A DNA stretch of 39,418 nt from Candidatus Cloacimonadia bacterium (GCA_049975325.1 JBNGDW010000003.1:1-39418), one strand, 5' to 3'; counted from the first letter of the stretch, positions 1-39,418 are shown. Notes: generated by a model not told the origin, from the sequence alone. Translations and numbers: made by a program.

Positions 1-488
1 TTTCCACATCTCTTACAATTTGATAGGTCTATTGTGATGCGCACCTTACAGGATGTATCTTGCAGACAATGTGGCAACAGAATAAGGATATCTGAAGATT
101 TATGCTTTGGGTGTAAAGCTTTAATCAATGAATTGTTAACCAGAATAAATGAGTCAGCGAGCCTTTCTACAGGGATTCGGAATATCCTATTTCCCACAAA
201 GATACAGATTGGGTACATAACTTGAATAAACAGTTTTACCGCGAAATTTGCCACAAGGAAATTTTTTTCAAGTATTGATGTAAGTAGAACAAGAATCGTG
301 CCAATAACCAATAGCAAAAAGAATATGCGAAGAGCAGAAAGAAAAATAAAAGGTAATGCTTCTCCAAATTCATGCAACCTGGGTGAAATAAAATACCAAA
401 GTGCTGTCACCAAAGCCATTAGCATAGCAAGGCTAATGACAGCAAGCCATAAAAATAATCCTTTTCCGACCGGCTTATCTTTATTCAC
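1..488 (-). CDS. DUF116-family membrane-anchored protein (partial, runs off left edge)
   Basis: Not in the ORF track; translated by hand. A GTG at 488 overlaps the fmt stop and the frame is open to the window edge. Two hydrophobic segments are followed by the Cys motif ILLPHCLQDTSC...SNCKRCG typical of DUF116. Confidence 0.8.
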   Translation of the reverse strand, partial: MNKDKPVGKGLFLWLAVISLAMLMALVTALWYFISPRLHEFGEALPFIFLSALRIFFLLLVIGTILVLLTSILEKNFLVANFAVKLFIQVMYPICIFVGNRIFRIPVERLADSFILVNNSLIKALHPKHKSSDILILLPHCLQDTSCKVRITIDLSNCKRCG

Positions 489-1443
489 TGGAAAATCTCA
501 CCCTCTCTGTTTTGAAATCAGGTATTCCAAGAATAAAATTATAGGCAGACATCTCTTTTTTCCCGGCAGGTTTTATCCGGGTCACGAGTAAAGCTTTTTC
601 CCCCGTGGCTATAATTACCCCTTGATTTTTCATCAGTCCAACAATTGTACCTGGCTTTTCTTCTGGGTGATCATCTTCGGTTGGAGAAGCTTCAATGATC
701 TTTATCTCTTTTTCGTCAAGATAGGTAAACGCACCTGGATATGGGGCAAGCCCCCGGATCCTATTTGCAATGTCTTGCGCTGAGTCGTACCAGTTGATTC
801 TCCTTAGATCTCGAGTGATAAACCTAGAAAAAGTGGCTTGTGAATCGTCTTGAGGAATGGGGTGAGCCTTATCTTCATCTATCAATGAAATTGCTTTTAT
901 TACATCAGACGCCCCCTGAATACTCAGTTTCTTATAAAGAGAGCCATAATTATCTTCCGGCAAAATAGGAATCCTCCTGCCTTGATAGATAATATCACCA
1001 GCATCCATCTTTTCGTTCATAAAGAAGATAGTATTCCCAGTCTCTTTTTCACCATTAAATAAGGTCCAGTTAATTGGGGCTGGTCCGCGATATTTAGGCA
1101 AGAGAGATGGGTGAAGATTTATGCAGCCAAATTTGGGAATAGCAAGAACCTGTTTCCTTAAGATTTTACCATAGGAGACCACGAGAATCAAATCTGGATT
1201 ATACTTTTTCAGTACCTCGGCCGCCTCTCTTGAATTTATATCTTGAGGCTGAAATACTGGAAGATTATTTCTAAGAGCAAACTCTTTTATCTGTGTGGGT
1301 AGGACCTTTTGGCCTCTTCCCTTTTTTCTATCGGGCTGCGTTATAACAAATACACTAAAGCTTCCTTCGGATACGAGGCGAGAAAGGGCTGGCACCCCGA
1401 ACTCAGTAGAACCTATAAATATGATATTATAGATTCGCTTCAC
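481..1443 (-). CDS. fmt: methionyl-tRNA formyltransferase
   Basis: INLHPSLLPKYRGPAPI and MDAGDI motifs; directly downstream of def with a 4-bp overlap. Confidence 0.97.
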   Translation of the reverse strand: MKRIYNIIFIGSTEFGVPALSRLVSEGSFSVFVITQPDRKKGRGQKVLPTQIKEFALRNNLPVFQPQDINSREAAEVLKKYNPDLILVVSYGKILRKQVLAIPKFGCINLHPSLLPKYRGPAPINWTLFNGEKETGNTIFFMNEKMDAGDIIYQGRRIPILPEDNYGSLYKKLSIQGASDVIKAISLIDEDKAHPIPQDDSQATFSRFITRDLRRINWYDSAQDIANRIRGLAPYPGAFTYLDEKEIKIIEASPTEDDHPEEKPGTIVGLMKNQGVIIATGEKALLVTRIKPAGKKEMSAYNFILGIPDFKTERVRFSSE

Positions 1444-1973
1444 TCAATATTTACTCCGTTTTTTGCAGATGAAGAGATTCTCTTTAATTTCCCTTGTAAA
1501 AGTCTTCTCCGAAAAGGTGATATTCTATCTATAAAAAGAACACCATCTAAATGGTCATATTCATGTTGAACCGCACGGGCAAAGAGACCGTGAGCCTGAT
1601 ACTCTTCCCACTTCCCATAGAGATTTTGTGCTTTAAATCTTACGGTTTCCGCCCGTCTAACCTTTTCAAAAATTTCAGGGATGCTTAAACAGCCCTCTTC
1701 TTCGTTTTGTTCTCCCTCAAACTCTAATAAGGTAGGATTGATGAAAACCATAATATTTCTTTTCTTCTCATTCTCTTCCCATATGGGATCGATGACAAAG
1801 ATTCTTAGCGAATATCCAATCTGAGGGGCAGCCAGACCTACTCCCCCATAATGTCGCAGAGTAGCAGAAAGCTCATTGCTAATCTTTTTTATCCTGCTAT
1901 TTGTTATCTGGGAGATGGGTTCCGCCATCTGCCTTAATATTTTATCACCGTATAATCTAACTTTTTGGGCCAT
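1440..1973 (-). CDS. def: peptide deformylase
   Basis: GVGLAAPQIG, EGCLS and QHEYDHLDG signature motifs. Confidence 0.98.
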   Translation of the reverse strand: MAQKVRLYGDKILRQMAEPISQITNSRIKKISNELSATLRHYGGVGLAAPQIGYSLRIFVIDPIWEENEKKRNIMVFINPTLLEFEGEQNEEEGCLSIPEIFEKVRRAETVRFKAQNLYGKWEEYQAHGLFARAVQHEYDHLDGVLFIDRISPFRRRLLQGKLKRISSSAKNGVNIE

Positions 1974-1978
1974 CTAAA

Positions 1979-2293
1979 TTATGAAATTTTATCAGAAATC
2001 GCAGATTTTCTTACACGAATTTTTACATTATCATCAACCTTTAAGACTACTTCATCACCTTGAATGCTGTATACTGTGCCTATTATCCCGCCAGCAGTGG
2101 CAACTTTGTCGTTCTTTTGAATACTTTCCCGCATTTTCATTACCTCTTTCTGCCGCTTCTGCTGGGGTCTTATAAGCAAAAAATAAAATATCACAAATAT
2201 TAAGATAATAGGTAGCAATCCACCCAACAGACTTCCTCCTTGAGGAGCCGGTTGTGCTGGCTGGTTCTGCGCATATAAAATCGCTGTAAACAT
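1979..2293 (-). CDS. yajC: preprotein translocase subunit YajC
   Basis: FYFLLIRPQQKRQK and DKVATAGGIIG motifs; AAGGAG Shine-Dalgarno sequence upstream. Confidence 0.95.
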   Translation of the reverse strand: MFTAILYAQNQPAQPAPQGGSLLGGLLPIILIFVIFYFLLIRPQQKRQKEVMKMRESIQKNDKVATAGGIIGTVYSIQGDEVVLKVDDNVKIRVRKSAISDKIS

Positions 2294-2311
2294 TATATAC
2301 TCCTTCCGTCA

Positions 2312-2327
2312 TCCGCCATTTGGCGGA
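2312..2327. repeat. REP-like palindrome copy 1 (TCCGCCATTTGGCGGA)
   Basis: Inverted repeat ATCCGCCA-TT-TGGCGGAT just upstream of the yajC ribosome-binding site; same arms as four other copies. Confidence 0.8.
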
Positions 2328-2415
2328 TTATTTATTTTTAATATAAGAGAACTATGAATAGTGTCATTTTTTTTGTTTTGAGTTTATAAGTCAACAATTA
2401 GAAAGTTTAAGCTTG

Positions 2416-2437
2416 TGCGCCAGCCGGCGGATTGAAA
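2416..2437. repeat. REP-like palindrome copy 2 (TGCGCCAGCCGGCGGA-TTGAAA)
   Basis: 2418-2437 CGCCAGCCGGCGGATTGAAA is identical to 25907-25926; it lies just after the stop codon of the PDZ gene. Confidence 0.8.
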
Positions 2438-2440
2438 TGA

Positions 2441-3694
2441 TTATTTTTCGAGAAGGGGAAGCTTTTCCATCACAGCAAGAATCTCTTTATTTTTTTTGTA
2501 GATCTTCACCAGGGCTGATACTTCATTTTTTCTTATATTCTGAGTCCAATGTTCTCGAGCTCCCAGCAGGTCTTTTGGAATGAGTTTTTGAGAATCGAGA
2601 AGAATTTTGCTCTCTACATTATAAAATTTTAGAAGACGTTTTAGATGTTCCGCCGAATCAGGAAAAATATCTATAAGTCTGTCTAAATATTGAGAGGCTG
2701 TAGAAAATTGCTGCTGATAATGTGAAAATAAAATCAGATTAGTATTGCACTCTGTCTGAAACTGTTCGTCGCTCAATTTTTCAAAATACTCCCTGTCAGA
2801 CAACCAATCAATCCATTTCTTTATTGCTATATTTCCTGCATAAATTTCTCCGAAATGAGCCGCGCTGAGAATTTGCAATGCCTTTTCTATACTTCTTCTA
2901 AGTATTTCTACAAATTTTCCTTCTATTTTTACATCAGGCTTTTCTGTAAAGATGAGAATACTCTCCGGTATATGATCGACGAGTTCATAATCAAAAGTTT
3001 TATCTTGATAACTGCGACAAAAGAACTCATTTTTTTGGCGCTGATAACCTGTGATAATACCCCAATCATTATTTCCGAAAAGATTATATGCAAGCACAGG
3101 AATACCCCTATCAATGCTTTCAACAATAGCTTTATGGCGAGTAGAGGCAGGATCTTTTTTATTGTAACGGACTACAGGCCAGCCGAGATTTTCAAATAAG
3201 AATTTGACACAATCAAAGCCAACAGCAGGGTCAAGATGTTCAGGCAAAGGTGGAGTATGAAATTGTATACGAAAAGGATAAACAGAAAAACCTTGTAATA
3301 ACAACTGTTCTATATCAATAGAAAGACTTCTAAGCAAGGTAGTAAGTGCACCAAAAAAGGTGTTTTCCATTCCAGATTTACTTTCTAATCTTTCTACACC
3401 CTCTATTCGTTTTGCATCAGGTAAGATTTCGTGATCAGCTTCGCGCTCTGCAACATATATACCCATTTCTCCTGGTAATATCTGGAAAAAGGCATACTCC
3501 TCCCCTCTCCTTACTTTTATTACAATATTTGATGTATGTTGATATTTCTTTTCCAGTTCGAGTAGTTGCTCTTCGCTGATTACTCTTTCACCTTGATATT
3601 CCAGGATCCAATCCCCTTCCTGAAGCCCTCGCTCAGCGAGTTGACTATTTCCATAGAATGCTATTATTTGTAAACCAGATATTCTTTCTGGCAT
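2441..3694 (-). CDS. PDZ-domain protein with C-terminal papain/C39-like (BtrH_N-like) region, function unknown
   Basis: N-terminal SQLAERGLQEGDWILEYQGERV is PDZ-like. The central IDRGIPVLAY...WGIITGY resembles the C39/BtrH_N fold. GGAG Shine-Dalgarno sequence upstream. Confidence 0.6.
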   Translation of the reverse strand: MPERISGLQIIAFYGNSQLAERGLQEGDWILEYQGERVISEEQLLELEKKYQHTSNIVIKVRRGEEYAFFQILPGEMGIYVAEREADHEILPDAKRIEGVERLESKSGMENTFFGALTTLLRSLSIDIEQLLLQGFSVYPFRIQFHTPPLPEHLDPAVGFDCVKFLFENLGWPVVRYNKKDPASTRHKAIVESIDRGIPVLAYNLFGNNDWGIITGYQRQKNEFFCRSYQDKTFDYELVDHIPESILIFTEKPDVKIEGKFVEILRRSIEKALQILSAAHFGEIYAGNIAIKKWIDWLSDREYFEKLSDEQFQTECNTNLILFSHYQQQFSTASQYLDRLIDIFPDSAEHLKRLLKFYNVESKILLDSQKLIPKDLLGAREHWTQNIRKNEVSALVKIYKKNKEILAVMEKLPLLEK

Positions 3695-3769
3695 AGATCA
3701 TAAACTCCTATAGGTTTGCCACAATTAGATATGTATGTTTTCTTTTGTCAAGATAATAATTGTATTTCG

Positions 3770-3785
3770 TCCGCCGGCTGGCGGA
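3770..3785. repeat. REP-like palindrome copy 3 (TCCGCCGGCTGGCGGA)
   Basis: Exact reverse complement of the copy at 25905-25920; a GC-rich island inside an AT-rich intergenic region. Confidence 0.8.
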
Positions 3786-3882
3786 TAAAGCTTTACTTTA
3801 GATATATGCCCCAACTTATTTCTAATAAGCAAATTAGAATTAAATATATAAAATGTTTCCTTGGCTATATAAATATACAATC

Positions 3883-4731
3883 TTAACCTATCAGAACCCC
3901 TGTCTCAACTTTTTTGATTATACTCTCTTTTGGACTTGCAAGATGTGACTCTACTTTATTCAAGAAAGATGAGATTACTTCGTATGAGATTTTTCGCCGC
4001 TTCATGGTAGTCGTCTGCCGCTGTAATACATAAATACCATCGATATCTATATCTTTTAGGTCTATATTAAAATCATCGTTAACTACCTCGCACACAAGCA
4101 GGCATAATAGTCGTGGAAAAAATGTCTTAATTTTTTTCACCTGATTTTGTAATTTGAGAAGATACCATTCATCCAGAACCAAAGCAGTTGAAACTGTCAC
4201 AAACGGCAAGACTATCGTTTCATTTATGTAACTCTTTCTACCTGAAACGCGGTACTTAAAATCAAAATCTCTTCCGATGATCAGTCGCATTTTCTGTTTT
4301 GATATATCAATGATATTTTCATTTTTAATATTTTCGATACTGTCATAATCCACTTTGAAGCCTATAGGTATCTCAGCGCGGTCAAGGAAAAAATTTTTAT
4401 CCTCAAAGATGTCAATATCTTTCATTATATAATAAATAAATTCCGACAGAGCCGTTTCAAAAAGCTTTCTCTCTCGTAGAAAAGTATTCTCTTCTCTAAA
4501 TTTTTTTGAAAACAAGAAAGACCTGTAGTCGCTGTATAAGGCTATCTTTTCCTTGAGTTGATCAGGGCTGTTTGATGTGATCTCCAAGTAGGCGGCATTC
4601 CATTTTTTATATTGAAGATTAATCTCATTAAGATACATTGTACGGCGAGGATCTTTCTCTTCTTTAAGCATCTCTTGAATAGTTTCACCATGGCGAAATG
4701 TTTTCATAGTAGCAACTCTTCCTTCAGGCAA
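3883..4731 (-). CDS. Bpu10I-family restriction endonuclease-like protein, catalytic motif degenerate
   Basis: N-terminal HG, LSEFIYY, and C-terminal IDGIYVLQRQ...VESHL...ETGVLI follow the Bpu10I-family layout as I recall it. The expected ECK motif reads STA. Alternative start: ATG at 4707. Confidence 0.6.
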   Translation of the reverse strand: MPEGRVATMKTFRHGETIQEMLKEEKDPRRTMYLNEINLQYKKWNAAYLEITSNSPDQLKEKIALYSDYRSFLFSKKFREENTFLRERKLFETALSEFIYYIMKDIDIFEDKNFFLDRAEIPIGFKVDYDSIENIKNENIIDISKQKMRLIIGRDFDFKYRVSGRKSYINETIVLPFVTVSTALVLDEWYLLKLQNQVKKIKTFFPRLLCLLVCEVVNDDFNIDLKDIDIDGIYVLQRQTTTMKRRKISYEVISSFLNKVESHLASPKESIIKKVETGVLIG

Positions 4732-4766
4732 ATCATTTTTACCTAACCGTGTTTAAATACTCATAT

Positions 4767-6071
4767 TTATTTTTTTAGTTCCTGATAAATTGGAAATCTA
4801 TCACAGAGCCCTTTTACCTGTTTTTTTACTTCAGCAAGTTTCTCATCATTATCGTAATTATCATAAACACTCTTTATGAAATTAGCTATTTCAACCATTT
4901 CTGGTTCTTTCATACCTCGTGTCGTAACAGCAGGGGTTCCGAGTCTTATTCCACTTGTTACGAATGGGCTGCGTGTATCAAACGGTACAGTATTTTTATT
5001 TGCAGTAATTCCAGCTTTGTCAAGTGCTTCTTCGATTTTTTTACCACTTGGGCCTTCTCCCTTTTTGCCAAGATTTATTAGCATAAGATGATTATCTGTA
5101 CCTCCAGAAACAAGTTTAAAGTTTAAGTCTGTAAGGGTATCTGCTAATGTGTTAGCATTTTTTATAATTTGATGTTGGTACTGCTTAAATTCTTCTGATT
5201 GTGCCTGTTTCATGGCGATAGCCTTTGCTGCAATTATATGCATCAAAGGTCCTCCTTGGATTCCAGGCATAACGGTTTTATCTAACTGGTCTTGATATTT
5301 TGCCTTGCAAAGTATCATGCCTCCTCTGGGCCCACGCAGAGTCTTATGGGTTGTTGTGGTGACAAAATCAGCATAAGGAATTGGAGAAGGATGGAGTCCT
5401 GCCACAATAAGACCAGCTATATGTGCAATATCTGCCACGAGATATGCATCTACTTCATCCGCAATTTTTCTAAATTTCTTAAAATCTATAATTCGAGGAT
5501 AGGCAGAGGCTCCACACATAATCAATTTTGGTTTCTCTTGTTTTGCAATCTTAAGTATTTCATCATAGTTAAACTGTTCTGTTTCTGGATCAACCCCATA
5601 ATGGACAACTTTATAAAAGATACCAGAGAAACTTACATCATGCCCATGTGTAAGATGCCCACCATGTGCGAGACTCAGTCCCATTATCTTGTCTCCAGGG
5701 TTTAGAACTGCAAAGTATACAGCCATATTTGCCTGCGAACCGGAGTGGGGTTGAACATTTGCATGTTCTGCCCCGAAGAGTTCCTTTGCTCGCTCGATCG
5801 CAAGCCGTTCTGCATCATTTACAAAATCACATCCACCATAGTAACGTCCACTTAATCTATATGTAAGCTCCCCTGTTTCCTTGCTCCGCCTATATGGATA
5901 GCCCTCTGCATACTTATTGGTCATTATGCATCCAGCAGCTTCTAAGATAGAATAATCTACATAATTTTCCGAGGCTATAAGCTCAAGATTTTCAGACTGC
6001 CTTTGCAATTCACCCATAATAGCTTCATAAATTTCTAGATCTTTCTTTTTAATTTCGTCATAATTTATCAT
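4767..6071 (-). CDS. glyA: serine hydroxymethyltransferase
   Basis: [21 protein letters not shown] and [13 protein letters not shown] (PLP lysine) motifs. ATG at 6071 is preferred over TTG at 6083 because GGAGG lies just upstream of it. Confidence 0.98.
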
Positions 6072-6151
6072 GGTATCCTCCAAACCTTATGCTTGTTATC
6101 ACAAATTTTATCTTTTCTATATTACTTTTCCGCCTAAGAGATGCAAGGGAT

Positions 6152-6625
6152 TTACCTGTTGCCAGAAAGGTGGATATCTCTCGAATAATGAGATAATTCG
6201 AATTTTTGAATTTTTTCAAGTCTTCTTTGATGCCGTCCTGCCTCAAAATTTGTGGAAAGCCAGGTACTAGTTATTTCCTTTGCTTGTGACTCAGCCATAA
6301 ATCTACCGGGCAAAACCAGAATATTTGCGTTATTATGTTTTCGAGAAAGGATAGCAATCTCTACAGAAGTACAAAGTGCAGCCCGAATACCCTGCACTTT
6401 ATTGGCAGCGATTGACATACCTATTCCGCTGCCACAAAGTAGAATACCCCGATCATATTCACCACTTGCTACCTTTTGGGCAGCGGGAAATCCATAATCA
6501 GGGTAATCAACCGATTCCTCGTTGAATGTTCCTATATCAGTTACTTTGTATTTTCCCTGTAAAAACTTATACAAAGCCTTTTTTAGTTTGAATCCAGCAT
6601 GATCAGATGCTATAATTATTTTCAT
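6152..6625 (-). CDS. rpiB: ribose-5-phosphate isomerase B
   Basis: SDHAG, VDYPD, CGSGIG, HNNAN and GRHQRR motifs. Confidence 0.97.
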   Translation of the reverse strand: MKIIIASDHAGFKLKKALYKFLQGKYKVTDIGTFNEESVDYPDYGFPAAQKVASGEYDRGILLCGSGIGMSIAANKVQGIRAALCTSVEIAILSRKHNNANILVLPGRFMAESQAKEITSTWLSTNFEAGRHQRRLEKIQKFELSHYSRDIHLSGNR

Positions 6626-6628
6626 AGT

Positions 6629-7537
6629 TTATATGACATTTAGTGCTCCTAAAAGGATGGAGTAATATTTCGATTTATCGCTATCTGCACGGGAAGTTAA
6701 AACACATGGAGCTGAAGCCCCTGAAACCATTGCAGCAAGCTCGCCACCTGCCAGATAGGTTAGTGTCTTATAAATCGCATTTGCGGCTTCTATGCTGGGA
6801 AAAATAAAAATATCAGCATCACCGGCTACCTCGCTTTTCACATTCTTTACCTTTACACTTTCCTTGGATACTGCTAAATCCATTGCAAGTGGACCATCTA
6901 TAAGAATATTCTTAAATTGCTTACGATCCTGCATCTTAGATAGGATTGCAGCATCAATGGTGCAGGGCATTTTGGGATTTACTTCCTCAGTAGGTGCAAT
7001 TATGGCGGCTTTGGGAATCTCAATCCCAAGCGAGTTAGCAACCTTTTGACAATATTGTATCATTTTAATCTTTTGCGAAAGATCCGGATATGGAATCACA
7101 GCAACATCAGACAAGATCATTAACTTATGGTATCTTGGTATTTCAACCACTGTTACATGTGACAGGATTTCACCCTGTGGTAAAAGTCCTTTTTCTTTGT
7201 TCAGAATTACTCTCATATAATTTGCTGTACTACAAAGCCCTTTCATAAGGAAATCTGCTTCCCCCTCATGTATCAATTGGATTGCTTTTTCAATCCCATC
7301 TTTCTCCGATTCGACTTCGACGATCTGCATCAAAGAAATATCGACGCCCTGTTCCTCGGCAACGCTCTTTATCTTATCGGGAAATCCTGTAACTATTACA
7401 TCTATGAATCCATTATTTAGTGCCTTACAAATCGCACTTATCGTATGTGGGTCCTGACCCATTGCAACTGCCAGTGTCTTGCGAGGCTTGTCTCTTACCA
7501 GTGTCTCTAATTGCTCAAGATGTTGAATTGGTTTCAC
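6629..7537 (-). CDS. ptb: phosphate butyryl/acetyltransferase (PTA/PTB family)
   Basis: ADFLMKG, DGPLAMDLA, VAGDADI and LTSRADS motifs; GTG start preceded by GGAG. Confidence 0.88.
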   Translation of the reverse strand: MKPIQHLEQLETLVRDKPRKTLAVAMGQDPHTISAICKALNNGFIDVIVTGFPDKIKSVAEEQGVDISLMQIVEVESEKDGIEKAIQLIHEGEADFLMKGLCSTANYMRVILNKEKGLLPQGEILSHVTVVEIPRYHKLMILSDVAVIPYPDLSQKIKMIQYCQKVANSLGIEIPKAAIIAPTEEVNPKMPCTIDAAILSKMQDRKQFKNILIDGPLAMDLAVSKESVKVKNVKSEVAGDADIFIFPSIEAANAIYKTLTYLAGGELAAMVSGASAPCVLTSRADSDKSKYYSILLGALNVI

Positions 7538-7687
7538 GGTTTCTCCAAAAAATTTGTTTTAACACCTTTCGAAAGTATACTAAAACTGCTGTCAAGTAAA
7601 TCTAAATTTTTCTAAAATTTTATTTACTAAACAAAAAATTTGGCAATACTTGACTGTAATTTTAGATTTTCTATGCAATGACATTGT

Positions 7688-7762
7688 GGCCCCATCGTCT
7701 AGTGGTTAGGACGCCAGACTCTCATTCTGGTAACAGGGGTTCGACTCCCCTTGGGGCTACCA
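7688..7762 (+). tRNA. tRNA-Glu (CTC)
   Basis: GGCCCCA/TGGGGCT acceptor stem, anticodon arm CCAGA-CTCTCAT-TCTGG, TTCGACT T-loop, encoded CCA. Confidence 0.96.
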
Positions 7763-7794
7763 CTAATATTTTACAACTTTTAACTACCCAGCGT

Positions 7795-8451
7795 CTACTT
7801 AACCCTGCCCACTGGCAGGATATAGATGATATGATTTTCAACAGGGAGTTCCTGCTGTAGCCTTTGCTCATCAAATGCTCCGATAGCTACAGTTCCAAGC
7901 CCCAAAGCTTCGCATTGGAGATAAATATTTTGTGCTATATGCCCTGCCTCAAGAAAGGTATATCTTATACCTCTATCACCATATTTAGGTGTAATAACCT
8001 CGTAATCTGCAACAAGCAAAATGGTAACAGGAGGGCTCTTAAGCGCTTTCTGCCAAAGTCCTGAAGAATATATCTTAGCTTGATAAGAAGTGGAATCTAT
8101 CTGATGAAGATAATGTTCCTCAGGAATATATCTATAAAGGCCTTCTTCAACCTCAGTCACATTATTGACAGCAATGTAAAGATCTATCGGATACAATGCA
8201 CCCGCAGAGGGTGCTGTCCTAAAATAAGGTTCTTCTGTAATACCTTGACCTGCCCATAATATCTGACTTAGTTGTCTGATTGTCAGGGGCTTTTCAGTAT
8301 AACTTCGTCGTGAGCGCCTCGTTGATAATGCTTCTTCTACGGAGGTTTCGCTCTGTAACTCTGGTTTAGGTAACTTTATAATCATATCATCTGCAAGGCA
8401 ATTTGCTGAAAATAAGATAAGAACTACCCAGAGAATAAATATCTGTTTCAT
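7795..8451 (-). CDS. SagB/ThcOx-type nitroreductase-family protein with N-terminal signal peptide
   Basis: RRSRRSY, RTAPSAGALYP and EAGHIAQNIYL motifs; hydrophobic leader ending in ANCLA. Confidence 0.9.
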   Translation of the reverse strand: MKQIFILWVVLILFSANCLADDMIIKLPKPELQSETSVEEALSTRRSRRSYTEKPLTIRQLSQILWAGQGITEEPYFRTAPSAGALYPIDLYIAVNNVTEVEEGLYRYIPEEHYLHQIDSTSYQAKIYSSGLWQKALKSPPVTILLVADYEVITPKYGDRGIRYTFLEAGHIAQNIYLQCEALGLGTVAIGAFDEQRLQQELPVENHIIYILPVGRVK

Positions 8452-8497
8452 TATCCTGCAAAGCCATCATATAGTAGAACGAAACTTTATCAGGCTA

Positions 8498-8917
8498 TTA
8501 TTTTTTTCGTCTGCTAAATATTCCTTTTAAGGCTATCAAAACAAAGAAGATGCCAGCATATTTTATCGCCCTAAGATATAGCTTGGTTTTATTCACAACT
8601 TCTACAAACCGTGCCTCATCGCCTTTGATTTCGATATAACCCACAGGTTCTGCATCTACTTTTAATCCTAATCCTCCCCCTTTTCCTTTTGCGACTGGTT
8701 CTTCTTTCTCAGGTTTTTCTGCTTTTTGTGGTTGTTCGGGTTTTTCAGATCCAGATGGCTCACCAAAGCCGCCGCCACCTCCTCCCTTCAATCGAATGGA
8801 AGCAACAGGAATGATTGAAATATTCCCAATTTTCTTAATTTCCCCAAACACTGCGGTTGTGTTTGCGGTCTTTTCAATATTTGTCTTAATTTGTTGGATT
8901 AATTCTTTTACATCCAT
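8498..8917 (-). CDS. GerW/YtfJ-family protein
   Basis: VFGE...IIPVAS...GGGGGG...GGGLG...PVGYI pattern; C-terminal transmembrane segment. Confidence 0.8.
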   Translation of the reverse strand: MDVKELIQQIKTNIEKTANTTAVFGEIKKIGNISIIPVASIRLKGGGGGGFGEPSGSEKPEQPQKAEKPEKEEPVAKGKGGGLGLKVDAEPVGYIEIKGDEARFVEVVNKTKLYLRAIKYAGIFFVLIALKGIFSRRKK

Positions 8918-8962
8918 TTTTTCTCCTACCTTTCCAAATAAAAGATTATTTGGAAGATTATT

Positions 8963-9454
8963 TTATTCTGATGCGTGTACTAATTTTTTCTTAATATAAG
9001 GTAGTAATCCTCCACTTCGTATAATTTCCTGCATTTGTGGAGGAAGGGGTGGAAAGCTAAAAGTCTTTTCCCCTACCGTTACCTTACCATGTATTTCATC
9101 TATTTCAACCTTATCACCTTTTTGATATGCATCGACAGCCTCTGGAGATTCTATTAAAAGAAGCCCCTGGTTTGTCGCACTGCGATAGAAAATCCGTGCA
9201 AATGATTTTGCTATAATTGCCTTTATACCTACATACTTTAAGCCAATAGCAGGTTGTTCTCGTGATGAGCCACAGCCAAAATTTTTGCCTGCCAAAATGA
9301 TATCACCTGGTTCAACTTTTTGGTGAAAATCAGGGTCAAGGTCCTCAAAAAGGTGCTTTTTCACGAATTCCGGATCTGAAGATTCATAGGTATATTTTCC
9401 GGGAAACATTAGGTCTGTATTGATATCGTCTTGATTATAATAAAAGACTTTCAT
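8963..9454 (-). CDS. LeuD/HacB/DmdB-type dehydratase small subunit (copy 1)
   Basis: DINTD, GKNFGCGSSRE and SFARIFYR motifs; short archaeal-type length; substrate not determined. Confidence 0.88.
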   Translation of the reverse strand: MKVFYYNQDDINTDLMFPGKYTYESSDPEFVKKHLFEDLDPDFHQKVEPGDIILAGKNFGCGSSREQPAIGLKYVGIKAIIAKSFARIFYRSATNQGLLLIESPEAVDAYQKGDKVEIDEIHGKVTVGEKTFSFPPLPPQMQEIIRSGGLLPYIKKKLVHASE

Positions 9455-9482
9455 TGTTTACCTCTTTACCTTCCATGTTTGA

Positions 9483-10805
9483 TTATCTTCTACCGATTGC
9501 AAAATAAGTAAATCCCATTTCTCGTATTTTTTGTGGGTCATATTGATCCCTTCCATCAAAGATGACTTTCTTTCTAAGACGGCGTTTGATTTCCTCAAAA
9601 TTAGGGTGACGAAACTGATGCCATTCAGTAATCAACAGCAAAGCATCTGCGCCTTCCAGTGCTTCATATTGATCCTTAGCATAGGTGATATTGGGATTTT
9701 CTCCAAAGATTCTTTTTGCCTCGTTGATAGCAGCAGGATCATACGCCTGAACTTTTGCGCCCCTCCTGATTAATTCATTGATAATTATCTGAGATGGTGC
9801 TTCACGCATATCATCTGTCATAGGTTTGAAGGAAAGCCCCCATACTGCAAAAGTTTTATCTTTGAGATTCTCGCCAAAGTAGGCAAATACTTTTTGCACG
9901 AGCACCATTTTCTGTGTTTCATTTACCTCTTCTACTGCCTCAAGGATCTTTGCTGATGAATCATGCTCTTGTGCCATCTTTATCAAAGCCTTCACATCCT
10001 TGGGAAAACAAGATCCTCCATATCCTACCCCAGGATATAGAAACTTATAACCAATGCGGGTATCAGAACCTATGCCCTTACGGACTTCTTCTATATCTGC
10101 ATTGAGTTTTTCACATAATCTTGAAAGCTCGTTCATAAACGATATTTTTGTGGCAAGAAGGGCATTTGCGGCGTATTTCGCCATTTCGGCAGATCGAACC
10201 CCCATAAATATAATGCGATCACTTTGGAGAGTAAATGAAGAATATAGCTCCTGCATTATCTTTCTGGCTTGCTGGCTATCAGTCCCGATAACGATTCTAT
10301 CGGGTTTCATAAAATCATCTATTGCAACGCCTTCCTTAAGAAATTCAGGGTTAGATACAACATCAAATTGATAAGAAACTCCGCGTTTTTTTAACTCTTG
10401 TTCAATCGTATCTTTTACTTTATCTGCTGTTCCAACAGGTACTGTAGATTTATCTACTACAACCTTGTAGCCATTCATATATCTTCCAATATCTTTTGCA
10501 ACTGCCAATACATACTTAAGGTCTGCTGATCCGTCCTCATCTGGTGGGGTACCTACTGCGATAAATATCACCGATGATGCTTCAACAGAGTGTCTTATGT
10601 CAGTGGTAAAAGAGAGTCTTTTTTCTTGAACATTTCGGTACACCATAGGTTCTAATCCCTCTTCGAAAATGGGCATTTCTCCACGATTAAGCTTACTTAT
10701 CTTATCCGAATCGTTATCAACGCAGATAACTTCGTTGCCCATCTCAGCAAAACATGTGCCTGTTACCAGTCCGACATATCCAGTACCGACTACGGCTATT
10801 TTCAT
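9483..10805 (-). CDS. ugd: UDP-glucose 6-dehydrogenase
   Basis: GTGYVG, KSTVPVG, NPEFLKEG and GYGGSCFPKD motifs. Confidence 0.95.
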   Translation of the reverse strand: MKIAVVGTGYVGLVTGTCFAEMGNEVICVDNDSDKISKLNRGEMPIFEEGLEPMVYRNVQEKRLSFTTDIRHSVEASSVIFIAVGTPPDEDGSADLKYVLAVAKDIGRYMNGYKVVVDKSTVPVGTADKVKDTIEQELKKRGVSYQFDVVSNPEFLKEGVAIDDFMKPDRIVIGTDSQQARKIMQELYSSFTLQSDRIIFMGVRSAEMAKYAANALLATKISFMNELSRLCEKLNADIEEVRKGIGSDTRIGYKFLYPGVGYGGSCFPKDVKALIKMAQEHDSSAKILEAVEEVNETQKMVLVQKVFAYFGENLKDKTFAVWGLSFKPMTDDMREAPSQIIINELIRRGAKVQAYDPAAINEAKRIFGENPNITYAKDQYEALEGADALLLITEWHQFRHPNFEEIKRRLRKKVIFDGRDQYDPQKIREMGFTYFAIGRR

Positions 10806-11750
10806 TTATCTCTCCTTCTTTATATTTTTAGCAAAATAATCAATTGTTTGCTCGATACCTTCTTTTAAGGAAGTCTTTGGAGACCAATTTAGAACCTCTC
10901 TTGCTTTTGAAATATCCAAGCAGCTTCTATGAATATCTCCTGGTCGAGCGCCCATTTGTTTTGGTTTTATATCACTTCCCAATAGAGTTGCTACCTGGTG
11001 ATAAAGCTCGCTTGTAGTTGTTGGCTTGCCTGTACCAATATTTATCACCTCGTTATCACACATTTCTAAACCCTTCAGATTAGCAGTTACCACATCGCCA
11101 ACGAAGACATAATCCCTAATCATGCCATTCGGTTCATCCGGATAAACATAAAGATGAGGTTCTTTTTTTTGCAGGAGGTTCTCAATAAAAATCGATACAA
11201 CACCTGCTTCTCCGTGAGGAATCTGCCGAGGTCCGTAAACATTCGCATATCGTAATACCAGATAGTTAAGTCCAAACTGATAAAAATAGTAATGAAGATA
11301 TTTTTCTGCTGAGAACTTTGCAATTGCATATGGAGATACTGGCATAGGCACATAATTCTCGGTTGTTGGATATTCATCAGCATCGCCATAAATTGCTCCA
11401 CCTGTTGAAGCAAATATAATCTTTTGCGCCCCATACTTTGCCGCATTTGCAAAAATGTTCAGACTTCCCAGAATATTTACATCCGCATCAAAAATTGGTT
11501 TTTGGGTAGAGATGGTTACGCTGATTTGGGCGGCGTGATGATTTACAATATCCGGTCTTTCATCTGCGAATATGTCAGCAACTGCGGCATCTCGGATATC
11601 GAGTTCAAAAAATTTGGCTTGGGAATTAATATTTTGACGATTTCCAGTAGACAGATTATCAATAATAATCACTTCATACCCAGCATCGATGTATGCATCA
11701 ACGATATGAGAGCCAATGAATCCAGCACCACCAGTAACTAATATTTTCAT
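10806..11750 (-). CDS. NAD-dependent epimerase/dehydratase (UDP-glucose 4-epimerase-like)
   Basis: TGGAGFIG, YAIAK (YxxxK) and NVYGPRQ motifs; abuts ugd. Confidence 0.9.
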   Translation of the reverse strand: MKILVTGGAGFIGSHIVDAYIDAGYEVIIIDNLSTGNRQNINSQAKFFELDIRDAAVADIFADERPDIVNHHAAQISVTISTQKPIFDADVNILGSLNIFANAAKYGAQKIIFASTGGAIYGDADEYPTTENYVPMPVSPYAIAKFSAEKYLHYYFYQFGLNYLVLRYANVYGPRQIPHGEAGVVSIFIENLLQKKEPHLYVYPDEPNGMIRDYVFVGDVVTANLKGLEMCDNEVINIGTGKPTTTSELYHQVATLLGSDIKPKQMGARPGDIHRSCLDISKAREVLNWSPKTSLKEGIEQTIDYFAKNIKKER

Positions 11751-11766
11751 TCTTCCTCCTCCACCG

Positions 11767-12585
11767 CTATGGTTTCCCTATAGACGGGGAATGTGACTGA
11801 TGATTTGGGGATTTACTTTTTTCCACCATAGCATATGCATTATGGTTATGAATCGATTCTATACTTTCGGCTTCTACCTTATAAAAAGTTATACGAGGAT
11901 CAGAGGAAAGTTTTTGTGCAACCTCACGAACCACATCTTCTACAAATTTGGGATTAGCATAGGCAGTCTCGGTTACATATTTCTCGTCTTTCCTTTTTAA
12001 TAAGGAATATATCTGGCTGCTCCCGCTTTTTTCAATCATTTCTATTAATTCCTCTAACCAGATAAAATCTTTATATCTGATTGTAGCGCTCACATAGGTA
12101 CGCTGATTATGTGCGCCGATTTTACTGATTTCTTTTGAACAAGGGCAAAGTGTGGTAATTGGCACATTGGCTGTCAATTCTAAACAGTAATTATGACCAA
12201 GCGATGCTTTAAACCTAGATTTATAAGACATTAGCGATTCCTGATGAGATACAGGTGCCTTTTTCTTTATAAAATAATAAAACTCCAGTTCAATATAAGC
12301 GGCATCTGCATTTAGTTTTTGTTTCAATTCAAACAGCATGTTTTCAAGATTGTCCACCAAAGTCTCTTTGTGGTAATGATTGAGCACTTCAATAAATCTG
12401 CTCATATGGGTTCCACGATATTTATGCGGAAGCTCAACATACATGTTGATACTTGCAATTGTAGGCTGCTTTCCATTTGCCCGGTCTTGTAGTACAATCG
12501 GATATTTTAAGCCCTTTAAACCTACTTTGTTTATGGTAATTTTTCGATTATCTGTCGAGTTTTGCACATCATTTAATACTGTCAT
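11767..12585 (-). CDS. folE2: GTP cyclohydrolase IB (FolE2)
   Basis: GTHMSRF, LCPCSKEIS, GAHNQR, FVEDVVR and ESIHNH motifs. Confidence 0.96.
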   Translation of the reverse strand: MTVLNDVQNSTDNRKITINKVGLKGLKYPIVLQDRANGKQPTIASINMYVELPHKYRGTHMSRFIEVLNHYHKETLVDNLENMLFELKQKLNADAAYIELEFYYFIKKKAPVSHQESLMSYKSRFKASLGHNYCLELTANVPITTLCPCSKEISKIGAHNQRTYVSATIRYKDFIWLEELIEMIEKSGSSQIYSLLKRKDEKYVTETAYANPKFVEDVVREVAQKLSSDPRITFYKVEAESIESIHNHNAYAMVEKSKSPNHQSHSPSIGKP

Positions 12586-12593
12586 AATTTCCT

Positions 12594-13604
12594 TTAGTTC
12601 TGAGATAACTGCTTATAATTATATTTCATAAATCCATTAGATAATAGTTGCTTGAGCTTACCCTCCTGCTCATAAATTACTAAAGCCTCAACATTCTCAA
12701 GCTGATTCACAAGATGAATACCTTTTTCAGGACCCATAACAAAGACCGCTGTACATAAGGCATCGGCTTCTGTCGCCTCAGCAGCTATGACAGTAACACT
12801 TACTGATTGATCTGCGGGTAAGCCTGTTTTTGGATCAAGAATATGATGGATACGCATCCCATCTTTCATAAAAAACTGTTCATAATCGCCTGATGTAGCT
12901 ATTGCTGCATTTTTTGCAGTAAAATAACCCCACAATGTTGAATCGTCACGCGGATGCTGTATTCCAATTTTCCACTCCTCTCCATTCTCATTTTCAAGAA
13001 CATACAAATCTCCACCTGCATTTATAGCCGCTTTTCTAATACCAGCAGAAACCAGATATTCAGCCACCTTATCTACAATGTATCCTTTTGCGATCGCACC
13101 TACATCAAGGCAGATTGCGGGGTCATCTTTGACTACTTTATTGCTTTCTATATGCAATTTCGTAAAATCAACATGTTTTAGATTTTCTCTGATATCATTT
13201 GGATCTGGCATAGTTTTGTCAAGAAAGTCGTATAATCGCGACACAGCCCCAATAGTAACATCAAAAGCCCCTTGGGATAACTCACTGATTTTTTGAGACT
13301 TTTGAAGCAACTCTGCCAGCTCATCTGAAATTACTATTTCTTTCTTCTCAGAAGAGTTTACCTTCCTAATTTCCGAATCATCCACCTTATCTGAAAATTG
13401 GTTTTCATATTTCGCTATAAGACTAAAAGCAGAATCAATAATCACGGGATTATCAGAATTTTTCTCCTTTATGTCAATTGTGACAAATGTGCCTAAAGCA
13501 ACTCGCGTTTCTGTCACTGGCTTGTGTTGCTCATTGGAGATACGGATATAAGCAATAATTATAAGAGCAACAATCAGGCAAACTTGAATAATTCTTTTCT
13601 TCAT
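12594..13604 (-). CDS. apbE: FAD:protein FMN transferase ApbE
   Basis: GAFDVT, DVGAIAKGY, NAGGD, ATSGDYE and HHILDP motifs; N-terminal membrane anchor. Confidence 0.95.
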   Translation of the reverse strand: MKKRIIQVCLIVALIIIAYIRISNEQHKPVTETRVALGTFVTIDIKEKNSDNPVIIDSAFSLIAKYENQFSDKVDDSEIRKVNSSEKKEIVISDELAELLQKSQKISELSQGAFDVTIGAVSRLYDFLDKTMPDPNDIRENLKHVDFTKLHIESNKVVKDDPAICLDVGAIAKGYIVDKVAEYLVSAGIRKAAINAGGDLYVLENENGEEWKIGIQHPRDDSTLWGYFTAKNAAIATSGDYEQFFMKDGMRIHHILDPKTGLPADQSVSVTVIAAEATEADALCTAVFVMGPEKGIHLVNQLENVEALVIYEQEGKLKQLLSNGFMKYNYKQLSQN

Positions 13605-13620
13605 TTAAAGTGCAATTTAG

Positions 13621-13670
13621 AAAAAGCACAAAGGATGAGATTATTCATTATATAATAAACCTTTGTGCTT
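13621..13670 (-). terminator. probable intrinsic terminator closing the four-gene membrane operon
   Basis: AAGCACAAAGG (13624-13634) pairs with CCTTTGTGCTT (13660-13670), with an inner TTATT/AATAA pair. The minus-strand transcript ends in a short U tract. Confidence 0.65.
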
Positions 13671-13699
13671 GGTATATTTAATAAAGTACTTTGGGTATT

Positions 13700-14296
13700 C
13701 TAAATTAAATGCAGCCAATCTTGGAGGAGGAACTGGATACGGCCAATTAAAAGTGAGACACGAGCCATAACTGTGTATCCAAAGGAGGCACCAAATCCGA
13801 TCATCATAAACCAAATTCCAATAGATGTTATTCTGCCATAGACACCGGTATGTGCTTTGGAAAAGAAGAAGTAAAGAAGTATGGTAACAGTACCAATAAA
13901 TATCAAAATAGTATTTATATCGGTGAGAGGCATCATTGCACCTCGCATTTGCACGAGTATCCACGAATGCAGAGTCATTGGTACGCTCATTCCTGTAATA
14001 GCCATTCCAAAAGCTATAGGATATCTACTCAACCAGCTATATTTAGGCCAAAATCGGAAACAGTAAAGTATGCCAATGATAAAGGGAATAATAAGGATAT
14101 ACTCGTGACGAAGAAAAAGTGGATTATATGCATACGGAATAAAGACATTGTAGAAGGTAAGAGGAATAGAATAACCTACTGATATACCAATAAAGAGATG
14201 TTCGGCAAACCTGTAGATAGGATTTTCTTTATAAAGGAATGAAAATATACTTAAGGTTAAAAAAGCAGCAATCCATGTTCCAATAATTTCGCTCAT
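13700..14296 (-). CDS. conserved-type multi-pass membrane protein (module gene 4)
   Basis: About 6 hydrophobic helices; FSFLYKENPIYRFAEHLFIG and FGASFGYTVMAR segments; AAGGAG Shine-Dalgarno sequence. Confidence 0.8.
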   Translation of the reverse strand: MSEIIGTWIAAFLTLSIFSFLYKENPIYRFAEHLFIGISVGYSIPLTFYNVFIPYAYNPLFLRHEYILIIPFIIGILYCFRFWPKYSWLSRYPIAFGMAITGMSVPMTLHSWILVQMRGAMMPLTDINTILIFIGTVTILLYFFFSKAHTGVYGRITSIGIWFMMIGFGASFGYTVMARVSLLIGRIQFLLQDWLHLI

Positions 14297-14306
14297 TTTC
14301 GTCTCC

Positions 14307-15251
14307 TTACTTTACTACTTTTCTTTTTTCTTCACGGCGACTCAGAAAATATCCTATATTTCCAAGGATGATAAAGACAATGATTAAAAGATGTACTATA
14401 GCCTGGGCATCCATGCCAATACGAGCCACTTTGTATTTATAGAGAGTCTCAGCGAAGTCGTATTGTTGGGTTCTCCATTTAAGGTCACGAGCACGCTTTA
14501 CACTAAAGCTAAGGTCATTCATTGCGAAAGCATCAACCAATTCCTCATATTCAGCAGCACCCTTAAGTCCACCAAGCATGCCTATAATCTGCCCAGTTTG
14601 TAGGTAAGGATAAACCTCCGCGGCTGATACAGCAGTAACACCAGTTGCAACATCAAGGCCAAATCTTGGCCGTGCATAGGTAAACCATTTATATCCATAT
14701 GAAGAACCTGTGGTCTCAATTACTACTTGAATATTATCATAATTTTTTATTTTTTCCATTATTGACAGATTTTCAAGACTAAGCCCTGCCGCATTCGTTT
14801 CAATAGTTTTGGTTATATCCTCTCCCATACCTAAAATTATTGGGATAGTCAATGCTGCGGGTTTATATCCAAAATTACAATAATCTACATCAGGTTGTAT
14901 GTCAGGAAAATCCTCTTTTACCTCTGAGATAGCCATCTCAGCAATTGGTGCTCCTGTTGGAAAGAAGGAAAGTGTGAACACCTTAATCTTTCGTGCAAAA
15001 CAATGCCGTAATATTGCGATCTCCATTGGATATAACTCAGGCATTGTTGCTGGATCATGATAAAAATCTAAAATGATAGCCATATCATCCCTGCCAGCAA
15101 CTGCATCAATATGTTGATAGAGGTCTTCTACAGGGGTGGTCGTATATGTGGGCAATCCTAATGGAAAAACAAGAGGCAATATTACGCAAAGGGCAACTAT
15201 AATATAGATATAGCGTCTATCTACTTTTTGAATAAATTCAGAGAATTTCAT
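14307..15251 (-). CDS. membrane protein with large soluble alpha/beta domain (module gene 3)
   Basis: Transmembrane segments at both termini flank a soluble domain containing YPYLQTGQIIGMLGGLKGAAEYE; AGGAG Shine-Dalgarno sequence. Confidence 0.8.
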   Translation of the reverse strand: MKFSEFIQKVDRRYIYIIVALCVILPLVFPLGLPTYTTTPVEDLYQHIDAVAGRDDMAIILDFYHDPATMPELYPMEIAILRHCFARKIKVFTLSFFPTGAPIAEMAISEVKEDFPDIQPDVDYCNFGYKPAALTIPIILGMGEDITKTIETNAAGLSLENLSIMEKIKNYDNIQVVIETTGSSYGYKWFTYARPRFGLDVATGVTAVSAAEVYPYLQTGQIIGMLGGLKGAAEYEELVDAFAMNDLSFSVKRARDLKWRTQQYDFAETLYKYKVARIGMDAQAIVHLLIIVFIILGNIGYFLSRREEKRKVVK

Positions 15252-15281
15252 ATAATGCTCCTCTTCTATAATTGGAAATAT

Positions 15282-15905
15282 TTACTCACGACCGCCGAGA
15301 TAAGATCGTTCAATACCTAAAATAATTTTTAATGATGTTGCTACAATACCCAAACCTACACCGATATTTATTCCCCGTTTTGCAGCCAGGTTTGGCACAT
15401 TCAAAATCCATTCAGTGATATCAGGTATCCAATGTGTAATGGCAGCACCTATAGAGACTCTTCCGAGCATAACAATTACACCGGCAATAAGCAGAACCGT
15501 GGCTTCTAGTGAGCGGGCACGGAATGCCTTATATGCTGCAGAGGCAATATAAAAAGCTAAGAGAGAAAACATTGTGGACGCTAAGGGAACTTGCAAGTTT
15601 TCAAAAACCCACATAAAAGGAGTTCCAGCCTCAATGCCCCAGATAAAACCTATAGCAGCTGTTACAACTATACTAACCAAAGTTACTATGCTATAGCCCC
15701 AGTTTGGCGCCTTATGAGTCACTTTACTCCAATGGACTAACCATAAACTACCCACAGCCAAAACAAGAGCAAAGGAAGATACAACTTTCATCCAGTCCAT
15801 ATACCAACTATAGAAATCATCTGCAATTTTGTGCGGTATAAATACATAACCAACGAATATAAAGCCTAATACGATAACTATTAATAAGGGTATTTGCTTT
15901 TTCAT
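15282..15905 (-). CDS. multi-pass membrane protein (module gene 2)
   Basis: About 6 transmembrane helices; TMFSLLAFYIASAAYKAFRARSLEA segment; C-terminal KIILGIERSYLG; GAGGAG Shine-Dalgarno sequence. Confidence 0.8.
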   Translation of the reverse strand: MKKQIPLLIVIVLGFIFVGYVFIPHKIADDFYSWYMDWMKVVSSFALVLAVGSLWLVHWSKVTHKAPNWGYSIVTLVSIVVTAAIGFIWGIEAGTPFMWVFENLQVPLASTMFSLLAFYIASAAYKAFRARSLEATVLLIAGVIVMLGRVSIGAAITHWIPDITEWILNVPNLAAKRGINIGVGLGIVATSLKIILGIERSYLGGRE

Positions 15906-15926
15906 CTGTTTTCTCCTCAGTATTTA

Positions 15927-18698
15927 TTATTGAGCTGGGAACCAATTCATAAAAAAGGTTAAGTGGAGGGTAGAGAGCAGCGTCCCAAGCACTATTCCTA
16001 TTATAATTAAAAGTTTCATATAGTCCTGTGCCTTTAAAGTTCCCAAAATGAGAGGTTCGCGCGATAGATAGGCACTTGCTGCATAAAGTTCCTCCCCAAT
16101 TAAGGTATAATCACATGTAGTAATAAAGAATGGCAATTGAGTAATGGCGTCAGTACCAGCAATCTGGATGGCACCTGTTGTGCTTCCAGTCTCAGTCATT
16201 AAAAGGGATTCGGCCCAGAACATACCAAGGTAAAAGTTTGTAGCGGTCTTTTCTCGAATCATTATTCCATTTACACCAGCCACAAAAGCAAACTGCTGGT
16301 CACTAACAAAGAATACGCTATTTTTATCATAAGTATCAGGTCTTCCTGCCTCATAATGGGCTTCGCGCACAATTTCTTGAGCAATTGGGAGAACAATATA
16401 ATCACGCACAGGCACCAGAATACGGGTATCGTATTCTGCTGCTTTTTTTGCTACTCCACTCAATATTGCAAGACCTGCGAGTGTGGCAACATCTTGAATA
16501 GTACTTAGTCCTGGTACAAAAAGTATCGGTCTCCCCATCTCGGTGGCTCTACCTATTGCTGTATCAATTTCCTGAATCCCTGCTATTGGGCGAATATACA
16601 AATTTCTTCCCTGACGAGCAGCTTTGATCATTACGTAGACGAGTATTGCAAAAATTGCAAAGGAGATTAGGACAATAATTTTTGTCTTATCAAACCAATC
16701 CGGAGTCGGATAAAAGTATGGGTTGTCTTCAAGCTTAGTATCTACAAAGTGCCCCTTGCCATCAGTCTTCCGAAGATAGTAAGTGAAGGTTCTTTTGGCT
16801 TTATTATGTGCTTCTTCGAGAATTTTCATTCTCGCGCGGTCACTTTTTTGTTGATTTGCCTCTCGTACCCAGGGTGGCACATCTTCATTATTTATAAAAC
16901 CTACATATTGAGCAATCTGTTCTTGAATCTGCTCACGCTCCTCAAGCGAAGAAACGGTTTCTAATTCCTGTTGCAACCTTTCGACTTCTTTGCGAAGCTC
17001 TTCGTGAAGCTTGTGTAATTGCTCGAGATAGAGGGTCTCTACATAATATGGTTGATATTCCTTCCAATTTCCTACATCAAGATAGGTAGGTACATAAAGC
17101 AGATTATCCTCAAGTGAGTATTGTACAATTCCACGATAAACTACTTCCTCATAAGGAACTTTGTCTAAATATTGCCTTTCCATAAATGAGAATGGCTGTG
17201 CAAAGCGATATAGGGGGTCATTCTTACTACGCTTATACACCTGATAAGTATATTTGCTCTCAGGATATTTTTCTACCCTCACAAGCTCCATTTCATCATC
17301 GTAGTAGAATGTATGCGAAATAACATAATCTTCAGGAAGCTGCACACCTTTGTCTTTGCACACGAATTGAGCAGTAATTGTCTGCGGCTCTAAATAGTCC
17401 CAATCAACATCAAATTCGACCAAATTATCAAGCACATATTCTGCATGGGTCGTTCCATTTATTTCAAGATTGATCTGCGTGACCTCAAAGAGCTCATTAT
17501 CCTTTATAAGATAATTTACAGTCAATTTTGTAAGATCATTATTATATGATATTTTAGAGATCCCCAAATAAGGCTTCTCATAATAAATTCGTATCTGATC
17601 GCCTTTATCATTTGGGTTATCTTCAACAGTAAAATATTCCGCTGGGGTTGGGATCAGATCTGAACTTGCCACTTCTGCTGGTATTGGTTCATCCAAAGCA
17701 ATCGTTTCCTGGTCTCCTCTGTCCTGCTCCCCTATATTAAACCTGTACCAGGAGAGGTTAGCAGGATTAAAGGCTGGAAAGTTTGCCGCAATCGAATCAA
17801 AAGGCACTATCGCATTCGTTTGCGGTGTGTATGGATAGGCATCTGGACGTGTAAAAATAAGATGTTGATTACCATGTTCATCATAAAGATAGATATTAAA
17901 CTGTTTTTGATCGTCAGGGAATAATGGTAATGTCCATTCAAAATGCATCTTCTCGGCATCAAGGTACGCCACAGCATAGAACTCATCCAACTTTTCGGGA
18001 GGATCATCTGTCGTTTTTCCTACAACTATCTCAGAGAGTGGGGATACTTCTCTATTTATATTGACTGCTTGTACAGCGTAGTAATAGGGCGTTCCAACTT
18101 TAAGTTTGCTGAGTATGTATGTAAACTGCCTAAGTTTTAATCCAGCAAGGTAATATGAGGTGGTATCCACTTCCCCATCTTTTTCGACTATCTCAGTAAA
18201 CTCGCTCTTCTTTGTTTTATACATATATTCTTTATTGGGAATAACAGACAACATTCTGTAATGCTGCATTAGCGGGCCATATACCTTCATATCACGGGGG
18301 ATTTCTCTATACAGTACTTCATATCCCTTATCACCCTTTTTCTGGCCTTTTTCGTGTTTCAGTTTAGCTGGGGAAGTTGCGGAAACGAAAAAATTATATC
18401 CTTGGTCAAGATAACGAATAGTATCGCCGACAAATCCAGTTTCTTTATTGATTGGTATCTTCCCAATATAGAAGAGTGTATCCGGTGTTACACCCCGATA
18501 GACTCTATATTCAATTATTTTCTTCTCTTTTGGTAAAGGATTCCAAATAATCTCTAATCCTCCACCATCATCATAGGGAATATCGCGAGCTTGTAAACCG
18601 GTTACGGGTTCATCATTAGGAAGCATCTGAGCATTTGCTAGCCCGAAACAACCCCAAAGCAAAATTACTATTATACCACTCAGAATACTTTTTTGCAT
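15927..18698 (-). CDS. secreted FN3-like repeat protein with coiled coil, transmembrane helix and C-terminal DUF6754-like domain (module gene 1)
   Basis: Signal peptide ending LANA-Q. Repeated DxPxDxG and YRVYR/YYYAVQA FN3-type motifs, heptad-rich LHEELRKEVERLQQEL, a transmembrane helix, then IRPIAG...AIGRATEMGRP...LIGEELYAASAYL recognised as DUF6754-like. Confidence 0.8.
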   Translation of the reverse strand: MQKSILSGIIVILLWGCFGLANAQMLPNDEPVTGLQARDIPYDDGGGLEIIWNPLPKEKKIIEYRVYRGVTPDTLFYIGKIPINKETGFVGDTIRYLDQGYNFFVSATSPAKLKHEKGQKKGDKGYEVLYREIPRDMKVYGPLMQHYRMLSVIPNKEYMYKTKKSEFTEIVEKDGEVDTTSYYLAGLKLRQFTYILSKLKVGTPYYYAVQAVNINREVSPLSEIVVGKTTDDPPEKLDEFYAVAYLDAEKMHFEWTLPLFPDDQKQFNIYLYDEHGNQHLIFTRPDAYPYTPQTNAIVPFDSIAANFPAFNPANLSWYRFNIGEQDRGDQETIALDEPIPAEVASSDLIPTPAEYFTVEDNPNDKGDQIRIYYEKPYLGISKISYNNDLTKLTVNYLIKDNELFEVTQINLEINGTTHAEYVLDNLVEFDVDWDYLEPQTITAQFVCKDKGVQLPEDYVISHTFYYDDEMELVRVEKYPESKYTYQVYKRSKNDPLYRFAQPFSFMERQYLDKVPYEEVVYRGIVQYSLEDNLLYVPTYLDVGNWKEYQPYYVETLYLEQLHKLHEELRKEVERLQQELETVSSLEEREQIQEQIAQYVGFINNEDVPPWVREANQQKSDRARMKILEEAHNKAKRTFTYYLRKTDGKGHFVDTKLEDNPYFYPTPDWFDKTKIIVLISFAIFAILVYVMIKAARQGRNLYIRPIAGIQEIDTAIGRATEMGRPILFVPGLSTIQDVATLAGLAILSGVAKKAAEYDTRILVPVRDYIVLPIAQEIVREAHYEAGRPDTYDKNSVFFVSDQQFAFVAGVNGIMIREKTATNFYLGMFWAESLLMTETGSTTGAIQIAGTDAITQLPFFITTCDYTLIGEELYAASAYLSREPLILGTLKAQDYMKLLIIIGIVLGTLLSTLHLTFFMNWFPAQ

Positions 18699-18723
18699 AG
18701 TACTCCTTCCTTACAAGATTACT

Positions 18724-19239
18724 TTAAATAGACTTTCCGTATGCAAATAAACCGCCTGCTTTATAAATATCCATTTGAACCTTTGAGAAGGGCATCAGTG
18801 AGATAAACGGAGAGGAAGTTTTACCAGTCTCTAAGTTAATCTCAAGCTCTTGCCTTTGCTGAAGTTTGTCTAATTGTATATCTAAGATTTCCAGAATTGG
18901 TAGCCCTGAATTTATTGCATTGCGCTTATAAATTGCACCAAAGGAAAGTGCAAGAATGGCTTGTATACCAAGAGAGATAAAACAGTCTACGGCTTGCTGG
19001 CGGGATGAGCCTGCACCAAAATTTTTGCCAGCAATCACAATATCACCTTTTTCAGCTTTCTGGACAAAATCCTTCCACCCCTCAAGATTATCAAAAGTAT
19101 ATTCTCCCATCTGATTAATATCAGTAATAGTAAGGTACCTATTATGGAAGATCATATCTGTATTGATATCATCTATCAGCTTGCCGCTGGCATCGGTTAG
19201 CAACCAAATTTTGCCTTTTATCAATACATCTTTTAGCAT
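18724..19239 (-). CDS. LeuD/HacB/DmdB-type dehydratase small subunit (copy 2)
   Basis: DINTDMIF, GKNFGAGSSRQQA and SFGAIYKRNAIN motifs. ATG at 19239 is preferred over the TTG at 19275. Confidence 0.85.
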   Translation of the reverse strand: MLKDVLIKGKIWLLTDASGKLIDDINTDMIFHNRYLTITDINQMGEYTFDNLEGWKDFVQKAEKGDIVIAGKNFGAGSSRQQAVDCFISLGIQAILALSFGAIYKRNAINSGLPILEILDIQLDKLQQRQELEINLETGKTSSPFISLMPFSKVQMDIYKAGGLFAYGKSI

Positions 19240-19303
19240 GACACGATAAATTTGGTTTTGGCTGTCACTTGTCAATTTTTTTTATTAAAAAAATACATAT
19301 AGA

Positions 19304-20539
19304 CTATCCACCAACCACCTGGCTTCCAGATATTGCATTGGAATTAAGTAGATTATCCATTTCGAATACAATTTGTTGAAATTCATTCCTAAGGTGTTCA
19401 GGCAAGGGTGGACCCGCTACATTTTCAAGCTTAAGTGGATCAATGGCTCTTCCCTTATCATAAATGGTATAATGAAGATGGGGACCGGTAGAGTATCCGG
19501 TTGAACCTACATATCCGATAAGCTGTTTTTGTGTTACTTTGGTACCAACATTTATTCCAGGCGCATAATTGCTGAGATGACCATATAGTGTAACATAGCG
19601 CCCATTCTTATGCCTGATTTTAATACAGTTCCCATATCCATTATTCCAACCTTTAAAAATTACAGTTCCATCAGCCGCTGCAACTACAGGCGTACCATAA
19701 GGAGCAGCATAATCAACTCCATTATGTGGAGCAACGATCTTCAAAATTGGATGGTACCGAGCATTGGAAAAATATGAACTAATATATGAATAGTTAAGGG
19801 GAGATTTCAAAAATGCTTTTTGAAAAGAATTGCCCTCTCTATCAAAATAGCCAAATATATCATCACCATTCTCAAAATAATAGGCAGTAAGATCGTACCT
19901 CTTTCCATTATAGGACGCAGCAAGGATTTTTCCATATTCGAGTATTTCACCTTTATGAGTAAATATTTCGTAGACTAATTTGCAGCTATCGCCCTCACGT
20001 GGATCGATGAAGAAATCAATATCCCACTGAAAAATATCACTGAATTGCATTATTAACTTTGGAGGAAGAGCTTGATCAACCAAGGCTTGATAAAGGGAAG
20101 TCTTAACTTCTCCAGAAATTGCTTGTATCTCTTTTGTAAGATCTATTTTGTTATAAATTGTATTAAAATCTCCTATTGTATCCCGTGTTACAAAATATCT
20201 ATCAATCTTATTGGGATGATATTCAAGCTTTTGTACCTGACCAAGGGTATCTAAAATAATTAGAAAGCTATCACCGGGCTGTGAATGTCTGAGATCGAAG
20301 TTGGAATTTAGTGAGTTAGTAATTTTGTATGCATCCTGAGCACTTATATTTTTTTCGATTAATTCAGCATATAACGATGAACCTGCTTTTATTTTTCCAC
20401 CTACATTAATGTATGGATGTTTTTCTTCTTGTTTGACTTGTTCTTCATTGTTATCATGAGTATCACAGGTAGCAATAAACAAGCTTGTTGCTAACATAGT
20501 AGCTATTAGGATTATTCTCAAGTTTTTTCTCTTCCTCAT
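19304..20539 (-). CDS. M23-family peptidoglycan DD-endopeptidase (MepM/Csd3-like)
   Basis: HNGVD (HxxxD), YGHLS and STGPHLHY (HxH) zinc motifs; N-terminal anchor or lipoprotein-like leader. Confidence 0.93.
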   Translation of the reverse strand: MRKRKNLRIILIATMLATSLFIATCDTHDNNEEQVKQEEKHPYINVGGKIKAGSSLYAELIEKNISAQDAYKITNSLNSNFDLRHSQPGDSFLIILDTLGQVQKLEYHPNKIDRYFVTRDTIGDFNTIYNKIDLTKEIQAISGEVKTSLYQALVDQALPPKLIMQFSDIFQWDIDFFIDPREGDSCKLVYEIFTHKGEILEYGKILAASYNGKRYDLTAYYFENGDDIFGYFDREGNSFQKAFLKSPLNYSYISSYFSNARYHPILKIVAPHNGVDYAAPYGTPVVAAADGTVIFKGWNNGYGNCIKIRHKNGRYVTLYGHLSNYAPGINVGTKVTQKQLIGYVGSTGYSTGPHLHYTIYDKGRAIDPLKLENVAGPPLPEHLRNEFQQIVFEMDNLLNSNAISGSQVVGG

Positions 20540-20558
20540 AAATCACTCCATAATATAC

Positions 20559-21788
20559 TCACAATTCACCTTTAGTTGCCGCAATAGCAGCTGTAACAGG
20601 GCTTGCTAAGTATGTATCACCATCTCCCTGCTTTCCTCGGAAGTTTCTATTTCCAGTTGAAACTTGAATCTCGCCTTTACCGGTCATCCCGATCTGACCA
20701 GAGGCACATCCGCCGCAACCCGGATTCGAGATTATGGCACCTGCGCGATAGAGAATATCGATCAAACCTTCTTCAAGCATATTGCCATAAACTTCCTTTG
20801 TAGCAGGCACTATTCTTAGCATAACACCCTGGGCAACTTTGTTGCCTTTTAAAATCTCAGCCACCTGGCGTATATCTTCAATACACCCATTGGTACAAGA
20901 GCCGATAAATACAGAGCTTACTTTTAACCCATTCAATTTTGCTACATCAGTAACATTATCAGGTCTCGGCGGACAAGCAATCTGTGGCTGCAGGTCAGAT
21001 ACATCGATATCAATCTCTTCAACATATTCGGTGTCATCATCTGCATAGATAAAATGCGGTTCAGTTTTGGTCCTTTTTCTAACCCACTTTGCAACCTCCT
21101 GATTGGGATTTGGGAAGGCTACAATTCCACCCAACTCTGTAGTCATACTACAAATAGTAACATACTCGGCAAAGCTAAGGTCTTTCAGACACTCCCCATA
21201 AAGTTCAATGCACTTACCAAGGGCACCTGAGCTTCCAAGCTTTCTAAGTATATACAAAATCAAATCTTTGCCAACAGTTGGATAGGAGAATGTACCTTTT
21301 AGATTTATTTTGATTGTTTGGGGCACCTCAAACCATGTTTTGCCGGTTCTAAAGGCAAAAGCAATATCCTGGTCACCCATCCCCTGACCAAAGGCATTTA
21401 CTGCACCTAAAATATTAAAATGGCTATCTGTGCCAACCATTGTTCTTCCTGGATAGGCAATACCTTTTTCAAGTAGAACATGAGTTCCGATTCCCTCATC
21501 TACATCAAAAACTTTTATACCGTACTTTCTTGCAAACTCCCGGCATATCTGCTGATTATTCGCATATGGAATAGTCTTAGCAGGTGCTACAGTGTCAAAG
21601 GTAAACAGCAGATTATCCGAATCTACAAGTGGCTCATCCGGATAATGTCTTTCAAGATTTTTCACCACATTTGGTCCGCCAAAATCACGGGCAGTACGGA
21701 TATCCAATTTTATCCATACAATTTTACCTGCTTCAACTTCTTCTTCAGAGTGATTTTGAAGAATTTTTTCTATAATCGTCTTTCCCAT
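20559..21788 (-). CDS. LeuC/HacA/DmdA-type aconitase-family dehydratase large subunit
   Basis: GTDSH, IGSCTNG, PGCGGC (three Fe-S cysteines), NRNFRG and YLASP motifs. Confidence 0.92.
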   Translation of the reverse strand: MGKTIIEKILQNHSEEEVEAGKIVWIKLDIRTARDFGGPNVVKNLERHYPDEPLVDSDNLLFTFDTVAPAKTIPYANNQQICREFARKYGIKVFDVDEGIGTHVLLEKGIAYPGRTMVGTDSHFNILGAVNAFGQGMGDQDIAFAFRTGKTWFEVPQTIKINLKGTFSYPTVGKDLILYILRKLGSSGALGKCIELYGECLKDLSFAEYVTICSMTTELGGIVAFPNPNQEVAKWVRKRTKTEPHFIYADDDTEYVEEIDIDVSDLQPQIACPPRPDNVTDVAKLNGLKVSSVFIGSCTNGCIEDIRQVAEILKGNKVAQGVMLRIVPATKEVYGNMLEEGLIDILYRAGAIISNPGCGGCASGQIGMTGKGEIQVSTGNRNFRGKQGDGDTYLASPVTAAIAATKGEL

Positions 21789-21839
21789 TTAGTCTCCTAC
21801 GGATGAACTCATTTTAGCCTGACCTATAAAAACTCTTTA

Positions 21840-22262
21840 TCAGCCAAAGTCTCTTCTATCTATTTTTTCAGACTTAGCCGATTCTTTCTCTATAAATTTC
21901 AGTATATCCTCAGATTTAGTTCCGGGCAAAAATATCTCTTTCACACCCAACTTTTTTAAAAATGGAATATCATCTTCAGGAATAACCCCTCCACCAAAGA
22001 CAATTATGTCCTCCGCACCCTTTTCTCTGAGGAGTTCTATGATCTTAGGAAAAAGGGCATTATGAGCGCCAGAAAGTATACTTAATCCAAGAAAGTCAAC
22101 ATCTTCTTGGATTGCAGCAGAAACAATCTGCTGAGGACTCTGTCGGATACCTGTATAAATAACTTCATAGCCAGCATCGCGCAATACTCGAGCTATAAAT
22201 TTTGCCCCCCTATCATGTCCATCTAACCCTGGCTTAGCAATCAAAATTCTTATTTTCTTCAT
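21840..22262 (-). CDS. methylmalonyl-CoA mutase small (cobalamin-binding) subunit
   Basis: [12 protein letters not shown] (DxHxxG), GLSILSGAH and GGGVIP motifs. Confidence 0.94.
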
Positions 22263-22369
22263 ATAACCTCTCTACGACAAAAACAAACAGTGAATACAAA
22301 AAACGAAAATTTAATTTTTATTTGTCAATTTTCCCCTTTGTTCATTATCTTCTAGCTGTATTACTAAAA

Positions 22370-24010
22370 TTACAAAATGGGTTGTTCCTCGTACTCACCG
22401 AATTCCTGGCGCAGTACATCACAGATTTCTCCTAAAGTCGCGTAGGCTTTCACCGCTTCGAGAATTGGGGGGAGTAGATTTTCATTTGTATTAGCAGCTC
22501 TTCGTACATTCTGCAATGTTTTCTTTACCTGCGTATCATCCCGTGATTGCTTGATTTTTCTCAGTTTTTCGATTTGCTTTCTTTCTACCGCTTCGTCAAC
22601 TTTTAGGAGTTGAAATGGAACCTCTTCCTCTGTCGTGAACTCGTTTACCCCTACAACGATTCGCTGTTTATTTTCCACTTGCTTTTGATACTGATATGCG
22701 CTATCCTGAATTTGTTTTTGTACATAGCCCTTTTCTATAGCCTCAATCATACCCCCTAACTTATCAATCTGCTCGATATATTCTGTAGCCTTTTTTTCTA
22801 TTTGATTTGTCATTGATTCAATGAAATACGATCCGGCAAGAGGGTCAATTGTATTAGCAACTCCACTTTCATGTGCAACGATTTGTTGGGTTCGAAGTGC
22901 TATTCTGACAGAATCTTCACTTGGAAGGGCAAGGGCTTCATCACGAGAATTCGCATGTAATGACTGCGTTCCGCCAAGAACTGCAGCGAGTGTTTGTATA
23001 GTAACACGGACAATATTATTGTCAGGCTGCTGAGCAGTCAGTGTCGAACCTGCTGTTTGAGTATGGAAACGTAATTTTTGCGAGCGAGGATTCTGGGCAT
23101 TAAATCTTTCCTTCATAATCCTTGCCCACATCCGACGGACTGCCCGGAACTTTGCAATCTCTTCCAAAATATCATTATGTGCATTGAAAAAGAATGAAAG
23201 ACGAGGGGCAAAATCATCAACATCCAAGCCTTCTTTAATTGCCGCATCCACATATGCTATACCATTAGCAAGTGTAAATGCTATCTCCTGAATAGCTGTA
23301 GCACCGGCTTCTCTTATATGATAACCTGAGATAGAAATTGTATTCCAGCGTGGCACATTTTCAGAGCAGAACTTAAAAGTATCTGTAATCAATCTCATAG
23401 AAGGTTTTGGGGGAAAAATATATGTTCCTCTCGCTATATACTCCTTCAAAATATCATTTTGGATAGTACCGCGCAATGTATCTTTTGCAATTCCTTGTTT
23501 CTCAGCCACCGCAATATACATCGCTAAAAGAATAGCAGCCGGAGCATTGATTGTCATTGAGGTAGATACCTTATCAAGTGGAATATCCTTAAAAAGTAGC
23601 TCCATATCTGCTAGGGTGTCTATTGCAACACCGACTTTCCCTACCTCGCCGCTGCTCATCGGATGGTCTGAGTCATAACCAATCTGTGTACAAAGATCAA
23701 AAGCAACTGAGATACCTGTCTGCCCCTGAGAAAGCAAGTATTTATACCTCTTATTTGATTCCTCAGCATCTCCAAAACCAGCATACTGCCGCATTGTCCA
23801 TAATCTACCGCGATACATTGTGGGCTGAATACCTCTTGTAAAGGGGTAAAGTCCCGGGTAGCCAAGATCTCGTTCGTAATCCAGTTCTTCCACATCTTCT
23901 GGGGTGTATAACCGCTTGATTTCTTCTGATGAGCCTGAAAGAAATCTGTCTTTCCTTTCAGGATGGTTTTCCACTGTTTTCTTCACCAGTTCTTGATATT
24001 TCTCCTTCAT
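22370..24010 (-). CDS. methylmalonyl-CoA mutase large (substrate-binding) subunit
   Basis: [37 protein letters not shown] and LGGTQSLH motifs. Tyr and Arg at the specificity positions match MCM rather than isobutyryl-CoA mutase. Confidence 0.93.
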
Positions 24011-24034
24011 ACGAATCCTTTTCCTATACTATAT

Positions 24035-25942
24035 TTATTCAAAAGCGTTTGCATAAAAATTTTTCAATTCGATAAATAGATTTGGTGGTGTAATTTTTTC
24101 TTTTTGATAATATGTGTCAAGCGTTCGCAACGCGAAACTAATATTTCTCTTTTCTTCTTTTAATATATCATCTCGTGTTTTTACTAAATTTTTCTCTGTC
24201 ATCTCTTTAACTTTTTCTAAATATTCTATAAGATATTTTGCAGAATTCCTTTCTTCCCCATTATACCTATAGGCTACAGCAAGATTAAAATATACCTTGG
24301 GAGACTGATTTAAGCTCAATTCCTGGCTATATTCCTCAATAGCCTGGTCCCATAAGCCTATATAAGAATAAATGAATCCTTTCCAGAAATGGGCTTGGGG
24401 GTAATGCGGATAGATGGCAAGTAAATTGTCAAAATATTTAATTGCTTTTTCATACTCTTTCGCATGGAAGTGAGAGTAACCCAGGTGATAAATAACTTCA
24501 TGATTGTAAGGAATGTATTTCAATGCCTGTTCTCCTGCCCGAATTGAAGCAGCAACATTAGGAAGGGATGCTTTAAACTTCTCTTTCGATTCCTGAAGAT
24601 ATGTAAAGCCTCTGATGTTCTGTACAGTGTTCCCAATGAGCCATACAAAGAGCGGAATAATAATCCAGAGAAGCCATCTACTGCCAACCTTGCGATTAAC
24701 CTTTCTGTCTTTTATAGGGTTCTTATCCGAATCATAGTTAGCAAATATAAGACCTGAAAAAAGGAAGAAATAAAATTGTAAAGGGGCTATTCGCATCGTT
24801 ATTGTGAATAGATTATGAGTAAGGAGAAATAGAAACGAAAGCAGGCAAGCGAAAACAAAGTATCGCCTTTCATCATCATACAGCTTAATCTTTCTCAAAG
24901 CCTCTCTTACTGTCAAAACAATAACTACCAAAAATAGCAATAAACCAATTATACCAGTCTCAGCCCACAGCTCAATCAATTCATTGTGGGCGTGTGTTAT
25001 AATATCTTCTTCTCCCACCAGACTATAGTCAGGACTTCTGTATTTGGGATAGAAATGCACAAAAGTGCCAAGTCCACTCCCTGTAAGCCAGAAATCCTTT
25101 ATATATTGGAGGCTTGAACTATAAAGTCTTTCTCTGAAAACAATTGTTGCTGGCCGCATAAAGTGAAAACTCATAAAAAGCATTACAAATATTAACCCCA
25201 CGCAAATCAAGCTGATAATCAAGAGCCGAAAATTTCTCTTTCTATATAGATAGAATAAGAAAAACAAACCGCTTATCAGAAAAAAAGCGACAAGCCCGCC
25301 TCGAGACTGTGTCCAGAAAAGAAATACTATGCAAAGAGCAAAAAGAAAAGCATAAATGTATTTTAAGTTCTGCTCCTTTTTGCCTACTGCCACTTTCCAT
25401 TTGTATGCCACAAAACCAATTAATGTAAGAAGATGACTCGCATAATAGTTAGGGTTTGCCCAGCTAAGTGATAAACGAGAAAAATCCCCACTGGATGATT
25501 GAAGAAAATAGCCAGGTATAATTGCTAGAATAAAGCCCAAAACTATGGCGTTTGCGAGCAAATTCCGCTCTCGTTCTTGAAAATTAAGTTGCGAAAGAAC
25601 AAAAAATAAAATCACATGCGGAATAAGATAGACCAGGACACTTATCCCAGAAAAGGAATGGTTTGAAAAAATGGTAATTATAACATTATAAAGAAGAAAT
25701 GCTAAGACAAATAGGTAGACAACCTTATTTTGAATCTGGGTAGATTGCGAAACAACAAAAGCAATGCTGATAGCAAATACTAATATTTGGATTATGAGGA
25801 TTTTATACGGAAAGAATAAATAAAATCTTTGAGAAAAAAAGAGAGGATTTAGTAAAAGGAGAGTCGCAATAAGAAGTGTGCTAATACTAAACGAAAGTGA
25901 ACCTTCCGCCAGCCGGCGGATTGAAACATTAGACATAGCCAT
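24035..25942 (-). CDS. O-antigen ligase/Wzy_C-family membrane protein with C-terminal TPR repeats
   Basis: NPNYYAS, TQSRGG and HAHNELIELWAETGIIG motifs, many transmembrane helices, TPR-like C-terminus. The track start at 25969 lies inside a terminator loop, so ATG 25942 or 25936 is more likely. Confidence 0.88.
   Translation of the reverse strand: MAMSNVSIRRLAEGSLSFSISTLLIATLLLLNPLFFSQRFYLFFPYKILIIQILVFAISIAFVVSQSTQIQNKVVYLFVLAFLLYNVIITIFSNHSFSGISVLVYLIPHVILFFVLSQLNFQERERNLLANAIVLGFILAIIPGYFLQSSSGDFSRLSLSWANPNYYASHLLTLIGFVAYKWKVAVGKKEQNLKYIYAFLFALCIVFLFWTQSRGGLVAFFLISGLFFLFYLYRKRNFRLLIISLICVGLIFVMLFMSFHFMRPATIVFRERLYSSSLQYIKDFWLTGSGLGTFVHFYPKYRSPDYSLVGEEDIITHAHNELIELWAETGIIGLLLFLVVIVLTVREALRKIKLYDDERRYFVFACLLSFLFLLTHNLFTITMRIAPLQFYFFLFSGLIFANYDSDKNPIKDRKVNRKVGSRWLLWIIIPLFVWLIGNTVQNIRGFTYLQESKEKFKASLPNVAASIRAGEQALKYIPYNHEVIYHLGYSHFHAKEYEKAIKYFDNLLAIYPHYPQAHFWKGFIYSYIGLWDQAIEEYSQELSLNQSPKVYFNLAVAYRYNGEERNSAKYLIEYLEKVKEMTEKNLVKTRDDILKEEKRNISFALRTLDTYYQKEKITPPNLFIELKNFYANAFE
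25905..25926. repeat. REP-like palindrome copy 4 (TCCGCCAGCCGGCGGA-TTGAAA), inside the predicted N-terminus of the ligase gene
   Basis: 20-bp identity to 2418-2437; reads IRRLAEG on the minus strand. Confidence 0.8.
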
Positions 25943-25949
25943 TACAAAG

Positions 25950-25988
25950 AAAAAAGCCCTATTCCGCATACACAGAATAGGGCCTTTT
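25950..25988 (-). terminator. intrinsic terminator after the 958-aa secreted protein gene
   Basis: 9-bp stem GCCCTATTC (25956-25964) / GAATAGGGC (25975-25983), followed by a U run on the minus strand; also T-rich on the plus side. Confidence 0.85.
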
Positions 25989-26000
25989 GAATAACCAAAT

Positions 26001-28877
26001 TTACCTCATGAGTATCATCTTCTTCACGGCTGAGAATTCATCAGTTTCCAACTTATAGAAGTAGATGCCATTCCCTATATTCCCAGGCTCCCAGTAGGCA
26101 ACTCCATCTTCACCTTCAATTGTGTCAACATGCTGTCCAAGGACATTATATATTTTGATTTCAACTTTCTGTAGAGGATTGTCCTTAATCTGATACCTGA
26201 TTTTGGTTGAATTCTTGAACGGATTTGGATAGTTCTGCCCAAGGAAACTGACCTCAAACTCATCTTCAGGGTCTATACCCACAGTTCCTAAACCGACTGT
26301 ATTAACATACCTGCCACCTGAAGAGACGACCCATGTTTCCGTGGCCTCATCCCAGAAGAAAGCATGGCCATAGTAAGCCTCCAGTCCTATATATTGCCTA
26401 ACCATATCATCAAAAAGTGGCTTAATAGGAGTATTTGGATCATCCACCGTTTGAATAACAAAGAAGTCTTCTGTCAAAGTCTGAGAGGTGGTAAGAGTAA
26501 ATTCTGCCCAATCATCAGTGAATGCTCCAGCAGCTGCATATGGGAACGTTTGAGAATAAATTAGATCACCAGGCAAACCATCTACTTCATCATATATATC
26601 AAAAGTTATGTTAACACTCGCACTAGGATCATCAGAATTATTAAAGAGATAGGTTTTGACTTTTTCAATTGTATATTCTGTCAGCACTTCATCGCTGAAT
26701 GGAGTAAAGTAAGTGCCGCAATTCCAGGAAGTTATGTAATTACCCGACCATTCACGAGAATTATATCCTAACTCAAACTGGCCTGCTGGAAGAATTTCGA
26801 TCTCAATTGATGTAGTATCATTTGTCAGATCAGCGTCTCCTGTCGCTTCTACCCAAGCAATAAAGTCATATGTTCCTGCTACAAGTGTGGTTGTTGGTGC
26901 TTGAGTCATCCAGCCAAGCGCATATTCTCCTGTTGCAACTTCCGGAGGGGAATTATTAAAGAAATCAAATGGGGTTGTACCAATACCATCAATGTCTATA
27001 CGCAATTTAGGAGATATTGTAGAAAGACCACCGTTTCCATAAACCAGACCAGGAGATAAAGTCATGCCTTCAGTGGTAGGATAAGGAATGACAGGGAATG
27101 CGCCGATTGCATCAACATCTGGTAGATTTGACCCTACGATAGTCACATCATCAACCCAGAAGCCTTCTCCGTCTCCACCATCATGATTATTATCTAATCT
27201 TACCACAATGGCAAGCACTATTTCTTTGCCTTGATATGCAGAAATATCATACCTTGGGCTGACTGTCCACTCATCAGTTACACCATAGTCATACCCCAAA
27301 TTTTCCATTGGTACTATTGGCTCATCTGGTATTAGGTTCTCCTCATCGAAATCTGAGAATATAGGAGTTCCATCGGCTGTGATCTCCACATTATCAACCC
27401 AGAAACCTTCAAATGTTGCTGCCGGGTCTGAAGCCAAGGCAAAACGTATCTGAACTGTTTCACCAACATAGGCTGATAGATCAAATTCTGCATCAAACCA
27501 TCCTTCGCTTGAGCCACCCCATCCAGGGTAAGATAATGTATCTGCAGAATTATGCGTATTCCAGGCTCCAGCATATGCGATAGTTACATTGTATGGATGA
27601 GCAGTGTCTTCAAGGAATTCATAGGTCTCCCAGTTATCAGTTGAGATTTGTACATTTGCAACATCCCAGCCATCGTAGGGAGGGTCTTCTCCACCTGGCG
27701 TTTCTGTCTCATACTGAAGTTTGCAAGTAAGATACCCTTCCGAAGCTGTTGCAAGGTCAATATCAGGTGAATATAAGTAATAGATTGCATTTTCTCCATA
27801 CAGATGCGTTTCTTCAGAGCCAGCATACCAGGAAGTCCCTCCTTCATATGCTTCATACTCAGAAGAGTGCCATGCTATTGCATCCTCTGTTTTACCAATA
27901 TATGCATACCAATAATCCTCAAGATAGCCATCTCCATCACCGTCTATATCAACGAGATCGCTATTAAACCAATATTCGAGTTCCAATCTTCCATATCCAT
28001 CCGGACACATAAAAGGAGGTGATATTAGCAAGTTCATTCCATCTGGGATAGGCATCATAAAGTCATCAATCCACCAGGAATGTATGGGGCTGTGAAAGGA
28101 GTCGGTTACTGTGGCCCAGGTATCAGCGTGGCTGGGCACCCAGGGAGCTTGATCTACCTCAATAATAGCATCAATACACCACTCATAGTCAGTACCCCAA
28201 TCCTCAACAACATATGTCCAAGTTCCACTTCCAGGAAGTATTTCTACAGAGCGATTTGCACCTGTAGTGCCATCATCTGAGATAATAGAAAGAGTATCTC
28301 CTGCAGGTACCGAATAGGTAATAAAGAAATCATCGGTTGTGTTTACTGTATAATCCAGGGAAGACAAATCTACATAATTCCAAGTGCCTATATTTGCTGT
28401 CACAACAACACTTCCTATCTCTGTGCCAGGAAGACCTTCTGCATCCATATCGTATACATGGACAATGGCTTCAGCTCCATCCGAGCCAGAATACCAATAA
28501 AAAAACGCTCCTGCTAATGTGCCGGCACGACGAGCAGTAAAGCGCACACCATATTCATCAGCTTCATCAGGAATGACCCAATAATAGGTAGGAGTACCAT
28601 AATACCAGATATCATCTACATCTTCAAAGTTATCTTGCCAGAGTAGATATTCTTGCTGATCCGGTTCAGGGGGTTGTTTAGAGGGAGCAGGTTCTTTCGG
28701 CACTCTAATCACTTTCTCATTTGCTGTTTCTAAGAGCGGATGCCTCTCTTTCTGCAGGACTGGCTGTATTTTTTCATACTTGCCGAGCTGTGGTTGCTCT
28801 TTTGCCATCTCTGCAAAGACCAACGAGCTCAGCATTAGTATGCTAACGATTGTAATCGCGGTTACTTTTGTTTTCAT
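26001..28877 (-). CDS. large acidic secreted beta-sandwich (MAM/cleaved-adhesin/InhA-like) protein with T9SS type-A-like C-terminal sorting domain
   Basis: Signal peptide; DLSAYVGETVQIRF...GFWVDNV and DISAYQGKEI...GFWVDDV repeats; C-terminal QNYPNPF...IYNVLGQ...GIYFYKL...KKMILMR; GGAGG Shine-Dalgarno sequence. Confidence 0.85.
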   Translation of the reverse strand: MKTKVTAITIVSILMLSSLVFAEMAKEQPQLGKYEKIQPVLQKERHPLLETANEKVIRVPKEPAPSKQPPEPDQQEYLLWQDNFEDVDDIWYYGTPTYYWVIPDEADEYGVRFTARRAGTLAGAFFYWYSGSDGAEAIVHVYDMDAEGLPGTEIGSVVVTANIGTWNYVDLSSLDYTVNTTDDFFITYSVPAGDTLSIISDDGTTGANRSVEILPGSGTWTYVVEDWGTDYEWCIDAIIEVDQAPWVPSHADTWATVTDSFHSPIHSWWIDDFMMPIPDGMNLLISPPFMCPDGYGRLELEYWFNSDLVDIDGDGDGYLEDYWYAYIGKTEDAIAWHSSEYEAYEGGTSWYAGSEETHLYGENAIYYLYSPDIDLATASEGYLTCKLQYETETPGGEDPPYDGWDVANVQISTDNWETYEFLEDTAHPYNVTIAYAGAWNTHNSADTLSYPGWGGSSEGWFDAEFDLSAYVGETVQIRFALASDPAATFEGFWVDNVEITADGTPIFSDFDEENLIPDEPIVPMENLGYDYGVTDEWTVSPRYDISAYQGKEIVLAIVVRLDNNHDGGDGEGFWVDDVTIVGSNLPDVDAIGAFPVIPYPTTEGMTLSPGLVYGNGGLSTISPKLRIDIDGIGTTPFDFFNNSPPEVATGEYALGWMTQAPTTTLVAGTYDFIAWVEATGDADLTNDTTSIEIEILPAGQFELGYNSREWSGNYITSWNCGTYFTPFSDEVLTEYTIEKVKTYLFNNSDDPSASVNITFDIYDEVDGLPGDLIYSQTFPYAAAGAFTDDWAEFTLTTSQTLTEDFFVIQTVDDPNTPIKPLFDDMVRQYIGLEAYYGHAFFWDEATETWVVSSGGRYVNTVGLGTVGIDPEDEFEVSFLGQNYPNPFKNSTKIRYQIKDNPLQKVEIKIYNVLGQHVDTIEGEDGVAYWEPGNIGNGIYFYKLETDEFSAVKKMILMR

Positions 28878-29046
28878 TATAACCTCCGTTTAACTTTTTA
28901 CATTCTTAATGTTTCCTTTAAGCCTATCTGTCAGTTAACACACTACTTTTTTAGCTATGAAGTTAACACATTTTACTTTCTCCCTCTTACAATCCAGCTA
29001 CCACTCAAGCTGTCCCCAATATCTGCTATCTGCACAACTTAATACC

Positions 29047-29076
29047 AGACTACTTCTTGAAGAAAAAAGATGTCAA
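29047..29076 (-). promoter_or_regulatory. putative sigma70-type promoter for the 958-aa protein gene
   Basis: TTGACA (29071-29076), 18-bp spacer, TAGTCT (29047-29052) on the minus strand, with an AT-rich upstream tract. Confidence 0.45.
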
Positions 29077-29151
29077 GTTTTTTTATATTTTTTTAATTTT
29101 TTTTCATAGCTAATTCATAAACTTTTTTCCTGGCCTGCAAATATAGAAAAA

Positions 29152-32100
29152 TTATCTCGCAATAATAAGCTTATAGATTTTATCATTGGGTTTAGAATTG
29201 AGATATACTTTGTAAAAATAAACTCCATTAGCCAAACGGTCGCCGTCCGCATCTCTCGCGTCCCAATAAACTTGGTTAAATCCCTTTTCTCCATTGGAAG
29301 TTATTTTTTTTATGCTTCTACCTGAAATGGTAAATATTTCAATAGTAACTGGAGCATCTTCAGTTAATGTAAAAGTGAACCGGGTTTCATCTTTCACTGG
29401 ATTGGGGTAGTTTAGGACATTACTTGCCTGAAGTGAACCTTCTTCTTTTACCTTAAACTCAATTTGGACTTCATTATCTTCATTAAAATTATCAAAAGCC
29501 TCTAATCTGAGTCTATGTGGGCCTGGAGAAAGAGATGGAAAATCGTATTCTATGGTTCCCTTTGTATAAGAGTCTAAGTCGTAAACAAAATTTTCCGTAA
29601 TATTTTCCTCATACGAATCGTCAACAGAAACCAGTATTCTATGACCTGGCCTATTCATTATATTTATTCCATTGCTATCCACCAATTCAGCATAGAGTGT
29701 TGGCGAACTGGAGACATAATCTCCATTTTGAAAGGTGGGACTATCAAGCCATACATTGATATTGGGGGGACCGTCCTGTTCAGCAGAGCTATAGCCGTTG
29801 ATGATTAATCTATGGTCATCTGCATCTTCCCTTTTGTTATAAGGTATAAGAATATCCTTACTTTTTTCATTATTAACTGCATATCCTACAATATGGCCTG
29901 CGTCTCCACCATAGATATCATCAGGGACAACAAATCTCAAAGAAGCGGTATCCTGCTCACAGGAGACGGGCCCACGAAAGATCATTTCCCCTTTTTTAAT
30001 ATAATTAAATGTCCATCCTCTATCAACAAATACGGTTTCGTAATCTGTATCATATACTGTAAAAAAGAGTTTGTCATATTGATTGATAGAGTCTAATATA
30101 GTTCCTTCGAGATATGCGGTTTGCCTTCCCATAAGTGAATCTGGGAGTTCTTGGGGTATAGTTACTTTCCCTCCGACTTCTGGGATAGCGAGCCTCAACG
30201 CAGGGTCTCCAAAAAACATATAATAAGGATAGCCTCCGTTTTTTGCTACTAATATAGCTTCACCTAAGCAAATATCATCATCAGCAGAATTAACCAAATT
30301 TTTTACTATCTCATTACAGGGACCAAAACTACCACGTATATTTGAGGCATATGAAGCAATAGAGCCGCCAGCCGGAGTTAAAAGTATCTTTTCCGCCATT
30401 GAATCGAAATTATTAAACTGAAAAGCCCCTACTTCACAAGCACCGGCAATGAAAAATGTTAGCCTATTCTTATTCTGAAATTTATCAAGGTCTCTACTGA
30501 TAACAATATACTTCTCATGTCCCAATTGATCGGGATTTCCATGTCCCCGGTAGTAAAAGAGAGTAGTCCCATTATTTACGAATTCAAGTATATCTTCAGT
30601 TGCTCCCGGCTTATTTTGAAATTCATCAAAAGGATATTCTATACCATAAATCTTCTTTATTGTCACAACCTCTCTAAGGCGATTTGCACAATCGGTTTCC
30701 ATGCCTAAAATTGCAGCCGAATCAACATAATCACTAGAATGTTCTGGATTATTAGTATCATCAGCCACAAGTAGTACATTGGCTCGCCAGGGACCATATT
30801 CAGAGGACATAATATAATCTTCTATCTTATTTATCACGATATCTACATGAGAACTGGTCTGACAGGGCAATCTTCCTATCATCATCTCTGGTCGGCTTAT
30901 ACTAAAATACACAAAATAATCATCGCTTACTGAACAGGACGAGCTTGTTACAAACGGGGGGATTTTATTTCTCTCACCAGTAACGGATTCGTAATGTTTA
31001 AAATCAGTTGAGCCATCTCCTATAAGTAGCGTATAAGCCACACTTTCTCCATAATTCTCAAAGGCATATTTTAAGAAATGGCGAATGCCAACAACATCTG
31101 GCACCCCCCAGGAAAACTCATCATAAACATCGGACAATCTCGCGACCAGCACAGATAGACTATCTGCTGCATAATGCAGGTCTGCAAGCGCCTGTGACTG
31201 CTTATACCATTCATCAGGAGTTATAATCACCATATCTGTTTGTGGGAAGTTTTCACTATTTCGCAAATAAGGCGAACCGGAGCCAACCTGCCCCCCAGAG
31301 GAAACAAAATACCAATCAATATAGTCTGTCTGAATCTCTTGAGGAGTGCGGTATCCTCCTGCACATACAACATAATATTTCACAGACAAGTCTTCCACTG
31401 AATCTGTAAACTCTAAGGTGTTATCAGATATAAAATTAGAATCGTCAACTGGAATTACAACGGTAGAATCAAAATCGTATATCTTAAAAATCCTTAGCTC
31501 ATCTTTTTTCACATTTTCTATGCGGAAAGTTTGCTCACCAAGAGAAGATGGTGAAAAAAGAAGCTGATTATTGCGCAAGAACAGTTTCCTATAGTATTTG
31601 GCTTCAAAGTAATCAAGTATCAATTCGGAACTAGATATTGCAGGATATAATTGAATTCTAATTTGGTTGGTTCCGTTCTGAAAATTGACTGAAGCGGGCA
31701 GGTTAACAGTAATTCCGGAAGTGGGATAGGCTCTTCCTATATATTGCCCATTTAGATAGAACCTTAGCGAATCAAGATCAGTATTTGTAGCACAGTAAAA
31801 ATACATCTTTTGATCTCCACTTGCTACTACATCATATACCGGAAACTCAAGAGTATAAGAGCCAGTTATGTTTCCTGAGAGTTCTTTCCAGTACCAACGA
31901 AATGGCTTGCCTGCTGGATCCAGGCGGAACTTCTCTTCTTCAAAATGGTCCTCAAAATAAAACTGGCTTATCACATTCTTCCTCTGTGCAGTGAATGGTT
32001 TATATTGAGATTGAGGTGGCTTTAAACTGACTTTCTCATAATTATATGTTAACCAATAGATATTAGTATAGGCGTAGGGGTGATAATAATTATTGGAATA

Positions 32101-33051
32101 GCCAGAATGCATTAAATCCCCATTTGGGTCTCTTGCATAAAAATATATCGCATCACCTGATTCTGAAATATCATAAGGTACCTCTTTGAGAGGCGGAAGT
32201 TCTGCACCAACATTTCGAGAAAGCGCTCCCCCACCGCCATTAAATATTTTTATCCTATCCATAGTCAGGTCTTGTACAGGTATACCTGCCTTAGCTAATT
32301 GGCTTTTTGTAATCTTGTAGATTCCATCCTGATCAATAGGTATTTTAAACCACTCATCTGCATATGAAAAAGGATCATACGTGTCCTTAATACTCTCATC
32401 TTTAGGTAGTTGCCAACTCCTTGCAATCTCAAAGTTTACAATAGTATTTCTAAAGATATGCTTGAAATTATTATCAGTAAAAAGAGTTTTTGCCTCTGTA
32501 TTGCCTTTATAATTTATGCTTATACTTAGCCCGGAAGTGATTTTTAGATAACCATCCGCCAGCTGGCGGAAAGGATTAATAGTCATTCTCACAACCCGTT
32601 GCCATCTATAATTATAGGGCTCTGAGACTTCAATCAGAGATGGCGAGAGAGTAGGAGCATACTTCATTTGTTGGATCTCGTATACAGGGAAAGCAATATC
32701 GTCTTTCCCTATTTCAAACCGAGGAGAAGGGGCTATAGGATATTGTAGATAAACCTTCTTGTCAGTTTGATTGCTTATAGAAAATGAGATATCTCCGTCT
32801 GGTGGTACACCAACAAGAAAAGAGTATTCAGGAAGTAAAGCTGCCCCTTCTTCTTTCTCATTATAAAATCCAGGTGCATCGATGAAAGTAAAACCCTGTT
32901 TTTCTGAAATATGATACTCTTGTAGTTCAAATGAGATGACTAATTGTTTCTTATTAGACTGGATAATTTTGAGGGGGCTGTTTTGTGCTAATAATGCGGT
33001 ACTATGCAAAAGTAACAGAAGTGCACAGTAAATTACTAATTTTTTCTTCAA
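29152..33051 (-). CDS. porU: C25-family (gingipain-like) cysteine peptidase, PorU sortase-like
   Basis: Signal peptide, C25 propeptide-like region, VYDEFSWGVPD, LLIGDGS, IGRLP, catalytic GHG and GACE, and a C-terminal NYPNP...WDARDADGDRLANGVYFY domain. The overall layout is PorU-like. TTG start. Confidence 0.82.
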   Translation of the reverse strand: MKKKLVIYCALLLLLHSTALLAQNSPLKIIQSNKKQLVISFELQEYHISEKQGFTFIDAPGFYNEKEEGAALLPEYSFLVGVPPDGDISFSISNQTDKKVYLQYPIAPSPRFEIGKDDIAFPVYEIQQMKYAPTLSPSLIEVSEPYNYRWQRVVRMTINPFRQLADGYLKITSGLSISINYKGNTEAKTLFTDNNFKHIFRNTIVNFEIARSWQLPKDESIKDTYDPFSYADEWFKIPIDQDGIYKITKSQLAKAGIPVQDLTMDRIKIFNGGGGALSRNVGAELPPLKEVPYDISESGDAIYFYARDPNGDLMHSGYSNNYYHPYAYTNIYWLTYNYEKVSLKPPQSQYKPFTAQRKNVISQFYFEDHFEEEKFRLDPAGKPFRWYWKELSGNITGSYTLEFPVYDVVASGDQKMYFYCATNTDLDSLRFYLNGQYIGRAYPTSGITVNLPASVNFQNGTNQIRIQLYPAISSSELILDYFEAKYYRKLFLRNNQLLFSPSSLGEQTFRIENVKKDELRIFKIYDFDSTVVIPVDDSNFISDNTLEFTDSVEDLSVKYYVVCAGGYRTPQEIQTDYIDWYFVSSGGQVGSGSPYLRNSENFPQTDMVIITPDEWYKQSQALADLHYAADSLSVLVARLSDVYDEFSWGVPDVVGIRHFLKYAFENYGESVAYTLLIGDGSTDFKHYESVTGERNKIPPFVTSSSCSVSDDYFVYFSISRPEMMIGRLPCQTSSHVDIVINKIEDYIMSSEYGPWRANVLLVADDTNNPEHSSDYVDSAAILGMETDCANRLREVVTIKKIYGIEYPFDEFQNKPGATEDILEFVNNGTTLFYYRGHGNPDQLGHEKYIVISRDLDKFQNKNRLTFFIAGACEVGAFQFNNFDSMAEKILLTPAGGSIASYASNIRGSFGPCNEIVKNLVNSADDDICLGEAILVAKNGGYPYYMFFGDPALRLAIPEVGGKVTIPQELPDSLMGRQTAYLEGTILDSINQYDKLFFTVYDTDYETVFVDRGWTFNYIKKGEMIFRGPVSCEQDTASLRFVVPDDIYGGDAGHIVGYAVNNEKSKDILIPYNKREDADDHRLIINGYSSAEQDGPPNINVWLDSPTFQNGDYVSSSPTLYAELVDSNGINIMNRPGHRILVSVDDSYEENITENFVYDLDSYTKGTIEYDFPSLSPGPHRLRLEAFDNFNEDNEVQIEFKVKEEGSLQASNVLNYPNPVKDETRFTFTLTEDAPVTIEIFTISGRSIKKITSNGEKGFNQVYWDARDADGDRLANGVYFYKVYLNSKPNDKIYKLIIAR
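32555..32570. repeat. REP-like palindrome copy 5 (perfect TCCGCCAGCTGGCGGA), inside porU
   Basis: Perfect 16-bp palindrome; reads FRQLADG on the minus strand. Confidence 0.75.
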
Positions 33052-33069
33052 GATATATCCTGCTATATT

Positions 33070-33324
33070 TTATTTTGCTTTATTGACAAATTGAGCAAGT
33101 CTGGCTTTTCGGCGAGCCGCATTGTTCTTGTGAATTACTCCTTTTTTTACAGCCTTATCCAGAACTGAATATGCATCAGGCAACAATTTCTCCATCTCTT
33201 GTTTATTCTCAGCATTTTTTAGCTTTTTCGTCATAGTTCCTATCGTTCTTTTTACATATCGATTCTTCTCTCTCTTCTTTGCATCAGAACGAAGTCTTTT
33301 CTTACATGATTTATGCTCAGGCAT
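33070..33324 (-). CDS. rpsT: 30S ribosomal protein S20
   Basis: HKSCKKR and DKAVKKGVIHKNNAARRKARL motifs. Confidence 0.97.
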   Translation of the reverse strand: MPEHKSCKKRLRSDAKKREKNRYVKRTIGTMTKKLKNAENKQEMEKLLPDAYSVLDKAVKKGVIHKNNAARRKARLAQFVNKAK

Positions 33325-33354
33325 AGCTTACAGTCTCCTTACTTTTTGTTGAAA

Positions 33355-33382
33355 ACAATAAATTCTTTTGGACAAATGTCAA
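33355..33382 (-). promoter_or_regulatory. putative promoter of rpsT-porU
   Basis: TTGACA (33377-33382), 16-bp spacer, TATTGT (33355-33360) on the minus strand; AAGGAG Shine-Dalgarno sequence downstream. Confidence 0.5.
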
Positions 33383-33455
33383 GCATTCCTCTGTATAATC
33401 TTATAAAAATGGTGGTTCTTCTTTTTGGTAAAAGCGATTTCAAAACGCGCTCTTT

Positions 33456-34376
33456 TTACGAATCTTCTTTGGATTCTGTATCTTTTGATTCGGATTCTGA
33501 GGGAGGCTTTTTAATATACTTTCTTTTGATCCTTCTCTCTCCATAACCATAGTCGCCATAGCCATATTTGCCATAACTGTGATAACCAGAAGAGCCATGA
33601 GTTGTTCGAACACCCAGAACTTGAAACAGTTTCGTAAAACCAAGTATAATTAGGTAGCAAATAACCAGAAGAAGGGTTAATACAATAACTGAACCGATAA
33701 AATAAATGAGTAAATTTTGCACTTTCCCGGAAACTGGAGTGGGAGATGCGCTCTTGAAAATATCTATTTTTGCTAAAAGGCATTTCCCACCTCTTTCCCT
33801 TTCGGCAACTACATTTTTTAATGAATCGATCAAGCCATTTTGCCTACTTAATCTCGTTCTAAGTGCATCGAGTTCATATGGGTTTTCTGAGTTGGATATA
33901 TCATCTAGAATCTTCTGTTTCAATCGTTCTTCATCCTGGATACGTGCTTGTATATCTTCAATCGGTAACTCACTATTCGCCCGGATAAGCTGATCCGATA
34001 CCAATCCAGGTAACTGGCGAAGGGGCGCTATTACCTCATTGTAATTATCAATTGGGAGTTCAATGAGTTCCGTCGTAGTATTCCCCTCTGATATGGAATA
34101 AAGAATTCTATTCTCACTATCTGTGGCCCTCTGATCTACCTTATTTTTTATTTCACTTACATCGGGAGCAGCAAATTTCAATTCCAATTTCATTGCATAA
34201 TTATAAGATTGAAAAAGTTCATCCCCCTTTTCTGAGAAAGAAGAAGGTATCTCGTCTTTTGAGGAAGAGACTGAATCTAATATCCCGGATCTTCCTATAC
34301 TTATAATAAGTGAGACCACTATTACACCTATAATTAATAAGGACCGAACATTTTTTGATACATATACCTTAGCCAT
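33456..34376 (-). CDS. DUF4349-like membrane protein with Tyr/Gly-rich C-terminal tail
   Basis: N-terminal transmembrane helix, alpha/beta domain plus coiled coil (DIQARIQDEERLKQKIL...IDSLK), second transmembrane helix, then GYHSYGKYGYGDYGYG. Confidence 0.6.
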   Translation of the reverse strand: MAKVYVSKNVRSLLIIGVIVVSLIISIGRSGILDSVSSSKDEIPSSFSEKGDELFQSYNYAMKLELKFAAPDVSEIKNKVDQRATDSENRILYSISEGNTTTELIELPIDNYNEVIAPLRQLPGLVSDQLIRANSELPIEDIQARIQDEERLKQKILDDISNSENPYELDALRTRLSRQNGLIDSLKNVVAERERGGKCLLAKIDIFKSASPTPVSGKVQNLLIYFIGSVIVLTLLLVICYLIILGFTKLFQVLGVRTTHGSSGYHSYGKYGYGDYGYGERRIKRKYIKKPPSESESKDTESKEDS

Positions 34377-34395
34377 TTGCCTCCTTGAATACTAG

Positions 34396-35058
34396 TTATT
34401 CTATCGTTTTATTATTTTTATTCTTATCTGCATATTTTATCTTACTTTCTGATATTGCTTTTTTTGCATTTATTGTATAAGTTATCATTGCTATAATCAG
34501 TAGGACCGTACCAAGAAAAACTATTATTTCTTGTAAAGAAAATCGCATCAATAAATCATTTGCTGTAATATTTAGGTTGAGCACATAAAGATATATAGCG
34601 ATACTAATGAAAAATACAGATAGTTTGCCAAAGAGATTGGAACTGGGCACTATTTTATATTTAGAAATAAGACCATATGAGCCTATCAGTATGAAAAGTT
34701 GAATTATAATAATTATAATAAAAGCGGTTAGTGGGAAATTTCTTTCAAAAACCAAGAACACCATAATAGCAAGGGAGAAAATTTTATCAATAACAGGATC
34801 AAGAATTTTCCCTAATGATGTTATTTGGTTTAATACTCTTGCAATGAAGCCATCAAGCACATCTGTGATTCCGCAGAAAAGAATTAAAATAAATGCCCAG
34901 ATATTCTCACCTCTATTGAGCAGGATCAGTATAAAAGGCAAGATAAGAAGACGCAAGGTAGTTATAAGATTTGGGATAGTTGCCAACGACTTTACCTCAA
35001 AATCTGCTTGAGAAAATTTTGCTTTCCCTGGTAAAAGGTTAGAAAGTAACTTTTGCAC
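34396..35058 (-). CDS. CDP-alcohol phosphatidyltransferase (PgsA/cardiolipin synthase type)
   Basis: TIPNLITTLR and DVLDGFIARVLNQITSLGKILDPVID (DxxDGxxAR...G...D...D) motifs. Confidence 0.92.
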   Translation of the reverse strand: MQKLLSNLLPGKAKFSQADFEVKSLATIPNLITTLRLLILPFILILLNRGENIWAFILILFCGITDVLDGFIARVLNQITSLGKILDPVIDKIFSLAIMVFLVFERNFPLTAFIIIIIIQLFILIGSYGLISKYKIVPSSNLFGKLSVFFISIAIYLYVLNLNITANDLLMRFSLQEIIVFLGTVLLIIAMITYTINAKKAISESKIKYADKNKNNKTIE

Positions 35059-35060
35059 AA

Positions 35061-35936
35061 TTATTTCATCCTGGTATTTGTATTTTGCAAAAACAATTTT
35101 TCCCGTAATGTCTTATAAAAACTCTGTTCAGGCAACCGTACAAATTTAATCTGATACTGTGACAATTCTACAACAATCTTTTCATCCTTGCCCACTCTTC
35201 CGAGATCCTCTCCATCAATATTCAGATGAACGCCCTTTGTCTCGGTCTTTAATTGAAAAGATAATTTGGCATCAGCTGGCACAATGATTGGATGGATAAA
35301 AAGATTCTGCGGACTTATAGGTGTTATGGTGAGCACATTTGTTTTTGGAGAAAGGATAGAGCCCCCAGCTGATAATGAATACGAAGTGGAGCCAATAGGA
35401 GTGGCAACAATAACTCCATCAGCAGCTATCGTATAAATGAACTCATCATCTCTATATACAGCGACATCAATTAGTTTTGGATATTCACCTCTATAGATTA
35501 CACAATCATTGATTGCAAAAAACTTTTTCCCTCTATTTGGGAGATGACATTCTAATACTATTTCCTCTTCTGTATAAAAATTTCCAGAGATAACTTCCTG
35601 TATAATATTTTGAAACCCGCTTTTTTCGCATGAGGAGAGGAAACCCAGTTTACCAAAATTGAATCCAAGCAAGGGAATCTCTTCCGCTATTATCATTTTT
35701 CCAGCAAGAAGCATAGTTCCATCTCCACCAAAGACAATAAGCAAGTCAGTGATTCTTTTCTCAAACTTATCTATATAGTGGACATTTTCTAAGTCTTTAT
35801 GTTTTTGAGAATTTAGTATGAATACATTAATATTATTTTTTTGGAGAAAGGAGACGCAGAGTTTTAGATAATGCGAGTTCTCCTTCCCTAAGGTCACTGG
35901 ATTATAGAATATACCTATATTTTTCATACTGCTCAT
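35061..35936 (-). CDS. nadK: NAD(+) kinase
   Basis: GGDGT, GKLGFL, AIND and DGVIVATPIGSTSYSLSAGG motifs. The start is probably 35936 or 35927, because the 36008 extension runs through AT-rich promoter DNA. Confidence 0.94.
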   Translation of the reverse strand: MSSMKNIGIFYNPVTLGKENSHYLKLCVSFLQKNNINVFILNSQKHKDLENVHYIDKFEKRITDLLIVFGGDGTMLLAGKMIIAEEIPLLGFNFGKLGFLSSCEKSGFQNIIQEVISGNFYTEEEIVLECHLPNRGKKFFAINDCVIYRGEYPKLIDVAVYRDDEFIYTIAADGVIVATPIGSTSYSLSAGGSILSPKTNVLTITPISPQNLFIHPIIVPADAKLSFQLKTETKGVHLNIDGEDLGRVGKDEKIVVELSQYQIKFVRLPEQSFYKTLREKLFLQNTNTRMK

Positions 35937-36019
35937 ATTTTTATTAAATATATAACACATAATTTCCATTAAATTTTTTATGTCAATAAAATTGTTTTTA
36001 ACTTTCATATAAGTTAATT

Positions 36020-36054
36020 TGTCAATTGACTATCTTCGTATAAAATATTATAAA
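36020..36054. promoter_or_regulatory. divergent promoter region with back-to-back -35 hexamers
   Basis: Plus strand: TTGACT (36026-36031), 17-bp spacer, TATAAA (36049-36054). Minus strand: TTGACA at 36020-36025. Together they form the palindrome GTCAATTGAC. Confidence 0.55.
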
Positions 36055-36149
36055 AGAGTGAATATTTATTGACAATAAGATAAAGTGTGCTGAAAAGTTA
36101 TACAACTTAAGAATATCGTAAATGCAATAACAAGATAGATATGAAGTTT

Positions 36150-36234
36150 GGAGGATTAGACCTAACGGTAAGGCAGCGGTCTTGAAAACCGCCGGGCTTT
36201 GCCCTTGGGGGTTCGAATCCCTCATCCTCCGCCA
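36150..36234 (+). tRNA. tRNA-Ser (TGA)
   Basis: GGAGGAT/ATCCTCC acceptor stem, GCGGT-CTTGAAA-ACCGC anticodon arm, long variable arm, GCCA end. Confidence 0.94.
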
Positions 36235-36261
36235 TTTTTGAATGGATGATAGGTTTAAAAG

Positions 36262-36352
36262 GGAGAGGTGACCGAGCTGGCTTAAGGTGCGCGCCTGCTA
36301 AGCGTGTTCCCGGTAAAACGGGACCAGGGTTCGAATCCCTGCCTCTCCGCCA
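36262..36352 (+). tRNA. tRNA-Ser (GCT)
   Basis: GGAGAGG/CCTCTCC acceptor stem, CGCGC-CTGCTAA-GCGTG anticodon arm, long variable arm, GCCA end. Confidence 0.96.
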
Positions 36353-36362
36353 GTTTTAATTT

Positions 36363-36436
36363 TGGGGTGTCGTCTAATGGCAGGACACCAGACTCTGGAT
36401 CTGTTGGTCGGGGTTCGAATCCCTGCACCCCAGCCA
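36363..36436 (+). tRNA. tRNA-Gln (CTG)
   Basis: TGGGGTG/CACCCCA acceptor stem, anticodon loop CTCTGGA, TTCGAAT T-loop, GCCA end. Confidence 0.95.
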
Positions 36437-36441
36437 TTTTC

Positions 36442-36516
36442 TGGGTCGTCGCCAAGTGGAAAGGCACAGGGTTTTGGTCCCTGCATACGGAGGTTCGAAT
36501 CCTCCCGGCCCAGCCA
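36442..36516 (+). tRNA. tRNA-Gln (TTG)
   Basis: TGGGTCG/CGGCCCA acceptor stem, CAGGG-TTTTGGT-CCCTG anticodon arm, GCCA end. Confidence 0.96.
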
Positions 36517-36549
36517 TTTACTAATAGCCATGAATAGAATAAGTTGAAT

Positions 36550-37545
36550 ATGAAAAAAAAATATGACTTTGCGCCGTATTTGTATATTCTTCCAGCAGCG
36601 ATTATTGTCATCGCATTTCGGCTTATTCCTATCCTCCTCTCTTTTATAATTAGCTTCTTCCGCTGGACTATTAGAGGTCCAGAAGAATTTATCGGACTGG
36701 AAAATTTTCAGACTCTTCTAACGGATCTCGAGTTTTGGCAATCAATGATAAACACCTTACATCTCGTAATATTTGTTGTTCCTATTACCCTGGTGTTATC
36801 TCTCTTCTTCGCAAATCTCTTAAATAGAAATATAAAACTTTCTGGCTTTTTTAGGAGCAGCTATTTTCTCCCAAGTGTAACCGCCTTGGTTGCTATTTCT
36901 ATCTTGTGGAAGCAAATTTTTGCTCCACAGACAGGGCTGTTAAATCATATGCTTGGTTTCTTTGGTATTCATGGTCTTGATTGGCTTTCAGAACCAAGGG
37001 GGATTATTGAACTTATCCTTACTGGTATGGGGGTAAATTTTAATGGACTTGTCAATAATATTTCCACAGCCATCGGTATGAACGCAAATATCGTGCACTG
37101 GATTATTGGAGGACCATCACTTGCTCTTTTTGCAATAATTATAGTATGCATCTGGCGAAATCTTGGCTACAATACAATTATCTACCTGGCTGGTCTGCAA
37201 AATATCCCTCATGTTTACTACGAAGCTGCAGAAATAGATGGTGCAAGCAAATTTAAACAATTTTCCAAAATAACATTACCCCTTATCTCGCCTACCACAT
37301 TTTATATCCTAATTATGACAACCATTACTACTTTTCAGGTCTTCAGTCAGGTGTATTTGATGACCGGGCCTCCGATTGGTGGTCCTCTTGGAACTACTAA
37401 AGTAATCGTATATTACATCTTTGATAAAGGATTTGGAGAGGCGCAAAATCTTAGCTATGCAAGTGCAATCGCTTTAGTGCTGTTCGTAATTATTCTTTGC
37501 CTAACATTGCTGCAAAGACGATTTGAAAGCAGGGTGCATTACTAA
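36550..37545 (+). CDS. carbohydrate ABC transporter permease (MalF/UgpA type)
   Basis: FIGLENF, YLAGLQNIP...YEAAEIDGA (EAA loop) and ITLPLISP motifs; ATG at 36550. Confidence 0.93.
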   Translation: MKKKYDFAPYLYILPAAIIVIAFRLIPILLSFIISFFRWTIRGPEEFIGLENFQTLLTDLEFWQSMINTLHLVIFVVPITLVLSLFFANLLNRNIKLSGFFRSSYFLPSVTALVAISILWKQIFAPQTGLLNHMLGFFGIHGLDWLSEPRGIIELILTGMGVNFNGLVNNISTAIGMNANIVHWIIGGPSLALFAIIIVCIWRNLGYNTIIYLAGLQNIPHVYYEAAEIDGASKFKQFSKITLPLISPTTFYILIMTTITTFQVFSQVYLMTGPPIGGPLGTTKVIVYYIFDKGFGEAQNLSYASAIALVLFVIILCLTLLQRRFESRVHY

Positions 37546-38534
37546 TGATAAAAAGAATTTTGGGACGCTCCTTTACATATTTTATGCTCGCTTTATGCGG
37601 ATCAATAATGATTATTCCGTTCTTATGGATGGTTTCTACTTCACTTAAATCACAGATAGAAATAAATAGAGGGGGTATCGGATTTATTCCTTATGATCAG
37701 CTAGTTTACTATGAACATGACGGTGTAAAGGAGCGAGTAGAAATTGTTGACCAGCAAGGGGAATTTGCGGTCGTAAACATTTACGATGAGCAGGAAGAGA
37801 GCTTTAAACAATCATTCGTAACAGTTCCAGTAAATGCGCTGAGCTACGAAAAAAAGATAAGATTTCATTTCGAAAATTATGCTGAGGTGTTTCAACGAGT
37901 ACCATTTGGTCTCTATTTTATCAATTCTATACTTGTCTCCCTCTGCACGCTTTTAGGGGTGCTTATAACTTCATCCCTCGCTGCCTACGCATTTGCAAGG
38001 ATGCAGTTTAAAGGTAGGGATTTTATATTTTATCTATTCATTAGTATGATGATGGTGCCGCAGCCAATATATCTTATCCCTTCCTATATCCTTCTTAATA
38101 CAATCGGCTGGATAGATACATACCAGGCATTAATCGTGCCATGGCTTGCAAACATTTTTAGTATTTTCTTACTTCGCCAGCATTTTAAAACGATACCACA
38201 GGATCTTTTCGATGCCGCAGTTATTGATGGGTGCTCCCGCCCTCGAATCCTGTGGCAAATTATCCTACCCATATCTAAACCTATACTCGTCACTACTGGC
38301 ATCTTCTCTTTAATCGGAAGTTGGAATAGTTTTATGTGGCCACTTGTGATGACCAGTAGCGAAAATCTGCGTGTTGTCCAGGTTGGACTATCCTATTTTG
38401 CCCAGGAATCCTCATCTCAAACAGCTCTTCTTATGGCTGGCTCGACCCTATCTATCGCTCCCCTTGTTATCTTATTCCTCTTTGCCCAGCGCCAGATTAT
38501 TTCAAGTTATATCACGAGCGGACTAAAAGAATAA
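37545..38534 (+). CDS. carbohydrate ABC transporter permease (MalG/UgpE type)
   Basis: PFLWMVSTSLK, AAYAFAR, DAAVIDG and WNSFMWPL motifs; TAATG stop/start overlap with the previous gene. Confidence 0.93.
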   Translation: MIKRILGRSFTYFMLALCGSIMIIPFLWMVSTSLKSQIEINRGGIGFIPYDQLVYYEHDGVKERVEIVDQQGEFAVVNIYDEQEESFKQSFVTVPVNALSYEKKIRFHFENYAEVFQRVPFGLYFINSILVSLCTLLGVLITSSLAAYAFARMQFKGRDFIFYLFISMMMVPQPIYLIPSYILLNTIGWIDTYQALIVPWLANIFSIFLLRQHFKTIPQDLFDAAVIDGCSRPRILWQIILPISKPILVTTGIFSLIGSWNSFMWPLVMTSSENLRVVQVGLSYFAQESSSQTALLMAGSTLSIAPLVILFLFAQRQIISSYITSGLKE

Positions 38535-38711
38535 ATCCCCAAAAAATTTCAAGCAAATCTCTTAATCTTTTATTCTGTTACCAGCTATCTCTTACTAAAA
38601 GACACTGTATAGCAATTGTCTAATCTGGAAAGCAACTCTTCCCATCAATAAGCTTGACACAATGTAATGAATTTTCCTTAATTAGTTACTAAATCCTTTC
38701 AAGGAGGTATC

Positions 38712-38969
38712 ATGGAAAAGGAAATCGGAAAAGTTACACATTTTTGGGGCCATATCTCGGTTGCAGGGATAGACCTCACAAAAGGCGAACTTAAAGTCGG
38801 TGACATGATTCATATCAAAGGAACTACTACTGACTTTACGCAAAGAGTTGAATCAATGCATATAGAAGAAAATGCTATTGAAAAGGCAAAAATAGGTGAC
38901 TCTATTGGGGTGAAGGTTGAGGACCGTGTGCGCGAAAATGATGTGGTATATCTAATAACGGAGGAATAA
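38712..38969 (+). CDS. small translation-factor-like beta-barrel protein (U32 C-terminal/EF-Tu domain II-like)
   Basis: IGKVTHF...LKVGDMIHIKG...FTQRVESM...GDSIGVKV...VRENDVVY pattern; strong AAGGAGGT Shine-Dalgarno sequence. Confidence 0.82.
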   Translation: MEKEIGKVTHFWGHISVAGIDLTKGELKVGDMIHIKGTTTDFTQRVESMHIEENAIEKAKIGDSIGVKVEDRVRENDVVYLITEE

Positions 38970-39008
38970 TCAGAATAGTTTTCTAACAAAGGCGATTCAA
39001 TAATCTAT

Positions 39009-39418
39009 ATGCGCCGCATTCTAATAACAGATATAGGCAGCACCACAACGAAAGCTGTACTATTTAAAAAAAGGGAGGATACATATATCCTACAAGGGCT
39101 TCACAAGGTAGGCACAACTGTTGAAAAGCCGGTAGAAGATGTAAAAATTGGTATTTACAAGGCAATTTGTTCTCTGGAAGATGAGATTTTAGAACTTATT
39201 CTAAAACAGGATGCCTCCCCTCAGAAACTTAGCTTTCAAGATGATGTGCAATATCTTACGACAAGTAGTGCTGGGGGCGGCTTGCAAATCCTTGTATTAG
39301 GGCTGACACTCTTTGATTCTGCAAGTAGCGCAAAACGAGCAGCCTATGGCTCCGGTGGAGTTATTCTGGACACCTTTGCCATAAACGATAACCGTTCCTC
39401 AGTAGAAAAAATGCGGCT
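39009..39418 (+). CDS. glmL: glutamate mutase L (GlmL/MutL)-family ASKHA ATPase (partial, runs off right edge)
   Basis: Not in the ORF track; translated by hand as MRRILITDIGSTTTKA...TTVEKPVEDV...TSSAGGGLQILVLGL...SAKRAAYGSGGVI. Confidence 0.88.
   Translation, partial: MRRILITDIGSTTTKAVLFKKREDTYILQGLHKVGTTVEKPVEDVKIGIYKAICSLEDEILELILKQDASPQKLSFQDDVQYLTTSSAGGGLQILVLGLTLFDSASSAKRAAYGSGGVILDTFAINDNRSSVEKMR

Follow-up and report, generated by a model that had tools for sequence, protein, structure and literature searches.

A DUF6754 four-gene membrane module with a genomic link to a GlmL/MutL-family ATPase and a putative role in transport

An analysis was conducted of a 39,418 nt stretch of DNA from a Candidatus Cloacimonadia bacterium (GCA_049975325.1, JBNGDW010000003.1:1-39418), referred to here as the window, in which four adjacent open reading frames were called on the minus strand. 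These are g1 (15927-18698; subunit A, long form, 923 aa), g2 (15282-15905; subunit B, 207 aa), g3 (14307-15251; subunit C, 314 aa), and g4 (13700-14296; subunit D, 198 aa), separated by 21, 30, and 10 bp, respectively. A preliminary description of this DNA had reported four co-oriented genes with gaps of 10-30 bp, a strong Shine-Dalgarno sequence for each, and a hairpin with a U tract, and all of these were confirmed. Strong Shine-Dalgarno sites (AAGGAAGGAG, GAGGAG, AGAGGAG, and AAGGAG) precede the four ATG codons. The hairpin lies on the minus strand at exactly 13621-13670, where it had been described, and reading from 13670 to 13621 consists of an 11 bp stem with a long 25 nt loop, followed by a U run (dG -15.4, z -2.75, with 2 of 200 shuffles folding equally well). 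It is likely to be an intrinsic terminator that closes the operon, and is absent from the listing of a consensus terminator scan. At the other end, a LeuD-like ORF is only 25 bp upstream of the g1 start, so the operon need not begin with g1.

The g1 protein has a signal-peptide-like hydrophobic segment at its N-terminus (aa 5-23) and TM segments at aa 673-691 and 896-914, the second of which is a C-terminal TM helix. The domain that had been called DUF6754-like is a full member of the Pfam family DUF6754 (PF20539): aa 665-920, encoded at 15939-16706 on the minus strand, match model positions 2-257 of 257 with 396.3 bits (E 6.3e-119, cut-off 27) in a profile search confirmed on the genome. No function is given in the Pfam entry, which is limited to the predicted cytoplasmic domain of subunit A and is silent on B, C, D, and the ATPase pair described below. 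This domain is the most conserved part of g1, its identity to the copies of other phyla being 47-56% (median 55%), with the invariant motifs GRATExGxP, AGRPD, and CDYTLIGEE and a large number of charged residues (R, E, D, C, Q) that do not vary. An AF2 model of aa 652-923 (pLDDT 84.8) suggests a generic Rossmann-like fold, which would be on the cytoplasmic side. Its structural neighbours form a flat list (Z 8.8-10.2 over ranks 1-50) in which unrelated Rossmann families are mixed, including sirtuins (Z 10.2), the GT-B halves of LpxB (Z 10.1) and MurG (Z 9.4), and transhydrogenase dIII (Z 9.6).

Between the signal-peptide-like segment and the first TM helix of g1 is an ectodomain of approximately 640 aa. 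Its earlier assignment to the FN3 type is only a lead: Pfam fn3 (PF00041) reaches 12.4 bits (E 0.18), below the cut-off of 25, the nearest Atlas clusters to g1 carry fn3 at a score of 0.90 with a low shared count, and the Atlas structural rows have TM <0.5 with a source model pLDDT of 0.62. There are two strict DxPxDxG motifs, at aa 39 and 360, and a less exact one at aa 231, and a charged stretch at approximately aa 555-600 is helical-looking by composition. The outer domain of subunit A is variable, with forms of about 370 aa and about 950 aa; the common form of DUF6754 proteins has a single FN3-like domain in a total of about 370-450 aa, to which g1 adds its long ectodomain.

No Pfam or NCBIfam family was matched by g2, g3, or g4. 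The polytopic nature of g2 and g4 was confirmed by their hydrophobic segments: at the threshold we applied, g2 has six distinct ones and g4 three or more. The FRA loop of g2 is invariant, and its C-terminus carries GIERxYLG; in g4, an invariant FSFLYKxNP motif is found near the N-terminus. Among 30 relatives of g2, 17 match 7TMR-DISM_7TM (PF07695, cut-off 29 bits) at E<=1, the best at 6.3e-08, with no such match for the g2 of the window; 10 have a weak match to TMD0_ABC (E 0.0025-0.5), and other members match unrelated TM families such as TauE, MASE6, and NSP6. B and D have scattered weak Pfam TM matches only and match no transporter family.

In g3, TM segments at aa 15-33 and 285-303 flank a soluble domain, as had been described. 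The protein has a conserved DRR in its N-terminal tail (D11 and R12 are invariant), a GGLKGAAEYE motif, Q/H/N in its last TM helix, and a basic C-terminal tail, and its family contains 2552 cluster representatives at E<=1e-3. The soluble domain is modelled as a generic Rossmann-like fold, again with a flat list of structural neighbours that mixes unrelated Rossmann families (Z at most 8.5), and many of these generic neighbours are shared with the DUF6754 model. Homology between g3 and DUF6754 was not detected by profile comparison, hhalign giving a probability of 2.0% over 19 aligned columns that cover the last TM helix only, although with two Rossmann-like models that have so many neighbours in common a very remote relation is conceivable; the parallel previously drawn between LGGLKGAAEYE and the C-terminus of g1 is not supported. 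By the positive-inside rule, the soluble domains of g1 and g3 are probably on opposite faces of the membrane, as had been proposed, that of g3 being periplasmic and its N-terminal tail cytoplasmic. The four proteins contain no Walker A, CxxC, or CxxCH motif, in agreement with the reported absence of Walker, Fe-S, and heme motifs.

The A-B-C-D cassette is defined here by synteny and is not a curated family; the window has all four genes on one strand in that order. In Cloacimonadota, 80 loci were sampled out of 477 confirmed relatives and counted where the flank had room: g1 is upstream of g2 in 72 of 73, g3 comes next in all 74, and g4 after it in all 62. All four Planctomycetota loci share this gene order, and the entire module is in tandem duplicate in all three that have room; at L084, the locus read in detail, successive genes overlap or abut. 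A wide set of loci, 80 analysed of 120 stretches with the invariant-motif pattern from approximately 20 named lineages, has B after A in 67 of 71, followed by C (58 of 59) and D (43 of 44). The A-B-C-D order is common to Cloacimonadota, Planctomycetota, and approximately 20 other named lineages. By these synteny counts the four-gene arrangement is far beyond chance, the expected co-occurrence of the four genes across genomes is borne out with its order kept across phyla, and the four proteins very likely constitute a conserved unit. DUF6754 was found in 144 of the 151 Cloacimonadota and 40 of the 151 Planctomycetota genomes sampled and in none of 14 control genomes. There are 2-3 copies of the module per genome, and the genome of the window has a second A-B-C-D set, a short-ectodomain copy on contig C41. 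Term searches found no paper on the DUF6754 four-protein module.

The preliminary description regarded the module as self-contained. This was not upheld, as a GlmL/MutL-family ATPase and a partner protein co-occur with the module and are often encoded directly upstream. In the genome of the window the two are fused in a gene of approximately 970 aa in all, which starts in the window (39009-39418, plus strand), runs off its end, and is the only PF13941 gene detected in the genome. A single open frame of 844 aa contains both the PF13941 match (244 bits, C3:39018-40468) and the partner domain (E 3.6e-28, C3:41207-41920); in the stored contig the frame is interrupted by 10 consecutive N just beyond the end of the window. 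The sequence keeps DIGSTTTK and DIGGATTD, which we take to be the ASKHA phosphate motifs. The fusion gene is on the same contig as the module, and as it is 20 kb away on the opposite strand there is no local operon evidence in the window.

Across genomes the association is close. Of 151 Planctomycetota genomes, 38 have both DUF6754 and PF13941, two have DUF6754 only (one match being at a contig edge), one has PF13941 only (a weak partial match), and 110 have neither; a hand count places the two within approximately 6 kb on one contig in 21 of the 38. The corresponding numbers for 151 Cloacimonadota genomes are 144 with both, none with DUF6754 only, one with the ATPase only, and six with neither, the joint absence in this phylum, in complete genomes of 1.5-1.6 Mb from one family, amounting to a single loss event. 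The genomes behind all of these counts are related to one another. The order ATPase-partner-A-B-C-D is found in all three Planctomycetota loci with upstream room. In the wide loci, the ATPase or partner is beside the module in 25 of 80 and directly upstream of A in 12 of 41 with room. The ATPase gene is unlinked to the module in most Cloacimonadota, the pair being directly upstream of g1 in one of 80 loci (L017). There are one or two ATPase genes per genome against several paralogous modules. A functional link between the module and the ATPase pair is likely, and given this co-occurrence the absence of Walker motifs does not mean that the system is free of an ATPase. No recurring family is found among the flanking genes, the top count being 3 of 71 wide-locus neighbours, which gives the six genes the look of a complete system. 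In the six sources scanned, neither a riboswitch nor a metabolic neighbour hints at a substrate.

The module matches no studied machine. Its ATPase is closest to GlmL/MutL (PF13941; NF040745, TIGR01319), an accessory protein that serves B12-dependent glutamate mutase. The ATPase passes the Pfam MutL cut-off, with 407 bits at L084, but is far below the NCBIfam GlmL cut-offs: the full-length L084 protein scores 215.9 bits with the equivalog NF040745 (cut-off 475) and 166 bits with the glmL_fam subfamily (cut-off 204), and the ATPase of the window's genome, in a query without its first approximately 240 aa, scores 67 bits with NF040745. It also differs in being longer (about 600-640 aa) or fused to the unnamed partner of approximately 370 aa, and in being beside membrane genes, with no mutase genes adjacent in the loci read.

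The genes in the window would be the long-ectodomain copy of a widespread four-subunit inner-membrane complex, A-B-C-D. Subunit A would carry a variable FN3-like domain outside and, on the cytoplasmic side, the near-invariant Rossmann-like DUF6754 domain; C would have a second Rossmann-like domain that is probably periplasmic, and B and D would form a polytopic membrane core. We infer that these make a physical complex that is not autonomous, with which the cytoplasmic GlmL/MutL-family ASKHA ATPase and its partner work; the fusion protein is probably common to the two ABCD modules of the genome. The ATPase may dock on the conserved cytoplasmic face, made up of the DUF6754 domain and the N-terminal tail of C, and ATP turnover may then cause a conformational change in B and D that moves a substrate across the inner membrane; the two outer domains, the variable one of A and that of C, would select the substrate or hand it over. 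Transport is weakly and inferentially pointed to by the paralogous modules, variable outer domains, near-invariant cytoplasmic domain, and few ATPase genes. That the module is a transporter is a possibility that we put somewhat short of even, and its description as a putative transporter powered by ATP, with an FN3-like outer domain that varies, is likewise tentative. FN3-like domains are more usual in surface, adhesion, or enzyme-accessory proteins than in small-solute capture. To our knowledge there is no ASKHA-powered transporter, and the proposed mechanism is therefore without precedent; the module may represent a new kind of ATP-driven membrane machine. Of the preliminary interpretation overall, the unit, its undescribed families, and the opposite faces are supported, self-containment and the kinship of g3 with g1 are not, and the role as transporter, channel, or receptor is a putative one.

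In its logic, though not in ancestry, such a machine would resemble the ECF and ABC importers, in which an ATPase is likewise shared by several membrane modules with variable outer parts, and the external domains of the module could capture substrate. The candidate motor has an actin (ASKHA) fold, however, and is no ABC ATPase, and the two TM-domain-TM and two polytopic proteins are without an ABC or ECF counterpart. An ABC transporter was considered and rejected, with Walker A in 0 of 4 proteins and no ABC_tran or ABC membrane Pfam match at E<=0.01; nor were EcfT or S-component Pfam matches found in the module proteins. The RCK/KTN (TrkA-N) domains of K+ channels and transporters are also cytoplasmic Rossmann-like domains on membrane proteins, and their chains are structural neighbours of DUF6754 (Z 9.0-9.8) and g3 (Z 7.0-7.2), in flat generic lists. 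There is no Pfam TrkA_N match, however, and the module is without a K+ channel or Trk/Ktr membrane subunit.

It is also conceivable, if unlikely, that nothing is transported and that the module spans the envelope as a complex for structure, signalling, or cell-wall control, with A reaching towards the wall or outer membrane through its long ectodomain. The ASKHA protein might dock on a bitopic protein, as in PilM-PilN or FtsA-FtsN, or ATP-driven movement might be passed to the periplasm, as in FtsEX-EnvC. PilM-PilN-PilO, GspL-GspM, and FtsA-FtsN are similar in the genomic pairing of an ASKHA-fold protein with bitopic membrane proteins, and the short conserved cytoplasmic N-terminal tail of C, with its invariant D11 and R12, could be a docking peptide. 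Also in keeping with such a complex are the long form of A with its helical stretch and the weak 7TM-receptor-like matches of B. However, no sequence relation to these systems was found, the ATPase is of the hydantoinase/GlmL branch and not the filament or PilM/FtsA branch, and the 25 Pfam families found most often in the 71 scanned neighbours include no pilus or secretion genes. Of 47 Cloacimonadota loci with room, 17 have an M23 peptidase gene upstream of g1, and a LysM-M23 gene follows the ATPase fusion here and in 3 of 8 relatives examined, but M23 neighbours are limited to close relatives (0 of 5 more distant Cloacimonadota and 0 of 4 Planctomycetota loci) and M23 is not among the same 25 families. 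Envelope machines are usually single-copy, whereas this module has 2-3 copies and is tandemly duplicated.

Rather less probable is a membrane-anchored enzyme complex, its Rossmann-like domains being catalytic or cofactor-binding. A lipid-linked or envelope substrate might, for example, undergo glycosyl or acyl transfer or some nucleotide-dependent reaction, and the ATPase would then be an activator or chaperone, in the manner of GlmL, which is thought to serve B12 mutases, and the names of the GlmL families are indeed those of accessory proteins of enzymes. The extreme conservation of DUF6754 and its invariant charged residues are typical of active sites, and GT-B halves, sirtuins, and transhydrogenase dIII are among its structural neighbours; the flat, mixed lists nevertheless indicate no specific enzyme family, a Gly-rich nucleotide loop was not seen by eye, and recurrent neighbouring enzyme genes were not found.

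A self-contained secondary transporter, channel, or receptor without an ATPase, the GlmL-like link being indirect through a shared regulon or pathway, is improbable: the compact four-gene unit with its own terminator, the single adjacent Cloacimonadota locus, and the two Planctomycetota genomes in which DUF6754 but not the ATPase was detected would suit it, but the phyletic match of two patchy families is near-perfect (of 151 genomes, 38 have both and 3 are discordant), the adjacency in the wide loci spans many lineages, reading frames overlap at L084, and a large invariant cytoplasmic domain would imply a cytoplasmic partner.

As to expression of the module proposed here as a putative ATP-powered transporter, DNA carry-over is possible in the rRNA-depleted metatranscriptome X19, and contigs from it that match segments of g3 and g1, as well as the g1-g2 junction (15431-16088), at 95% or more weakly suggest that the module is expressed.

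The four genes, g1 to g4, which encode the subunits referred to here as A to D, are on the minus strand: g1 at 15927-18698 (923 aa), g2 at 15282-15905 (207 aa), g3 at 14307-15251 (314 aa), and g4 at 13700-14296 (198 aa). As stated in the preliminary description, these ORFs are co-oriented with small gaps, which are 21, 30, and 10 bp, and a strong Shine-Dalgarno sequence precedes every ATG. The hairpin and U run reported to close the cluster is present at 13670-13621, with an 11 bp stem, a 25 nt loop, a dG of -15.4 kcal/mol, and a z of -2.75; the consensus terminator scan missed it, probably because of the long loop. The reported lack of cofactor and nucleotide-binding motifs was borne out for Walker A, CxxC, and CxxCH, which are absent from all four proteins.

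It is clear that g1 to g4 are one unit, as had been proposed, with an order that is kept across the Cloacimonadota, the Planctomycetota, and other lineages. In the Cloacimonadota, 80 loci from 477 confirmed relatives of g2 were sampled and, counting only loci with flanking room, g1 is upstream of g2 in 72 of 73, g3 is next in 74 of 74, and g4 is next in 62 of 62. The only locus with room and no g1 relative upstream of g2, L014, has a gap of about 260 bp before g3. In 24 of 49 Cloacimonadota loci, L028, L034, and L041 among them, g4 is followed by a second, long paralogue of A that has no B, C, or D of its own. The genome containing the window has a second module on another contig (C41), where a short A of 372 aa with one FN3-like domain is followed by relatives of B, C, and D; these proteins are 32% to 56% identical to those of the window. 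Of the Cloacimonadota genomes sampled, 144 of 151 encode the C-terminal domain of A, DUF6754 (PF20539), usually with 2 to 3 copies each, as against none of 14 control genomes.

Outside the Cloacimonadota, four Planctomycetota loci found with one g3 relative have the A-B-C-D order, and in the three with room the complete module occurs twice in tandem. Consecutive genes abut or overlap in L084, the Planctomycetota locus read in detail. A genome collection was also scanned with a DNA pattern of the invariant DUF6754 motif, matching at least 120 stretches. The 80 loci analysed (the wide loci), a set biased to copies with the exact motif, largely keep this order where there is room: B comes after A in 67 of 71, C is next in 58 of 59, and D completes the set in 43 of 44. 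About twenty named lineages are represented among them: WOR-3, Nitrospirota, Muiribacteriota, Poribacteria, Neomarinimicrobiota, Elusimicrobia, Planctomycetota, Bdellovibrionales, Vicinamibacterales, Eisenbacteria, Zixiibacteriota, Lentisphaeria, Latescibacterota, Stahlbacteria, Aegiribacteria, Binatia, Ignavibacteria, Vulcanimicrobiota, GN15, Coatesbacteria, and Methylomirabilis. Across phyla the DUF6754 domain has a median identity of 55%. The four wide loci in which A lacks B are L118, L143, L150, and L174; lone A genes occur outside the Cloacimonadota too (L108, L118, L150, L174).

Near its N-terminus the g1 protein has a hydrophobic segment, followed by a long soluble region, a transmembrane (TM) helix at aa 673-691, DUF6754, and a last TM helix at aa 896-914. 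Pfam DUF6754 is complete at aa 665-920, where it scores 396 bits (cut-off 27). The FN3-type ectodomain of the preliminary description survives as a lead only, with a Pfam fn3 E value of 0.18 and nearest ESM-Atlas clusters that contain fn3 (score 0.90). Its repeated DxPxDxG motif is reduced to two strict copies, at aa 39 and 360, with a third, looser one at aa 231. A charged stretch at approximately aa 555-600 is helical-looking. None of g2, g3, and g4 matches a Pfam or NCBIfam family, g1 is also without an NCBIfam match, and no PDB sequence matched g1 below E 0.3 in phmmer.

AlphaFold2 models built from custom alignments were confident, with pLDDT 90.2 for g3 and 84.8 for g1 aa 652-923. Each is modelled as a three-layer alpha/beta domain flanked by two TM helices. 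The suggested kinship of g3 with the C-terminus of g1 was not upheld, hhalign of g3 against DUF6754 giving a probability of 2% and no detectable homology. Nor was homology detected between g2 and g4 (0.4%). The positive-inside rule predicts a cytoplasmic DUF6754 domain and a periplasmic soluble domain in g3. In one g3 relative CARDB domains are inserted into the soluble domain, which fits an outside location, as CARDB domains are usually extracellular. Complex prediction with four chains (g1 aa 652-923, g2, g4, and g3, with g3 as the scored partner) gave 0.63, 0.61, and 0.68, and controls gave 0.00 and 0.00 with g3 replaced and 0.67 with chain 1 replaced; the prediction was counted neither for nor against binding.

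A profile search with g3 found 2552 cluster representatives among 1.84 billion at E<=1e-3, mostly of about 280 aa, and the cluster names of 10 of these relatives were uninformative. In some family members one loop of the soluble domain holds a large insertion, which consists of CARDB repeats in P0168 and of HEAT repeats in P0259. In P0241 the whole soluble domain is internally duplicated.

The module was thought to be self-contained. This is not so, since an actin-fold (ASKHA) ATPase of the GlmL/MutL family (PF13941) and a partner protein co-occur with A-B-C-D in two phyla and in the wide loci, often adjoining it. Immediately upstream of A in L084 are two genes, one for a 607 aa protein of the MutL family (PF13941, E 1e-121) and one for a 374 aa protein without a family. 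The order ATPase-partner-A-B-C-D is seen in all three Planctomycetota loci with upstream room, and ATPase and partner are directly upstream of g1 in L017 of the Cloacimonadota. Of the 80 wide loci, 25 contain the ATPase or the partner, among them loci of Nitrospira, Lentisphaeria, Eisenbacteria, Neomarinimicrobiota, Methylomirabilis, Vicinamibacterales, and Bdellovibrionales. The ATPase is related to GlmL, but at 216 bits it is well under the NCBI GlmL cut-off of 475.

In most Cloacimonadota PF13941 occurs in two genes, a shorter one (about 625 aa) and a longer one (about 980 aa) that is fused to the partner. In the 90.6%-complete genome of the window only the fused form was found. This sole PF13941 gene starts at 39009 on the plus strand (39009-39418 in the window) and continues past the window end, and a single reading frame joins it to a relative of the 374 aa partner. 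Against PDB sequences phmmer of the fusion gave zero matches. A run of 10 N just past the window end breaks the frame of the ATPase gene in the stored contig. In several relatives from the same order, as here, a PF13941 gene is 15-26 kb from the long-form module on the same contig. About 300 bp after the fusion is a gene with three LysM-like repeats and an M23 domain, also seen after the fusion in three of eight relatives examined, all of the same order.

In the Planctomycetota both families have a patchy distribution: among 151 genomes, 38 have both DUF6754 and PF13941, 2 have DUF6754 only, 1 has PF13941 only, this being a weak partial match, and 110 have neither. By hand count, the two genes are within about 6 kb of each other in 21 of the 38. 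Among 151 Cloacimonadota genomes, 144 have both, none has DUF6754 only, 1 has the ATPase only, and 6 have neither, although in both phyla such counts overstate the statistical support because related genomes are not independent. The six double negatives (G002, G005, G008, G017, G023, and G065), which are complete single-contig genomes of 1.5-1.6 Mb, all belong to one family and therefore count as one event. This family is a natural 'knock-out' lineage in which lost capabilities can be compared. Despite the kinship among the genomes counted, the link between module and ATPase recurs in many lineages.

The reading favoured here, tentatively, is that A-B-C-D is a transporter driven by ATP through a motor of a new type. 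The near-invariant cytoplasmic domain, the variable outer domain, the several modules as against one or two ATPase genes per genome, and the seemingly complete six-gene set, taken together, are best fitted by a design of one motor with interchangeable modules. By analogy, this would be the logic of the ECF/ABC uptake systems. A more specific version, which is possible and rather doubtful, is that A-B-C-D, the GlmL-like ATPase, and a barrel-sandwich-like partner form a new class of primary active transporter. An actin-fold ATPase would then be the power source in place of an ABC, P-type, or rotary ATPase, and one shared motor would serve interchangeable FN3-capped membrane modules. Such a class would be present in some twenty mostly uncultured bacterial lineages and be near-universal in the Cloacimonadota.

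Of the rival readings, an envelope or signalling complex comparable to PilMNO or FtsEX is unlikely. In the structural searches, for g3 the best Foldseek match in the PDB had an E value of 4.8e-4 and a TM of 0.33, with a best VIA Z of 8.5; for DUF6754 the best Foldseek E value was 1.1e-3, and VIA Z went from 10.2 to 8.8 at rank 50. The neighbours of both are generic Rossmann-like proteins (sirtuins, GT-B halves, RCK/KTN, transhydrogenase dIII, and SDRs), and with lists this flat a specific fold family cannot be named. A membrane-bound enzyme, a reading to which these generic neighbours attach no particular family, is more unlikely again. Improbable, given the recurrent ATPase, is the ATPase-independent transporter or receptor of the preliminary description.

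The only catalogue entry for the system is a domain of unknown function. No full-text literature on DUF6754, PF20539, or PF13941 was found in a search that took in few subscription journals, and the GlmL matches listed were off-topic as judged by their titles and the starts of their abstracts. As a type of machine, the module with its ATPase resembles nothing characterised that could be found. Here, then, are four membrane proteins, an ATPase, and a partner in one order in about twenty lineages, for which no paper, solved relative, or functional name was found. If an actin-fold ATPase does power a membrane complex, this would be a new energy-coupling principle in membrane biology, and thousands of 'hypothetical' genes from these bacteria, which are found in anaerobic digesters, sediments, and oil reservoirs, would gain a role. 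The genomic definition, comprising the subunit list, predicted topology, invariant motifs, ATPase pairing, and named carriers, which include relatives of Nitrospira, Singulisphaera, and Ignavibacterium, makes the question directly testable. New from the window are the long-ectodomain Cloacimonadota form, the fused ATPase-partner gene, the phylum-wide prevalence, and the two-phylum co-occurrence test.

Assembled contigs from X19, an rRNA-depleted metatranscriptome, extend across the g1-g2 junction (15431-16088) and also cover segments of g1 and g3; 59 of the 60 placed on the window are at least 95% alike. These hint that a close relative expresses genes of the g1 to g3 region; the contigs cannot establish one transcript, and their absence over g4, the LeuD-like ORF, and ApbE is uninformative. 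Two other runs were rejected as evidence of transcription, X14 because its contig ends are common to the DNA run X13, and X2 because it has a DNA twin run.

The neighbouring genes gave no lead to a function: no Pfam family recurs among the 71 ORFs flanking the wide loci, the maximum being 3 of 71. Rfam detected no riboswitches in the window, L001, or L083-L086, finding only tRNAs; in the window these are a cluster of four at 36150-36513 and a single gene at 7688-7759, all on the plus strand. Genes for ApbE and FolE2 are downstream of g1 to g4. The start of g1 is 25 bp after a stand-alone LeuD-like (Aconitase_C) ORF of 183 aa at 18724-19275 on the minus strand, with a doubtful TTG start, which is itself preceded by an M23 peptidase gene. 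A functional link to this peptidase was rejected, its adjacency being confined to close relatives, and the LeuD-like ORF is conserved beside g1 in the closest relatives only. Further upstream are two very large minus-strand ORFs of 958 and 1299 aa, at 26001-28877 and 29152-33051.
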